Assembly: GCA_043810925.1 (NCBI GenBank)
Contig: JBDRNT010000099.1
Span: forward strand, 1-52,578
DNA: 52,578 bases
Source: Candidatus Eiseniibacteriota bacterium
Lineage (GTDB): Bacteria; Arandabacterota; Arandabacteria; Arandabacterales; Arandabacteraceae
Direction of reading: 5' to 3'
The notes under the pieces were generated by a model. It saw only the letters and a program-made list of their open reading frames with translations, was not told where the DNA came from and did no database searches. This document shows, piece by piece, positions 1-52,578 of this stretch. The position numbers were made by a program, and so were the translations under genes. Positions within the stretch are counted from its first letter, which is position 1, and each line of letters starts with the position of its first letter.

Positions 1-684
1 TCGAAGAAGCTATCGATGGCCCAGGTCTCACCACCATTGGGTGCCGTCACCGTGACCGCGGGGTCGGTGCCGTCGACAACCGCGAAGTCGGCATCGCTTA
101 TGTCCTCACCGTCGTTGGCTGCCCCATCGTATGCGATCACCTTGACCCGTGCCTGGGTGGTCGGTGCAACATCGACCAGCCATGGGAATATGCCGTCGTT
201 CACCTCGCCTGTGGCAATCGTATGAGGATAGGTCGCACCACCATCACTTGAAAGCAGGATGTCTATTGATGTGACACCCACGTTGTCGGTGGCAACCCAC
301 GTGATATCAAAGAAGCTATCGATGGCCCACGTCTCACCACCATTGGGTGCCGTCACCGTGACCACAGGATCGGTGCCATCGACAACCGCGAAGTCGGCAT
401 CGCTTATGTCCTCACCGTCGTTGGCTGCCCCATCGTATGCGATCACCTTGACCCGTGCCTGGGTGGTCGGTGCAACATCGACCAGCCATGGGAATACGCC
501 GTCGTTCACCTCGCCGGTGGCGATCGTATGAGGATAGGTCGCACCACCATCACTTGAAAGCAGGATGTCGATTGATGTGACACCCACATTGTCGGTGGCA
601 ACCCACGTAATGTCAAAGAAGCTATCGACGGCCCAGGTCTCACCACCATTGGGTGCCGTCACCGTGACCACAGGATCCTCGGTA
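1..684 (-). repeat. 306-bp (102-aa) tandem repeat, at least 2.2 copies, PNGGETW Ig-like module
   Basis: gctatcgaYggccc recurs at 9, 315 and 621 (period 306); units are near-identical: DPxVTVTAPNGGETWAxDSFFDITWVATDNVGVTSIDILLSSDGGATYPHTIATGE. Confidence 0.95.
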
Positions 685-2447
685 TCGGGTCCACCTGTTC
701 CCAGCGGCGCCGATGAAACAAGCGAGTAGTCCTGAGGACTTGCGAGCGTACCCTTGTGAGTTACTGACACCAGGTACGTTCCGGCGGGAGGGGACGCAAG
801 ATAGATCTGTTCAGAGTTATCTCTGATGTTGTCTCCGGTAGATGCGGCATATGCGGGATTGGATGGATCCAGCACGTAGGGCTCATATTCAGTAGAGGTC
901 CCAATGTGTTCCAGGCGCACATCCAGGTCATTGACAAGCATCAGTGTCGTAGGATTAAGCGATGGTGATGGAGGAGTCCCCGGAGGATCGGTCCAAGCCA
1001 ATGAGATCCGGACCGGCGAAAGACCATCCAGATCGATGTAGTATTCGTCGGTCTCGCTATTCGCCAGATCTTCCTCGAGAATATGGCCAGGCTCGGTTGA
1101 GTCCAGTTCAATGAGTTCCGCCGCGTGCAGGGTATTCATCAGCCCCCAGCCATTCATGTAATCGGGTCCGGGATAAGGACCTGCCTCGTCGGCCGTCTGA
1201 ATCAGTACAGCCTTCATGGTCGCGGACAGTGGAGTTGTCCCGGTATGGGTAGCCTCATAGTGTCTTACAAGCAGGTTTAGCGAGCCGGAGAGATTGGGCG
1301 AGCTCATCGACGTCCCGCTATAGGTGGCGTAATTCGAAGTGCCCGTGTTTGTGCACGAGTACAAGGATACGCCGTTCGCGACGATATCCGGCTTTATCCT
1401 TCCGTCATCGGTCGGTCCCCAAGCGCTGAACGAACTCATAACTACATCTGATGAGTCCGTCCAGCCGCCGGTAATGTCGTTGACTGCACCCACCGAGAGT
1501 ATGTTCTTGGCCGTCCCGTTCCAGGATACACAATCATATCCATCACTCCCGCCGTCGGGGTCGCGGGTGTCGGTGCTCCACGTCCAACCACCGTCCCAAA
1601 CGTAATGGCCGCCGCCCGCACCGGGACCGTAGTCATTCCGGTCATTACCCGCAGACTTGCAGATCGTGTAGTATGGTGCGTCATAGGCTATCTGATCCCA
1701 GGCCTCGGCCTCGGGGCTGTAAAAGCCGAACCCGTAGTCCTCGACCGTGCTGACCGATATATCGCCATACCAGTACCAGGAGCCGTTGTAATACCAGCCG
1801 GTGCCGTAACCGTAGGAGTGGTTTGATACGTTCATGCCTGCGGCAGCGGCTGAGGCCATCTCGGAGTCATCGTTGGTCCACTCATAGGCTGCCAGGGTCC
1901 CCTGGTACGACATGCCTTTGGCATTACCAACTACACCCTCGCCTATCATGGTACCTGCAACATGAGTTGAGTGATAGTGAGTGCCGCTCGGGCTATCCAT
2001 CTGGGTGACACGCCCGGTGAACTCCTGATGCGTGGTCAGGACACCCCCACCGTCCCACACCGCAAGCTCCCCCAGCGTGGTCCCCGAACCTGTGAGTGAG
2101 AACCCGCCACTTCCGCCCGGCCACACATCGTCGGTGCTGATGGTCCTCGCTGCATTGATGTTTTCGAGGATGTAGACTACGGGAAGTCCTCGCTCATTTA
2201 TGTACATCAACTGGGCATCGGGATCGGCATTGAGCTGCTGCTGGGCCGGCTCGTCACTTTGGAGCAGTTCATAGTATAGCGCCGGACGCCTTGCTTCCAG
2301 GCGCTCCTCCAGCATGCGGCTCAGGCTCTCGAGCTCAGCCTGCTTTGTGACCGGTGCCGCATTCAGGGTACTGCCGACGCCGATCAACATCAGAAGCGCC
2401 AATGAGCCGATAACCGACCAAAGCACAAACGTCTTCCCGGTTTTCAT
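1..2447 (-). CDS. Secreted S8 (subtilisin-like) serine peptidase with C-terminal tandem Ig-like repeats; 3' end runs off the window
   Basis: Not in the ORF track (no stop in window). Manual translation from ATG 2447 (SD GAGGAGG): signal peptide MKTGKTFVLWSVIGSLALLML, triad motifs VWDGG, HSTHVAGT, SGTSMSSP, oxyanion SAGN, and GPTDDGRIKPD. Confidence 0.93.
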   Translation of the reverse strand, partial: MKTGKTFVLWSVIGSLALLMLIGVGSTLNAAPVTKQAELESLSRMLEERLEARRPALYYELLQSDEPAQQQLNADPDAQLMYINERGLPVVYILENINAARTISTDDVWPGGSGGFSLTGSGTTLGELAVWDGGGVLTTHQEFTGRVTQMDSPSGTHYHSTHVAGTMIGEGVVGNAKGMSYQGTLAAYEWTNDDSEMASAAAAGMNVSNHSYGYGTGWYYNGSWYWYGDISVSTVEDYGFGFYSPEAEAWDQIAYDAPYYTICKSAGNDRNDYGPGAGGGHYVWDGGWTWSTDTRDPDGGSDGYDCVSWNGTAKNILSVGAVNDITGGWTDSSDVVMSSFSAWGPTDDGRIKPDIVANGVSLYSCTNTGTSNYATYSGTSMSSPNLSGSLNLLVRHYEATHTGTTPLSATMKAVLIQTADEAGPYPGPDYMNGWGLMNTLHAAELIELDSTEPGHILEEDLANSETDEYYIDLDGLSPVRISLAWTDPPGTPPSPSLNPTTLMLVNDLDVRLEHIGTSTEYEPYVLDPSNPAYAASTGDNIRDNSEQIYLASPPAGTYLVSVTHKGTLASPQDYSLVSSAPLGTGGPDTEDPVVTVTAPNGGETWAVDSFFDITWVATDNVGVTSIDILLSSDGGATYPHTIATGEVNDGVFPWLVDVAPTTQARVKVIAYDGAANDGEDISDADFAVVDGTDPVVTVTAPNGGETWAIDSFFDITWVATDNVGVTSIDILLSSDGGATYPHTIATGEVNDGIFPWLVDVAPTTQARVKVIAYDGAANDGEDISDADFAVVDGTDPAVTVTAPNGGETWAIDSFF

Positions 2448-2586
2448 GCTTGCCTCCTCAAATCGTGACATCTCCCATGCTTGCTGGCCAGAGGACATAA
2501 GTTGGCCCTGGGAAACAGAGCCCCGGCATTCTGACTGCAAGGCTGTTCTTAGACTTCATGTCGCCTGTTGTGATAATGGCCTGTCT

Positions 2587-2595
2587 ATTATACCA
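2587..2595 (-). promoter_or_regulatory. Extended -10 promoter element (TGGTATAAT) upstream of the S8 peptidase
   Basis: Perfect TGnTATAAT on the minus strand about 140 nt upstream of the start; a similar TGTGGTATA copy lies 20 nt further upstream. Confidence 0.55.
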
Positions 2596-2827
2596 CATCA
2601 AGTCACTATATACCACAAGGATTTAACAGTGCCGAAGCTCCGGGGTCAAGGACGTGAATTCTCGATGCCGGCGGGTACGGCCGCTCGCCTATGGCCTACC
2701 GCGAGCATGGTCAACATGATAGCGAAACAGCAAATCACGATCTCCCTTCTAACACACAGCACTCCCGGAGAGGAATAAGGCTTTGAAGGCGAGGGTGGAC
2801 TAGGTTATGCTAAGAGCGGGAGGGGAG

Positions 2828-3955
2828 ATGCTCAGGACCAACATAAGGCTCTTCAGGGTATTCGGAATTCCTATTGAGGTCAATATCTCGTGGTTCATCA
2901 TCTTCGCCCTCGTATCCTGGAGCCTGGTCTCACTCTACTTCCCGACAAGGTACCCTGATCTGTCCGTTGCCTCTCACTGGGGCATGGGGCTCGTTGCGGC
3001 TCTGATGCTGTTTGCCTCTGTGATTCTCCACGAGCTGGGCCATTCGTATATGGCCAAGACCCACGGGGTCCCAATCAAACGCATAACGCTCTTTCTCTTC
3101 GGAGGTGTCTCCCAGCTTTCGAAAGAGTCCTCGGATCCAATTACTGAGATTAAGATAGCGATCGCGGGTCCCGGTGTGAGCTATGTACTCATGGTCGTCT
3201 TCTTCGGTCTCTACTTGGCGGCATCGCGGGGTAATACGCCGCAGAGCGTTGCTCCGGTTCTGAAGTACCTGGCATACGTCAATGGTATCCTCGGTACCTT
3301 CAATCTGATCCCCGGCTTTCCCCTCGATGGTGGGCGGTTGCTGAGGGCCGTAATATGGAGGCTGACGGGTGATCTCCGGCGCTCGACCTACATAGCCACG
3401 AGAGTGGGGGGCATCATCGGGATAGGCTTCATCGCTATAGGTTTTCTCTCGGTCTTCAGAGGCCTCTTCATCTTCGGTCTCTGGATGGTGATGATCGGCT
3501 TCTTCCTGAGACAGGCGGCTGAGGCGAGTTACGTCCAGGTTGTCGTGAGCAGCGCCCTCAAGGGCGTCAAGGTAGGCGACATCATGAAGACCGACGTTGT
3601 CACCGTCTCTCCCGAGCTCACGATTCAGGATCTGGTTGATTCCTACTTCTTCAAGTATCACTACGACTCGTTTCCTGTCAGTCATGAGGGAGACCTGCGG
3701 GGTCTTGTAAGTCTTAACGATCTTAAGAATCTTCCGAGGGAGCGCTGGCGGGATACCTACGTACGTGACGTGATGCAGACGGATCTCTCAACCCTGAGTG
3801 TTGGGAAGGATGAGGATGTGGCACTTGTCCTGCGACGTGCCGTCAGAGATCAGACGGGTACGCATCCAGTGGTTGAAGCAAACCAGCTTGTCGGTATCAT
3901 AACTCGAAGGGACATCATGGAAGCCCTGAGGGTGTTTTCAGATCTCGGTCACTGA
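2828..3955 (+). CDS. Site-2 protease (M50 zinc metalloprotease) with CBS pair
   Basis: HELGH and NLIPGFPLDGG motifs, several TM segments, C-terminal CBS domains; start taken at ATG 2828 after GGGGAG. Confidence 0.93.
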   Translation: MLRTNIRLFRVFGIPIEVNISWFIIFALVSWSLVSLYFPTRYPDLSVASHWGMGLVAALMLFASVILHELGHSYMAKTHGVPIKRITLFLFGGVSQLSKESSDPITEIKIAIAGPGVSYVLMVVFFGLYLAASRGNTPQSVAPVLKYLAYVNGILGTFNLIPGFPLDGGRLLRAVIWRLTGDLRRSTYIATRVGGIIGIGFIAIGFLSVFRGLFIFGLWMVMIGFFLRQAAEASYVQVVVSSALKGVKVGDIMKTDVVTVSPELTIQDLVDSYFFKYHYDSFPVSHEGDLRGLVSLNDLKNLPRERWRDTYVRDVMQTDLSTLSVGKDEDVALVLRRAVRDQTGTHPVVEANQLVGIITRRDIMEALRVFSDLGH

Positions 3956-4579
3956 TTACTGCTTGATATCAAGCCCGATCGTCCCGACTTCTTCAATCTC
4001 AATCCTGAAGGACCCGGCCTTGAGCGGCGGGAAGGTTACTTTGCCCTTATGCGAGTACGTGGTCTTACACGCATCCGGTGAATACAACTTGGTCTTAATA
4101 CCATCGGGCCTGGTCGATGAGGCTTCCTCAACGAGTGTGAGTGTCGGTTTAAGCGTGTCCTCAGCCGGAGCCAATTCCACTGTCACAAGATAGCCCGCAA
4201 GCGACTTGGATATCCTCGGAGCAAGAGCACCGTGTTTCCGGCCTCTTACCGCAACGGTGGAAGGCTGCCGGGGCAACAGGAGATTTCCCGTTGATTTGAG
4301 TATGCGGCAGATACCGTTTCTTAAGATGACATTTATATCGAATCTCTCCTCGGTCCGGGTATGCATCGCGATTATGCTCTCCGCCCTCGCCATGGCTGCC
4401 GCGCTCGGTAGGGCTAGGCTTCCGGGCTTAACATCTATGAGTTGCTTCAATTCGGCGACGTTATGGAGGCAGAGACCGCATCTTGAGAGGTGAGCCTCGA
4501 TGCTCTTACGAATCGAGGCCGTTACCAGACCATCCACATAAGAGGTGATCTCATTTTCTGTCAGGCATTTTTCAGTCAT
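3956..4579 (-). CDS. zf-HC2 (ZAS) anti-sigma factor-like protein without a transmembrane segment
   Basis: HLSRCGLC (HxxxCxxC) N-terminal motif; directly downstream of an ECF sigma; beta-rich C-terminus. Start could be 4597. Confidence 0.8.
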   Translation of the reverse strand: MTEKCLTENEITSYVDGLVTASIRKSIEAHLSRCGLCLHNVAELKQLIDVKPGSLALPSAAAMARAESIIAMHTRTEERFDINVILRNGICRILKSTGNLLLPRQPSTVAVRGRKHGALAPRISKSLAGYLVTVELAPAEDTLKPTLTLVEEASSTRPDGIKTKLYSPDACKTTYSHKGKVTFPPLKAGSFRIEIEEVGTIGLDIKQ

Positions 4580-4604
4580 CTCTTCACCCTTATACATATG
4601 ACGC

Positions 4605-5186
4605 CTATGGGTTCCTTTTTCGGACCATGATTTTGAGTTTTTTCATGGCCCTCGACTTCCTTGCGGAAACGGAATCGACCGTTATGCTCATCAACTTTGC
4701 TATCTCCCGCTCTTTCATGCCCTCAATGTAATACAGGTTCACGATCAACCTGTCCTTGTCCGGGAGCATATCAAGTGCTTCGTTGAGCGTCATCTCGACT
4801 TCGATATCATGCTCGAGGTCGAGGTCCTGTGCTATGACCCGTTCAAGTTCGTCTTCGCCGTTATCGATCGGGGTACTCAGCGATATCGTCGGTCTTCGTT
4901 TCTTACGCCGGAGATAATCATATGTCCTGTTCCTGGCAACGCTCACCAGCCAGGTCGAGACCTTCGACTTCCAGCTGAACTTTCTTAAGGCGGCACAGTC
5001 ATTGATCAGGAGCTTCTCGATTACGTCTGCGAAGATGTCCTCGGCGATCTCGGGCTCATGTATGGAAAACTTTGCCAGGAGACCTGCCACGGATCCGTAG
5101 ACCAACGGCCCGAATGACTTGAGGAACTGCCGCCAGGCTCTGTTGTCTTTGGCAATGCACGCCTGTACGAGTTGTTTATCATCCAT
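4605..5186 (-). CDS. ECF RNA polymerase sigma-70 factor
   Basis: Region 2 (AEDIF...STWLVSVARNRTYDYLRR) and region 4 (LPDKDR...EGMKEREIAKLM...VSARKSRA). Confidence 0.92.
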   Translation of the reverse strand: MDDKQLVQACIAKDNRAWRQFLKSFGPLVYGSVAGLLAKFSIHEPEIAEDIFADVIEKLLINDCAALRKFSWKSKVSTWLVSVARNRTYDYLRRKKRRPTISLSTPIDNGEDELERVIAQDLDLEHDIEVEMTLNEALDMLPDKDRLIVNLYYIEGMKEREIAKLMSITVDSVSARKSRAMKKLKIMVRKRNP

Positions 5187-5191
5187 ATCAG

Positions 5192-5830
5192 TTAATTAAG
5201 CGAAAGCAAGACAGTGATTATGACAGACTGGATCATGGTTAATAGGACGTCGTTTCCGGGTTCTTTCTTTTGCGCTTCCTGCTCTCTCAGTATGATCTCA
5301 AGGTTATTTGCAAGAGACTGGCCGCCACCATGGATCGTCCGAACCACGTTGCCTTCTCCATCCAGCAGTGCCATCGCGGGCAGGACCTTTTGATTGAAGA
5401 GTGCTTCATAGGCCCGGCCTTCGGGGTCGATATAGACGGGTATCTCAAGGTGGAGCGCCAGAACATAAGTCCTGACGGCCTCGGGGTCGCCTATGAACAG
5501 GCATACAGGCCGGATCTTTCTGGCTTCGACTCTTCCGGCCTTGCTGTCGAAGTACACGGCGCCCTCCCTGCATGTGATCAGGCCGGGATCGCCCAGAAAA
5601 ATGAGGGTTCTGCGTCCGTTGCAGATGCTCTTGAGGGTGTGGGACATGTCCCACAAGTCGGTGACAGCGGTGTCGGGGCCGCCGTAGCACATCTGCCAGG
5701 AAGCAACCGCGATGAGCACAATCGAAACGCACAACCCCAAATAGGCGACAGACGGAGCTACTCTATCTTTTCCAGGTAGGCCTGAATGACTGCTCTGGGA
5801 GTTTCCTTGACCTCTACCCATGCTTCCCAT
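5192..5830 (-). CDS. Exported/membrane thioredoxin-fold (redoxin-like) protein with a single active-site-position Cys
   Basis: N-terminal hydrophobic segment; PVYIDPEG...LPAMALLDGEGNVVRTIHG resembles the TlpA/Prx C-terminal half; LITC instead of CxxC. True start probably later (TTG 5740). Confidence 0.6.
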   Translation of the reverse strand: MGSMGRGQGNSQSSHSGLPGKDRVAPSVAYLGLCVSIVLIAVASWQMCYGGPDTAVTDLWDMSHTLKSICNGRRTLIFLGDPGLITCREGAVYFDSKAGRVEARKIRPVCLFIGDPEAVRTYVLALHLEIPVYIDPEGRAYEALFNQKVLPAMALLDGEGNVVRTIHGGGQSLANNLEIILREQEAQKKEPGNDVLLTMIQSVIITVLLSLN

Positions 5831-7164
5831 TGCTTGTATCCCTGCTTCTCGATTGTGACTCGATGGTCACCAACCGTGACCTCGGCAGTAAATGGTGTCA
5901 TACCGACCTCGGTCCCGTCAATCAGTATCGTTGCATCCTCAGGTGTGGATTCAAGAAGAAGATAGCCCAGAATGACCTGATCCTGAATTCCGGGTTCATG
6001 CCTGTGCGTCTCAGTCGGGAAGAGAATAAAGGTCACGAGGATCAGCAGGGCACAGAAAGCGGCAAGACGCGAGCCCCGCCCGGCAATGGCGCGTGAGGCT
6101 TTGCCGCTGGGGATAAGGGTAAGCTGCGGGTCACCGTAGAGTGTATACGCCGCCCAGGTCGGATCGTGCGTACCGAAAGCATGGGCGACATCCAATCTTG
6201 CTTTCCTCAGAGCGTGACCGAATGTCTCGTTCCTGAGAAGATATTCATAAAGACGGGAAGCAAGAAGCGTGGCGGACTTGCTTCTCAGGTCCCAGAGTGA
6301 GGCCACGCACGCTTTTGTACCTCTACGCAACAGGGTCTCAATGAGGCCAAGGGAGCCCCTCCATGCCTCTCTTGAAGCTGCTGCGCACATGTTGAAGAAG
6401 GCAATAGTCGGGGGATCCTGGAGCCCCCGGAGTGCCATGCCGCTCAAGACGTCTCCATTTTTAAGCCTTATGCCTGTGTGACCTTCGTCCGCAGAGACTT
6501 CACCGTGCCCGCTGAAGTGGAAGACTGTAGATCCGGGCAGAGCCGAGAGGATAAACTTCATGTCCACCTCGCTGCCGGTGGCGATCCTCAGGGAAAACTC
6601 CTTGCTCTGTTTCAGCACACCCTTTATTGCATCGATCTCCTCTTCGACGTCCCGGCTTATCGACGGATCCTCCGATGGATCGCCAAGCACAACGACCCGG
6701 TAGGGTGGCGCTTTCTCAGCGTCCTTGGGTGCCTGGGCGTCCTCAGTGTAAATCGCCCTTGCCATGGCGAACCTGTGCGAAAGAAATTCCTCGCCGTCGT
6801 AGAGCATCTCGAAGGGAACGTAGGCCAGGGCCCCGTCAATCTTAAAGAGGAGATAGGTGTCTTCATCAGGCACAAGACTCTTGAGGTGGTCGCACTCATG
6901 CCTCAGTATCTCCTGAAAGAGCGCAAGCCCGAGGGATCGCAGCCGTTCGTCGGTATCCTGCCGCTGCTCCGCTGCTTCTTTCTCGGTCCCGGGCCGCGAC
7001 AGCGCATCTTCCACCAGCTCGTCAAGGTCGCGCGAGATAGCTTCGACGGTGGCTTCATCCGACAGCCATCGTCTTACGACTGGCGAGACTCCGGTGTGGT
7101 AGTCTATGCTGACCGCGAGTTTTCCACCGGACACTATGGTGATCTGGATCTCAACAGGTTTCAT
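5758..7164 (-). CDS. Membrane-anchored CHAT (caspase-like) protease with C-terminal PEGA domain
   Basis: VPFEML, VFHFSGHG (His), FFNMC (Cys), VASLWDL, WAAYTLYGDP; TM segment then STPEDATILIDG...G.H.VTIEKQGY (PEGA). Start ATG 7164 lies downstream of the predicted promoter. Confidence 0.9.
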   Translation of the reverse strand: MKPVEIQITIVSGGKLAVSIDYHTGVSPVVRRWLSDEATVEAISRDLDELVEDALSRPGTEKEAAEQRQDTDERLRSLGLALFQEILRHECDHLKSLVPDEDTYLLFKIDGALAYVPFEMLYDGEEFLSHRFAMARAIYTEDAQAPKDAEKAPPYRVVVLGDPSEDPSISRDVEEEIDAIKGVLKQSKEFSLRIATGSEVDMKFILSALPGSTVFHFSGHGEVSADEGHTGIRLKNGDVLSGMALRGLQDPPTIAFFNMCAAASREAWRGSLGLIETLLRRGTKACVASLWDLRSKSATLLASRLYEYLLRNETFGHALRKARLDVAHAFGTHDPTWAAYTLYGDPQLTLIPSGKASRAIAGRGSRLAAFCALLILVTFILFPTETHRHEPGIQDQVILGYLLLESTPEDATILIDGTEVGMTPFTAEVTVGDHRVTIEKQGYKQWEAWVEVKETPRAVIQAYLEKIE

Positions 7165-7180
7165 GCTTGCCTCTCTTAGC

Positions 7181-7209
7181 ATTGTATTGGATTGGCGGAT
7201 GTGTTTCAA
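7181..7209 (-). promoter_or_regulatory. Sigma-70 promoter of the CHAT/ECF operon
   Basis: TTGAAA-N17-TACAAT on the minus strand, 17 nt before ATG 7164. Confidence 0.65.
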
Positions 7210-7287
7210 CTTGAGAAAATCGGTGTTGCTTCAGGGATGGATCTGCGTTTAAATAGACCCAGGATGCATCTGAGTGGGAGAATCTGA

Positions 7288-8088
7288 TTGAGCCAGACAG
7301 TTTATCATAGATACACCCGGTCAGTGGTTCCCTCCACCACGAGGGTGGTGCGCTGGCTTCTCATCTTTAATGTCGCGATCTTTGTCCTTCAGCATGTCTT
7401 CCTCAATCGGTATCTGAATGTTCTGGGTCTTGTTCCATCTGCTTTCCTGGGCAGGGGCTTCATCTGGCAGATCGTAACCTACATGTTCTTTCACGGAAGC
7501 GTCCTGCACATTCTTTTCAATATGCTCTTTCTATGGATGATGGGCTCGGAGATCGAGAGGCTCTGGGGAGGCCGGGAGTTCCTGAAGTACTACCTGATCA
7601 CGGGTGGTGGTGCCGGACTGGTGAACGTGCTTGTTCAACCGAGATCGTCGATCCCGACGATCGGTGCGTCGGGGGCAATCTTCGGTTTGATAATTGCGTT
7701 CGCCATGGCATTTCCGGATAGAGAGATTCTGCTGTACTTCCTGATCAGAATAAAGGCGAAGTACTTTGCCGTTCTTGTCGGTGTGCTCGAGTTGGTCGCG
7801 CTCTTCCTGATGCCCAGTGCCCCGATCGCAAGATTCGCCCACCTTGGGGGCCTGTTAGTCGGGTTTGTGTACCTGAGGCGTACACACCTGGGGCAGCCGG
7901 TTAAGAGGAAGATTTCGCAGTGGCATCAGGAAGCTTCGGTGCTTGCACACAAACGAGAAGCGGAGGAGCAAGCGAAGAGAGAGGCTGAGGTTGACAGGAT
8001 CCTTGATAAGATAAACAAGCAAGGCATTTCCTCCCTGTCGGATATAGAGAGACAGTTTCTCGAAAGCCAGAGCGGGAAGAGGTCTTGA
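7288..8088 (+). CDS. Rhomboid family intramembrane serine protease
   Basis: HILFNM, GASGA and AHLGG motifs; C-terminal VDRILDKI...G..SLS tail. Confidence 0.93.
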   Translation: MSQTVYHRYTRSVVPSTTRVVRWLLIFNVAIFVLQHVFLNRYLNVLGLVPSAFLGRGFIWQIVTYMFFHGSVLHILFNMLFLWMMGSEIERLWGGREFLKYYLITGGGAGLVNVLVQPRSSIPTIGASGAIFGLIIAFAMAFPDREILLYFLIRIKAKYFAVLVGVLELVALFLMPSAPIARFAHLGGLLVGFVYLRRTHLGQPVKRKISQWHQEASVLAHKREAEEQAKREAEVDRILDKINKQGISSLSDIERQFLESQSGKRS

Positions 8089-8789
8089 ACTACAGGAATC
8101 TCCATCCCTGGGACGTGACCACCAAGCAAGCCGGAGAAATCCAGGAGACGCTGCGGGATATGATCGAGCCCGTGTGGGATGGCAGGGTCGTGCGCACCGT
8201 GGCAGGCACCGATGTTGGATTCCCCGACAAGCAAACCGTTAAGGCCGCGGTCGTGGTCCTTACGTGGCCGGACCTTAAGGTCATCGCGACCCGCGTCATA
8301 ACCCGGCGCTGTACGTTTCCATATGTTCCGGGTCTTCTGGCCTTCAGAGAGATACCGGGGCTCCTTTCAGCCCTTGATGGGATCGATGACGAACCTGACG
8401 TCGTCTTCTGCGATGCCCAGGGGATAGCCCACCGGCGGAGGATGGGGCTTGCGGCCCATCTGGGCATACTGCTCGACAGACCGGTCTTAGGGTGTGCAAA
8501 GTCCGTGCTCTACGGTAAGTTTGAAGAGCCGTCCGACAAGCGGGGTTCATATTCGCATATGCTTGACGATCGAGGTGAGATCATCGGGGCAGCGGTGAGA
8601 ACGCGGCATGCCGTGAAGCCGGTTTATGTATCGATAGGTAACAGGATAGATCTTGAAACGGCAATAGACATGGTTCTCGAATGTTCGCCGAAGTACCGCA
8701 TTGCCATTCCCCTGAGACTGGCCCACAAGTTGAGTGTCGGTGAGGATGTGCTGTGCGGGGGGATCGAACATGAAAAGGAGCTGATCTGA
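8085..8789 (+). CDS. nfi: Endonuclease V (deoxyinosine 3' endonuclease)
   Basis: AGTDVGF, FPYVPGLLAFRE, DAQGIAH, GCAKS, KPVYVSIG motifs. Confidence 0.95.
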   Translation: MNYRNLHPWDVTTKQAGEIQETLRDMIEPVWDGRVVRTVAGTDVGFPDKQTVKAAVVVLTWPDLKVIATRVITRRCTFPYVPGLLAFREIPGLLSALDGIDDEPDVVFCDAQGIAHRRRMGLAAHLGILLDRPVLGCAKSVLYGKFEEPSDKRGSYSHMLDDRGEIIGAAVRTRHAVKPVYVSIGNRIDLETAIDMVLECSPKYRIAIPLRLAHKLSVGEDVLCGGIEHEKELI

Positions 8790-8790
8790 C

Positions 8791-9426
8791 ATGGCTGCCG
8801 TTGACCAGCGGTTTTTTCTGATACGGCATGGCGAGACAGAGTTCAACAGGCTCGGCATATTCAGAGGCAGGTACGAAGTAGATCTCAACGACAGGGGCCG
8901 GAGACAGGCCGGTGAGATAGGGGCGGCCCTTGCGAACGAAGGTATCGACTTCATCCTCACCAGCCCCCTCAGTCGCGCGGTTGAGACCGCCGAGATAGTG
9001 TCGCGGTCCATCGGCGTGGAATACAAGGTTGATGAGGCCTTCAACAACATATCTCTCGGCGAGTGGCAGGGCGTGGAGAAAAAGACGATACAGCATGATT
9101 ATCCTGATCAGTGGAAGCTCTGGACGAGCAAGCCGGAGAATCTCGTCATTCCCGGTGGCGAGACGGTCGAACAGGTGAGACAGCGGTCCTTTTCGAGGCT
9201 CGTTGATATAACCTTAAACCGGAGATCGACTTTCGCCGTCGTCACGCACCGGTCGGTTATCAAGACGCTTGCTGCTTCCCTTCTCGAGGTGCCCCCTCCG
9301 TACTTCTGGAAGTTCTATATCGACAACGCCGCGTACAGCGTTTTCGGATATGACGAAGCTGGATTCACACTCTTAAACTGGAACAAGAACGATCATCTCA
9401 GCGAGAGTGTTACCGAGGTGTTCTAA
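8791..9426 (+). CDS. Histidine phosphatase family protein (PGM/CobC-like)
   Basis: RHGETEFN, SPLSRAVETA, GGET, VVTH motifs. Confidence 0.9.
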   Translation: MAAVDQRFFLIRHGETEFNRLGIFRGRYEVDLNDRGRRQAGEIGAALANEGIDFILTSPLSRAVETAEIVSRSIGVEYKVDEAFNNISLGEWQGVEKKTIQHDYPDQWKLWTSKPENLVIPGGETVEQVRQRSFSRLVDITLNRRSTFAVVTHRSVIKTLAASLLEVPPPYFWKFYIDNAAYSVFGYDEAGFTLLNWNKNDHLSESVTEVF

Positions 9427-9431
9427 CCGAA

Positions 9432-10094
9432 ATGACACAACGCCGGAAAGAGCCTAAGGAGGATGTCAAGAAACGGGCGAGGAAAATCATTGCGGCCTTG
9501 AGGAAGCGGTATCCGCAAGCGACGACAGCGCTTCACCACAGGACACCCTTTGAATTACTTGTAGCGACGGTGCTCTCAGCCCAGAGCACGGATAAGAAGG
9601 TCAACGAGATCACCGAGACACTCTTTCGTAAGTACCGGGGTCCTGACGATTTTGCGCAAGCCGGAATAGCAACGCTTGAGAAGGAGATAAAGCCCACGGG
9701 TTTCTTCAGGAACAAGACCAAGAGCATCATCGGGCTTTCGAAGGACATTGTCGGGAAACACGGAGGCAAGGTGCCCGACACCCTTGAGGCCCTGGTCGAG
9801 CTGAGAGGCGTGGGCAGAAAAACGGCCAATGTGGTGCTGGCAGGTGCATTCGGGCGACCCGGAATCATAGTTGACACTCACATGATAAGAATCGCAAACC
9901 GGTTGGGACTGACCGTGAATAAGGACCCCGTCAAGATAGAGTTCGATCTCATGGAAGTCCTTTCGAAGCGAGTCTGGGGGGAATTCTCCTTTATGATCGT
10001 GCTCCATGGCCGGGCGATCTGCAAGGCCAGAAAGCCTCTGTGTCACATCTGCAATATTGAGAGGCATTGCCCCGCGAGTACTCTGGGTTCTTAG
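9432..10094 (+). CDS. nth: Endonuclease III
   Basis: VLSAQSTD, HhH LRGVGRKTANVV, VDTH, C-terminal 4Fe-4S motif CKARKPLCHICNIERHC. Confidence 0.96.
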   Translation: MTQRRKEPKEDVKKRARKIIAALRKRYPQATTALHHRTPFELLVATVLSAQSTDKKVNEITETLFRKYRGPDDFAQAGIATLEKEIKPTGFFRNKTKSIIGLSKDIVGKHGGKVPDTLEALVELRGVGRKTANVVLAGAFGRPGIIVDTHMIRIANRLGLTVNKDPVKIEFDLMEVLSKRVWGEFSFMIVLHGRAICKARKPLCHICNIERHCPASTLGS

Positions 10095-10103
10095 GCAGGA
10101 AGT

Positions 10104-10433
10104 CTAAGGGCGCAGCCTATAGATCCGTCTTCTCGTTGAAACCAGGATCACGATGCCCGCTGTGACGAGAAGTACGACAAGCACCACGCTGTCCAGGCTG
10201 GCTGATTGGCTCTGTGTCGCGGCATCGATCTCTGCCAGCGCCTGGCGTTCGGCTCTTTCCTTCTTTTCCTGGTCAACCCGGCGCTGGTAATCGCTCTGCT
10301 GCATCAGCTGGGTCTTTTCGGGGGTGGATTGTGCAAGTTGGATCTCAGAGGCTACTGCCGTGCCTGTTATGATAACACAAGCAGCAATAATGAAAATCAA
10401 CAGTCGTCCGTTCATTGACCAAGCCACCCCCAT
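10104..10433 (-). CDS. Small exported hypothetical protein with C-terminal membrane anchor
   Basis: Signal-like N-terminus, coiled-coil middle, hydrophobic C-terminal helix and basic tail; start uncertain. Confidence 0.6.
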   Translation of the reverse strand: MGVAWSMNGRLLIFIIAACVIITGTAVASEIQLAQSTPEKTQLMQQSDYQRRVDQEKKERAERQALAEIDAATQSQSASLDSVVLVVLLVTAGIVILVSTRRRIYRLRP

Positions 10434-10520
10434 GCGACGGTTTTGATTCTATCAGACCTTGCACCGGTTTTCAAGGGATTTCCCATGACGGAACCGGAGC
10501 CAGAAAACTGCACCTGGGCG

Positions 10521-10610
10521 TCAGGTCTTGAAATGTAGCGTCGGGTCTCCGTGCCTGGCGTATGAAGAGCCGTCGGGGGCGGAACCCCGACGCTACATTT
10601 CAAGACCTGA
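10521..10610. repeat. GTAG-type REP pair (REPIN-like) with perfect 25-bp terminal inverted repeat
   Basis: tcaggtcttgaaatgtagcgtcggg (10521-10545) is the reverse complement of 10586-10610; each arm has GTAG followed by a GC-rich palindrome. Confidence 0.8.
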
Positions 10611-10712
10611 TAAGCATAAAGAGGCACCTCCGGAGCATTCCACGAGAGATAACTCTCAGTTTTGGCTATGCTCTGGGTATCAACCAAAGGAAGTGCCCCA
10701 GGGATTCTTGGA

Positions 10713-11972
10713 TCAGACTTGTTGGAGGAGGAGGTCGATCTCCTTTTCAAACATCGTTTCCATACCTTCGCCGTAACCGATGTGTTTGAAGATTATTCTC
10801 CCGCCGGCATCGATTATGAACGTTGTCGGGGTTGCGCTCACCCCGTAGTCCTTACCTGATACGTCCTTACCATCAAGCAGAACGGGCATGGTAACGGCCG
10901 TATCGTCTATCATTTTCTGGGTCAGTTCTTTTCTGTTTGAGGCATCAACGAGTATTACCTTCACGCCTTCACCTGAGTACTTCACGTACAGCGCCTCGAG
11001 TTGCGGTAACTCCGCAACACACGGGCCTCAAGTCGGGCTCAGGAAGTTGATGATGGACACCGCGCCACCGGCAGGCTCGAATGCATATGCATCACCCTGC
11101 AGTGTCGGCAGGTCGAAAGCCTCAGCCGGTCGTGCCGCAGCCATCCGCGCTTCCCAGAGCGACCGGTCGAATGCAGCGACCTCAACGGCCGAATAGCCGC
11201 GGGCCGCCATCAATGAGTCGACATTTGCTCTGGCGTATTCGTATTCTCCCCTAACGAGAATCCGCTTGAACGTATCGAAGGCCTTGTCGCCGTCTCCCGC
11301 TCCGAGCGAAGCATAGGCCAGGTGCTCGAGTATCTCATCGGAAGGCTCCTCAGCAAGGGCTACAGATGCTTCAAGATCGGTGACGGCTTCCTTGTACATT
11401 CCCTTCCGGTAGTAGACCCAACCCCGGCTGTCGGTATAGCTTGCGCTATCACTCCGGTTTTCGGCAAGTTCGATTGCTCTATCACACAAGGCCAGGGCAA
11501 TGTCCAGTTTCTCACCCCTGTCGGCAAGCCCGTAGCCTATCTCATTGTAGATCCATCCGACACCAACGGGTTTTTCAAGCAACTCCTTGCCGATGAGTGA
11601 GGCCGCCTCGACACTCGTTTCGAGTTCTACCCTGTAAAGGTAGTAATAAGCGATGGCCTTGCTTTCAGCATCATTCTCGGTTTCGATCACCTCTCTGGCG
11701 AAGTCGACGAACCTGGTGGTGTCCTTGACGGCCCTGAGGAGTTCCCTTGAGATCATCGAGTAGACCCTGGGCTTAAGCGAGCTCTCCGGGGACTCAGCTA
11801 TGAATCCTTCCAGCCCTGCGAGCTTGGTTTCGGAGTCCTCGATCTGCTCGATCTCGCTCAACCGCGCCATCTCGTCGGCTTCCTCAATGGGCACCACCCT
11901 GTTTCGGAGCAGGGCGCCCACGATGATAGCGATGACTATCACTGTAACAAGAATCCACAGTCCGGATTTCAT
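10713..11972 (-). CDS. TPR-repeat plus TlpA-like redoxin fusion, predicted selenoprotein (UGPC, Sec315), 419 aa
   Basis: Track ORFs 11028..11972 and 10713..10985 are in frame across TGA 11028-11030, reading INFLSPT-U-GPCVAELPQLEALY, the CxxC site of TlpA; SECIS-like hairpin follows. Confidence 0.9.
11000..11018 (-). promoter_or_regulatory. Bacterial SECIS-like hairpin
   Basis: GTTGCGG-AGTTA-CCGCAAC, perfect 7-bp stem, loop starts 17 nt after UGA, G in second loop position. Confidence 0.8.
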
Positions 11973-11975
11973 GTA

Positions 11976-13532
11976 TTACCCCCTGCGCTTCGTCTTTTCC
12001 GAGATGGACTTTGCCTGGCTGAAAAGGAGCATATAGTCTCTCCCGCCGGCCTTTGAATCGGTACCCGATAGATTGAATCCCCCGAACGGATGAACACCAA
12101 CCAGCGCGCCGGTACATTTCCTGTTGATATAGAGATTCCCGACATGGAAGATCTGCTTGGCCAGGTTTATCTTCTTGCGGTTCTTTGTGTAAACGGCACC
12201 GGTGAGCCCGTATTCCGTGTTGTTGGCAATCTCAAGGGCGTGATAGAAGTCCTTCGCTTTTATGACCGCGAGGACGGGACCGAAGATTTCCTCCTGGGAA
12301 ATCCTTGCCCTGGGATGCACATCCGCTATGACAGTCGGCCGGATGAAGAAGCCCTTGCGCGGTACTCTGCGGCCTCCTGCGACGAGATTGCCCTCACTTT
12401 TTCCAATCTTGATGTAGTTGAGAATATCTCTCATCGCGCCTTCGTTGATGACGGGTCCCATGTACTTCGTGGGGTCCTGGGTCGGTCCCACCTTGATCGC
12501 TTTGACAAGCGCGATAATCTTCTCGACAAATGCTTTGTAGACGTCCTTCACGACGATCGCCCTTGAGCATGCAGAGCACTTCTGGCCCTGGAAGCCGAAG
12601 GCGGATGCGACGACACCGGCAGCCGCTTCATCCAGGTCGGTCTCGCTATCAACGATGATCGAGTCCTTGCCACCCATCTCAAGTACGGCGCGTTTGATCC
12701 ATATCTGCCCCGGCTGGAGTTTGGCCGCGACCTCGTTGATTCGCAAGCCCACTTCTTTTGAGCCCGTGAAGGCAACGAAACGCGTTCGGGGATCCTGCAC
12801 AAGTACCTCTCCGGCAATGCTCCCCGGGCCGCTAAGGTAGTTGACTACACCGCCCGGCACACGGGCCTCCTCGAGGATTTCCATGAACTTATACCCGATT
12901 GCGGGTGAATCACTCGAAGGTTTAAGTACCACTGTGTTCCCCGCAACCAGTGCGGCCGATGTCATCCCCACCAGGATGGCAAGGGGAAAGTTCCAGGGCG
13001 GGATCACTGCGCCTACCCCGAGCGGTATGTAGGCGAGTTCGCTCTTCTCACCCGGGATTCTCGTTAGAGGCTGATCCTCACCATATCTTATCGCCTCACG
13101 ACCGTAGAACTCCAGAAAGTCGATAGCCTCGGCGACATCTCCGTCGGCTTCCGCCCAGGACTTGCCGACTTCAAAGACCATCCAGGCGGCAAGCTCGAAC
13201 TTGCGTTTACGCATGATCCCGGCCATCCTGAAGAGGTAGGACGCGCGCTTGGCTGGCCTTACGAACCTCCACTCACTGAAGACCTCGAAAGCATTCTCGA
13301 TAGCCTGGCGGGCAAGTTCCGCGTCAGCCTTCTGGAAGGTCCCGACCACCGTATCGGGTTCAGCCGGATTTATGGACTTGAATTCATCAGGTGCCTTCCA
13401 GCGTGTGCCTCCGATTATCAGGGGATACTTTCTGCCCAGCTCGTCCTCAACCCTGAGGAGGGCTTCTTCCATCATGGACCTGTTCCCGGGCTCGGAGAAA
13501 TCCGTAAGTGCCTCGTTCTTAAACCTCTTCAT
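11976..13532 (-). CDS. pruA: L-glutamate gamma-semialdehyde (P5C) dehydrogenase
   Basis: PPWNFP, FTGS, LEMGGKD, FGFQGQKCSACSR, EEIFGP, GNLYINRKCTGA, PFGGFNLSGTDSKAGG. Confidence 0.93.
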   Translation of the reverse strand: MKRFKNEALTDFSEPGNRSMMEEALLRVEDELGRKYPLIIGGTRWKAPDEFKSINPAEPDTVVGTFQKADAELARQAIENAFEVFSEWRFVRPAKRASYLFRMAGIMRKRKFELAAWMVFEVGKSWAEADGDVAEAIDFLEFYGREAIRYGEDQPLTRIPGEKSELAYIPLGVGAVIPPWNFPLAILVGMTSAALVAGNTVVLKPSSDSPAIGYKFMEILEEARVPGGVVNYLSGPGSIAGEVLVQDPRTRFVAFTGSKEVGLRINEVAAKLQPGQIWIKRAVLEMGGKDSIIVDSETDLDEAAAGVVASAFGFQGQKCSACSRAIVVKDVYKAFVEKIIALVKAIKVGPTQDPTKYMGPVINEGAMRDILNYIKIGKSEGNLVAGGRRVPRKGFFIRPTVIADVHPRARISQEEIFGPVLAVIKAKDFYHALEIANNTEYGLTGAVYTKNRKKINLAKQIFHVGNLYINRKCTGALVGVHPFGGFNLSGTDSKAGGRDYMLLFSQAKSISEKTKRRG

Positions 13533-13555
13533 CTCACTCTCCTTGACCTGCCATG

Positions 13556-14746
13556 CTATTTGATCACGCCGTGCTTCTTCCCGACCTTGACAAAAGCCTC
13601 GATTGCCTTGTCCAGATGCGCCTTGGTATGTGCCGCGGAGACCTGCACTCTTATTCTCGCCTGTCCCTTGGGAACGACGGGATAGCTGAAACCGATGACG
13701 TATATGCCCTCGGTAAGAAGATCCTTTGCCATGTCATGTGCAAGTTTGGCGTCACCGAGCATTATGGGTACAATGGGGTGAAGGCCCGGCTTGATGTCAA
13801 AGCCCTTCGCAGTCATCTGCTCCCTGAAGTACTTCGTATTCTCCTCGAGTGTGTCCCGGAGCTCGGTGGTCTCCCCCAGCATTCTGAAGGTCGCCAGTGC
13901 CGCGCAGGTGATCGGCGGGGGCACGGTGTTGGAGAAGAGATAGGGACGCGATCGCTGGCGGAGTGTGTCTATTATCTCCTGTCTGCCGGTCGTGAATCCA
14001 CCTGACGCGCCGCCTAAGGCCTTCCCCAGCGTGCTTGTTATTACATCGACCCTTCCCATCACACCGCGGAATTCGGGAGTGCCGCGGCCGGTCTTACCGA
14101 AGAACCCGGTTGAGTGGGCGTCGTCGATCATAACGAGCGCATCGTACTTGTCTGCAAGATCACAGATCTCATCCAGCTTGGCCACGTCGCCGTCCATCGA
14201 GAAGACACCGTCCGTTGCGACCATTCGTATTCTGGCGCTCTTCGATTCCTTGAGCTTCTCCTCGAGGTCGGCCATGTCGGCATGCTTATAGATCTTGCGT
14301 TCCGCCTTGCAGAGCCTGATCCCGTCGATGATGCTCGCATGATTGAGGGCGTCGGTTATGATGATACAATCCTTATCCAGCAGCGTCTCGAAGAGCCCGC
14401 CGTTGGCATCGAAGCACGATGAGTAGAGAATCGTATCATCCGTACCCATGAAGTCGGCGATTTCCCTTTCGAGTTCCTTGTGTATGTTCTGCGTGCCGCA
14501 GATGAACCTTACCGATGACATGCCGTAGCCGTATTTCTCCAGGCCCTCTTTGGCAGCCGCGACGACTTTAGGATGGTTGGCCAGGCCGAGGTAGTTATTC
14601 GCGCAGAAGTTGATCACCTCACCCTGCTTAACCCTGATCTCTGCTCCCTGCGGGGTGAGTATCACCCACTCGTTCTTGAAGAGTCCGGCTTCCTTTATCT
14701 CGGCGAGCTGCGTCGTGAGTCCCTTCTTTACACTTGCTCCGAACAT
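13556..14746 (-). CDS. kbl: Glycine C-acetyltransferase (2-amino-3-ketobutyrate CoA ligase)
   Basis: [57 protein letters not shown] 14746 with SD AAGGAGG. Confidence 0.96.
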
Positions 14747-14834
14747 GTGACAGTCCTCCTTTTCCATTTGAATTGATGGTCTTGTCGACAGCCCTGAACT
14801 GCGACCTGCCGGTCGATTCAAGGCCCGCCAGAGG

Positions 14835-14862
14835 ATTATAGCGGAATCGCGGTGGTCTTCAA
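14835..14862 (-). promoter_or_regulatory. Sigma-70 promoter of the kbl-pruA-selenoprotein operon
   Basis: TTGAAG-N16-TATAAT on the minus strand. Confidence 0.6.
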
Positions 14863-14886
14863 GTGCTTTCTCAATCAGGAAAAAGG

Positions 14887-17088
14887 TCAGGAGAGTCGCT
14901 TCCTGATCCTGCGGAGTCTGAGAGAGTTACTGACCACATTGATCGAGCTCAGGGCCATAGCCGCTTCGGCTATGATCGGGTGGAGGAGTCCGATCCCTGC
15001 GACCGGGATAGCGATTACGTTGTAGAAGAAGGCCCAGAAGAGGTTCTGTCTTATCTTTGAGAAGATCGCTCGCGAGAGACTTACCGCCCTGACGACCCCA
15101 AAGAGGCTCCCGCCTGCTAGCGTGACATCGGAGGATTCGATCGCGATATCGGTTCCGGTGCCTATGGCGATACCGACATCCGCCTCGGCGAGGGCAGGCG
15201 CATCGTTTATGCCGTCACCTACCATCGCGACCTTGCCGTACTTCTGTCTTATCCGTCTGATCTCGTGCGCTTTTTCAGTGGGAAGCACATTCGGGATAAC
15301 GACATCGATACCGCAAGCGCGCCCGACAGCCTCGGCCGTCACCCTGTTATCCCCCGTTATCATCACAATCTCAAGTCCCATGTCCTTAAGTGCCGCTATG
15401 GCATCGGCCGTATCGGGTTTGAGAGTATCCGCCACTCCGATCAGACCCATGATGTTGCCATCCTCGGCAACTGCCGCCACAGTCTGTCCCCCGGCCTCGA
15501 GGTCCTCAGCCATCCGGGAATGGTCGCCTGTGTCTATTCCTTCCTGCTTAAGAAATGGCATCTTCCCCAGTACAACGCGCCGGCCCGCGATGGTTGCCGT
15601 AAGACCCAGCCCGGGTTGTGCTGCGAAATCCTCCGGAGGTGTTATGGTTAGACCCATCGCCCGGGCTTTATCCAGGATCGCCCGGCCGATCGGGTGCTCG
15701 GAAGCGTATTCTATCGATGCCGCCAGAGCCAGCACGCGCGCTTCGTCAGTGCCCGCGGCGGGGGAGACGCTTACAACTTCGGGTTTGCCGACTGTAAGGG
15801 TGCCGGTCTTATCGAGTGCCACAACCTTTATATCTTTCATCACCTGCACGGCATCGGCGGTCCTCAGCAGGATTCCCAGTTCGGCACCGACACCGCCTCC
15901 GACCATTATGGCCGTCGGCGTTGCGAGCCCTAGGGCGCACGGGCATGAAATAACCAGCACGGCAACCGCGGCGAAGATAGCCAGCGTGAGTCTTGAGGCC
16001 TCAGCATCCACCCACGGAAGATCAGGCATACCCGGGACCAGAAGCCACACCAGGAATACGGCGGCGGCGATCGCAAGTACGGTCGGAACGAATATCGCGG
16101 TGATTCTGTCCGCGAGCTTCTGAACCGGGACACGCTGTTCCTGAAACTGAAGTACGGCTTCGGCTACCTGTGACAGGAATGTTTCCGAGCCAACCTTGGT
16201 TGCTCTCACGGTCACGGCGCCCGTCTGGTTGATCGTGGCGCCGATCACCTCGTCACCCTCCGCCTTCTCCACGGGCATGGATTCTCCTGTTGCAAGTGAC
16301 TCATCCACGCTCGTGCGGCCTGATTCGACAACGCCGTCGGTTGGTATCTTCTCACCCGGTCGTATCGCAAACACGTCGCCAACCTTAAGATCACCCGCAG
16401 GTATTTCCTTTTCGCCTTCGGGTGTGACGATACGCGCCGTCTTGGCCGCCAGTTTGAGCAGTTTTTGCACGGCGCCGGAAGCCCGGCCTCTGGCCTTGGA
16501 TTCGATGTGGCGTCCGGTCAGGTGGATCGCCATTATCATTGCCGCAACGGCCGCGTATGAGTCGACCCTTGAACCGGAGAGTTTCATAACACCTGTCGAG
16601 AGCGACGCAAGAGTTCCAAGGGCAATCAAAACGTCCATGTTGGGATAGCCCTTGCTGGCGCTCCGCCATGCGCTTACGTAAACGCTCCGGCCGGCATAGA
16701 AGAGAACCGGCAGGGCGAAGGCCATCATCAGGGTATCGGGCAGGACCCCGTGCCAGATACCGGTCATATGAAGGACCATGATGACAATGGTGGGGACTGC
16801 AAAGAACCACGCCTGGATCATCCGCGTCCTGGCAGTGCCGGCTTCGGACCCGGCGCCCGCGGCCACGGTGTCTCCGGTTTCAAATGCCTCGTAACCGGCC
16901 GACTTGACGGCCTGCGTCATAATCTCAGGTGTGGTCAGGGTGGAGTCGTAGGTAACGCTTGCCGTCGAACTGGCGAGATTGACAGAGACTTCCCCGATAC
17001 CGGCGACCTTGCCCAGGGCAACCTCAACATTGTGGGCACACGCCGCACACCTCAGTCCCCTGAGTCCAAGCCTGATCCTTTTGTCCAT
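14887..17088 (-). CDS. copA: Cu(+)-translocating P1B-type ATPase
   Basis: N-terminal [38 protein letters not shown] and MALSS (P1B-1 signature). Confidence 0.93.
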
Positions 17089-17148
17089 ATCCTTAGGATG
17101 CAGAGTTTGCCGGGTGCGGTGCGAGCTCTCGACGTGAAGCCAGCCACA

Positions 17149-17373
17149 CTACTGATGGGTCTTGATACGCTCGACGATATCAGGCATGGGAATGAAATCC
17201 CCTGCTGCGAGCTTTGAGAAGACTACCTCGCCGTCCACAGCGACATCGAAGACCCCGTGATCGCCCTCGACAAGCTCCGCCTTCACTCCAAGACTATCTT
17301 CCACGGCGGCCGCCAGCCTGGCGGCCCGGGTATAGTAGTCTCAAGGTACACAGTATGTGATCGTGATCCTCAT
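17149..17373 (-). CDS. Rdx/SelW-like selenoprotein (CxxU), 74 aa
   Basis: Absent from the ORF track. Manual translation: MRITITYCVP-U-DYYTRAARLAAAVEDSLGVKAELVEGDHGVFDVAVDGEVVFSKLAAGDFIPMPDIVERIKTHQ; YCxxU and GxFDVxVDG..VFSK are Rdx family hallmarks; TGA at 17341-17343. Confidence 0.93.
17308..17326 (-). promoter_or_regulatory. Bacterial SECIS-like hairpin
   Basis: GGCCGCC-AGGCT-GGCGGCC, perfect 7-bp stem, loop starts 22 nt after UGA. Confidence 0.8.
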
Positions 17374-17405
17374 CAGATTCTCAGGCGATTGCTCTTTGCC
17401 GTCCT

Positions 17406-17831
17406 CTATGCCTGTTCGAGAATGCCGGCCGCCTTTGCAGCGTCTTCGGCAGTATCCAGGCCAAACAAGGCGACAAACCTCGCGCCACTCACGGACGCCG
17501 AGCAGCCTCTCACGGCGATCCCGGCCCCCCCGAGTTTTTCCGAAAGTGCGGCCACGATGCCACGTTTGTTCGGACCTTCGACACGCACGGAGTAGACACT
17601 GTCTGTTGTGTTGAACCCCAACTGTGCGGCTGCCGCGATCTCCACATCGCCACGCAGCGGAGTGACAAATACGACCCCTTTGCCGGGCTTGTCCGGTGCC
17701 CGCCGGGCAATTATGAAGTCGAGATCCGCACCGGCTTCACGCAGGCCTATGAGTAAGTTCGCCAGACTACCGGCTTTGTCCCTGATGGGTGCAGCCCACA
17801 CATCGACACGTTCGACAATCAAGTCTGCCAT
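17406..17831 (-). CDS. Tandem ACT-domain protein
   Basis: IRDKAGSLANLL...AGADL and VEGPNKRGIVAALSEKLGGAGI ACT signatures; SD AAGGAGG. Confidence 0.85.
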   Translation of the reverse strand: MADLIVERVDVWAAPIRDKAGSLANLLIGLREAGADLDFIIARRAPDKPGKGVVFVTPLRGDVEIAAAAQLGFNTTDSVYSVRVEGPNKRGIVAALSEKLGGAGIAVRGCSASVSGARFVALFGLDTAEDAAKAAGILEQA

Positions 17832-17870
17832 GCTGGCCTCCTTCTGGTGCTAATGCCCGTGACTGTACTG

Positions 17871-17899
17871 ATTGTCTCACCGGCACTGCTTAATGTCAA
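17871..17899 (-). promoter_or_regulatory. Sigma-70 promoter of the ACT-Rdx-copA unit
   Basis: TTGACA-N17-GACAAT on the minus strand. Confidence 0.55.
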
Positions 17900-18022
17900 G
17901 CGCCACAAGCCGGACGGGCGTCCGGACAATCATGATCCAGTTGACAACCTGCTGAAACTGCGCTAATTGGTCGCTGTGACGCGATGGATTGCTGAGGAAC
18001 ACGGTGCCGGAGGGTAGTAGTC

Positions 18023-18412
18023 TTGAACACACGTGTACCCGGACTGCTGACCACGATCGGCGGAGCACTGATCGTCGCCAGTGGGATAGTCAGTCTTGCC
18101 GTCGCACTGACCTTTGGGGCGGTGCTCTATGAAGTGGATCCAAATGGTCTGTTCGGGCATGTGGGTATCGTTGCGGGTATAGCAGCGATGGCGATCGGGA
18201 CGTTCCTGTTCTGGTTCGGCCGCCTTGAGCGCACTACACCGGGACACCTTGTTCTTGCCGGTCTCGCAACCATCGTCCTCGGACATCTGGGTGCGATTAC
18301 TGGAGCGCTGTTTGTGGGGACGGCCGGAGTCCTGTGCTGCTATGTAGGCGGGATCTGGTTTCTCGTTCTGGCCGTCAAGGCCTGGAGACACCGGGACCGG
18401 AGGTCCGGTTAG
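18023..18412 (+). CDS. Hypothetical four-TM membrane protein
   Basis: Four Gly/Ala-rich hydrophobic segments; GGAGG upstream of the TTG start. Confidence 0.7.
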   Translation: MNTRVPGLLTTIGGALIVASGIVSLAVALTFGAVLYEVDPNGLFGHVGIVAGIAAMAIGTFLFWFGRLERTTPGHLVLAGLATIVLGHLGAITGALFVGTAGVLCCYVGGIWFLVLAVKAWRHRDRRSG

Positions 18413-18601
18413 CGGGTAGCGCCATTGAGCTCCCCGTAAGTGAGCCTGTCGCGGGAACCCGGCATGAGCGGATCGCCCCTCCGGCAGAGTTGCGCGGGTA
18501 CGGCCCCACAGAGCTTGATTAGGACTCCCAACAGTATAAGATGTAGTCAATGTGAAGAAACCCTCGGTGTTGACACAGGACGAGATGTCGGAGATGACAG
18601 T

Positions 18602-19492
18602 ATGAAAATCAGGATGCGTCGTTACCGCCATGAAGATGACTACGAGCGGGTTGGGCAGTTCCTGGTCAGGACCTATCAGGCCACCGGTAACCACATCAAT
18701 TGGCTTCAGCCCCGCTGGGAGTACATGCACTATCATCCCCTTATACGGGACGTCGACCTTGGCCCGATCGGCATCTGGGAAGCGGAGGATGAGATCGTCG
18801 GGGTCGTTCATCCGGAGCACCGCATGGGGACGGTTTACCTGGAGGTCGATCCGGCCCATGCGATGCTAAAGGGGGAGATGGTTGAGTATGCCGGGAAGCA
18901 ACTGGCCGTCGTGTCCGAAGGAGTCAGAGCCTTGAGGATCTTCGTCGACGACTCGGACAGTGAGTTCCAGCAACTGGCCGCGGGGATGGGCTATGAGAAG
19001 ACCGCTGGCAGCGAGGAGATGACGCGGTTGACTGTACCGGATCCGTTCCCCGAGATTACCCTGCCGAAGGGTTTTCACCTTAAGAGCCTCGCAGATGACA
19101 ACGATCTGTGGAAAGTGCACACCGTGCTCTGGCGTGGCTTTGATCACGGAGACGACCCACCCGATGAGGAACTGGACGACCGGAGGTTCATGCAGTCCGC
19201 CCCCAATTTCAGGAAGGACCTTAACATAGTGGTTGAAGCCCCCGACGGCAGGTTCGCTGCGTATTGCGGTATGTGGTATGAGCCCGTACACCGGGTCGCG
19301 TATGTGGAACCAGTGGCCACTGATCCCGACTTCCGGCGCATGGGACTGGGCAAAGCGGCTGTCATGGAAGGTGTGCGGCGATGCGGTGCTGAAGGTGCAA
19401 CCGTCGCCTACGTTGGAATGGCCCTGCCGATCTATCTTTCAATCGGCTTTAAGCGGATGTACAAGCAGTCGATGTGGCAGCGAAAGTGGTGA
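18602..19492 (+). CDS. GNAT family N-acetyltransferase (tandem GNAT)
   Basis: YVEPVATDPDFRRMGLGKA acetyl-CoA motif; start likely ATG 18602 (MKIRMRRY). Confidence 0.88.
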   Translation: MKIRMRRYRHEDDYERVGQFLVRTYQATGNHINWLQPRWEYMHYHPLIRDVDLGPIGIWEAEDEIVGVVHPEHRMGTVYLEVDPAHAMLKGEMVEYAGKQLAVVSEGVRALRIFVDDSDSEFQQLAAGMGYEKTAGSEEMTRLTVPDPFPEITLPKGFHLKSLADDNDLWKVHTVLWRGFDHGDDPPDEELDDRRFMQSAPNFRKDLNIVVEAPDGRFAAYCGMWYEPVHRVAYVEPVATDPDFRRMGLGKAAVMEGVRRCGAEGATVAYVGMALPIYLSIGFKRMYKQSMWQRKW

Positions 19493-19569
19493 TTGCGAGT
19501 TGACAACTTGTAGATCCTGCGGTTACCAGGTGTAGCAGTCAGACCACTGCAAGCGAAGGAGGAGCGAGA

Positions 19570-20256
19570 GTGAACCTGATGGTCCAGCGCAGTCTCGCGG
19601 AAACGCTTGACAGGGTAGACGAGATGCTGTTCTTCGAGCGTCGAATCCCCAAGGCGGAGGCGCGGCGTGTAGCCCGATGGCTGGCCGGCCGGCAGGGCTT
19701 GCCGGACTCCTATGCGGGCATGTTCGCGCCCACGCCGCGGGACTTCGAGGCAGGCATAAGCCTCTTCACCGGTGAGCGGGTCAGTTCCGGTGCGGCCACG
19801 GGACATATACTTGGCGAGGAAACCTGTCGGACATTGCTTCTGCTGGATGCCGGGGTGCCCGAAGCCAGTGCCGCACTCAGGCGTGCCAACCGGTCAATGG
19901 ATGCCAGGCTCACCGCGTCGGAGTCACACCAGGGCCGGCGCGGCTTCTTCTGATGCGGAACCTGCACGGCGTCGGTCTGGCGCCATCTCGCTGCAGGGGG
20001 TCTCTCCCGTCGCGGGGAACGATTGACGGGTGGTGTCCGCGTTCTTCAAGAGCATCGTGATGGCCGGGGCCGGTGGCGGCGCTTTCCTTACTATTACACA
20101 CTGCTTGCGCTGGTCGAAGGTGGTGAGAAGACGGCTGTTCCGGAGATGCGCTATGCCGCTCCGGGGCTGGAGCGTATGTTGAAGAGGTCGGCCCGTCGAG
20201 ACAGGTACGATGTCAGGCGCCGGGAATTAGCTCAGCGAGTGCTCGAACTGCTCTGA
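19570..20256 (+). CDS. Uncharacterised 228-aa protein, predicted selenoprotein with UCxxC motif (Sec128)
   Basis: Track ORFs 19570..19953 and 20023..20256 are in frame across TGA 19951-19953, reading GFF-U-CGTCTASVWRHL; strong SD AAGGAGGAG at the first start only; SECIS-like hairpin follows. Confidence 0.8.
19968..19984 (+). promoter_or_regulatory. Bacterial SECIS-like hairpin
   Basis: GGCGTC-GGTCT-GGCGCC (6-bp stem with one G-U pair); GGUCU matches the E. coli fdhF SECIS apex; loop starts 21 nt after UGA. Confidence 0.75.
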
Positions 20257-20320
20257 TTTGCGCGTACAGGTGTACGCGGTGTTTGTGGTGTAACACGTGT
20301 GACACGGGTGGATTTCGATC

Positions 20321-21352
20321 ATGAGTGTAGTTGTAGACATGTTCAGCATGCTGGTGTGCGTGTCAACGCTTGAAGAGAAGTATCCCGGGGGACTGCAAGG
20401 CTACATCAAGGACTACGGAGATTTCACGTTCTGTGCCGACTCTCATCTGACGCGGGTCGGCTTCATGGATACGCTTGGGATCGAAGTGAGCCTGATGGAC
20501 CTTGAGAAGAAAGGCCTGAATGTGGCCGAAGACCCTGGTTGTCCGGACGTCGCCGTGGTCGATCAGGATGCCGGCCTGTTCCACCCGTGTCCATGGCTCG
20601 AGTTTGCGAAGCACCCTGAAGGATATTCCATTTGCTGGCTCAAGGGGACGGAACCAGGTGAACTCGCTGCTCCGCCGGGCTGGACGCCCAGTGACTCGAG
20701 AGGCAACAGAAGGATGAGCCATGAGGAAATGGCACGTGCGCTAGCCGACGGCAGGGCTACGATACATGTCGGTGATGAGATACAAGAGCTGCTGGCAAGA
20801 ACCGAATTGGAGAGGAAACAGGAAGATGGTACTCCATCGTCATATCTTGCTTCGCGCTGGAAACGGCTCTGGGGCTATATGATCGACTACTCACTTGTGT
20901 TCATCCCGACCAGCGTTATCGCTCTCCTGTCTTCGTCCTCCATACCTTCGATATCTGGGCGCTCCCCATACCAGTGGTTTCTGAGGTTCTCCGAGACTCC
21001 AGCATTTGCGTTGGGATCTCTCATCATGATCGCCATCGCGGTCTTGCAGGTGGCACTTCTTGTCAAAAAAGGTCAGACTTTCGGGAAGTGGTGCTTGGAC
21101 ACCCGGATTGTCACGATGGACAATCGGCACCCGAAGTGGTGGCGGCTAGTGCTGATTCGGCCTCTGATCATCCTGATAGGAGCACTGAGACCGGACATGC
21201 AGTGGACCGATGCCGAATGGGGAACGGCGTTGCGAATGGTGTTGGGGGGGTTAGCCCTCATAAATGCTCTCCGCATAAGCTTTGAGGACCGTCGCGCGCT
21301 TCACGATATTCTCGCCGGGACCCAGGTCATAGACTTGAAGCTATTGCGATAG
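20321..21352 (+). CDS. RDD family membrane protein with an N-terminal domain of unknown function
   Basis: LASRWKRLWGYMID, GQTFGK, RRALHDILAGTQVI RDD motifs in the C-terminal half. Confidence 0.85.
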   Translation: MSVVVDMFSMLVCVSTLEEKYPGGLQGYIKDYGDFTFCADSHLTRVGFMDTLGIEVSLMDLEKKGLNVAEDPGCPDVAVVDQDAGLFHPCPWLEFAKHPEGYSICWLKGTEPGELAAPPGWTPSDSRGNRRMSHEEMARALADGRATIHVGDEIQELLARTELERKQEDGTPSSYLASRWKRLWGYMIDYSLVFIPTSVIALLSSSSIPSISGRSPYQWFLRFSETPAFALGSLIMIAIAVLQVALLVKKGQTFGKWCLDTRIVTMDNRHPKWWRLVLIRPLIILIGALRPDMQWTDAEWGTALRMVLGGLALINALRISFEDRRALHDILAGTQVIDLKLLR

Positions 21353-21569
21353 TGCTGCGTGGGAGCCGGCGTGGAGTCTTCTACAAGACCGGTAAGAGAA
21401 GAAGATGCCGAGGCCATGATTGATCTGCTGAATCCCATGCCCCGGGCGGGGAAGTACAAAATAACGGATGAACCGTTTTCTGTAGATGATCAGATTGACT
21501 TCATTCGGCGGTTTTCCGAACGAGGTGTGTGTGGATGAGATTCTTATGGAAAGGTTCCTCGATAGCAAT

Positions 21570-21598
21570 TAAACCATTCAGCCATCGCGTGTGTCTAA
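21570..21598 (+). promoter_or_regulatory. Possible ECF-type autoregulatory promoter
   Basis: TAAACC-N17-GTCTAA just upstream of the ECF sigma gene; resembles AAC/GTC ECF promoters. Confidence 0.35.
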
Positions 21599-21623
21599 GT
21601 CTATGGAAGGCCAAAAGGGCAAT

Positions 21624-22151
21624 ATGAGTGATCTTGGCAAGCGATTGGCAAGTGGTGACGAGGATGCCTTCGACGAGACGGTTGAGCTCTACTCCAGGAA
21701 GGTCTACGGTCTGTGCTATCGCATCCTGCGGGATCAGGGAGAGGCGGAGGATATGACCCAGGAGGTGTTTGTGAGGGTGTACACGAAGCATAAGACATTC
21801 AAGGGTAAGTCCTCACTCTACACCTGGATCTACAGGATAGCTCTTAACATGTGTTTTTCCCATCTGAAGAAGCGAAGGGCCCCGACTGTACCTTTCGAAG
21901 AGGTGGAGGGGGTGCTCACAACCAGAGCGGACGATAGCGTCGACCACCGCGAGCTCGAGCGGCTCGTGGCGGGCGCCGTAGGTCAGCTTCCTCCCAAGCA
22001 GAGGGCGGTTTTCACCATGAGGTTTTATGACAAGATGACCTTCAAGGAAATATCCGAGGCCGTGGGAACATCGGTGGGCGGTGCGAAGGCCAACCATCAC
22101 TTTGCCGTTGAACGTCTGAGAGAGATCTTAAAGGAGGCTGATCCGAAGTGA
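21624..22151 (+). CDS. ECF RNA polymerase sigma factor (RpoE/SigW-like)
   Basis: AEDMTQEVF, YTWIYRIALN, LPPKQRAVF...TFKEIS; start 21624 or 21603. Confidence 0.93.
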   Translation: MSDLGKRLASGDEDAFDETVELYSRKVYGLCYRILRDQGEAEDMTQEVFVRVYTKHKTFKGKSSLYTWIYRIALNMCFSHLKKRRAPTVPFEEVEGVLTTRADDSVDHRELERLVAGAVGQLPPKQRAVFTMRFYDKMTFKEISEAVGTSVGGAKANHHFAVERLREILKEADPK

Positions 22152-22762
22152 GCCGGGAGTGTGACCATAAACATGAGGAACTGATCGACTTCGTGGAGGG
22201 AGATCTGGCTGCGGAGCGTGCCGATGAGATCGATGCTCATCTTAAAGTCTGCAAGGAATGTGCGGCGTATGTCGAGTCGATCAAGCGGACATTCTCGGTA
22301 CTTACGGATGACACCATACCGGAGCCACCGCCGGGATACTGGGCGTACCTCCCACAGAAGGTTAGACAGCAGGCAGGCGCCAGGCGCAGACGCCACAGAG
22401 TTCTGGTGTTTGCACCGGGGATGGCGGCACTGGCAGTCGTTCTTATGCTCATCTGGTGGGGGACACGTGCACCGGTCCCGGAGATCACGACTCTGGAGAT
22501 GATCACGGCCGAGCTGGCTACAGAGGATCTGCTTGAGTCGGTCTCCTCCAACGAGGTTTATGAGATTATGTTCGTGGATGCGGCAGCGGAAGAGATGACA
22601 TCACTGGATCAGTACTTTAACGAGACCGAAGATATCTACGATCTCATCGGTAACTTGAGTGATGCCGAAGCGGAGGCTTTCGTGGCGGAGCTTGACAATC
22701 TCATGCGTGCCGATGAGGGTACTTCTGAGGTTATGACCGATACCCCGGGGAAGGAGTGTTGA
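22148..22762 (+). CDS. zf-HC2 transmembrane anti-sigma factor
   Basis: HLKVCKEC motif, single TM helix, acidic periplasmic tail; GTGA overlap with the sigma gene. Confidence 0.85.
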   Translation: MSRECDHKHEELIDFVEGDLAAERADEIDAHLKVCKECAAYVESIKRTFSVLTDDTIPEPPPGYWAYLPQKVRQQAGARRRRHRVLVFAPGMAALAVVLMLIWWGTRAPVPEITTLEMITAELATEDLLESVSSNEVYEIMFVDAAAEEMTSLDQYFNETEDIYDLIGNLSDAEAEAFVAELDNLMRADEGTSEVMTDTPGKEC

Positions 22763-23349
22763 AATTGAGAAGACCAATCATGTGTATTGCGCTCAGTTGG
22801 CTCCTGCTTGTGCCCATCTTCTTGTGTGAGGTTTGGGCGGGCGAGAGTCCCAGGGACATTATCGAGGCCTACAGGGTCTGGAAACTCACAGAGGCTCTTG
22901 ATCTTTCGGAAGAACAGATGCCCGTCTTCTTCGCGAGATTGAGGGAAGTTGACGAGGCAGCCGCGGATTTCAAGCAGGAAGAACGGGAAGCCCTTGAGGA
23001 GATTGCCCATCTTCTTGATAAGAAGGATTCCGATGAAGGTGACTTAGCCAGGGCCCTCGCCAGATACGAGGATCTGAAAAGAGAACACCGCGAGGATACC
23101 GAAAGACTTCGAAGCGAGGCCGTCTCTTTGCTGAATGTCAGGCAGAGATGTCAGCATGCGGTGTTTGAGGAAAGATTCCGGTCGGAGCTGAGAGACATGA
23201 TTGCCAGGGTGAGGGAGATGCGTGCGGGAAGTAGGCCGGAAGACGCAGGGAGGTTTGGAGAATCTGGCAACCCCGGCAGTCTCGGTGAGCGGGATGGGAG
23301 CGGCCGTGTGGGGGAACGTTCAGGTGGTTCAGGCAAGCGGGGTCGCTAA
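22756..23349 (+). CDS. Periplasmic Spy/CpxP-like helical protein
   Basis: Signal peptide, LTEALDLSEEQ and LLNVRQ (LTxxQ-like) motifs, third gene of the ECF locus. Confidence 0.7.
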   Translation: MLKLRRPIMCIALSWLLLVPIFLCEVWAGESPRDIIEAYRVWKLTEALDLSEEQMPVFFARLREVDEAAADFKQEEREALEEIAHLLDKKDSDEGDLARALARYEDLKREHREDTERLRSEAVSLLNVRQRCQHAVFEERFRSELRDMIARVREMRAGSRPEDAGRFGESGNPGSLGERDGSGRVGERSGGSGKRGR

Positions 23350-24026
23350 TTCAGATTGACGATGACCACTTTTCTGACGGGCCAGACGGGATCGTTGGAT
23401 TCGATCTCGATCCATCTGCCATCACTCCAGTCCGGGAGAATCTCGATATCAAGCGGGACTTCCTCCCCTCCGCCAAGCGAGGCCTGACTCCACGCGTTGA
23501 GACAACCGAAGCACCGAACCTCCTTTATCAGGAGTTCCTGCTTACCCCGGTTGGCCACAGTGAGCATGCGAAAAGGATCGGCAGACTCGGATTTGTCGAA
23601 CATCAGTGGATCGGGAAGAGCCACCATGTGCGGTAGATCCCCGGGGACGACCTGGCCGGTCGCTGTAACCGACAACCTCGGGTTTGCCTTATCATCAGAG
23701 TCAACGAACAGGGTTTTGGTTGCATGATCCTTGATCGTCTCACCCGTGTATGAAAGCAGGATCGAAGTCCTCTCGCCGGGGGGTACCGTTTGAGCTTCTG
23801 CAGTTGCCGCAAGACAATCGCAGGTCGAGTGGAGCGAAATATGAAGTGTGTCGGTCCCTCTGTTCGTGACCGCGATCTCGGTGCTTACGGTTTCACCACG
23901 CTTCAGACTCCCGAACTCCCAGATCTCATCGTCAAGTGCAATTGAAGGGCCCTGCGCCTTCTTTGTTACAACGGGGGAGCAAGAGGTCGCCACAATAAGA
24001 AAAGCGGCGACCCACCGCGCTACCAT
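23346..24026 (-). CDS. DUF1573-domain (Ig-like) lipoprotein
   Basis: Lipobox-like ATSC; WEFG...VTNRGTDTLHI...STCDCL and a second module NRGKQELLIKEVRCFGC. Confidence 0.75.
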   Translation of the reverse strand: MVARWVAAFLIVATSCSPVVTKKAQGPSIALDDEIWEFGSLKRGETVSTEIAVTNRGTDTLHISLHSTCDCLAATAEAQTVPPGERTSILLSYTGETIKDHATKTLFVDSDDKANPRLSVTATGQVVPGDLPHMVALPDPLMFDKSESADPFRMLTVANRGKQELLIKEVRCFGCLNAWSQASLGGGEEVPLDIEILPDWSDGRWIEIESNDPVWPVRKVVIVNLN

Positions 24027-25444
24027 ATCGCCGACCTCACATAAAGTGACAGCATGGATACGTCATAGTCCGGGCTGGTATCACTGCCATTTCGGATATA
24101 CCTTTCCTCAAGCGTTACGGAGGAATCCTTGCCGAACTCATAGGTCATGGTCCCCAGCCAGGTAAGTCTCTGCTTCTCGACATCAAGGGTCATCTTCCCG
24201 TCTTTGGTCCCCTCACCCGAGTAAACGGCGGCAAGTCCAAGGTTGAGACTGGGAATGACCCTGGCATAGCCCCTTGCGCTTAAGGTCGGATAGACGAGTG
24301 TCTCCGCCGGATCACCATCGTTTAAGGGGGCCGGATCGATGGTTTGCAGGTACTTGGCAAACAGTGCCACAAGAAGGTTGTCATCGCCGTACTCAAGTCT
24401 GACTCTCACTCCCTGACGATTGGGGTTGTAGGAGAGAGCGCGGAAGTACGAATCCCAGTTCGGAGAGAGATATATATAGGAAGCGTCAACCGACAGATTC
24501 CGGTCGACCTTTGCGCTCAAGGAGGCTATGGCGCCTCTGCCCTGAGTCTCAGTCCGACGACTGAGCGGTCTACCGAGGTCCTCCTTTTCCGTCCTACCCA
24601 GGGTCCACTCCCCGGTTAGTGCAAGTTCCTTAACAAGCGGCATATGCCAGGTGACGCCGTACACGACATTACTGAAGACGGTACTCCCGGGTTCAAGATC
24701 ACCTTCGTCATCACTCGACTTCCTGTCGTCCTGAGACCTGACGATGACGGCTGCGACATCAAGGAAAGATGATGTTCGCTTGACGTACTTCTTGATGCCG
24801 ACGCGGCCGCCGAAAGTGAGTACGGGGTACGCCTCGTCGGCGATAGTGGACCTGGCAAAAAACGCGCTGGTCCCGAACGTCTCCGAAGGTGCGGCTTCCA
24901 CCTTCATCCCTTCAAACGTGATGTCCGGTGCCAACTCCTCGAGCGTCTCGCCGAGAATGGCTCCAGCTCCCCCCGGCCCGCCGCAGACGGCGCAACCGCC
25001 GCCGCCACCCTCGGGATCATCCTCAAGGTCCCATCTCATCAGGCTTAGCGGAGTGTAGCTGACCGAGTAGTAGCCGAACCTCGACATCACTGTTGGTGTC
25101 TGATACTCGATGAATGCGCTGCCGACATCGGAGGAAAGATACTCGGGTCCGGACTGAAGTACCTCTTCGTCCTCGTTGGAAACCCTTATCATACCTCCGA
25201 CCCGGATGCCCTTTGCAACCGGATGAGCAACCTCAAGCACAAACCGGTGCTTCTGGGAGAACCCACGATTTAGAAACTCTCCGTAGGTGCCAGTGATTGG
25301 ACCTCTCTCGCCTGAATCCACGTGTCTCAGGCGCCACCTGACATCCCCGGTGATCTCGAGATCCTCCCCGACAGCGAAGCATACTGCTGAAGCACACAGG
25401 CTAGTCAGCAAAACCAGACCCAGGACTCTCGTTTTACCATGCAT
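24020..25444 (-). CDS. Putative outer-membrane beta-barrel protein with a Gly-flanked CxxC loop
   Basis: Signal peptide, alternating amphipathic strands, terminal Trp, GGGGCAVCGGPGG; ATG 25444 after AGGAG. Confidence 0.7.
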   Translation of the reverse strand: MHGKTRVLGLVLLTSLCASAVCFAVGEDLEITGDVRWRLRHVDSGERGPITGTYGEFLNRGFSQKHRFVLEVAHPVAKGIRVGGMIRVSNEDEEVLQSGPEYLSSDVGSAFIEYQTPTVMSRFGYYSVSYTPLSLMRWDLEDDPEGGGGGCAVCGGPGGAGAILGETLEELAPDITFEGMKVEAAPSETFGTSAFFARSTIADEAYPVLTFGGRVGIKKYVKRTSSFLDVAAVIVRSQDDRKSSDDEGDLEPGSTVFSNVVYGVTWHMPLVKELALTGEWTLGRTEKEDLGRPLSRRTETQGRGAIASLSAKVDRNLSVDASYIYLSPNWDSYFRALSYNPNRQGVRVRLEYGDDNLLVALFAKYLQTIDPAPLNDGDPAETLVYPTLSARGYARVIPSLNLGLAAVYSGEGTKDGKMTLDVEKQRLTWLGTMTYEFGKDSSVTLEERYIRNGSDTSPDYDVSMLSLYVRSAIW

Positions 25445-25460
25445 TGGCAATCTCCTACTC

Positions 25461-25991
25461 TTACTTGGCCTCAAGTACCTCGTCGAGTTTTTTCGAAAGC
25501 ATTACGGTAAGATCCGGTGGGTGATCGTACTGGACCAGTATAACCTGGCCGGCCCGGTTCAGGACGAAGATGCTGAAAGTATAGTCATAGGCCTTGTAGG
25601 CCCGTGCTGCGCGGGTCGCGCTGTCCCATAGTGTTGTGAAGTCTATTCCCTCGGCCTTAAGAAAAGCACGCACTCCCTGGGTGTTTTCTCTGTCGAAATT
25701 GATGCCGACAAACGTGATTCCCTTGGAACCATAGTCCTCATGCACCCTCTGGACATCGGTCAGGGCTTCCCTGCAATTGGGGCACGCCATGCTCCAGATC
25801 ACGATTACCGTTGCGTTGCTGTTGTGCACGACCTTACCGTAGTTGAACTGCTCCATCCCGAAGATATCGGATAGCTGGAAGGCGGGCGCTTCATCACCGA
25901 CCCTGATTCTGTCCTGGACAACCGACGGGCCCTTGGCGCATCCCATGATGACGGCAAGACACATGCAGGCTATGACCAATTTGGTTAACAT
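25461..25991 (-). CDS. TlpA family thiol-disulfide reductase lipoprotein
   Basis: Lipobox IMGC, VGDEAPAFQL, WSMACPNC, SD GAGGAGG. Confidence 0.88.
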   Translation of the reverse strand: MLTKLVIACMCLAVIMGCAKGPSVVQDRIRVGDEAPAFQLSDIFGMEQFNYGKVVHNSNATVIVIWSMACPNCREALTDVQRVHEDYGSKGITFVGINFDRENTQGVRAFLKAEGIDFTTLWDSATRAARAYKAYDYTFSIFVLNRAGQVILVQYDHPPDLTVMLSKKLDEVLEAK

Positions 25992-26192
25992 ATATCCTCC
26001 TCTTCAATTCAACCTGGCGGTATTTTAACCCCCCGGATGAATGAACGCAACTCAGCAGTTGGCGAATCGAGGAAACCGCCTTTCCCCCCGCGAATTCCGG
26101 GACGTCACTTTAGCATTGAAAAACTTACCAATATGCTCTAACAATGGGGAAAATGCATCAAGAAGGCCAACGCCACGAGGAGGGAGAAGACA

Positions 26193-27323
26193 ATGAAGAT
26201 TACGCTCACACTGGCAAAGGCGGACATCGGAAGCATTGGCGGCCATATCAAGCCGGGTGAACGGCTCATGAAGGTGGTAATCCAGTTTGTAAGCCGTCGC
26301 AGCAAGGGGCTTCTCATTGATTTCTACGTGTCCCATACAGGGGATGATATCGCCATTCTCATGACTCACAAGCGCGGGCCCTGCGATTCGAGGATCCATA
26401 GACTGGTGTGGGACGCCTTCATGTCGGGAGCTGACGATGCACACAAACAGGGACTCTATGGTGCCGGTCAGGACCTGCTCGTCGATTCCTTCTCCGGTAA
26501 CATCAAGGGGATGGGACCCGCGGTGTGTGAGCTGGAGTTCGAGGAGAGACCCAATGAGCCGTTTCTCATGTTTGCGGCCGACAAAACCGATCCGGGCGCA
26601 TACAATCTTCCGCTCTATCTCAGCTTCGTCGACCCCATGTACAATTCGGGTCTAATGCTGAGCCCGAGCATGTTTAAGGGGTTCAAGTTTACCATCATGG
26701 ATGTCGGGCACACGAAGGGTGACCGCGTGATCGAGCTCAATACGCCCGAGGAGATCTACGACATCGCGGCGCTCCTCAGGGACAATCAGAGGTTCGTTGT
26801 TGAGAGCATCCATTCGCGTGGCAACGGTGAGCCCTGTGCCTCGGTGAGCACCACAAGACTTCACAACATAGCAGGCAAGTACACGGGCAAGGACGATCCC
26901 GTGATGATGGTGAGGGTGCAGGGTGCCTTTCCGGCGACCGGCGAGGTGCTTCAGCCGTTTAAGATCGGACATCTCGTCGCGGGTTTTATGCGTGGCAGTC
27001 ACGCAGGCCCACTTATGCCTGTGAAAAACAACTCGACCATATCCTGGTTTGACGGCCCGCCCATTGTCAGTGCCACCGCTTTTTGTGTCCACAAGGGCAA
27101 GTTGACCGAACCGGCCGACGCCTTCGATCATCCGTTCTGGGATTACATAAGGGACAAGGTGAGCCGGAAGGCGCTGGATATCAGGGAACAGGGCTTCTCA
27201 GGTGCGGCGATGCTGCCATATCCGGAGCTCGAATACGGTGGTATCGTTCAGAAAATGAACGCACTTGATAAAAGGTTCCGAGTTCGCAAAGAGACGAAAG
27301 CCAAGCCGAAGTCGAAGAGGTAA
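26193..27323 (+). CDS. fbp: Bifunctional fructose-1,6-bisphosphate aldolase/phosphatase (class V FBPase)
   Basis: KADIGSIGGH, GDDI, GLYGAGQDLL, ADKTDPGAYN, RLHNIAGKYTGKDDP, GFMRGSH, LEYG. Confidence 0.93.
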   Translation: MKITLTLAKADIGSIGGHIKPGERLMKVVIQFVSRRSKGLLIDFYVSHTGDDIAILMTHKRGPCDSRIHRLVWDAFMSGADDAHKQGLYGAGQDLLVDSFSGNIKGMGPAVCELEFEERPNEPFLMFAADKTDPGAYNLPLYLSFVDPMYNSGLMLSPSMFKGFKFTIMDVGHTKGDRVIELNTPEEIYDIAALLRDNQRFVVESIHSRGNGEPCASVSTTRLHNIAGKYTGKDDPVMMVRVQGAFPATGEVLQPFKIGHLVAGFMRGSHAGPLMPVKNNSTISWFDGPPIVSATAFCVHKGKLTEPADAFDHPFWDYIRDKVSRKALDIREQGFSGAAMLPYPELEYGGIVQKMNALDKRFRVRKETKAKPKSKR

Positions 27324-27331
27324 GCAACCAC

Positions 27332-27736
27332 GTGGATCTTTCAGGTATTCGGACCGGTTGGTATCACGGTCTGGCCCTGGCTATCATCAACATTGCCTCG
27401 ATCGTGGCCGGGTCTGCAATTCATCGTGTGATCGGAGGACGCGACCAGGCTTCCACCCAGGGCGTGGCCGCAGCTATCATCACAATTGTAGCGTTCAATC
27501 TGTGGATCCGACTTTTGCCACGCTTGAGTTCGAGAGCCACGCGCCCGCTGGAAGCCAGAGAATTTGTGTGGGCCTACGCCTTCGCGCTGGCCTGGGGTGC
27601 CGGGGTCTTCCTACCGCTTCATTACTTCACACAGGGATATCTGACGTCATTCGGCAACATTTCTGCTCTGTGGGGTTTTCAGGTGCCGGTCAATCTGCTG
27701 GCCATGCTGATCGCCTACAGGCTTGATAATCCTTGA
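27332..27736 (+). CDS. Hypothetical membrane protein
   Basis: Four hydrophobic segments; starts 8 nt after fbp. Confidence 0.7.
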   Translation: MDLSGIRTGWYHGLALAIINIASIVAGSAIHRVIGGRDQASTQGVAAAIITIVAFNLWIRLLPRLSSRATRPLEAREFVWAYAFALAWGAGVFLPLHYFTQGYLTSFGNISALWGFQVPVNLLAMLIAYRLDNP

Positions 27737-27839
27737 CTGGGCAGTCCTGCCTAGTCCGTGAGGCTGGGTTGCGATCCTGATCAAGGCCGGCAGGGGGGAG
27801 CAGGTTTTATCCCGCGGTGTCGCAGGAGAATCTCCTGAC

Positions 27840-28142
27840 TCAGCAGCAGGGTTTCTTCGGTTCGCCGCAGCAATCGCATGTGGGTTCAGTGCCTCTCACG
27901 GCGCCGACTATGATCGCTTCGGCACAGCCCACACCTGATTCCACCTCGATTGCTCCGAATTCGCAGTTGAGCGCACAAGCGCCGCATTCCATGCACGCGT
28001 CCCTGTCGGTGATCTTTGCCTTCCCATTTGTGATTTCGAAGACGGCGTGGGGGCAGACCATCTCACACATCCCGCATCCGGTGCATTTGTCCTCGTTGAG
28101 ATTCAGGGTGGTCACACCCTTAAGATACTTAAGCTCACTCAT
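27840..28142 (-). CDS. hgcB: Mercury methylation ferredoxin HgcB
   Basis: Two CxxCxxCxxxC motifs including CMECGACALNC, GVGCA, Cys-rich tail ending CC; directly after hgcA; ATG 28142 with SD GGAGG. Confidence 0.95.
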   Translation of the reverse strand: MSELKYLKGVTTLNLNEDKCTGCGMCEMVCPHAVFEITNGKAKITDRDACMECGACALNCEFGAIEVESGVGCAEAIIVGAVRGTEPTCDCCGEPKKPCC

Positions 28143-28156
28143 GCTCAATCCTCCGG

Positions 28157-29188
28157 CTATACGAACCGCGCGATGATCCAGAGCGCCAATCCCACCGCAG
28201 CCGCTGCGATCTGAAGCGGCACGGCAACCCGCATCTCTTTCCTGACACCTGAGAGTGAAGTGTATGTTGAAGCGCCGGTTAAGTTCATGGCACAGAACGA
28301 TGATATCGAAGTGAAAATAAGTGCCCATGCGACGGCCTCAAGCGGCATGCTGCCCACGAGTCCCGCCGTCAGGGCAATCAGGAACGCAAGCGCACCGGAA
28401 ACCATCCCCTTGGATGAGAAACTTCGCCCGGGAAGCCACGGAAGCAGTGCGGGTGCCAGCGCCAACCCGGCCAAATAGGCAAGTATCAGGTTAAGGGCCG
28501 AGCGGCTCCCAACCTGTAACGTGAGTTGCGAGGAATAGCCGCTCCTGTTGAGCCCGGCCAGTATGACGAAAAGGCCCATCACGGGAAACAGATACTTCAG
28601 ACCCTGCAGGATCTCGGCCGGAATCAAGCGGGCCCGGTCACGTAGGTTAAACCTAACGCGTCGCATCTCACGTGTGGCAACCATTCCGGCTTTGAGAAAT
28701 GGATGTATGTCTGAGGCACGGACGGGACCGAACACTAATGAGAACCCGGATGATTTCCTGACCTCATGGGCGGCCACGCCCGTCGCACCCAGCTGGGGTG
28801 CTATGATCTTCCGGTGACTGACCACTTCTTTTAGTCTGGTCTGCTCGATGCGGTTGACCATCTCCTCGGTACCGAAGGTGCCCTTCCCGGCAGCGCACCA
28901 TACGTTGATACCATTCGTATCAAGCACCATGGTCCATGCATCCAGCCCCTTGAGTTCCCGGCGGAGGGTGTCGAAGCTCAGCTTGTAATTCGCGGAAGCG
29001 AAGACCAGCGAGTCCTCACCGGGATTGCCGACGGCGTAGAGACCAGGGTCCACCGTGTAATCCATCCGGCGGATCGCCCAGGTCGCCTTAAGATCGCCCC
29101 ACCTGTCCGCCCGGCTGAGTTCTGTGGATACTACGGGAACGTCTCCCGCGTTTGTGGCGACCGATCCTGTTATGTATTCCTTACCCAT
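28157..29188 (-). CDS. hgcA: Mercury methylation corrinoid protein HgcA
   Basis: Cap-helix motif GINVWCAAGKG, ANYKLSFD, PQLGATGV, C-terminal TM helices with NLTGASTYTSLSGVRKEM. Confidence 0.97.
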   Translation of the reverse strand: MGKEYITGSVATNAGDVPVVSTELSRADRWGDLKATWAIRRMDYTVDPGLYAVGNPGEDSLVFASANYKLSFDTLRRELKGLDAWTMVLDTNGINVWCAAGKGTFGTEEMVNRIEQTRLKEVVSHRKIIAPQLGATGVAAHEVRKSSGFSLVFGPVRASDIHPFLKAGMVATREMRRVRFNLRDRARLIPAEILQGLKYLFPVMGLFVILAGLNRSGYSSQLTLQVGSRSALNLILAYLAGLALAPALLPWLPGRSFSSKGMVSGALAFLIALTAGLVGSMPLEAVAWALIFTSISSFCAMNLTGASTYTSLSGVRKEMRVAVPLQIAAAAVGLALWIIARFV

Positions 29189-29247
29189 ACCTCGAATATA
29201 TCAAGTTTCAGCAGTGGACAGCTGTCTTTTTTCCCACTCGTCGGGTG

Positions 29248-29322
29248 GTAGCGTCGGGGTTCCAGCCCCGATGACCTTCTAAGCGCCGCCTGCGTAGACG
29301 CGGCGCTACATTTCAAGACCTG
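29248..29322. repeat. Second GTAG-type REP pair, upstream of hgcA
   Basis: gtagcgtcggggttccagccccga plus inverted arm ending cgctacatttcaagacctg, identical to the end of the 10521-10610 element. Confidence 0.75.
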
Positions 29323-29334
29323 CCCCCAAGGATG

Positions 29335-29919
29335 TTACAGTACGTCGGGAGGTGGCTTCTCCGTTTCCGCGGGCTGCCGACAATTGCGTGCCCGGAAGGC
29401 TAGAATCAGCCAGAGTATCCCAAGTATCAGGACGCACAGACCGACCATCCAGGTGACCACTGCACCCGCTGTAAGCGGCCTGACGAGCAGTACGAGTCCA
29501 AAGATCACCGAGACCACACCGACCAGGATAGGCATCCATTCACCATGGACATCTTTCCTGAGCCTGAGCGCATTGTGGATCTCCATACCACCGTAAACGA
29601 GCGCCCACGCTGCGATCAGGTAGAAGATGACCACGGTGAAGACGGCGGGCCAGGCTATCGTTATGCCACCGATTACAATACCGATCAATCCCGGGATCAG
29701 CACCAGCAGCCATCTCTTGGACGGCGACCGGTGCATCAATGCTCCCACGGTTGCCAGTATTCCCACCACGAGCACGAAGATGCCCAGAAGCGTGACGATG
29801 AATTCCAGTATGCGATCAGGCCAGGTGATCGCGAGGATACCGAAGAGTACTGCCACCAATCCCCGGATAAGAAGCGACCACCAGGTGCGCTGGTAAAGCG
29901 ATGCAAGAACGCCGGGCAT
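29335..29919 (-). CDS. HdeD/DUF308 family membrane protein
   Basis: WWSLLIRGLVAVLFGILAITWP and repeated TM hairpins; SD AAGGAGG. Confidence 0.88.
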   Translation of the reverse strand: MPGVLASLYQRTWWSLLIRGLVAVLFGILAITWPDRILEFIVTLLGIFVLVVGILATVGALMHRSPSKRWLLVLIPGLIGIVIGGITIAWPAVFTVVIFYLIAAWALVYGGMEIHNALRLRKDVHGEWMPILVGVVSVIFGLVLLVRPLTAGAVVTWMVGLCVLILGILWLILAFRARNCRQPAETEKPPPDVL

Positions 29920-29938
29920 GGGAAACCTCCTTGTTTGC

Positions 29939-30101
29939 GAATTCGGTGACAGTTTACTAATTACCGGAACACTACCGCAAACATATAATTTGGTGCCAGC
30001 TTACTAATTATCCAACCATCTCTACACTCACCTGCTGATCAGTCCTGTCTACAAGGGTGTCTTGATAATTAGTAAGCTGGCACCAAATTTGGCACCGAAT
30101 T
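29939..30101. repeat. Cluster of AATTYGGTGMCAG palindromic repeats
   Basis: Perfect 26-bp inverted repeat 29987-30012 / 30064-30089, plus related copies at 29939-29957 and 30090-30101. Confidence 0.8.
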
Positions 30102-30102
30102 A

Positions 30103-31458
30103 TCAGTTGCCGGTGATCCGGTCGAGTTCATCGACTGAGATACCGAGCTCCCTGGCTGCAGTGTCTTTCTGCATGTCAACATGCTTGAGGGTTCTGATGA
30201 CGTGCTCTCTTATCACGTCATCGAGCTTCCTCGGAATGAAGTCTTCATCCGTCATGACCTTCTCGCGCTCGATCATGTCATGTATGAAAGGTGGGAGGGA
30301 CTGGACCGTTACGGTGCTGGTCTCCGAGCTGGCCGCAGCACCTGCTATTATTGTGCGGAGCTCCTGGATGTTGTTGGGGAAGCTGTAATCCTGTAAGTAC
30401 TCGACAAAGTCCGGGGAAAAGCCATCCAGCGCCCGCCCGCTTCGCATGCTCTCCTCTGCAAGGAATTCCTCTGCAATCAACGGGAGGTCTCCCATCCTGT
30501 CCCGGAGAGGGGGGACGCGGATCGAGTTGACCATCAGGTGATAAAGCAGGTCTCTTGAGAACTTGTCTTTGTATTCGGGGCTGGTGAGATCCTTCGTTGA
30601 TGCCACGATCATTCGGACATCCACACGTCTGATCTGGGTGGAATTCTCCCTGTAGAATTCGCCCGTCTGGATGAAGCGCTTTAGCCTCACCTGCATGGGA
30701 TTTGAAAGCGCATCTATATGATTGAGAAACAGGGTCCCTCTGTTTGCTTCCTCAAGAATGCCCGGTTGCTCTTCTCTGGAGCCGCTCCATGTCTTGTCCT
30801 GACCGAAGAAGAAGGCGGGGAAACTCTCGGGATCCTGACTGTCAGCCTCGGCGGGAACAAATGGCTTGCCGCCCCGCGGGCTCGCCTTGTGGATGGCCCT
30901 GGCCAGGGCTTCCTTACCCGTCCCGCTCTCGCCCCAGATGAAGATGCTCAAGTCCCCCGCGGCCAGTCTTTCAGCCTGGTGAAACAGGCGGATCATGCCC
31001 TGATCGTGGGTGGTGAAGTGATCGAACGCGGCTTCGTGCTGAAGATCTTTGCGCTTGAGCTCATCCGGCAGTGTTTCAAGGGTCCGGTGGAGTACACTGT
31101 GCTCCATGGCGTTATTGAGTGTCGTCAGGAGATTCTCGTCATCGACGGGCTTGATCAGATAGTCAAAGGCCCCCATCTTCATAGCTCTTACAGCAAGGTC
31201 GACATCGCTGACTCCGGTGAGCACTACGGCCGGCGTATCCAGTCCCCGGGCCCGCATGTCGTTCAGGATGTCCATGCCGCTTACGTTAGGCATGTCCATA
31301 TCAAGCAGGACTATATCGAATGTCTCTCTGCCGAGCAGATCGGAGACCTCTCTGGAATCGTTCACAATGGTCGTTTCAAAGAGTCCGGTCTGCATCAGGA
31401 AGACCATGAGGTAGTTGGTCACAGCAGGGTCATCATCCACGATAAGTATCTTCTTCAT
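30103..31458 (-). CDS. NtrC-like response regulator (REC-AAA-HTH) with degenerate AAA motifs
   Basis: REC LLDMDMP; Walker A GESGTGKE; GAFTGA replaced by KTWSGS; Walker B reads LFLNHI. Confidence 0.9.
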   Translation of the reverse strand: MKKILIVDDDPAVTNYLMVFLMQTGLFETTIVNDSREVSDLLGRETFDIVLLDMDMPNVSGMDILNDMRARGLDTPAVVLTGVSDVDLAVRAMKMGAFDYLIKPVDDENLLTTLNNAMEHSVLHRTLETLPDELKRKDLQHEAAFDHFTTHDQGMIRLFHQAERLAAGDLSIFIWGESGTGKEALARAIHKASPRGGKPFVPAEADSQDPESFPAFFFGQDKTWSGSREEQPGILEEANRGTLFLNHIDALSNPMQVRLKRFIQTGEFYRENSTQIRRVDVRMIVASTKDLTSPEYKDKFSRDLLYHLMVNSIRVPPLRDRMGDLPLIAEEFLAEESMRSGRALDGFSPDFVEYLQDYSFPNNIQELRTIIAGAAASSETSTVTVQSLPPFIHDMIEREKVMTDEDFIPRKLDDVIREHVIRTLKHVDMQKDTAARELGISVDELDRITGN

Positions 31459-33338
31459 CAGTTCTCCTTGGTGCTGACCTTGGTGCCCTTCGTAGCCGGA
31501 ACTCTTATGGTGAACGTGGTCCCAACACCAAGTTCACTCGTGACAGAGATGTTTCCCTTGTGTTCCTCAATGATCTTAAAAGCGATGGCAAGGCCCAGAC
31601 CCGTACCTCCCTTTGCGCGCTTGGTCGTAAAGAACGGGTCGAATATCTGCCTGAGTGTCTTCTCGCTCATTCCGTACCCGTTGTCCTTGACTTCGACCAG
31701 CACGTGCTCGTCCTCGGCACGGGTACTGACCGTAATCAGGCCTTTCTTGTCATCAGGCATTGCCTGGCCGGCATTTACGAGGAGATTGATCAGTACCTGC
31801 TCTATCTTCTGCGAATTGCCGATAAAGGTCGGGAGATTCCTGGTCAGGTCGAGTTTGATCTCTGCCCGTTTGTGTACTTCGTTGTGGACCAGTCTTGCAC
31901 TCGCCTCAACCAGTGTATTGATGTCAACCGTATCCACGAGGAGCCCTTCATCCTTTCTCGCGAATGTCCTTAAGCTCTCCACAATCGCCTTAATACGCTC
32001 CGAGCCATGGTCCATGTCGTTGACCAGGGTCATGATGTGCTCACGGAAGAAATCATAGTTGAGCCTGGCGATTTTAAGGTCGCTGTTTGTCTGGTAGTGC
32101 CGATCCACTATGGGGAGCATGTCCTCAAGGGCTTGCTTCACGATCTTGATGTTCCCGCGAATGAACTGGTTGGGGTTGTTGATCTCATGTCCGATACCGC
32201 TCACGAGCTGCCCGAGTGAAGCGAGTTTGTCAGCCTGCTGGAGCTGCTGCTCGTAGGTCTTCTCAAGCGTAATATCCCTGTAAAACTCAAGAATACCGTC
32301 CACCTCATGGTCCTTGTTATAAACCGGCATGGCGTGGACTTGGAAGTATCTGTCATTATTCTTCAGAGACAGCATTAGAGGTGTCTTATCCTTGAGGATT
32401 CTCGCAAGGCGGCAGTCCTTGCATGGCGTGTCCCTTCCGAAGATGCCCTCATAGCAGTGCTTGCCCGGAGCGATGCCTTCACGGTTGGTCATCACTATCT
32501 TGCGGTTCTTGTCTATGAGCACCACATCGTCAGGAATCGCCTGGAACATGGTCTCCAACCGGCCCTTCGCTTCTTCCCAGCTCCCGCTTACCCGGTCGAG
32601 ATAGGAATTGACCACAGCGAGTTTATCCCTGTACTCCCTGCGCTCGAGTGCGAAGTCGAGTGTTCTTCCGATCTCATTGAGCATCTTCTGTTCTTCCGGA
32701 AGGAGTTCATGCTTGTCGTTGACATATCCGACCCGGATCTCACCCTTCTCCTCGCCCCCCACTACCAGCCTGACGGAGATGTAATGATCCGACACGGGCT
32801 TTTGACCGTATTCCAAGCCTTCATAGACCGAGTATACGACTACATCGTCCGGCGAGACCATTCCCGGACTCAGGTACCTGGGCAGATCGGTGAAGAACGC
32901 TCCTATACTCGGCGATATCTCTATCCATTCCATCACCCGGTAAAGACATGCGAGTTCCTTTATCCTCTCGTCCTTCTCCGACTCGGTGCTTCTCCTCAGG
33001 CTCTCAAGGACGTGGCCGAGGAAGAGATATATTCCGCCGTCATCTGTCGTTGCATATCCGGCCTTGAGCGGGATTGAAAGCCCCTCTTCTTTTGCAGCCG
33101 AAAACCGCGCGACACCGCGGCCACCCGTACGAGCCTTAGCCATCCCCGACCGGAATGTACCCAGCGATGATTCAGTCACCAGCTCGTCAAGCGCTGTTTC
33201 CTTCCCCGTCCAGCCCTCCGGAAGATAGTCCTTCTTAAAGAGGTCGCTCGCATGAATCACATGCCGGTCTTTGTCCAGGACGAGAAAGTAGTCGAAGTTG
33301 CCTTCGAGGAATTCATAGAGATTCTTGAGCCGGATCAT
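31458..33338 (-). CDS. Cytoplasmic PAS-domain sensor histidine kinase (NtrB-like)
   Basis: GIGHEINNP H-box, QVLINLLVNA, DNGYG, FDPFFTTK, GTGLGL; no TM segments. Confidence 0.93.
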   Translation of the reverse strand: MIRLKNLYEFLEGNFDYFLVLDKDRHVIHASDLFKKDYLPEGWTGKETALDELVTESSLGTFRSGMAKARTGGRGVARFSAAKEEGLSIPLKAGYATTDDGGIYLFLGHVLESLRRSTESEKDERIKELACLYRVMEWIEISPSIGAFFTDLPRYLSPGMVSPDDVVVYSVYEGLEYGQKPVSDHYISVRLVVGGEEKGEIRVGYVNDKHELLPEEQKMLNEIGRTLDFALERREYRDKLAVVNSYLDRVSGSWEEAKGRLETMFQAIPDDVVLIDKNRKIVMTNREGIAPGKHCYEGIFGRDTPCKDCRLARILKDKTPLMLSLKNNDRYFQVHAMPVYNKDHEVDGILEFYRDITLEKTYEQQLQQADKLASLGQLVSGIGHEINNPNQFIRGNIKIVKQALEDMLPIVDRHYQTNSDLKIARLNYDFFREHIMTLVNDMDHGSERIKAIVESLRTFARKDEGLLVDTVDINTLVEASARLVHNEVHKRAEIKLDLTRNLPTFIGNSQKIEQVLINLLVNAGQAMPDDKKGLITVSTRAEDEHVLVEVKDNGYGMSEKTLRQIFDPFFTTKRAKGGTGLGLAIAFKIIEEHKGNISVTSELGVGTTFTIRVPATKGTKVSTKEN

Positions 33339-33360
33339 TTGAATCTCCTTTCCGCTGCCC

Positions 33361-36300
33361 TCACGTCCTCACTCTGAACCTTTCGGTTCCCACCTCTCTG
33401 ATTTCCTTCTTGTACTTCTCGGCATGTGTTAGGGGAGGTTGAATCGATATCGTTCTGACTCCGGTTTCGGTCGGGACCACTCTCGCCTTATCGCGAGACA
33501 CCCTTTGCTGGCCGGTATTCCAGTAGAAGCACGTCAATGGACCCAGATTGCTCTCAACCTCTGTCCTGATCCGGGTGGTCAGGTCGCTTCCCACTTCTAT
33601 GCCGAACTCGACCGCCAGCTCCTCAAGCACCTCGCGTCCGGAGATACCGGCGGGCGGCCGGGTAGCAGTCGCGAACTCCATCAACCGGCCCTCGAAATTG
33701 CATCTTGTTCCCTCGGTTTCCAGATAGGTTGAACTGGGGAGTATAACATCTGCATACTGCGTGGTTTCCGTATTGGTCCAGTCCATGGCTGCCAGGAACT
33801 CGACATTCTCAAACCAGGCACCGGTCCGTCCCCAGGCCATGGGGTCTTCCCCGATAATGAGAGCTGCCCTAATCTCGCCGCTCTTGAGGAGACTCCTGAG
33901 CTCTTCATGGCTTCTGGCGCCACCGAGATCCTGACGACTCGGAATCCGTCCGGCCTCAAAGGCCGGGTCGGCTCCCATGATTTCAAGAGCCGCACTGTTT
34001 GCGATAATGCGTGGCAAGAGGATGTCCGCATGAACCCCGGTGGACCTTAAGAGAACCACGAAGTTTGCGAGCGTCTCCATATCGCCCGCGGACCGGTCCT
34101 GTGGTCGATCAGGACTGTGAATGAAAACAACTCGCTTCGCCTGCTTCACAATGTCAGCTGCTTTCCGGATTGCCTTTGGTTCTACCCCCGACGCCTCCGC
34201 CGCCTGGTCGATTCCCGCTTGCCCGGGGGCTTCAAAGAGAACCTGTATTATGCAATTCCAGAGGACCGCCGCCGTTCCGCGCATCGGATCCATGGCAACC
34301 GTAGATATCAGGCGATCGATCTTACCCAGGGCCGAGTTTGCGACGATCAACTTGGCGCCGCCCTTCACCGCCTGGATCACATCGACGGCGAGCACCTGAT
34401 GGTCTGCCTCAAGAGCTGTGTTGTTGCAGATTATGAGATCGGCTTCCCGGATCGAGCTCCGGTCGGCGGTCGATGCGGTGTATCCGAAAGACTTATCAAG
34501 AGCACCGGCTTCCTTCCCCGTCCCCATGATTGAGAGGGAGGCCACGTTGTTTGTCTTAAGCCCGTCCCTTGCTATGAGTCCGGCCAGGTAGAGCTCCTCA
34601 TTCGTGAGTTCGGGTGACACGAAGACACCGACTTTTTCCGGGCCGTACTTATCTCGAACCCGCTTCATCTCAGATACGATGAGTTGCTCGGCTTCGCACA
34701 GATCAGGTCTGTATCGCTCGCTTCCTCTCCGGATCGCGGCCTCTCTTATCCTCTTACGTTTTACGAAGAGCTCGTAACCGAATCTGCCATACCGGCACAG
34801 GTAGTCGCCGGGTTTCCCGGACGAAGCGATGTAGTACCGGCCTTCGCCGAACCTCTTCACCGTGATGGGACAGGCCAGCGAGCACAGTGCACAGTGTGAC
34901 GAGACGTCATCCGTATGAAGCGGCGCTCTGCCCGGGAAGGCATACTTAACCGTCAAAGCCCCGGTTGGACAGGCCTCCACGCAGTTTCCGCAGCTTGTAC
35001 AGCTGGTTTCGACAAGCGGATCATTAAGGGCTGGTCTCATCTCGGTTCTGAACCCCCGGCCGACAAGACCAAGGGCGGGTATGGCAAGCAGTCTTTCACA
35101 CGTCCTTATGCATCTCGCGCACAGGATGCACTTGTTCGGGTCATACACTACGTAGGGGTGACGATCGTCCACCTTGTGTTTACGCACGTAACCTTTGAGT
35201 CTATTCATGTCCACGCCGTACTCTTCGGCATACAGTCTGAGTTCACAGTCATCAAAGCGGATGCACCCGCATGAAAGGCACCTGTCACACTCATGCCGGT
35301 TATCCTCATACTCAAAACCCGTAGCCACTTCATCGAAGTTGCCTCTCCGGGCTTCCACGTCGATTGTGCGTACCTCATGACGCGGACTCTCACTTATATC
35401 TCCCAGCTCCGCCTTTCCCGGTTTGCTCCAGAACTCCTTGCGCACGATGAAAGGCTTTGCGGGTGGTTCCTCATCTGTCAGGTAGGAATGCACTGCGGCC
35501 GCCGCTCGCCTTCCATCGCGGATCGCGTCGATCACGACCGTCGGGCCGTCATCGGCGGCATCGCCACCGGCGAAGATACCCTCAACAGATGTCTTCATTG
35601 TCTCGGTATCCACTACAAAGGTGTTCCACTTGGAAAGCGAGACAGGTTTATCATCAACGGATGTCAACCCATCGACGACCGGGTCCTGGCCAATGGCTGC
35701 CACGGCCATCTGGCAGGGAAGGTCGAACTCCGACCCTTCCAACGGTACCGGTCGCCTCCTCCCCGAATCATCAGGTTCACCCAGTTTCATTCTTATGCAT
35801 CGCAGCGCCTTGAGTCTGCCGCCTGAGGCAACGATCCCGACAGGAGCCGCCAGTTCCATGATCTCGATTCCCTCATCGAGGCAATCGTCGATCTCCATCT
35901 CATCGGCGGGCATCTCGGCCTTCGTCCTCCGGTAAAGCACGATCACTTTGTCCGCGCCCAACCGCCAGAGGGTCCGTGCAGCATCCATCGCAGTGTTGCC
36001 ACCACCGACTATCACCACCGTACCCGAGACAGGTTCGCGATTATCGACACTCTGTTTCAGGAACTCAGCTCCGGATACGACACCTTCAGTCTCAAACTCG
36101 CCCTCGACCCTCATGGGCTTTCCTGCCCATGCGCCGGAGGCAACAAACACCGCCCCGTGTTTTTTCATCAACCCGTCGAGTGTGATGTCCTTACCCACAC
36201 GCGTGTTGTAGACGATCTCGCCTCCGGTCCTCAGGATGTAATCGACCTCGGCATCTATCACCTCATCAGGTAACCTGTAGGCGGGGATACCATAGCGGAG

Positions 36301-37005
36301 CATACCCCCGGACCGCGTCTGAGCCTCATAGATCACGACCTTGTGGCCCTTGCGTCCGAGGAACCATGCAGCCGTTAGACCGGCAGGACCGGCCCCGACT
36401 ATGCCGACCGACTTACCCGTCGGGGGAGAACACTGGGGGGCCGCCTCATAGATGCCCGGCGTGTCACTCACAAAACGTTTTACCGCGTTTATACCCACCG
36501 GCTTATCGACATCGCCGCGCCGGCACACGACCTCGCACTTGCGTACACAGACCCGGCCGCATATTGCCGGAAGAGGGTTGGTCTCGCGTATAAGGTCAAC
36601 CGCTTTCCTGTACTGACCCATCGCCGAAAGCGCAATATAGCCTTGAGCATCGACGCCGGCAGGGCAACCTTCGCGGCAGGGGGCAACGCAGTCTGCGAAA
36701 TGATTCGAGAGCAAAAGCTCCAATGCCGTTTTCCGGGCTGCGACCACCCGGTCACTACGGGTCTGTATCTTCATGCCGGCCGCTATCCTCGTGGCACACG
36801 CGGGAAGAAGGTTCCAGCGCCCCTCGACTTCCACGACACAGAGGAAGCACGATCCGTAGGGCTCAAGCTCCGGCGAGTGACAGAGCGTCGGTATATGATC
36901 AAGCCCCTTTTCATGCACCACCTCAAGTATGGTCTTGCCCGGAGAGGCTTCGATCTCCCGGCTGTTCACACTGATCTTGATCTTGTCAGGAAGTCCATTG
37001 CTCAT
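33361..37005 (-). CDS. Large Fe-S flavoprotein: NuoG-like N-terminus, GltD/NfnB-like FAD/NADPH module, 2x[4Fe-4S] and FDH-like domain lacking the Mo ligand
   Basis: IPTLC...C..C [2Fe-2S]; APCREGCP, CGRVC, GAGPAG, GGGNTAMD, YRR, GGDA; CILCARC, CTSCGNCVEACP; SPELTNEE...TNNV. ATG 37005 overlaps the upstream stop (ATGA). Confidence 0.88.
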   Translation of the reverse strand: MSNGLPDKIKISVNSREIEASPGKTILEVVHEKGLDHIPTLCHSPELEPYGSCFLCVVEVEGRWNLLPACATRIAAGMKIQTRSDRVVAARKTALELLLSNHFADCVAPCREGCPAGVDAQGYIALSAMGQYRKAVDLIRETNPLPAICGRVCVRKCEVVCRRGDVDKPVGINAVKRFVSDTPGIYEAAPQCSPPTGKSVGIVGAGPAGLTAAWFLGRKGHKVVIYEAQTRSGGMLRYGIPAYRLPDEVIDAEVDYILRTGGEIVYNTRVGKDITLDGLMKKHGAVFVASGAWAGKPMRVEGEFETEGVVSGAEFLKQSVDNREPVSGTVVIVGGGNTAMDAARTLWRLGADKVIVLYRRTKAEMPADEMEIDDCLDEGIEIMELAAPVGIVASGGRLKALRCIRMKLGEPDDSGRRRPVPLEGSEFDLPCQMAVAAIGQDPVVDGLTSVDDKPVSLSKWNTFVVDTETMKTSVEGIFAGGDAADDGPTVVIDAIRDGRRAAAAVHSYLTDEEPPAKPFIVRKEFWSKPGKAELGDISESPRHEVRTIDVEARRGNFDEVATGFEYEDNRHECDRCLSCGCIRFDDCELRLYAEEYGVDMNRLKGYVRKHKVDDRHPYVVYDPNKCILCARCIRTCERLLAIPALGLVGRGFRTEMRPALNDPLVETSCTSCGNCVEACPTGALTVKYAFPGRAPLHTDDVSSHCALCSLACPITVKRFGEGRYYIASSGKPGDYLCRYGRFGYELFVKRKRIREAAIRRGSERYRPDLCEAEQLIVSEMKRVRDKYGPEKVGVFVSPELTNEELYLAGLIARDGLKTNNVASLSIMGTGKEAGALDKSFGYTASTADRSSIREADLIICNNTALEADHQVLAVDVIQAVKGGAKLIVANSALGKIDRLISTVAMDPMRGTAAVLWNCIIQVLFEAPGQAGIDQAAEASGVEPKAIRKAADIVKQAKRVVFIHSPDRPQDRSAGDMETLANFVVLLRSTGVHADILLPRIIANSAALEIMGADPAFEAGRIPSRQDLGGARSHEELRSLLKSGEIRAALIIGEDPMAWGRTGAWFENVEFLAAMDWTNTETTQYADVILPSSTYLETEGTRCNFEGRLMEFATATRPPAGISGREVLEELAVEFGIEVGSDLTTRIRTEVESNLGPLTCFYWNTGQQRVSRDKARVVPTETGVRTISIQPPLTHAEKYKKEIREVGTERFRVRT

Positions 37006-38780
37006 TTGGTGTAGACCGCCTCGAACTTGCAGCTGGAGATACACTGGCCGCATCTGACGCACTTGTCGTTGTCAATGGTATGCGGCTTCTTGCGTTCACC
37101 GGTGATGGCTTCCACCGAACACTTCTTAACACACAGCGTACAGCCCGTACACTTCTCCGGATCAATGTAGAAGTCGACCAGCGCGGTGCAACTCCCGGCC
37201 GGACAACGTTTTTCGTTTATGTGGGCTTCATACTCATCCCGGTAGTAACGGATCGTGGTCAGGGCCGGATTGGGTGCACTCTGACCCAGACCGCAGAGAC
37301 TCGCCTCGCGGACCTGCTGTCCGAATTCAACGAGGCCTTCAATATCGTCGGGTCGGCCCTCACCCGTGGTGATTCGCGTGAGGACCTCAAGCATCCTTCT
37401 GGTCCCGATCCGGCAGAATGTGCACCTGCCGCAGGATTCACTCTGCGTGAAATTCAGAAAGAACTTGGCGATCTCCACCATGCACGCCGTCTCGTCGAGC
37501 ACCACGAGACCGCCGGAGCCCATTATGGCACCCGTGGCAGGTATGGATTCGAAATCGACCGGTGTGTCATCCATTTCGGCAGGAATGCAACCACCCGACG
37601 GACCGCCCATCTGGACCGCCTTAAACCCCTTGCCCTGCTTAATGCCTCCACCGATCTTAAATACCAGGTCATGTATCGTGGTCCCCATCGGGACCTCAGC
37701 GAGGCCGCCACGCACCACCTTCCCTGCCAGCGCAAACACCTTGGTGCCCTTGCTTTTCTCCGTGCCGTAGGCCGCATATGCCTCCGCGCCATTAGTGATT
37801 ATCCACGGTACATTGGCAAAGGTCTCGACGTTGTTGTTGTTCGTGGGCTTGCCCCAGAGTCCTTTCTCGGCAGGGAAAGGCGGCCTGATTCTCGGCATAC
37901 CCCGCTTGCCTTCGATTGAAGCAAAGAGAGCTGTTTCCTCGCCGCACACAAAAGCGCCCGCCCCTTGCTTTATCTTGAGCTCGAAGTCAAACCCTGAACC
38001 TAAGATGTTCTTACCCAGGTAGCCCTTGCTTCTGGCGGCATCGATTGCAAGCGTGAGTCTGTGGATCGCCAGAGGATATTCAGCACGGCAGTAGATGTAA
38101 CCGAATGACGCACCGATCGCTCTCGCGCAGATCATCATTCCCTCAAGGACCGAGTGGGGGTCGCCTTCGAGCACGGACCGGTCCATGAAGGCACCCGGGT
38201 CGCCCTCGTCGGCGTTACAGACCACATACTTGATGTCGGACTCATTCTTTGCGGCAAAAGACCACTTAAGCCCCGTGGGGAAACCGGCACCACCGCGACC
38301 CCTGAGGCCCGAGTTCTTGATTTCCTCGATGATTTCGCCGGGTTTCATCTCGAGCAGTGACTTGCGAAGCGCCTCATAACCGCCGGCGGCCTCGTATTCG
38401 TTTATTGATTCGGGATTACACGTACCGCAGTTTCTTAAGACGATTCGCTTCTGAAGGCCGAGGTAGTCCGCTTCCGACCCGCCGCAGTCTCCACTGGAAT
38501 CGATGCTGTAGACGACATGTGCATCGAGCACTTCGCCACCGGCGATGTGGTGTTTGTATATCTCATCTGAAACCTCCGGAGTAACCTCGCCGTAGATCGT
38601 CCGGCAGCCGTTATCCCGGACCTCAACGAGCGGCTCGCGGTAGCACATGCCGATACATCCGGTGTGGGAGAGATCGAACGTGCCGGGGTTTTCCTTGAGG
38701 ATCTCGGCGAGTCTATCGTAAACGGTCTGAGCACCCGCCGAAAGACCGCACGTACCCATACCGACAATCACTCTCTTCAT
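37002..38780 (-). CDS. NuoF/HydB-like FMN/NADH subunit (BfuB type) with C-terminal ferredoxin domain
   Basis: GLRGRGGAGFPTG, NADEGDPGAFMDRS, GAGAFVCGEETAL, ESCGRCTFCR, two C-terminal 4Fe-4S motifs. Confidence 0.93.
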   Translation of the reverse strand: MKRVIVGMGTCGLSAGAQTVYDRLAEILKENPGTFDLSHTGCIGMCYREPLVEVRDNGCRTIYGEVTPEVSDEIYKHHIAGGEVLDAHVVYSIDSSGDCGGSEADYLGLQKRIVLRNCGTCNPESINEYEAAGGYEALRKSLLEMKPGEIIEEIKNSGLRGRGGAGFPTGLKWSFAAKNESDIKYVVCNADEGDPGAFMDRSVLEGDPHSVLEGMMICARAIGASFGYIYCRAEYPLAIHRLTLAIDAARSKGYLGKNILGSGFDFELKIKQGAGAFVCGEETALFASIEGKRGMPRIRPPFPAEKGLWGKPTNNNNVETFANVPWIITNGAEAYAAYGTEKSKGTKVFALAGKVVRGGLAEVPMGTTIHDLVFKIGGGIKQGKGFKAVQMGGPSGGCIPAEMDDTPVDFESIPATGAIMGSGGLVVLDETACMVEIAKFFLNFTQSESCGRCTFCRIGTRRMLEVLTRITTGEGRPDDIEGLVEFGQQVREASLCGLGQSAPNPALTTIRYYRDEYEAHINEKRCPAGSCTALVDFYIDPEKCTGCTLCVKKCSVEAITGERKKPHTIDNDKCVRCGQCISSCKFEAVYTK

Positions 38781-38801
38781 TGCACCGCTCCAGAGATCAC
38801 A

Positions 38802-39350
38802 TCACTCATGCAGTTTGGTTCCCCGATGCGTCTGCGCTTCATCATCACACGTTACCACGGATTCTTCTCTCCGGATCTCCTCCTCGGCGCGTTTGTACTT
38901 CCGGATGATCTTTCTAACCGAGGCAGGATCAAGTCTGCCATGGGTTTCATCGTTTATCATGATCACGGGGGCCAGCGAGCAGCATCCGATACATGCAACA
39001 GTATTCAGCGTGAAGAGTCCGTCCTCGGTGGTGTCGCCCACCTCGATACCGAGCTCGTCTTGGACAGTCTCGATGATCATCTTGGCTCCCGACACGTGAC
39101 AGGCCGTCCCGGCACACACCCGGACCAGGTACTTGCCCATGGGCTGAAGCCGGAACTGGCTATAGAAAGTTATGACACCGTAGACATCGGATTCCGGGAT
39201 TCCGGTCACACTGGAGATGTAGCTTATGGCCCTGCGGGGTACGTATCCGAAATGATCCTGGGCCGACTGCAGGAGCGGGATGAGCTCACCCTGGGCGCCA
39301 TCATATCTCCACAGCCGGTAGGTGAATCCATCAGTGTCTTTGGCCGCCAT
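38802..39350 (-). CDS. NuoE/HydC-like [2Fe-2S] subunit
   Basis: VITFYSQF, VCAGTACHVSG, ACIGCCSLAPV; start taken at ATG 39350 after GGAG. Confidence 0.92.
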   Translation of the reverse strand: MAAKDTDGFTYRLWRYDGAQGELIPLLQSAQDHFGYVPRRAISYISSVTGIPESDVYGVITFYSQFRLQPMGKYLVRVCAGTACHVSGAKMIIETVQDELGIEVGDTTEDGLFTLNTVACIGCCSLAPVIMINDETHGRLDPASVRKIIRKYKRAEEEIRREESVVTCDDEAQTHRGTKLHE

Positions 39351-39456
39351 CTCGTGACTCCACCTGTTGCCACCGGCTGAGCCCGGCAAAACTTCGGCTG
39401 CGCCGAGAGTTTCCTGTCACGCAGCCTGGTCGTTACCCGTGTCTTAGTAGGTATAC

Positions 39457-40455
39457 TCAGTCTTCAAGCAGTTTTATGACGGTTGCCTCGCGTACCCTGA
39501 GGACGCCATCGATCTCATTGAGTCTTTCGAGGATCGTGGACTTCCGGCCGACCCCCTCGCTGGTGATCATGCCTACCAGTTTCTTTCCATCCTCAATAAC
39601 GTCGCAGAAGATCACTTCGTCGATGAAGAAGACCGTCGTGAAAATCTGCTGAATAGTATTAGGGTCGATATCAACGATGATGTAGCTCATCGTTCCGGGC
39701 TGCTTCCCCGACTTGAGCTGGGCCGGTTGTTTCATGGCCTGGGAATACACGTTGACGAACTGGTCCACATCCCGGTCCAGCTTGGGTCTCTCAACAGGGG
39801 AGAGGGATGCGATCTCAACGCCATCCATCTTGCCGATGTTGTCGAACAACGTCTTGATACCATCCTGAGAAGCGGCCTGGGCTAGAATGATTATGTCGAA
39901 GTCACCGCGGACAGCTTCGCATTTCTGCACGCCATCCATGTTGTAGAGATCGTTATAGATCTCCATGCTGCGTGAGGGTTCGGTGATTCTTATGGTCAGA
40001 TAGGCACTGACGGATTCGCGCAGACCCGCATCAGCGGGCGCGGCCTCGGCAGTCGCCGCGGCTTCCTTGGTCGAGCCGGGCGAGAGATCCTCTAGGGCGG
40101 TCACTAGATCAGAAATCTCAAACGGTTTGTCGAGATACCCGGTGTTGTGCTCCGAAAGCGCAGTCATCTTGAGCGACTCGTCTCCGAAGCCGGTGATCAC
40201 CAGCACCGGAAGATCGGGGTACTGGATCTTGATCACCTTGAGAATCTTAAGCCCGTCGATATCGGGCATGAAGATGTCGGTCACCAGGTAATCGTAAGCA
40301 ATTCCCTTTTCCCGGGAGCTATCCAGCTCATGAATCGCTGAAATCCCATCAGGGCAGGCAACGGCACTGTAGCCTTCCTGGGTAAGTCCGACGGTCAGAT
40401 TCCTTCGAATCTCCGCCTCGTCATCGATAATCAGGACACGCCCCTTCACCATCAT
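39457..40455 (-). CDS. Response regulator with Lrp/AsnC-type ligand-binding-like output domains
   Basis: REC (IIDDE, TDIFMPDIDG, KPF); C-terminal DGVQKCEAVRGDFDIII...DGVE and a second ferredoxin-like repeat. Confidence 0.82.
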   Translation of the reverse strand: MMVKGRVLIIDDEAEIRRNLTVGLTQEGYSAVACPDGISAIHELDSSREKGIAYDYLVTDIFMPDIDGLKILKVIKIQYPDLPVLVITGFGDESLKMTALSEHNTGYLDKPFEISDLVTALEDLSPGSTKEAAATAEAAPADAGLRESVSAYLTIRITEPSRSMEIYNDLYNMDGVQKCEAVRGDFDIIILAQAASQDGIKTLFDNIGKMDGVEIASLSPVERPKLDRDVDQFVNVYSQAMKQPAQLKSGKQPGTMSYIIVDIDPNTIQQIFTTVFFIDEVIFCDVIEDGKKLVGMITSEGVGRKSTILERLNEIDGVLRVREATVIKLLED

Positions 40456-40514
40456 CCTCCTGTCTGACCAGAGACCATGAAATATGCGGCCGACACTACC
40501 AAACCATCCTAAGA

Positions 40515-40543
40515 AGGATAGTGACTGAGCACCCCCATGTCAA
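40515..40543 (-). promoter_or_regulatory. Sigma-70 promoter of the regulator/oxidoreductase operon
   Basis: TTGACA-N17-TATCCT on the minus strand, 60 nt upstream of the first gene. Confidence 0.7.
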
Positions 40544-40560
40544 ACGAATTTGGGGTATCA

Positions 40561-40648
40561 GAATTCGGTGACAGTTTACGAGTTACTGCATCGCGCGGGC
40601 GGCGGCAAACCAGCCAAGGACGAGGAATTTCCAAACTGTCACCGAATT
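40561..40648. repeat. AATTCGGTGACAGTTT inverted repeat pair
   Basis: 40562-40577 and 40633-40648 are perfect 16-bp inverted copies; 40561-40579 is identical to 29939-29957. Confidence 0.8.
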
Positions 40649-40653
40649 AGGTT

Positions 40654-43317
40654 CTATCTCGATACGACGACCTTACGCGTCATGGTATCCGGACCGAGGC
40701 GTAGCCTCAGGAAGTATAAACCCGTACCCACCTTGCCGTCGTTCTGCCAGTCGACCTCGTGATAACCTGCCGGGTAGTCTTCCCTCACGAGGCTTACGGC
40801 CAACCGCCCTGACACATCGTACACGTCAATTCTAACAGTGCCATCCCGCGGCAACCCGAACCTTATTACGGCATGCTCACTGAACGGGTTAGGGCTTGTA
40901 CCGGTTATCACGAGGCTGGACGGTATTTCCGGTTCCGGCACCGTACCAGCGGTCGGATCATAAATCTCAAAGTCGGCATCACAGGCATCATCCCCGCTAT
41001 TGCCCCCATCGTCGTACGCGATCACCTTGATGCGAGCGTTCAGTGTCGCCCCGGCACCCACGTTCCAGGTGTGGAGGCCATCATTGGTTTCACCTGTGGC
41101 TATAGTGTCAGGATAAGTCAGACCGCCGTCACCTGAGAACACGATGGTTATAGAGGCCACCGCGATGTTATCAGTCGCCGTCCAGGTGATGTCGTATGCC
41201 TGGCCGATATCCCATGTCTCGCCGCCATTGGGCTGCGTCACCGTGACGACAGGGTCCTCACCGTCAGCTATGGTGAAGTTGCCGTTGCTCACGTCCTCGC
41301 CACTGTTGGTGGCTGCATCATAGGCTATCACCTTCACCCTGGCCTGTGTTGTGGGTGACACATCCACCTGCCATGAACAGGTGCCATCGTTGGTTTCACC
41401 TGTGGCTATAGTGTGGGGATATGTCGCCCCTCCATCACTTGACAGCAGTATGTCTATCGAGGTAACACCGATGTTGTCACTCGCACTCCAGGTAATATCG
41501 AAGAAGCTGTCAATGTCCCATGTCTCGCCGCCATTGGGCTGCGTCACCGTGACGACAGGGTCCTCACCGTCAGCTATGGTGAAGTTGCCGTTGCTCACGT
41601 CCTCGCCACTGTTGGTGGCTGCATCATAGGCTATCACCTTCACCCTGGCCTGCGTTGTGGGTGACACATCCACCTGCCATGAACAGGTACCATCGTTGGT
41701 TTCACCTGTGGCTATGGTATGCGGATATGTAGCCCCTCCATCGCTTGACAGCAGTATGTCTATCGAGGTGACACCGACATCGTCGTCTGCCGTCCAGGTG
41801 ATGTCGAAGAAGCTATCAATGTGCCAGATCTCTCCACCGTTAGGTTGGGTCACCGTCACGGTCGGCGGGTCCGATGAACCCGGAGTGAGTGTGACGGTCA
41901 CGGTCTGGGAGGAGGTCGGAAGGATGTCGACCGCGACGTAGTAGACCGCGTACAGCCCGGAGTAATCGATCTGAAGCAGCGCTCCACCCGTAACATCCAC
42001 AGTCCCGACCTCATTCGGCATCACAAATCGAAGTTGCCCGTGTTCAAACCGTTCATCGATGTCGTTGGTGATATCGGCGGTGACCGTGTAATTCGTTCCA
42101 TCGTTGGCCGGTGAGTAAGCGACTTCGAGGTTGCTGCCACCCGATCCGGCAGAAACGGTGGATGTCGGGCTGAGAGATCCACTCGAAACTCGGATCAGAC
42201 GATAGGACCGCGCACCGTCGCAGGCATTGTCGGTACCGATATCATAGGGGTGCGAGAAATCGTCATAATCCCTGTGGTTGTGACCCCAGAGTGCCATGTC
42301 GGCACCGAGACTGTTCAGGTTGATTTGGTCTGAGAAGTCGGAGTGGTAGAAAAGCACCTGAGCGGCACTGCCTGAAGAGGCCGTCATTTCATTATCAAGC
42401 CAGTCCATCTGACCCGGAGTGAAGCTGTCACTACCATAGATCCCCGGTCGCCAATTATCGTAATTGTTGTAGGCCTCCAACCCTATGTAGTGCACCGGCC
42501 CATAGTCGAAGCTGTAGTTCTGGGTATACCAGGGTGCACCCGGAGGGGGACTGTCACAGCGTTTCCATCCGAAGAAGCGCCACCAGGTCTGCCGGGCCGT
42601 ACCATCCGGTGGTGGTGTATCGTCCCAGCCTCCGATATCGTGATTGCCCGAAGTCAGGTAAACCGGCACATCGAATTCCGTGAGCAGACGTTGGGTCCTG
42701 CTGAAATAGCGCTTGTTAAGGTAATCCTCAAGCTCGCCCTCGTTGATGAAGTCACCTGTTAAGAGCACGAACTCCGGGTTGATGATATTGACATCGTGAA
42801 TTATCTCCCGCATGTCGACCACTTCGGACGAGTCGGTGTCGGCCCCATCCTCATAATAGTAAAGATGGGTCGGCATGTGGGGATCCGTGATGTGGACGAA
42901 GTAGTAGTCCTCTTTGAATGCCGGGATTACCCGCACAGCACTCCAGGTTGTGTCATCAACTCCTCCGCTCGCCGTGACTGCAAGGTCATAGAGATCATAG
43001 ACAGGGACTGTCGGGACAAGTGCCTCGACCTCCCACCACAGGGTCGAAGGATCGTAGGTTGAGGAAAACACAGTCATGGAGATCTGAATCCCATCACGCT
43101 GGAGCTCGGCTGCCCAGCCGGAAGTTGCCGGACTTGCCTCACACTCGATCGTGAGCGTGTTCCCCTCCGTTACGATGGAAGGAATGTTGAGTAACGGACG
43201 CTGGATTACCGTAAGTGTATCGCCAAGCGGTATCGCACCCGCCGGACCGGCTATCACCAGCATCAGGGCCACGCCCGCCCAAAAAGCAAAAAAGACCGTA
43301 TTCGGTCGATTGTGCAT
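40654..43317 (-). CDS. Secreted calcineurin-like metallophosphoesterase with three PNGGE Ig-like repeats and a FlgD-like C-terminal domain
   Basis: Signal peptide; HITDPH, TGDF, SGNHD, GHNH; SPNPF...IRFGLP...YDVSGR...W...G.YF C-terminal domain; ATG 43317 after AGGAG. Confidence 0.9.
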   Translation of the reverse strand: MHNRPNTVFFAFWAGVALMLVIAGPAGAIPLGDTLTVIQRPLLNIPSIVTEGNTLTIECEASPATSGWAAELQRDGIQISMTVFSSTYDPSTLWWEVEALVPTVPVYDLYDLAVTASGGVDDTTWSAVRVIPAFKEDYYFVHITDPHMPTHLYYYEDGADTDSSEVVDMREIIHDVNIINPEFVLLTGDFINEGELEDYLNKRYFSRTQRLLTEFDVPVYLTSGNHDIGGWDDTPPPDGTARQTWWRFFGWKRCDSPPPGAPWYTQNYSFDYGPVHYIGLEAYNNYDNWRPGIYGSDSFTPGQMDWLDNEMTASSGSAAQVLFYHSDFSDQINLNSLGADMALWGHNHRDYDDFSHPYDIGTDNACDGARSYRLIRVSSGSLSPTSTVSAGSGGSNLEVAYSPANDGTNYTVTADITNDIDERFEHGQLRFVMPNEVGTVDVTGGALLQIDYSGLYAVYYVAVDILPTSSQTVTVTLTPGSSDPPTVTVTQPNGGEIWHIDSFFDITWTADDDVGVTSIDILLSSDGGATYPHTIATGETNDGTCSWQVDVSPTTQARVKVIAYDAATNSGEDVSNGNFTIADGEDPVVTVTQPNGGETWDIDSFFDITWSASDNIGVTSIDILLSSDGGATYPHTIATGETNDGTCSWQVDVSPTTQARVKVIAYDAATNSGEDVSNGNFTIADGEDPVVTVTQPNGGETWDIGQAYDITWTATDNIAVASITIVFSGDGGLTYPDTIATGETNDGLHTWNVGAGATLNARIKVIAYDDGGNSGDDACDADFEIYDPTAGTVPEPEIPSSLVITGTSPNPFSEHAVIRFGLPRDGTVRIDVYDVSGRLAVSLVREDYPAGYHEVDWQNDGKVGTGLYFLRLRLGPDTMTRKVVVSR
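40955..41875 (-). repeat. Three 306-bp (102-aa) tandem repeats, same family as 1..684
   Basis: Period 306 (mirror ORFs at 41351 and 41657); VTVTQPNGGETW.IDSFFDITW...SSDGGATYPHTIATGE; boundaries approximate. Confidence 0.92.
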
Positions 43318-43369
43318 CGCATTCACTCCTGTTTTGCCAACGCCAAAGTTGTTGAGATTTAACATGCCA

Positions 43370-43399
43370 ATTATACCATACATTATGAGTCCACTGCAA
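43370..43399 (-). promoter_or_regulatory. Sigma-70 promoter of the metallophosphoesterase gene
   Basis: TTGCAG-N18-TATAAT with extended TG (TGGTATAAT). Confidence 0.6.
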
Positions 43400-43695
43400 G
43401 CCAATTGGTTGAGGACCCGCTCGGCCGATAGGCCGCACGCATACGCATCTGGCCTATTTTGGATACAGCTGGTGGGAGGGGGAGAGCATCAAGCCGTGTC
43501 CGACACCGGTCCAGATTCTTTTGAGAGGTACTATCCCTTTATTTGATATTGGGTTATGCTTGTGATACCGGCTGGCGGAATCCTGGTACTCCGCTCTGTC
43601 TCTGTGGCATGTGCCTTGCTCTACAAAGCGGGAGGGAATAAAGTGAGGAATGACAGGACCGGATATCGTGAGGCAGTGCCCACGGGAGGAGATTT

Positions 43696-44541
43696 GTGAG
43701 GTTGTTGAGAATCAAGGTGCTAACGGCACTGGCCCTCGCGGTCTTCACACTCGCTGCCCATGCAATGGGACCGGATACCGGCAATCCGGCTGCATCTGCC
43801 CGGATGACGCCTAACCCCCGGTACTTCAAACATTGCTTTTCGGATGCCGGTTACATGCTCACCCGGCCGCTGTCCTGGGGTGCGTCGGACTGGCTCAAGT
43901 TCTCACTTGTAGTCGGCGTCACTGCTACGTTGGCGGATGAAGACGAGGATATTCAAGTTTGGGTTGAGACGAGGCGAAATGCCGGCACCGCACGTGTTGC
44001 CGGGGTCGCCAAGTCTTTCGGAGATGGAACATACATCGTACCCGCATTTGGTGCGCTCTACTGCTTCGGCTATCTCTCCGGCAGCGGACGTGCCCGCCGA
44101 ACAGCCCTCCTGGGCCTTGAGAGCCTCGCAATTGCAGGTGTCTTCACCGAGGTCATCAAACACACGGCCCACAAGCACCGTCCTGTATACGGTGGTGTGG
44201 AGGAGGTGGCCTGGGACGGACCTAGCTTCTCGCGGGTACACCGCTCCTTTCCTTCAGGCCACTCCGCGGCAGCATTCGCCGCAGCGACCGTTGTGGCTTC
44301 GGAGTACGGGAACTACGCTTTCGTGACGCCGCTTATGTACAGTGCTGCCACTCTGTGTGCACTGTCAAGAATGCATGACGATGCGCATTGGTTATCCGAC
44401 ATCGTAATCGGTTCCCTCATCGGTCACCTGGTAGCCAGAACGGTCGTTGATCTCAACGGCGGCCCCTCAGGCGGAGGTTTAAGTCTCACACCGGTCATGC
44501 GTGAAAGAGGTGTAGGTGTATCGATGTCCTACAGGTTCTAA
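43696..44541 (+). CDS. PAP2 family phosphatase
   Basis: KHTAHKHRP, SFPSGHS, SRMHDDAHWLSD motifs. Confidence 0.9.
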   Translation: MRLLRIKVLTALALAVFTLAAHAMGPDTGNPAASARMTPNPRYFKHCFSDAGYMLTRPLSWGASDWLKFSLVVGVTATLADEDEDIQVWVETRRNAGTARVAGVAKSFGDGTYIVPAFGALYCFGYLSGSGRARRTALLGLESLAIAGVFTEVIKHTAHKHRPVYGGVEEVAWDGPSFSRVHRSFPSGHSAAAFAAATVVASEYGNYAFVTPLMYSAATLCALSRMHDDAHWLSDIVIGSLIGHLVARTVVDLNGGPSGGGLSLTPVMRERGVGVSMSYRF

Positions 44542-44550
44542 ACCTCTAGT

Positions 44551-46692
44551 CTATTCCCCTTCGGCGTACCAGAAGCTCACACGAAGACCGGCATCACCTG
44601 TGCAGGAGTAGGAGACGATCTCCGACCAGGTCCCGCTCGCATCATGGCTCAGCCTGCGCCAAAATGCCGGGATAGCCGGGCAGACCGCGGTCCCCACCAG
44701 CTCACAAGACATGTAGGGATTGGGAACCGTGCCGGAGGTCTCGAAGAGGACACGCCCCCCAACGATGCTGTCCGTATGAACCCAGCCGGTGCTCAGCACG
44801 TTCTGAACAGCCGCACGGAAACTTACGACGTCACTCGTAGCGGGATCGATGGTGATCGAGAGACTCCCCGAGCTCGTCCCGCTACCCGGAATCGACCTGC
44901 CGCTCCAAATGGCGTTGAAGGTACTGCCATTCCAGGTGCCCTTGCCTTCCCACAATGAGTCCCACCAGTCCTCATCCCACTCGTTGTCGTTGTTGTCCCT
45001 GAAATGAACATTGAGATGGCTGGGGTTTATGCTTGCCCAGTTGTAGGGGGGTGGTTCGGTGACACTGCACCAGACCTGGGTGAGTACATCCTGATTGTAG
45101 GGTTTGTCATAGTAACTCACAGCATTGACGGCAATGATGTCATGACCCGATATGGTTAAGTCCTTGATATCTCTTACGGTTACAATGTTGCCCGAGCCGA
45201 GGAACTCGAGTTCTCCGTCCTTGGTCTTATACACCAGCAGGGTGAGATAGTCGTCGTTTACATCATACCCCTTCACTCCCAGTATCAGGCCCGCATCCTC
45301 CGAGATCAGCGGATAGTCCAGCTTAATTCGGTGAAGCCAGGCCGAGAGCTGGGGTCTGTTCTTAAAGAAGATCCGCGCGGTGTCGGAGGCGGAGCTTATC
45401 TCGAACTTGTCGGTACTCATTATCTCCGATAGCAGCAGCGAACTCTCGACCCCGTAGTACTGTCCCGTGACATAGTTGCCCACGAATTCAGGCCACCAGT
45501 TGTAGGCCGGATCGGGCAGCGCCTCCAGAAGCTCATCGATGGGGTCGGCCTCTTCAGTCTGCATGGCAATGTAGATATCTCCGATCATGCCGTAGCCGTA
45601 TCTTCCCGTGAGGTACCTGAGAACCGGAGACCAGCCTCTGCCGTAGTCGGCCATTTGAAGCTCCGGTATGCCGACCGGAAGCCCCTGCAGGGTATAACTC
45701 TCGTTCCCCGCGAAACTCAAGGGCCGGACGAAGTGCCCCGGTGCGGTGAACTTTTCATCCAGCCATGAGACCACGGCGGCATTCCAGGGAAGACTGTTGC
45801 TTCTTGTCAGTGCCCCCATATCCGGTGTGGCCTGGGCCGCGAAGACCATCGCCTCTCCCAGCCTGACCCTCAGTTCAGGTAAGCCGTCATCGGTCACGGA
45901 TTCGCTCTTTACGCTGACGTGGAAGCCCCGATCCTTGTCCATATAAAACCCGACAGGTTGCTTCGCGAGAGAGCTTCTGATTACAACCTGGCCGGGCCAC
46001 TTCCAGACTTTCCGCTCATAGCCTATTCCTACGGTTTCAACCGTATCGAGCGCCGCCTCCATATACTCGGCGAGATCATCGACATACCCGTAGAGACTCA
46101 CCGGATAAACAAACACGAAGTGCTCGGACGTACCCTTCATCTCTACGTCCTTGAGTGCGGCGAGGTAGTTCTTCCTGGAGCCAGCTTGTGCCGGCAAGAT
46201 TGTAGTCCGGTTGTGAGAGACTATGCCGGTTCCCGGAATCACGGCTTCGAGGAAACCCGAGACTTCCGTCGCGGTGTGGAACTCGAAGACCGGGTCATCG
46301 TAAGTTTCAAGATCGGTATCACTGAACTCCATCATCTCGCCGACGGCCATCAGGAGGCCCTCCCCGACCGTACCCACGTAGCCCATCCTGACTGTAAGAG
46401 ACTCGGCGAAGGAGGCCGGCAGGCCCTCAAGCCGGAAGAAGCGCGACACACAGTTAGCGCCGAAACCGTGATCCTCTGCGGCTTCGAAAAGCTTAAGATC
46501 GGTGTCAGAACTGAATGCACCGGCGGGAACGGTCATCACGAAGTCATCTATTTCAAGGGTTCCACCGTCCGGACCGATTGTCGCCGTTGCCTCCGGGGTT
46601 TCAACAGGGGTATCAGTCGAGGTGGGCGAATCGCCACCACACCCACAGAGTAACAGGACTACGACAACAAGAACCGGCAGGATACGTTTCAT
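44551..46692 (-). CDS. Large hypothetical lipoprotein with an N-terminal ZU5-like domain
   Basis: Lipobox LLCGC; ATIGPDGGTL...MTVPAGAF; SD GGAGGGGAGAGG. Confidence 0.75.
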   Translation of the reverse strand: MKRILPVLVVVVLLLCGCGGDSPTSTDTPVETPEATATIGPDGGTLEIDDFVMTVPAGAFSSDTDLKLFEAAEDHGFGANCVSRFFRLEGLPASFAESLTVRMGYVGTVGEGLLMAVGEMMEFSDTDLETYDDPVFEFHTATEVSGFLEAVIPGTGIVSHNRTTILPAQAGSRKNYLAALKDVEMKGTSEHFVFVYPVSLYGYVDDLAEYMEAALDTVETVGIGYERKVWKWPGQVVIRSSLAKQPVGFYMDKDRGFHVSVKSESVTDDGLPELRVRLGEAMVFAAQATPDMGALTRSNSLPWNAAVVSWLDEKFTAPGHFVRPLSFAGNESYTLQGLPVGIPELQMADYGRGWSPVLRYLTGRYGYGMIGDIYIAMQTEEADPIDELLEALPDPAYNWWPEFVGNYVTGQYYGVESSLLLSEIMSTDKFEISSASDTARIFFKNRPQLSAWLHRIKLDYPLISEDAGLILGVKGYDVNDDYLTLLVYKTKDGELEFLGSGNIVTVRDIKDLTISGHDIIAVNAVSYYDKPYNQDVLTQVWCSVTEPPPYNWASINPSHLNVHFRDNNDNEWDEDWWDSLWEGKGTWNGSTFNAIWSGRSIPGSGTSSGSLSITIDPATSDVVSFRAAVQNVLSTGWVHTDSIVGGRVLFETSGTVPNPYMSCELVGTAVCPAIPAFWRRLSHDASGTWSEIVSYSCTGDAGLRVSFWYAEGE

Positions 46693-46791
46693 GACCTCTC
46701 CCCTCCGGAATCAGGTGTGCTTGTACAGTGTTACTTCGCTCCCCCCAGAGGGGGTGTCACACTTGAATGATAGACCGGCGCGGTCCGTAGG

Positions 46792-48294
46792 TCAAGAGGC
46801 CGGCCCCGTGTAGCCATAGCATCGATAAATGTAGAAAATCCTGAACACGCGACCGCCGTGGACAATCTTCAGTGGAGCAGCTTCTTCCACCAAGTCGAAA
46901 GACTCTCTTATTCTGTCGATATTTCGATATCGGTGGGCGTCGCCTGTCACGAAGATCGCGTTCCTTCCAATCAGTTCTCCTGTGTTGGTCCAATAATCGT
47001 ATTGCAGGCCGTCTTCTCCAATAATCTCTCGAGAGTATGTGGGCTCGTGATCCGGCGTATGGAAAGTGATCTCGCTCGGGATTCCGTACTCATGGCTAAA
47101 AATGAAGGCGCCCTCGCCCATCTCCTGTTTGATTCGCATGACGTGAGCTGCAAGTTCCTTCCACCCCGTCCATGTATCGTCCCGGCGCATCGGAAGGATC
47201 GGAGTGACCGGCAGCAAATGCGTGAGCAGAACCATTCCGAGACCGAGAATCAACCCTGGTCTGAAACACCTTCGAAATAGACTCGACAATTTCGTTCGGG
47301 CTGAATTCAACCATACAATGCCTGCAATGATCGATGTGATATAGGCGGGAGCCAGCCAATTCATCTTCACGAGACTCGTGAGACTGGCCAGACCAAATAT
47401 GACATAGACAGGGGATGCCATCCAGAATAGGAGCGAGTATTTCTCGTTATGCTCCCTGACGCTCAGCCAACCGGCCTGAAACCAGCCGATGAACGTGAAA
47501 AAGAAGACATAGGGCGTCAGCAGGCCCAATTGAGTGAGGAAGAGCTGGAAGACATGATCGAGCCCCAGGCGAGTCATATGCGAGAACCGGTTGGGGAACT
47601 GAAATACGAGGGATGCCCAGTCGTTTTGGTAGTTCCACACGATGACGGGGCTGAAGATCAAACATGCGACGGCAAGTCCCAAATACGGATGTACTGTCAA
47701 CAACCACTTTCTTTGCGATCGTGACAATAGCACGTGCATGAAAATACCGGGCACAATGAGAATTGCGGAATACTTGCTCAGTAGCCCCAGTCCCACTCCA
47801 ACGCCGGCAAGGTACCACCACTTGCAGTGAGCTGATTCCTGTAGCCTGACCAAGCTGTAAACACTGAGTGCCCAGAAGAACAGGAGAGGGACATCCGGTG
47901 TGATGATCACCGAGCCCACTGAGAAGATGATAGTGCAATTCATCGTCAGGACTGTGACAAGTGCCCATCTTTGATCCTTGAACAAGCGATTGGCGATTGC
48001 ATATCCGAGGATCGCCAGACCCGTCGAGAAGATGACGGCCCCCAGACGAACAAAGAAAACGTTGTCTCCACCGATCCATGTGAAAAAGGCAATGGTGTAG
48101 GCCGTCAACGGAGGGTGATCAAGATAGCTCAAAGCCAGATGCTTAGCATACTTCCAGTAGTAGGCTTCCTGCGGCACCAGGGGAACCAGATTGATATAGA
48201 TCAGCCTGAAGCCGGTTGTTACACCAATCAGATAGATCAGCAGTCTTCTATAATCTCGTGTAATCATCGGATGTTCAACGCCGGGGCTCAACAA
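46792..48294 (-). CDS. ArnT/PMT-like (GT83/GT39) integral membrane glycosyltransferase
   Basis: QEAYYW, YLDHPPL, TPDVPL, GLLSKY, SPVIVWN; many TM helices. Confidence 0.9.
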   Translation of the reverse strand: MLSPGVEHPMITRDYRRLLIYLIGVTTGFRLIYINLVPLVPQEAYYWKYAKHLALSYLDHPPLTAYTIAFFTWIGGDNVFFVRLGAVIFSTGLAILGYAIANRLFKDQRWALVTVLTMNCTIIFSVGSVIITPDVPLLFFWALSVYSLVRLQESAHCKWWYLAGVGVGLGLLSKYSAILIVPGIFMHVLLSRSQRKWLLTVHPYLGLAVACLIFSPVIVWNYQNDWASLVFQFPNRFSHMTRLGLDHVFQLFLTQLGLLTPYVFFFTFIGWFQAGWLSVREHNEKYSLLFWMASPVYVIFGLASLTSLVKMNWLAPAYITSIIAGIVWLNSARTKLSSLFRRCFRPGLILGLGMVLLTHLLPVTPILPMRRDDTWTGWKELAAHVMRIKQEMGEGAFIFSHEYGIPSEITFHTPDHEPTYSREIIGEDGLQYDYWTNTGELIGRNAIFVTGDAHRYRNIDRIRESFDLVEEAAPLKIVHGGRVFRIFYIYRCYGYTGPAS

Positions 48295-48398
48295 CCGTAC
48301 TCCCGCAGAGTGTCCGGTCTGTGACTATCCTGCGGATACGTGAAACGCGGAAGCGTGCTCAAGGATCTCATAAGATCCAATCTGTTTATGGCCTGATG

Positions 48399-48938
48399 TT
48401 ATTCCTCATTCTCTTTGCTCTCACCGGAATCCTCGAGGATTTTGCCGTCTGGAGCCACCATGACTTCGACTTCCTTCATGCCTGCGCTTTCAAGAACAAT
48501 CTCGTACCCTTCCAGGGCGTCCTTGCCGTCAGCTACCAAAGTAACCTCCATGATCTCCTTGATGGTGGATTTGGGGTACTTCGCCTCCACTATCTTCTTT
48601 ATGGCTTCGGGGAGGTCTTCCATCTTGATCGCTTTCTCCCAGTTGTGAATCGAGCCGTCCTCCTTGATATCCGCCTCGAGCTTCCAGCCATCTTGCTTGA
48701 ATTCAATATCGTATAGGAAGATATCGTCTTCTTCCTCCCTGGTCCACTTCTGGATTTCCGCGTTGGGGAACCTGGCCGTCAGCCCATCCATTACCACTCG
48801 GGGAATCGTGTCCAACCCGAGGTCGTCCATGGCTTTCTTTTCGGCAACCACCGCTTCCTCTTGCTTCTCACAGCCGAAACCAAGACAGATCAGGAGGATT
48901 GCCGAAAAGACAAAAAATCCGTGCAATGCAGTTTTCAT
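48399..48938 (-). CDS. PepSY-like/BLIP-like repeat lipoprotein
   Basis: Lipobox GFGC; two repeats P..V......FP...I....E....YxIE......E.....DG.I; SD GAGGAGG. Confidence 0.8.
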   Translation of the reverse strand: MKTALHGFFVFSAILLICLGFGCEKQEEAVVAEKKAMDDLGLDTIPRVVMDGLTARFPNAEIQKWTREEEDDIFLYDIEFKQDGWKLEADIKEDGSIHNWEKAIKMEDLPEAIKKIVEAKYPKSTIKEIMEVTLVADGKDALEGYEIVLESAGMKEVEVMVAPDGKILEDSGESKENEE

Positions 48939-49558
48939 TCTCTTCCTCCTCTTAGCAGTGCATGACCGTTTTCGTGTAGGTAGACCTGAGGCTACCCATG
49001 TATGGCCGTGTCAGGCGGTTCTTCTGTCTTTCCAAGGCAGCGCCCCGTCCTGCTTATGGCTCGTGACTACCACAATTAGAAAGCACACATAGCCGAACAC
49101 TCTCATTCCCCGACTTCCTTCTTCCGTGTACATTTTACTGCTGTGCACACCTATCCCGATAACTGCGTTACAAATGGCGGCTACTCGCGTGTGACGCCCG
49201 GTAACCGCCACCGTGAGGTTGCCATCGATCCGGCCGATTGTCAATGCCATCTCATGCATGGTGCGAGTCAGACGATTTCTGCCCAATTCCGGCCGTCGTC
49301 CGCCGGCATGCTCCGGACGGGTATCCAACGCGACAAGTCTCGCGTCTTTCTGGTGAGTCAGGACCGTGCGGAAATGACCCAGATGGTGCCTGATCTGGCG
49401 TAGCATAACCCACCCACATGCAAATATACAAAAAAGATATTGACCGTCTCGCCAGGCTGGAGTAAGACTGAATTTCAGAGCACTTGTACGTGAGCCGGCA
49501 CTCTGCGATGGGAAGACCGTTGTTCGCCACGATAGACCGAGTATAGGGAGGTGCAAAG

Positions 49559-51094
49559 ATGGGGCAGAAGAAGAAAGATGGAACAAGGAAGAAAGGAAAG
49601 AAGTTAACAACAGCATTTGGTATTCCTGTAGCGGACGATCAGAACAGCCTCACAGCAGGAGAGCGGGGACCTGTGCTTATGCAGGATGCTCACCTGCTTG
49701 AGAAACTGGGACACTTCGATCGGGAACGTATTCCGGAACGGGTCGTACATGCCAAGGGAGCCGGGGCGCACGGTTATTTCGAGGTCACGGCGGATGTGAG
49801 CAAGTATACCAGAGCCGGGTTCATTTCTGAAGTCGGCGAGCGCACCGAGGTCTTCGCACGCTTCTCCACCGTTGGGGGTGAGCGGGGTTCGGCGGATGCC
49901 GCACGGGACCCTCGTGGCTTCGCCGTGAAGTTCTACACCGAGGAAGGCAATTACGACTTTGTAGGCAACAACACACCGGTGTTCTTCATCCGGGATCCGC
50001 TCAAGTTCCCCGACTTCATCCATACCCAGAAACGAAACCCTGCAACCAACCTGCCCGATCCGGACATGTTCTGGGACTTCTTATCGCTTACACCCGAGTC
50101 CATCCATCAGGTCACGATCCTCTTTTCCGACAGAGGAACACCGGCCACCTACCGGAACATGAACGGTTATAGCAGCCACACCTACAAGTGGTATAACAAG
50201 AAGGGCGAGTACTTCTGGGTGCAGTATCATTTCAAGACCGACCAGGGCATCAAGAACCTGACCAGGCAGGAATCTACACGCCTCTGCGGCGAAGACCCGA
50301 ACCACGCGACTCGCGACCTGTATGAGTCCATCGAACAGGGCAAGTATCCTTCCTGGACGCTCGAGATGCAGATTCTGACCCCCGAGAAGGCCAAGGACTT
50401 CGGCTGGGATATCTTCGACATCACCAAGGTCTGGCCGCATGGTGAGGTTCCGCCCATCAAGATCGGGAAGCTGGTATTGAACCGCAATCCTGAGAACTAT
50501 TTCGCCGAAGTGGAACAGGCGGCCTTCGGTCCGGGGAACGTGGTACCGGGGATAGCCGTCTCACCCGATAAGATGCTGCAGGCCAGGGTGTTTTCGTATC
50601 ATGATACCCACCTGCACAGGCTCGGGCCCAACTATCACCTGATACCGGTTAATTCACCCAAAAACGCACCTGAAACCAGCTACCAGCGCGATGGGTTCAT
50701 GCGTGTCGACGATAATGCAGGTGGTGGGCCCAACTACTGGCCGAATAGCATGGGCGGCCAGGAGCCGGACCCTAAGACGGGTGAGCCTCACTTCGATCTT
50801 TCGGGCAAGGCCGGTCGCTACCCGTTCACATTTCCCAATGACGATTTCGTGCAGCCCGGCAATCTCTATCGCAAGGTCATGACGGATGAGGCCCGGGAGC
50901 ACCTTGTCGGCAACATTGTTGGCCATCTGGGCAACGCACAGAAGCGGATTCAGCTGCGCCAGTGCGCCTTATTCTATAAGGCGGATAAGGATTACGGCAC
51001 TCGCGTGGCCAAGGGGCTGGGACTCGATGTGAAAGAGGTGAAGCGCCTGGCGGCTATGTCGCAGGAGGACCGGGCCAAAGCTACGGCTGCATAG
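49559..51094 (+). CDS. katA: Monofunctional heme catalase (small subunit)
   Basis: [38 protein letters not shown], heme ligand region [10 protein letters not shown]. Confidence 0.96.
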
Positions 51095-51135
51095 ACTGCG
51101 GGCAGTGTGTCTTGACTGTGGGGGTCGTATTCACC

Positions 51136-51816
51136 TCACACTTTTTCTGCACGAATATGCCAGTTTGAATAGAACTGCTGCTCCCCGTTGTTGTCCCAAT
51201 AGCCTTCGCTTCTCCAGCGTGCGATTGGTCGAAACCCGTCCAGCAGTTCATCCAGGTCAGCTTCATCAGCGAAATAGTGAATGTCGCCGGGCGTAACCGA
51301 TTTTGCACATCGGTAGGTGTGTGGAGCCACCAATTCTCCGAAGCCATATTTCCCGTCTTGCCGGCTGGGACAAGTGAAGAAGAATATGCCGTTCGGCCTT
51401 AGTAGTCTGCGCACGTGTCGGATGGCCTGCGCGAAGTGGTCGCGCGAGCCGTGGCAGATCACGTTATAGCTCAGCACAACATCAAAGGTCTCACCTGGCA
51501 GGGAGTCATCCAGCACGTCACAAACCCTTGTTTCGATTGAGAGGTTTAGACTCCGTGCCCAGTCCACCACGTGCTTTATAGCCGTGGCGGAGGCATCCGT
51601 GGCTGTTGTCGAGAACCGAGCCAGGGCAAAAGCAATAGCGTGGCGGCCAAGACCACAGCCAAGGTCCAGTGCTCTTGGTCTTTCAGCAGGCGAAATGGAG
51701 CGGATAAAGTCAAGCACTTCAGGTGCAGGCTTCTTCCACCAGTCGTGGTTATCCTGACGGCTCCAATAGGCTTCCCACGCATTGAGGGTTATCTTCTCGT
51801 TCTCACTTCGATTCAT
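51136..51816 (-). CDS. Class I SAM-dependent methyltransferase
   Basis: ALDLGCGLGRH, FDVV, LLRPNG; likely start ATG 51816 rather than 52056. Confidence 0.88.
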   Translation of the reverse strand: MNRSENEKITLNAWEAYWSRQDNHDWWKKPAPEVLDFIRSISPAERPRALDLGCGLGRHAIAFALARFSTTATDASATAIKHVVDWARSLNLSIETRVCDVLDDSLPGETFDVVLSYNVICHGSRDHFAQAIRHVRRLLRPNGIFFFTCPSRQDGKYGFGELVAPHTYRCAKSVTPGDIHYFADEADLDELLDGFRPIARWRSEGYWDNNGEQQFYSNWHIRAEKV

Positions 51817-51947
51817 GCTGCCCGAGTGCAAATCAGGGTGCGGTCTTCCAAGTGTGTTGCATCTGCCGGGTCTGCCTTCATAGGTAAAGGTCGCATGGTT
51901 CGCGCTTACAATCACTTCATGTCCCTGATGAAGCCCGGAATCGTGCG

Positions 51948-52109
51948 TCAGCCGAAATAGTGATGATTGACACGCCAGCCGAGATAGACGCCTATCGCGC
52001 TGCCGATGCAGCTGAGAATAAATCCTGTCATGAATCCGATTCTTGCCCCAATCCACCAGCCGACCCAGCCCACGATCGTCATACCGACAAGAATGCAGAG
52101 TCTCTTCAT
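51948..52109 (-). CDS. Small Gly-rich two-TM membrane protein (53 aa)
   Basis: MKRLCILVGMTIVGWVGWWIGARIGFMTGFILSCIGSAIGVYLGWRVNHHYFG. Confidence 0.7.
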   Translation of the reverse strand: MKRLCILVGMTIVGWVGWWIGARIGFMTGFILSCIGSAIGVYLGWRVNHHYFG

Positions 52110-52578
52110 GATTCTGTTGTCGTCAGTGGCGAACCAAGGCTTAAGTGGTTTCCGGACGGCACTCAATCACCAATATCACACGACTATCCTGCCTTCAAAC
52201 ACTTTCCTGGGCCGCCCATGCGCTGCTGAGCCATATGCGGCTTCCAGATAACACGGCGCTGCTTCGGGTCAAACCGGGTCCGCGAGCGCATCGGCTGATA
52301 TGTTCCGCACGCGTCCCCCAACGGGACGACTTTCGCAACTTTTTGATTAGCGAGGAGTGTGTCAGAATGTCACAGATGGCGGCGCATCTGGCATGAAAAC
52401 ACAGGTTTGCACTTGCCGTTAGGCACTCACCTCACCTGGATTCCGGACATAATCTTCTGCGGAGTGTCATGAATAGGCGGACAGGGCGAGCTCCTCGACA
52501 TCCTGCTAAAAACAGCGCCCGATGACCTTCGCAATGGCGAAGTGCTTACCGTTGTCTTCATTCCCACCAGTCACCACC

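Follow-up and report, generated by a model that had tools for sequence, protein, structure and literature searches.

The window analysed here, a stretch of 52,578 nucleotides from a Candidatus Eiseniibacteriota bacterium (GCA_043810925.1 JBDRNT010000099.1:1-52578), carries on its minus strand a single-copy cassette of four closely packed genes (3956-7209), which encode a CHAT-TM-PEGA protein, a ResA-like thioredoxin-fold protein, an ECF sigma factor and an anti-sigma that is soluble (Table 1). With somewhat better than even confidence we predict from the sequences that this cassette specifies a transmembrane proteolytic switch for the sigma factor, in which the CHAT domain would cut the soluble anti-sigma. 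Given that the same trio of protease, sigma and anti-sigma recurs in unrelated bacteria, it probably represents a previously undescribed route by which an envelope signal is conveyed to transcription through cleavage of an inhibitor.

Table 1. Features of the four-gene cassette, in coordinates of the window
Feature	Position	Strand	Basis
Receptor-protease gene, CHAT + one TM helix + PEGA, 468 aa	5758..7164	-	Pfam, relatives, AF2
CHAT domain (caspase-like, clan CD)	6130..6942	-	Pfam; region (nearly) invariant in 23 sequences
Catalytic His codon, H220 in FHFSGHG	6505..6507	-	invariant in 23 family members
Catalytic Cys codon, C260 in FFNMC	6385..6387	-	invariant in 23 family members
Single TM helix LAAFCALLILVTFILFP, Arg-rich stretch before it	6013..6066	-	Kyte-Doolittle scan
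PEGA domain, PF08308, predicted outside the cytoplasm	5782..5964	-	Pfam, E=1.7e-13
Predicted exported ResA/TlpA-like thioredoxin-fold protein, 212 aa	5192..5830	-	profile match to ResA
Single invariant Cys codon, C87 in TCREGAV	5570..5572	-	invariant in 13 orthologues
ECF sigma factor, 193 aa	4605..5186	-	TIGR02937; Sigma70_r2, r4_2
Soluble anti-sigma, 207 aa: CHCC zinc anti-sigma domain, then beta-sandwich	3956..4579	-	11-orthologue alignment, AF2
HxxxCxxC zinc motif, H30 C34 C37	4469..4492	-	invariant in 11 orthologues
Fourth zinc ligand, C5 codon	4565-4567	-	invariant in 11 orthologues
Invariant loop Arg codon, R112 in AVRG, candidate cleavage site	4244..4246	-	alignment + AF2 loop
Sigma-70-like promoter TTGAAA-17-TACAAT, upstream of operon	7181..7209	-	consensus scan, 10/12

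The first-pass annotation had described four tightly packed minus-strand genes, and all four are present: the CHAT-PEGA and thioredoxin-like genes overlap by 73 nt, 5 nt separate the latter from the ECF gene, and the ECF gene is followed by the anti-sigma gene after 25 nt if the likelier start of the anti-sigma ORF (3956-4597), at 4579, is used, or after 7 nt with the start at 4597. The protease ORF spans 5758-7209 but more probably begins at 7164, with an ATG aligned with the starts of its relatives. As a single match, the sigma-70 promoter claimed ahead of these genes is no better than chance (3 sites against 2.2 +/- 1.5 in shuffles), but 12 of 13 orthologue upstream regions have a TTGnAn-17-TAnnAT pair in the aligned position. 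The supposed independence from CRISPR agrees with the content of the window, in which neither a cas gene family (among 41 ORFs scanned by Pfam, five small ORFs being left out) nor a CRISPR-like repeat (a direct-repeat family within 200 bp) was detected. The window also encodes a subtilase (3-2540) that is not conserved among the 12 orthologous loci.

The CHAT domain of the first protein is recovered by Pfam with E=1.3e-31, and H216, H220, N258 and C260 are invariant in an alignment of 23 family members (A1); His220 and Cys260 are likewise invariant in a second alignment of nine sequences from within and outside the phylum (A8). The sole hydrophobic helix identified by a Kyte-Doolittle scan (residues ~362-387) falls between the CHAT and PEGA domains and is immediately preceded by 3-5 Arg/Lys residues, with basic residues occurring there in 23/23 family members. 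The architecture ascribed to this protein by the first-pass annotation, namely a CHAT domain with its His and Cys (HFSGHG, NMC), one TM helix and PEGA, is recovered. In its AF2 model (pLDDT 82.4) beta strands span residues 399-463 of the PEGA domain, and the best Foldseek matches of the CHAT region are separase (2.3e-12), Csx29 (8eex, 8.1e-12) and DdvA (8rot, 4.6e-8); at the sequence level a CHAT profile gave no match to Csx29. The combination of CHAT and PEGA domains was found in 53 clusters, the window's own included, with 44-85% identity. Given that the protein has no signal peptide, that Arg/Lys residues precede the helix and that in relatives CHAT has a nucleotide cyclase domain fused to its N-terminal side, the prediction of a cytoplasmic CHAT domain is supported, which is the topology on which the earlier proposal depended.

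Within the phylum the CHAT-PEGA protein was present in all 18 genomes examined and the full-length anti-sigma in 17, the sole miss being a 57%-complete genome with its contig broken off within the ECF gene. In 12/12 orthologous loci CHAT is followed by the thioredoxin-like gene and then by ECF, and the anti-sigma comes next in all ten that extend that far. Even in the most distant family, with CHAT domains only 31-33% identical, the four genes are kept, and its 16 kb locus (L027) contains no rhomboid, nfi or M50 match; the M50 neighbor is missing in this family and in 3 of 10 loci reaching past the anti-sigma. These observations support the four genes being a conserved unit, as judged from genome sequence, rather than chance neighbors, with the qualification that the 18 genomes are not independent because the cassette belongs to a core syntenic block. 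The phylum-wide occurrence suggests a basic envelope-monitoring role in this uncultured phylum. The cassette does not fit control by regulated intramembrane proteolysis (RIP), since the anti-sigma has no TM helix and the M50 and rhomboid neighbors are not kept in the distant family.

Outside the phylum, an exhaustive profile search recovered, at 20-39% identity, some 100 full-length anti-sigma relatives. Five metagenome loci were returned, and the three distinct ones examined all show the order ECF, anti-sigma and a one-TM protease with an N-terminal CHAT domain, the outer domains of these proteases being TPRs or a FlgO/CsgG-like domain with TPRs. Four of 383 sampled out-of-phylum genomes encode a full-length relative of the anti-sigma, and in each the ECF gene precedes it and a cyclase-CHAT gene directly follows it, although in G071 only the first ~240 codons of the latter are available before the contig ends. 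Three of the same genomes head the out-of-phylum matches of the reverse search with the CHAT subfamily, at E about 1e-165, while in 5 of 10 out-of-phylum genomes with weaker matches (E 1e-31 to 1e-61) no ECF or anti-sigma was found in the DNA inspected. The gene-neighborhood check proposed in the first-pass annotation therefore links the CHAT subfamily, the anti-sigma family and the ECF beyond the original lineage, the out-of-phylum support amounting to seven loci. The ResA-like gene is missing from these trios.

The sigma factor itself is confirmed as an ECF: TIGR02937 matches it with E=3.8e-30 and 104.7 bits (cut-off 42.9), this general model being the only one that NCBIfam assigns to it, and it contains no hydrophobic helix in a Kyte-Doolittle scan. 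In a phylogenetic tree the trio ECFs from within and outside the phylum group together (joint node support 91/90; 98/96 and 97/93 for its two halves), leaving out eight other ECF paralogs of the window's genome.

In all seven out-of-phylum loci the protease gene lies 3' of the sigma and anti-sigma genes, an order different from that in the phylum, and this position is the usual one for a regulated "cargo" gene. Hence, it might be argued that a self-sensing sigma/anti-sigma pair merely drives expression of a CHAT receptor-protease that acts elsewhere, for instance on envelope proteins or on a cell-death/defense target. Consistent with this, genome G000 encodes five other large CHAT proteins with no visible sigma link, and actinobacterial CHAT genes pair with caspase genes instead of sigma factors. 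Yet the phylum of the window has the protease gene at the head of the operon, behind the conserved sigma-70-like promoter, and in two of the outside loci (L037 and L039) the stop codon of the anti-sigma overlaps the start codon of the protease. A conserved inner enzyme joined to a variable outer domain is the layout of a receptor, and a cargo role would leave the anti-sigma without a route to the envelope signal. Moreover, the protease, the anti-sigma and the thioredoxin-like protein are all without a matching PADLOC defense model, and the sigma gave just a weak, generic HTH match. We accordingly regard a cargo role as unlikely.

The anti-sigma had been annotated as a zf-HC2 protein without a TM helix. 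The latter part agrees with the Kyte-Doolittle scan, which finds none, whereas the former has to be qualified: Pfam zf-HC2 reaches only E=0.011, below the cut-off, but the CHCC ligands (spacing C-x24-H-x3-C-x2-C) are invariant among the orthologs, and the family profile matches the RsiW anti-sigma domain (8.4e-6) and the N-terminal domain of DdvA (3.6e-4), with weak matches to ChrR (0.018) and RsrA (0.057). Across 33 superfamily members there is no variation at the three Cys and hardly any at the His. The AF2 model (pLDDT 79.9) comprises helices in residues 8-73 and strands in residues 79-206; Foldseek returned no match for it at E<=0.001 and the profile no Csx30 chain from the PDB at E<=0.1, and a distant relation of the fold to that of Csx30 may exist. 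Within the phylum the beta-sandwich is confined to the cassette anti-sigma, other matches covering only residues 3-88. A relative, P0129, matches CarboxypepD_reg at a sub-cut-off 4.9e-5. R112 is situated in a low-confidence loop of the model (residues 102-121); an Arg is found here in 33/33 superfamily sequences, preceded by L/V/I/F/M in all 33 and followed by G/S/N/A in 27.

The product of the gene previously labeled "redoxin-like" does appear to have the thioredoxin fold, since a 13-sequence profile matches ResA over ~120 residues (~52-172) with E=2e-5, and its LPA motif aligns with the LPT of the cis-Pro loop of ResA; Pfam support is weak (AhpC-TSA_2, E=7e-5, 23.6 bits, below the 27-bit cut-off), and the CxxC pair is missing, a point that the first-pass annotation had not noticed. 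C87, invariant in the family, corresponds to the second Cys of the ResA CxxC, the first being replaced by Leu or another residue in 13/13 orthologs. Its hydrophobic segments comprise a signal-like N-terminus (23-51) and a C-terminal helix (193-212). A basic cluster before the latter helix fits poorly with the simple topology proposed for this protein.

The complete CHCC site would allow a protease-free redox switch as well, whereby the anti-sigma responds to thiol oxidation or zinc loss like RsrA/ChrR, while the CHAT-PEGA and ResA-like envelope proteins share its transcript but do a different job. The invariant ligand set, the weak ChrR and RsrA matches and the thioredoxin-fold gene in the operon are compatible with this, and soluble ZAS anti-sigmas acting by conformational change are a known class, as described in PMC8999054. 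Against it, the zinc site also occurs in non-redox anti-sigmas, including RsiW, the best match, and the ResA-like protein lacks the CxxC pair and is absent from the out-of-phylum trios. A redox switch would furthermore leave unexplained both the beta-sandwich with its invariant loop Arg and the cross-phylum linkage to one CHAT subfamily; we therefore consider it distinctly unlikely.

In the proteolytic switch that we favor, the CHCC zinc domain of the anti-sigma would keep the sigma bound in the cytoplasm, and the 468-aa protein would be a one-pass receptor with PEGA outside and the separase/Csx29-like CHAT protease inside, the exported ResA-like protein probably lying alongside PEGA. An envelope signal would switch on the CHAT domain, the simplest means being to draw receptor molecules together. 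CHAT would then cut the anti-sigma, the likeliest cut being the one that follows the invariant Arg of the disordered loop in its beta-sandwich; the damaged anti-sigma would be lost, setting the sigma free. Cleavage and its site, activation through clustering, what the ResA-like protein contributes, and also signal and regulon are all elements that we infer. In favor of the Arg, separase, the best structural match, cuts after Arg according to PMC11506125; Craspases, by the same source, cut after Met or Leu rather than Arg, and because of this a particular P1 preference should not be assumed for CHAT proteases.

A further alternative is that CHAT acts on another member of the cassette, cutting the sigma, as suggested for ECF54, or the ResA-like protein, or holding the uncut anti-sigma as a partner-switch scaffold. 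A precedent is offered by ECF54, encoded near CHAT-TPR, subtilase and carboxypeptidase-regulatory-like proteins, for which PMC8999054 and PMC7826278 report a proposal of proteolytic control without an anti-sigma. Here, in contrast, an anti-sigma is present and co-varies with the protease in occurrence, the invariant catalytic dyad argues against a pure scaffold, and the ResA-like protein is predicted to lie across the membrane from the CHAT domain; we regard this alternative as very improbable.

ECF sigma factors make up one of the major signaling systems of bacteria. For many ECF groups, especially those with soluble anti-sigmas, a receptor with an inner caspase-like protease would be a simple answer to how an outside signal gets to them. 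On a broader reading, to which we give slightly less than even chances, one-pass receptor proteases of the caspase/separase superfamily would form a widespread modular class, in which the outer domain is swappable (TPR, CsgG/FlgO-like, or PEGA paired with a thioredoxin-like protein), the cytoplasmic CHAT cuts a dedicated, soluble zinc anti-sigma after an invariant loop Arg and an ECF of one dedicated group is freed. This would add a further general transmembrane ECF route to intramembrane proteolysis, cell-surface signaling and partner switching, and would constitute a core pathway of an entire uncultured phylum. If the switch operates as proposed, the protease-releases-sigma logic of Craspase and CalpL would be an ordinary chromosomal principle and not a CRISPR specialty; the cassette would also furnish an easier two-protein test system for the unproven idea that CHAT acts on the anti-sigma in DdvA, and a compact, orthogonal set of protease, anti-sigma and sigma on which synthetic circuits could draw.

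The first-pass annotation knew of no characterized system with this layout. Our literature search found no published description of CHAT-TM-PEGA with an ECF and a soluble anti-sigma, but the DdvA/DdvS and ECF54 precedents, which join CHAT and ECF, had been overlooked. As in the switch proposed here, RIP of the RseA/RsiW type (DegS or PrsW, then RseP) converts an envelope signal into anti-sigma proteolysis and ECF release; RseA and RsiW, unlike the TM-free anti-sigma of the window, are transmembrane proteins with cut sites both outside the membrane and inside it. The redox ZAS proteins RsrA and ChrR resemble the window anti-sigma in being soluble and in combining HxxxCxxC with a further Cys ligand. 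The CalpL protease is said to cut its anti-sigma. CalpL/CalpT/CalpS is described as a tripartite effector of soluble protease, anti-sigma and ECF-like sigma (bioRxiv 10.1101/2024.05.08.593097); there the protease is a SAVED-Lon protein driven by the cyclic oligoadenylate of type III CRISPR, with no membrane receptor. In ECF54 of Actinobacteria, the sigma is encoded together with a CHAT protein and, at +1, a beta-sandwich protein of the carboxypeptidase-regulatory-like type, and proteolytic control was suggested (Huang 2015, via Casas-Pastor 2021, PMC7826278). By that account ECF54 is restricted to Actinobacteria, with no anti-sigma and with a subtilase in its context, whereas the window has an anti-sigma, and its subtilase is not conserved.

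Among known systems, Craspase (Csx29/Csx30/CASP-sigma) and DdvA/DdvS come nearest, the cleavage of Csx30 by Csx29 serving as a precedent for the proposed switch. Type III-E Craspase, as presented in PMC10028731, likewise uses a cytoplasmic CHAT protease, the TPR-CHAT protein Csx29, which shares the dyad and the Foldseek match noted above, and a soluble inhibitor, Csx30, whose N-terminal part binds the ECF-type CASP-sigma/RpoE and whose C-terminal part is cut by Csx29. It differs in possessing Cas7-11/gRAMP and a CRISPR array, neither of them detected in the window, in its activation by target RNA, where we propose a membrane receptor, and in its inhibitor, in whose place the window encodes a CHCC zinc anti-sigma domain followed by a beta-sandwich. 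DdvA/DdvS of Myxococcus xanthus, as reported in PMC11506125, shares with the window a CHCC zinc anti-sigma domain paired with an ECF sigma and a CHAT domain in the same signaling unit, and its signaling is independent of CRISPR effectors. In that description DdvA is a membrane-spanning anti-sigma that itself carries a periplasmic TPR-CHAT, with self-cleavage followed by RseP action being proposed; in the window, by contrast, the anti-sigma is soluble and the CHAT domain belongs to a separate protein, predicted on the cytoplasmic side, N-terminal to the TM helix and coupled across it to a PEGA outer domain.

The four packed minus-strand ORFs described in the first-pass annotation were recovered, and encode a CHAT-TM-PEGA protease, a ResA-like (thioredoxin-like) protein, an ECF sigma factor and an anti-sigma factor (see table). 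The protease and ResA-like ORFs overlap by 73 nt, with the ATG of the latter lying in the PEGA coding sequence at the conserved WEAW motif; in family f2, one of three families sampled in the window's phylum Arandabacterota, the thioredoxin-like gene begins at the protease stop codon instead. The annotation had also placed these genes behind one sigma-70 promoter. The TTGAAA-17-TACAAT pair is not significant by itself (3 sites versus 2.2 expected), and what upholds this claim is comparative: TTGnAn-17-TAnnAT occurs at the aligned position in 12 of 13 orthologous upstream regions, the exception being locus L004. Given this retention, the operon looks to be transcribed from a housekeeping-type promoter, which fits a switch that is set post-translationally.

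Locations of the cassette genes, neighboring features in the window and loci from other genomes
Feature	Location	Strand	Evidence or content
CHAT-TM-PEGA protease	5758-7209 from TTG; from ATG 7164, 468 aa, in agreement with start of relatives	minus	Pfam CHAT E=1.3e-31; C-terminal PEGA E=1.7e-13
ResA-like/thioredoxin-like protein	5192-5830	minus	Pfam AhpC-TSA_2 sub-threshold; ResA profile match 2e-5
Protease/ResA-like overlap	5758-5830	minus	
C-terminal helix of ResA-like protein	5192-5260	minus	
ECF sigma	4605-5186	minus	TIGR02937 E=3.8e-30
Anti-sigma	3956-4597, likelier start 4579	minus	Weak Pfam zf-HC2 E=0.011; RsiW and DdvA profile matches
Promoter TTGAAA-17-TACAAT	7209-7181	minus	Consensus scan and orthologue comparison
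M50 site-2-type protease with CBS	2807-3955	plus	
Rhomboid with DUF6576	7288-8088	plus	
Subtilase, open at window start	3-2540	minus	Peptidase_S8 2.9e-25
Second ECF gene, zf-HC2 protein, 197-aa ORF	21591-22762	plus	Sigma70_r2 1.6e-17; zf-HC2 4.5e-5
Cyclase-carrying relative, L036	3713-6592	minus	Guanylate_cyc match
Cyclase-carrying relative, L037	8462-11878	plus	Guanylate_cyc match
Cyclase-carrying relative, L039	1138-3384	plus	Guanylate_cyc match
Cyclase-carrying relative, L038	8463-9152	plus	Guanylate_cyc match
Zinc-ribbon-CHAT locus of G101, L042	6313-11776		
C-terminal CHAT/Peptidase_C14 pair, L013	4585-10488		
C-terminal CHAT/Peptidase_C14 pair, L016	3691-9924		
C-terminal CHAT/Peptidase_C14 pair, L019	3824-10429		

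A word-index search returned 53 CHAT+PEGA clusters with 44-85% identity, the window's own included, and a genome-collection scan returned 20 loci, of which 12, belonging to unclassified MAGs and Candidatus Eisenbacteria, are orthologues (41-91% identity). In all 12 the CHAT, thioredoxin-like and ECF genes stand in this order, with the anti-sigma gene next in each of the 10 loci that reach that far (L003 and L004 stop inside the ECF gene). Within a sample of 18 phylum genomes, covering 3 families and 11 genera, CHAT-PEGA is present throughout and a full-length anti-sigma, one per genome, in 17, the 57%-complete G010 being the genome from which it is missing; the remaining anti-sigma matches in these genomes span residues 3-88 only, i.e. 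the zinc domain. The flanking nfi, rhomboid and M50-CBS genes are also retained in families f1 and f2, and the phylum genomes are therefore not independent witnesses. In the most distant family, f3, with CHAT domains 31-33% identical, the four genes are still together, and a 16-kb locus of this family (L027) gave no rhomboid, nfi or M50 match. The conserved unit is the four cassette genes. The M50-CBS and rhomboid genes, both coding for intramembrane proteases, flank the cassette; they were considered as parts of the system and rejected on account of their absence from the distant family and that of M50 from 3 of the 10 loci extending beyond the anti-sigma gene, and their adjacency is probably synteny. 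The window also begins within a subtilase gene, whose C-terminal part contains at least 3 nearly exact copies of a ~90-residue Ig-like unit, and which is not retained beside the cassette in other genomes.

The protease has the annotated architecture, with a single hydrophobic helix between the CHAT domain, which keeps its catalytic dyad, and the PEGA domain. Its structural model (pLDDT 82.4) matches separase (2.3e-12), Csx29 of Craspase (8.1e-12), gingipains and DdvA (4.6e-8), while a CHAT-PEGA profile run against PDB sequences recovered only spurious DARPin repeats and no solved chain similar by sequence. PADLOC assigned no defence model to the protease, the thioredoxin-like protein or the anti-sigma, and gave the ECF sigma a weak generic HTH match. 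Given that the CHAT part has no signal peptide, that 3-5 Arg/Lys residues immediately precede the helix in 23 of 23 family members with fewer beyond it, and that out-of-phylum relatives carry an N-terminal cyclase, CHAT is predicted to lie in the cytoplasm and PEGA outside. This is the orientation needed by the annotation's proposal that a CHAT receptor-protease cuts the soluble anti-sigma and thereby releases the ECF.

The redoxin-like assignment of the second gene product stands in part: a profile built from 13 orthologues finds ResA, an extracytoplasmic oxidoreductase, in an alignment that retains the cis-Pro position, whereas Pfam support is sub-threshold and the single invariant Cys of the family corresponds to the second Cys of the ResA CxxC, the first having been lost. 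The N-terminus of the protein is signal-like, and its C-terminus forms a hydrophobic helix. Since a Sec-type signal precedes the domain in the orthologues and its kin are an exported enzyme family, the ResA-like domain is likewise predicted to be placed outside. The C-terminal helix, which ends the protein, has a conserved basic cluster before rather than after it, and this conflicts with the positive-inside rule for the assumed topology. All phylum loci examined have both PEGA and the ResA-like gene, and none of the out-of-phylum loci has the two together, a distribution which suggests that they act as a pair.

The anti-sigma contains no hydrophobic helix, as first described, and its zf-HC2 character, weak in Pfam, is borne out by an invariant C-x24-H-x3-C-x2-C set and by matches of its profile to the anti-sigma domains of RsiW and DdvA. 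Its model (pLDDT 79.9) comprises helices (residues 8-73) and a beta-sandwich (79-206) interrupted by a low-confidence loop (102-121). A Foldseek search of the PDB with this model gave nothing at E<=0.001; VIA-align matched the N-terminus to RsiW (Z 5.8), and its wide search with residues 128-207 returned generic Ig/macroglobulin-like sandwiches only, the best being MG1 of E. coli alpha-2-macroglobulin (Z 8.1, rmsd 2.4, 72 aligned). We rejected naming a family from the sandwich, this fold being too common. In an alignment of 33 anti-sigma sequences (14-39% identity to the first row) the only invariant columns are three Cys and an Arg; this Arg, R112 in the window's anti-sigma, lies in the disordered sandwich loop. 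The residue before it is L, V, I, F or M in 33/33 sequences, the one after it is G (17), S (6), N (3) or A (1) in 27/33, and Pro is frequent 3-5 residues ahead of it. The invariance of this residue within an otherwise free loop suggests a recognition site. Some other clan CD enzymes, e.g. gingipain R and metacaspases, favour Arg or Lys. PMC11506125 gives cleavage after Arg for separase, and after Met or Leu for craspases. The anti-sigma may alternatively be a redox switch, as its CHCC set permits, a reading that leaves the sandwich, the loop and the linkage unexplained. CHAT may also act on another target, or be a scaffold. A complex prediction for CHAT residues 1-385 with the anti-sigma scored 0.00 and was counted neither way.

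An exhaustive search with the anti-sigma profile recovered 1763 proteins at E<=0.001 and 126 at E<=1e-10, and about 100 of the best 150 relatives align over their full length (206-250 aa). A metagenome scan with four anti-sigma relatives gave 5 loci, three of which had identical statistics and were counted as one. In all three loci examined (L031, L033, L035) the gene order is ECF, anti-sigma relative, CHAT protein; the last has CHAT at its N-terminus, a single helix and either TPR domains or FlgO/CsgG-like and TPR domains. Among 401 sampled genomes, 18 from the phylum and 383 from the rest of Bacteria, an anti-sigma match at E<=1e-8 occurs in 76, limited in most cases to the zinc domain; full-length matches among the 383 are confined to G379, G035, G071 and G204. 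In each, an ECF gene precedes the anti-sigma and a Guanylate_cyc-CHAT-TM-TPR/CsgG gene directly follows it; that of G071 is partial, the contig stopping ~240 codons into it, and these codons share 47-57% identity with the cyclase part of the other three. The linkage is present in all positives, 3/3 metagenome loci examined and 4/4 positive genomes among the 383. This position of the protease gene, after those for sigma and anti-sigma, would also suit a protease that is cargo of the sigma factor, as it may be; the receptor layout of the protease and the promoter-proximal position of its gene in the window argue against this. The class III nucleotide cyclase domain lies N-terminal to CHAT in the out-of-phylum receptor-protease relatives (Guanylate_cyc, E 7e-21 to 7e-26), and the fusion may point to a second messenger as input to, or output of, this switch.

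In the reverse search a CHAT-subfamily profile matched all 18 phylum genomes and 10 of the remainder at E<=1e-25 (28/401), the best 3 of these 10 being G204, G035 and G379 (E about 1e-165). In G101, a weaker match, genes for CHAT, ECF and zf-HC2 proteins are consecutive: the gene for a 484-aa zinc-ribbon-CHAT protein, in which no TM helix was seen, comes first, and those for an ECF sigma, a 271-aa zf-HC2 protein and a GAF histidine kinase come after it (L042), an arrangement that may be a cytoplasmic variant of the protease, ECF and anti-sigma trio. G363 (L040) was not counted as a trio, its ECF-like neighbor being weak (24.6% over 203 aa, no Pfam sigma match at 1e-3). In the DNA retrieved around the weaker matches of G127, G095, G375, G070 and G094, tblastn at E<=1e-3 recovered neither an ECF nor an anti-sigma.

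We included in a phylogenetic analysis of 25 sigma rows the window ECF, 13 others from its own genome (one of them an antisense ORF), 3 Eisenbacteria orthologues and 8 trio ECFs, omitting the L039 ECF, which is partial, L032 and L034, which are duplicates, and all further Eisenbacteria orthologues. The window ECF groups with its orthologues (support 98/96), and the sister clade consists of the ECFs of L031, L033, L035, L036, L037 and L038 (97/93). The node that joins the two clades (91/90) leaves out 8 other ECFs of the same genome, and the L040 and L042 rows have no resolved place in the tree. With six of the trio ECFs in one clade with the window ECF, the protease, anti-sigma and sigma genes travel together. 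The window encodes a second, ordinary ECF elsewhere, followed by a zf-HC2 protein and an unknown ORF.

The eight actinobacterial loci from the genome-collection scan (L013-L020) contain C-terminal CHAT genes, with no ECF match at any locus; in L013, L016 and L019 the partner of the CHAT protein is a large caspase (Peptidase_C14) protein, in some cases with DUF7379. They were rejected as cassette relatives given the C-terminal CHAT, the missing ECF match and the Peptidase_C14 partners in those viewed, and the pairs may represent a protease cascade of another kind. The window's own genome has five more CHAT genes on contigs C110, C134, C157, C70 and C168 (L021-L025), with open frames of 1052-1184 aa.

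The cassette is genuine and conserved as a signalling unit and, as read from its sequence, most likely a receptor-protease switch. The anti-sigma would bind and hold the ECF sigma; PEGA, perhaps also the ResA-like protein, would sense an envelope signal and activate the inner CHAT domain, which would free the sigma for its presumed regulon by cleaving its inhibitor, with the loop Arg as the probable cut site. In agreement with the annotation, which knew of no characterised system with this layout, none was found described in the open literature on CHAT/anti-sigma/ECF and PEGA/sigma; the main text of PMC7826278 mentions neither CHAT nor PEGA. As described, Craspase (PMC10028731), DdvA/DdvS (PMC11506125), the non-canonical ECFs (PMC8999054), ECF54 (PMC7826278) and CalpL/T/S do not combine a soluble zinc anti-sigma with a CHAT-TM-sensor on a protein of its own, as the window cassette does. 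By its predicted parts, the cassette belongs with the protease-gated sigma/anti-sigma systems, among which its layout is new and its mechanism putative.

Follow-up and report, generated by a model that had tools for sequence, protein, structure and literature searches.

The gene at 19570–20256 of the window, by which we mean the whole 52,578-nucleotide stretch of DNA analysed here, very probably encodes a real selenocysteine-containing protein, judging from its sequence and that of its relatives. The best explanation overall, to which we give a probability of roughly 0.8, is a single gene for a cytoplasmic 228-residue selenoprotein. The UGA at 19951–19953 would be decoded as selenocysteine (Sec) during translation by the genome's own SelB/tRNA-Sec system, directed by a stem-loop 10–46 nt downstream of the UGA and inside the coding sequence. 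Computation showed the pairing of Sec with Cys, the conserved frame, the Sec machinery, the fold and a constraint that acts on the hairpin as RNA. Selenoprotein identity and an alpha/alpha-toroid fold, taken jointly, we regard as highly probable.

Two open reading frames, 19570–19953 (GTG start, 127 aa) and 20023–20256, share one frame on the plus strand, where all features of the gene described below also lie. As the first-pass annotation had proposed from the letters alone, and as translation confirmed, reading through the TGA at 19951–19953 joins them into a product of 228 aa, ...RRGFF-U-CGTCTASVWRHL..., with GFF-U-CGTC at its centre and the internal TGA as the sole interruption. The coding sequence comprises 228 codons and a terminal TGA (20254–20256), an assignment based on the frame, on pN/pS and on the confidence of the structural model (pLDDT 97.9). 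A Shine–Dalgarno-like AAGGAGG, read directly at 19556–19562, stands 7 nt before the GTG, whereas the TTG that opens the second frame has only GGGGAA ahead of it and is a conserved Leu codon in the family; the earlier remark that only the first frame has a strong ribosome-binding signal was thus correct. Relatives start at the same codon position with ATG, GTG or TTG. Directly after the stop comes a terminator-like hairpin with a T-rich tail (20261–20288), a consensus match that counts for little because shuffled sequences already yield 0.6 such hairpins against the 1 found.

The conservation of the site of the TGA is striking. Residue 128, encoded by the internal TGA as the candidate Sec codon and first of the U-C-x-x-C centre, is Cys or Sec in 321/325 homologues. 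In the remainder of the centre (C129-G-T-C132, codons 19954–19965) C129 is kept in 324/325 and C132 in 322/325. The family consensus reads G-x-Y-C-C-G-x-C, and the full CCxxC motif is absent from 4/325 members. Among 80 loci of other genomes the codon for residue 128 is TGA in 15 and TGC or TGT in 65, and in the window's phylum all seven gene copies carry a single internal TGA. In all 16 Sec forms (that of the window and those of the 15 loci) Sec stands at 128 only, never at 129 or 132. Full-length homologues with CCxxC at the TGA site, and other genomes with a TGA followed by a hairpin, had been named beforehand as what would support a selenoprotein, and both exist.

These data bear directly on whether the TGA is instead a true stop, be it between two distinct genes, within a split gene or pseudogene, or through a sequencing error. 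Gene callers do give a 127-aa product in many records, all of them labelled hypothetical protein, and the folding energy of the hairpin is by itself not significant. Yet 15 loci assembled independently share this TGA; their internal stop is in no case TAA or TAG, whereas the terminal stops vary (TGA, TAA, TAG). Among the best 120 short database relatives, 99 are exactly 127 aa long, 119 end exactly one residue ahead of the Sec position and 119 terminate in G-x-[FYWH]. The stretch from the TGA to CGxC...WR, the most conserved segment of the family, contains no start codon. The pN/pS ratio is 0.13–0.36 upstream and 0.19–0.47 downstream of the internal TGA, and purifying selection acts alike on both halves. 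Moreover, TGA forms are found in SelB-positive genomes only (11/11). A true stop has, in our estimate, the faintest of chances and is close to refuted; two of the circumstances that had been foreseen as fatal to the Sec reading, a non-Cys residue at the site and a sequencing error, run against C/U128 in 321/325 homologues and the 15 TGA loci.

Decoding of the UGA as Sec calls attention to the SECIS-like stem-loop at 19961–19997. Its upper hairpin, GGCGUC-GGUCU-GGCGCC at 19968–19984 (stem 19968–19973/19979–19984, loop GGUCU 19974–19978), begins its loop 20 nt past the UGA, and a 6-bp lower stem (19961–19966/19992–19997) widens the element to its full extent. The upper hairpin is unique in the window, with 1 match against 0 expected from 100 shuffles. 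Published bSECIS criteria call for a loop of 3–9 nt, an upper stem of 4–16 bp, a G within the first two loop positions, a distance of 16–37 nt from the UGA and an MFE of -7.5 kcal/mol or below. The window hairpin passes all of them with its 5-nt loop, 6-bp stem, 20-nt spacing, G as first loop base and MFE of -16.3 to -17.9 kcal/mol, so that the GGUCU-apex hairpin reported earlier at the expected distance after the TGA stands. Its loop is, as we take it, like that of the Escherichia coli fdhF SECIS. Elsewhere in the family, the hairpin of locus L039 also passes, that of L044 passes the G criterion only through alternative pairing, and the Dehalococcoidia forms (loop CUUGU) fail that criterion; the stems of L039 and L044 are displaced by 1–3 nt from the register.

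Folding energy gives no distinction from chance, with z = 0.43 for 86 nt and z = -1.64 for the 37-nt element, for which 12/200 shuffles fold equally well. Since a positive control, the SECIS of the genome's own SelD, itself reaches a z of only -0.81, the real support for the hairpin comes from comparative tests, not from folding energy. A stem of at least 6 bp is present at the site in 16/16 Sec forms vs 11/63 Cys forms, and pairing holds for 83.9% of cells in register, vs 28.9–55.0% in slid positions. RNAalifold recovers the upper helix unaided. One A-U to U-A switch is seen in four rows of the hairpin alignment; pair counting and RNAalifold found no compensatory pairs in the upper stem. Four-fold synonymous sites are invariant at 5/5 positions of the upper stem-loop vs 0/46 elsewhere in the gene (p = 4e-7), and the corresponding figures for a Cys-clade control are 1/4 at the hairpin region vs 16/56 elsewhere. 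These comparisons indicate that the hairpin is under RNA-level selection beyond coding constraint. A covariance model built from the Sec hairpins scored Sec forms at 51.5–76.2 bits and Cys forms at 15.8–52.5 bits; its matches in nearly all loci are uninformative because of coding conservation and the training set. No Rfam family reached its gathering score in the window, and a permissive Rfam scan of 19900–20060 returned only a chance snoRNA match.

The genome encodes a complete set of Sec proteins, namely SelA (587.2 bits), SelB (375.8) and two SelD (395.5 and 361.7), all above curated cut-offs, as well as a tRNA-Sec of 74.2 bits, likewise above its cut-off, with the anticodon TCA (ARAGORN). 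SelB was found in 10/10 other TGA-form genomes tested, which makes 11/11 with the window's genome, and tRNA-Sec in 5/5 other TGA-form genomes tested, using an Rfam model that also rings in control genomes, which we take not to decode Sec. It is conceivable that the UGA is read through by a standard residue (near-cognate Cys, Trp or Arg) or belongs to a reassigned code, and Cys would indeed serve at the site, as in 65/80 loci. Against this are the complete Sec machinery and a dedicated hairpin under RNA-level selection at the SECIS position, and the code is not reassigned because TGA is also the terminal stop of this very gene. We consider such decoding very unlikely and retain Sec as the residue at position 128. 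The hosts of the family are mostly uncultured anaerobes, and most members have Cys at residue 128. Independent origins of Sec were considered, as a quick tree needs four changes, and were set aside: the AU test does not reject one Sec clade (p-AU 0.663), the tree constrained to it being better by 12.4 log-likelihood units, and the data are compatible with all Sec forms having arisen once.

The literature on prokaryotic selenoproteins lists 119 families and subfamilies; most of the characterised ones are thioredoxin-like, and most of the uncharacterised ones have redox motifs (PMC13188914). The present family was found under none of the 119 (Table 1 of the 2026 catalogue, PMC13188914), and a Pfam and NCBIfam scan of the product returned 0 families at E <= 1. 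The catalogue comparison was made through Pfam, NCBIfam and TIGR models. The few entries keyed to cd or PTHR models were set apart by their folds, which we take to be thioredoxin-like, CopZ-like, BtuF-like or Fe-S folds and not all-helical toroids. The first-pass annotation had described a Sec-Cys-x-x-Cys motif in a non-thioredoxin fold matching no recognised selenoprotein family, and this agrees with the catalogue result and with a model that is all-helical; its ten helices and merely isolated bridge residues do not make a thioredoxin fold. The family spans more than 1,000 database clusters and has no name, Pfam model or studied member; a species collection yielded 228 relatives, and natural Cys-form homologues include KPK73768.1 and MGD8979740.1. 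One family model could correct at least 119 database entries (UCF78595.1, MFC1800260.1 and HVP58632.1 among them) that are miscalled as 127-residue hypothetical proteins. No fused form of at least 400 aa was found in the search, which is weak evidence. One candidate, P0258, looked like a fusion to a GFA domain and is read as two adjacent genes, a signal-peptide-like stretch lying at the junction. Pfam matched nothing in the N-terminal extension (about 95 aa) that some relatives carry, and PADLOC gave no match. Mean-field DCA (326 sequences, Meff 272) was dominated by gap and terminal artefacts and was discarded.

The AlphaFold model (pLDDT 97.9, pTM 0.94) is an all-helical structure of ten helices, in keeping with the earlier impression that the sequence looks helical. 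Its top structural matches are alpha/alpha toroids, the thioester domain (TED) of complement C5 and squalene-hopene cyclase, at Z 12.8 over 201–205 of the 228 residues, although Z values up to 12.8 fall within the range where the tool warns of a common helical arrangement; Foldseek returned nothing at E <= 0.001. Profile comparison matched family residues 135–175 to the QW repeats of cyclases (E = 4.5e-4 to 0.004), and ESM features point to small SQHop_cyclase_C proteins (0.85–0.89). With the fold matches, these results lend substance to the weak likeness to prenyltransferases and squalene cyclases noted before, and the two motifs on which it had been based, WLAGRQG and LQEHRDGRGRW, are both found in the 228-aa sequence. 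On the other hand, hhalign against two single cyclase sequences gave only 2–7% probability, hhalign of sub-profiles detected no internal repeats, and PF13243, PF13249 and PF00432 did not match the query and matched 2/70 family members at sub-threshold scores only. No cyclase-family genes were found in 18 genomes of the window's phylum, and a literature search on the small cyclase structures 8PAJ and 8PAK yielded no relevant paper. The product is predicted to be a compact ten-helix alpha/alpha toroid like those of class II terpene cyclases and complement thioester domains.

What such a protein does is a separate matter. The selection for Sec singles out residue 128 as the reactive one in the family. 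Sec128 would be the nucleophile of the U-C-x-x-C centre at the N-terminus of helix 130–141, cycling via a selenenylsulfide with C129 or C132, with R138, E84 and Y48 assisting and a thiol, an oxidant or a small-molecule substrate as target. We tentatively favour such a selenol/thiol redox centre over a metal or metalloid site because Sec is restricted to 128, the CxxC lies at a helix N-terminus (DSSP on the predicted model) and Arg138 is kept in 323/325 homologues, and also because redox motifs occur in most uncharacterised selenoproteins (PMC13188914). E84 and Y48 are nearly invariant as well. Neighbourhood analysis found no conserved thioredoxin-system or other partner near the gene, and nothing in the data separates redox from metal binding.

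Binding or catalysis of a soft metal(loid) (Hg, As, Cu, Zn, Ni) or an organometallic by the Sec-Cys-x-x-Cys triad in the toroid cavity, perhaps with a link to mercury methylation, seems to us possible if rather unlikely. Three close-set chalcogen ligands are nearly invariant, and His79, which is replaced in 20 of 325 homologues, gives way to Cys in 7 of the 20, a ligand-like swap; it is Asn in two Sec forms, which speaks against a ligand. Zn-thiolate toroids are among the fold matches (nisin cyclase, Z 10.0; farnesyltransferase beta, Z 9.8). Haft and Gwadz note that some selenoproteins contain CU or UC dipeptides, of which CU is rare, and argue that the CU/CC motifs of SaoL, SaoB, SaoC and HgcA point to interaction with heavy metals. 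The window also contains hgcA (425.6 bits, cut-off 275) and hgcB (120.2 bits, cut-off 99) at 27840–29188 on the minus strand, 7.6–9 kb from the gene, so the hgcAB pair said to lie 8 kb away is real.

Its use as a functional hint fares less well. Gene and hgcA share a contig only in the window's genome and in one other genome (G021) of the same genus. In three further genomes of the phylum, and likewise in the 3 WOR-3 genomes with both, they sit on separate contigs, and one complete chromosome has them about 0.5 Mb from each other. Within the window's phylum hgcA is found in 5/7 family-positive vs 5/11 family-negative genomes (p = 0.37), which amounts to no association. In WOR-3, hgcA is enriched in family-positive genomes, 3/10 vs 6/110 (OR 7.4, p = 0.027), a nominal signal from 3 genomes that is uncorrected for kinship among genomes; neither SelB (2/10 vs 35/110) nor arsM (1/10 vs 11/110) is enriched there with the family. 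CdhC, intended as a lifestyle control, was too rare for use (2/121). Across 81 loci, the 146 immediate neighbours show no recurring Hg, As or Cu genes, and no metal-resistance or metal-transport family recurs among these neighbours or in clusters within 4 kb on either side. The HgcA of the window does not have the PCUGP extension, and the portion of the hgcAB neighbourhood literature available to us (PMC7438021) contains nothing resembling the present family. The link between the family and hgcAB is weak, and the earlier suggestion that a vicinal UC plus CxxC points to soft-metal or Fe-S binding or catalysis is not established.

A related idea is that the Cys/Sec triad, alone or together with His79, binds a structural Zn or else an Fe-S cluster, the activity residing elsewhere in the toroid. 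The invariant CCxxC and the presence of His79 in 305/325 homologues would fit, the anaerobic hosts are rich in Fe-S proteins, and the review table (PMC13188914) includes two selenoprotein families that bind (2Fe-2S) and have GxUC and CU motifs. There are just three invariant Cys, however, as C86 is present in only 198/325 homologues, and His79 is dispensable in 20/325, Sec forms included. The strict confinement of Sec to residue 128 indicates a chemically special residue. Selection for Sec is uncommon at sites whose role is purely structural. We hold a structural site to be distinctly improbable and keep the redox centre as the working proposal.

A new selenoprotein family on another scaffold extends the range of chemistry for which selection of selenium is known, and residue 128 offers biochemists a definite starting place. 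A far-reaching version, to which we assign only a slim likelihood, would make this the first selenoenzyme on a toroid like those of terpene cyclases and TEDs, with a cavity Sec-Cys-x-x-Cys performing new selenoprotein chemistry tied to mercury methylation. Such chemistry might, for example, capture or transform an organometallic compound, a soft metal(loid) or a lipid-like electrophile; the tie is hinted at by the co-occurrence with hgcA in WOR-3 and the 8-kb proximity here. If the weak co-occurrence holds, the family may offer a lead on the poorly understood cellular context of mercury methylation.

Among proteins of known structure, class II terpene cyclases are alike in their alpha/alpha-toroid fold. 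The comparison set comprised squalene-hopene cyclase (1gsz/2sqc), the small cyclases 8paj/8pak, and drimenyl and ent-copalyl diphosphate synthases, with matches such as 1gsz (Z 12.8, 205 residues, rmsd 3.6) and 8paj (Z 11.3). They differ in that the present protein has only 228 residues, ten helices and a centre based on Cys/Sec; DxDD, the catalytic acid motif of class II terpene cyclases, is absent from its sequence. The TEDs of complement C3/C4/C5 and of alpha-2-macroglobulins are equally close in fold (C5, Z 12.8; C4Adg, 12.5; C3d, 12.2; 201–206 residues), with TM-scores to the query of 0.55–0.60. In GCGEQ of the TEDs and in CCGTC of the family alike, a reactive Cys presumably stands within a C-G-x-x motif at the N-terminus of a helix. 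The GCGEQ thioester motif belongs to the first TED helix, and the two motifs are not topologically equivalent because the structural alignments start after that helix. Unlike the TEDs, the present protein is cytoplasmic and free-standing and has neither GCGEQ nor a Gln partner. LanC proteins and farnesyltransferase beta have cavity-facing Cys/His ligands and use Zn-thiolate chemistry for thiol activation. These Zn-thiolate toroids share the fold class (nisin cyclase 2g0d and farnesyltransferase beta 2zir_B), but their Z values are below those of cyclases and TEDs, their ligand pattern is another one, His79 is variable, and there is no sequence-family match, the LanC-like comparison giving a fold match (Z 10.0) with no Pfam match.

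Among selenoproteins, those with CU or UC motifs (SaoL, SaoB, SaoC, the HgcA N-terminal extension PCUGP, MbdU, CopZ-like proteins with GxUC, and GrdB with UxxCxxC) likewise have Sec beside Cys, database entries cut at the Sec site and hosts that are exclusively anaerobes. They differ in that the order here is U-C followed by x-x-C, in that there is no homology to their NCBIfam models, and in that no conserved operon surrounds the present family. The SECIS of SelD in the same genome is of the same build as the hairpin described here, with its 5-nt loop at +21 to +25 vs +24 to +28. As in bacterial selenoprotein genes of the fdhF type, a UGA aligned to Cys in homologues is followed by a downstream stem-loop in a genome with Sec machinery.

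The family gene begins with a GTG codon at 19570 on the forward strand, preceded by AAGGAGG at 19556-19562, and its frame continues through an in-frame TGA at 19951-19953 (+), unbroken, to a terminal TGA at 20254-20256 (+). Read through, it encodes 228 residues, including ...GRRGFF-U-CGTCTASVWRHL...; the first-pass annotation's description of two ORFs sharing one frame through a TGA, with an SD sequence before the first, thus holds on the sequence. The TTG that starts the 'second ORF', 24 codons after the internal TGA, is nothing more than a conserved Leu codon of the family. Since the terminal stop is also TGA, this codon is not reassigned in the window's genome. A terminator-like hairpin with a T-rich tail (20261-20288, +; consensus match only) lies directly 3' of the stop and would make the gene the end of a transcription unit.

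The read-through protein had no match in Pfam, NCBIfam or the PDB sequences. At E ≤ 0.001 it was related to 1,084 clusters among 8,000 candidates scored, and to 551 representatives of 50%-identity clusters; most relatives are 220-235 residues long, and every named one is a 'hypothetical protein'. Seven of them (P0128, P0161, P0165, P0193, P0202, P0203 and P0219) carry about 95 additional residues at the N-terminus; this extension is conserved, has the motif LP..P.L..LK.QAK...YGF.SW..L and gave no Pfam match. The Cys-bearing homologues that the first-pass annotation named as a check were found at full length, with CCxxC at the Sec site: in the alignment, position 128 is Cys or Sec, and not some other residue, in 321 of 325 distinct homologues, the four exceptions being divergent family members, while positions 129 and 132 are Cys in 324 and 322 of the 325, respectively. 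A species-level genome collection contained 228 relatives, and of the best 80 of these loci, 15 have TGA as the codon homologous to 128, the other 65 having TGC or TGT. The internal stop of the Sec forms is TGA without exception; the terminal stops of ten Sec-clade genes (the window's and those of nine loci) are a mix of TGA, TAA and TAG.

The 127-residue N-terminal product, used as query, retrieved 227 clusters at E ≤ 1e-10. Among the best 120 of these, 99 have a length of exactly 127 residues, and in 119 the C-terminus is G-x-[F/Y/W/H], one residue short of the Sec site (UCF78595.1, MFC1800260.1 and HVP58632.1 are examples of such short Sec-form deposits). Because these relatives stop just before that site, Sec forms are taken to be common, though deposited under the guise of truncated hypothetical proteins. 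The pN/pS ratio between the window and seven clade members is 0.13-0.36 upstream of the TGA and 0.19-0.47 downstream, so that purifying selection acts on the frame 3' of the TGA as it does on the part 5' of it. Directly 3' of the TGA comes the family's most conserved segment, C-G-x-C-x4-W-R, which no start codon is placed to serve.

A SECIS-like stem-loop at 19961-19997 (+) has two stems of 6 bp each, separated by a one-base bulge, the upper one being capped by the loop GGUCU. The bacterial SECIS model, in the excerpted text of PMC13188914, specifies a loop of 3-9 nt, an upper stem of 4-16 bp, a G in the first two loop positions, and a position 16-37 nt from the UGA with an MFE ≤ -7.5 kcal/mol. 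With a 5-nt loop, 6 bp in the upper stem, G as first loop base, 20 nt to the UGA and an MFE of -16.3 to -17.9 kcal/mol, the window's element agrees with all four of these published criteria. Its folding energy is unremarkable against shuffles, and so is that of the positive control, the SelD SECIS of the same genome (7-bp stem, loop CGGGU; z = -0.81), for which reason comparative tests were preferred. An uninterrupted stem of 6-7 bp, with its 3' arm on the Trp-Arg codons, is present in 16/16 Sec forms versus 11/63 Cys forms tested, a contrast whose p-value overstates the difference because the sequences are related; the combination of TGA and hairpin therefore recurs in other genomes. In the window's register 83.9% of cells are paired, versus 28.9-55.0% with the partner slid, one lower-stem pair changes from A-U to U-A in four sequences, and RNAalifold recovers the upper helix unaided. 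The strongest test of the RNA element used four-fold sites with an invariant amino acid in 11 sequences of the window's clade (synonymous divergence 0.4-0.8): the third base is invariant at 5/5 sites in the upper stem-loop versus 0/46 elsewhere (p = 4e-7), compared with 1/4 versus 16/56 at the equivalent sites of a Cys-form control clade; further control clades had too few usable sites. Three observations count against the element: the upper stem has no two-sided compensatory changes among the Sec-form sequences compared, the stems of loci L039 and L044 are 1-3 nt out of position, and the Dehalococcoidia loop, CUUGU, has no G at its first two positions, contrary to the bacterial model. Among Cys forms, a stem of 7-8 bp persists where the SECIS would be in loci L035, L084 and L104, and the hairpin model gives L078 and L089 some 50 bits; these could be relics of former Sec forms, or chance.

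The gene content of the window's genome includes a complete set for Sec decoding: tRNA-Sec (74.2 bits; anticodon TCA by ARAGORN), SelB (375.8 bits), SelA (587.2 bits) and two copies of SelD. The tRNA-Sec gene (contig C89, locus L001, 1501-1597) has one of the SelD copies as its immediate neighbour, and this copy is itself a selenoprotein (...SCAG-U-ASK...; contig C89, locus L019, with the TGA at position 1531 of the locus). SelB was found in 10/10 other TGA-form genomes tested and tRNA-Sec, by the Rfam model, in 5/5. The Rfam model also matched some control genomes that we take to be without Sec decoding, which makes SelB the firmer marker; yet SelB is present in 7/10 Cys-form genomes tested, so that this test discriminates only mildly.

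The family is patchily distributed over many phyla, mostly in uncultured anaerobes. Record labels include WOR-3, Planctomycetota, Chloroflexota, Zixiibacteriota, Cloacimonadota, Latescibacterota, Ignavibacteriota and Verrucomicrobiota, as well as a Heimdallarchaeota record, and those of the window's clade read Eisenbacteria/Eiseniibacteriota. It occurs in 7/18 genomes of the window's phylum, always as a Sec form, and in 11/121 sampled WOR-3 genomes, always as a Cys form. Of 151 genomes in the class that surrounds a Dehalococcoidia Sec form, 1 carries it, and this is the centre genome. A quick tree places the Sec forms in four groups, but one common Sec clade is not rejected by the AU test (p-AU 0.663, the constrained tree scoring higher), so that Sec may have arisen once and then spread, or several times.

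Table 1 of a 2026 review (PMC13188914) covers 119 selenoprotein families or subfamilies and ties every one to a domain model. The family protein matched no Pfam or NCBIfam model, and we found it under none of the 119 entries. The text of the deep-Sep and BSepDB papers that we could consult names no such family, although their supplementary tables may hold unnamed candidates; BSepDB is there described as a compilation of previously reported families. Full-text literature searches gave no paper on 'UCxxC' and nothing relevant on selenoprotein discovery. We therefore regard the family as new, though the kind of system to which it belongs is well known. Its interest lies in a toroid fold that is not thioredoxin-like, in the U-C-x-x-C centre, in the family size and in the many miscalled database entries.

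Both members of the mercury-methylation pair noted 8 kb from the family gene, at 27840-29188 (-), score above cut-off: hgcA reaches 425.6 bits against 275, and hgcB 120.2 bits against 99. The window's HgcA lacks the Sec-containing PCUGP N-terminal extension, and an upstream in-frame TGA has no such motif around it. Only in the window's genome and in one other from its genus do hgcA and the family gene lie on the same contig. Within the window's phylum, hgcA is present in 5/7 family-positive and 5/11 family-negative genomes (p = 0.37), and in family-positive genomes of other phyla in 3/10. In WOR-3, with the centre genome excluded, the counts are 3/10 and 6/110 (OR 7.4, p = 0.027), a lead on three genomes with statistics that ignore relatedness; there the two genes never share a contig. 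The WOR-3 controls were not enriched (SelB in 2/10 family-positive versus 35/110 negative genomes, arsM in 1/10 versus 11/110). Two arsM matches in WOR-3 genomes, G011:C1:437251-438072 and G267:C77:5311-6117, each contain one in-frame TGA and are probably Sec-containing arsenite methyltransferases, an already known selenoprotein family.

Gene neighbourhood does not point to a function: within ±4 kb, even the largest cluster of neighbours covers just 10/81 loci, and the commonest Pfam families among 146 immediate neighbours are methyltransferases (8), thioesterases (6) and GNATs (6), followed by flavin reductases (5) and nitroreductases (4). In the window, a P1B-type heavy-metal ATPase that carries an HMA domain at its N-terminus (14887-17088, -; TIGR01525, 581 bits) lies 2.5 kb upstream on the opposite strand; Sec forms are known in its family, but the window's protein is a Cys form. 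Two further Cys forms from families with known selenoproteins are a DUF1573/OS_HP2-like lipoprotein (23346-24026, -; 58.8 bits, short of the cut-off of 100) and, at 25461-25991 (-), a TlpA/AhpC-like redoxin containing ...WSMACPNC.... Located 1.3 kb downstream are genes for an ECF sigma factor and, next to it, a zf-HC2 anti-sigma factor (21591-22762, +); an ECF sigma cluster occurs near the family gene in 6/81 loci.

The structure model of the 228-residue protein is of very high confidence (mean pLDDT 97.9, pTM 0.94, 225/228 residues ≥ 90) and all-helical, with ten helices and CCxxC at the start of helix 130-141. Its high-ranking structural matches are without exception alpha/alpha toroids: the complement C5 thioester domain (6rqj_A; Z 12.8, 201 residues aligned, rmsd 3.6), squalene-hopene cyclase (1gsz; 12.8, 205, 3.6), C4Adg (1hzf; 12.5, 206, 3.7), C3d (3oxu; 12.2, 201, 3.8), a small cyclase (8paj; 11.3, 195, 3.4), nisin cyclase (2g0d; 10.0, 194, 4.0), farnesyltransferase beta (2zir_B; 9.8, 198, 4.1), and diterpene and drimenyl synthases (Z 12.3-12.6), where Z below about 13 among helical repeats can reflect a common arrangement. 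Foldseek gave nothing at E ≤ 0.001, its best rows being the same toroid families (E = 0.007-0.07, probability 0.97-1.00, query TM-score 0.53-0.60). Sequence comparison agrees independently with the toroid fold: a 124-sequence profile hit 8paj (E = 4.5e-4) and the classical cyclases (E = 0.003-0.004), with family residues 135-175 placed on the QW repeats. Language-model features pointed to clusters of small SQHop_cyclase_C, of Prenyltrans and of TED-bearing proteins at 0.79-0.89, under the 0.9 level. The protein is thus predicted to be a non-thioredoxin alpha/alpha toroid, in line with the weak resemblance to prenyltransferase and squalene-cyclase repeats noticed at first pass.

Besides U/C-C-x-x-C, the polar residues Y48, E69, E84, R138, R163, E192 and R216 are nearly invariant among the 325 homologues, a pattern that speaks more for the active site of an enzyme than for a simple chaperone. 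The search for fused forms yielded none. Sec occurs only at 128 in the Sec forms, never at 129 or 132, which singles this residue out as chemically special. Since, in addition, the CxxC opens a helix and is followed 1.5 turns on by an invariant Arg, we favour a selenol/thiol redox centre, a tentative reading to which we give a probability of roughly 0.4. A metal or metalloid site, akin to the soft-metal role proposed in the first-pass annotation, is its main rival: three chalcogen ligands are in close proximity, His79 is conserved in 305/325 homologues with Cys in 7 of the 20 exceptions, and Haft and Gwadz, in the part of their text available to us, infer heavy-metal interaction from CU/CC motifs. 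His79 is, however, Asn in two Sec forms, and a metal site comes second, as a somewhat less probable alternative to the redox centre.

Membership in the cyclase, prenyltransferase or TED families was rejected, as the protein has no Pfam match and hhalign gave cyclase membership only 2-7%. With the TEDs the family protein would share the toroid fold but not GCGEQ; the TED thioester helix presumably lies before the start of the structural alignments with the model. It likewise lacks the DxDD of the class II cyclases, yet appears to have in common with them both the toroid fold and the alignment over the QW repeats.
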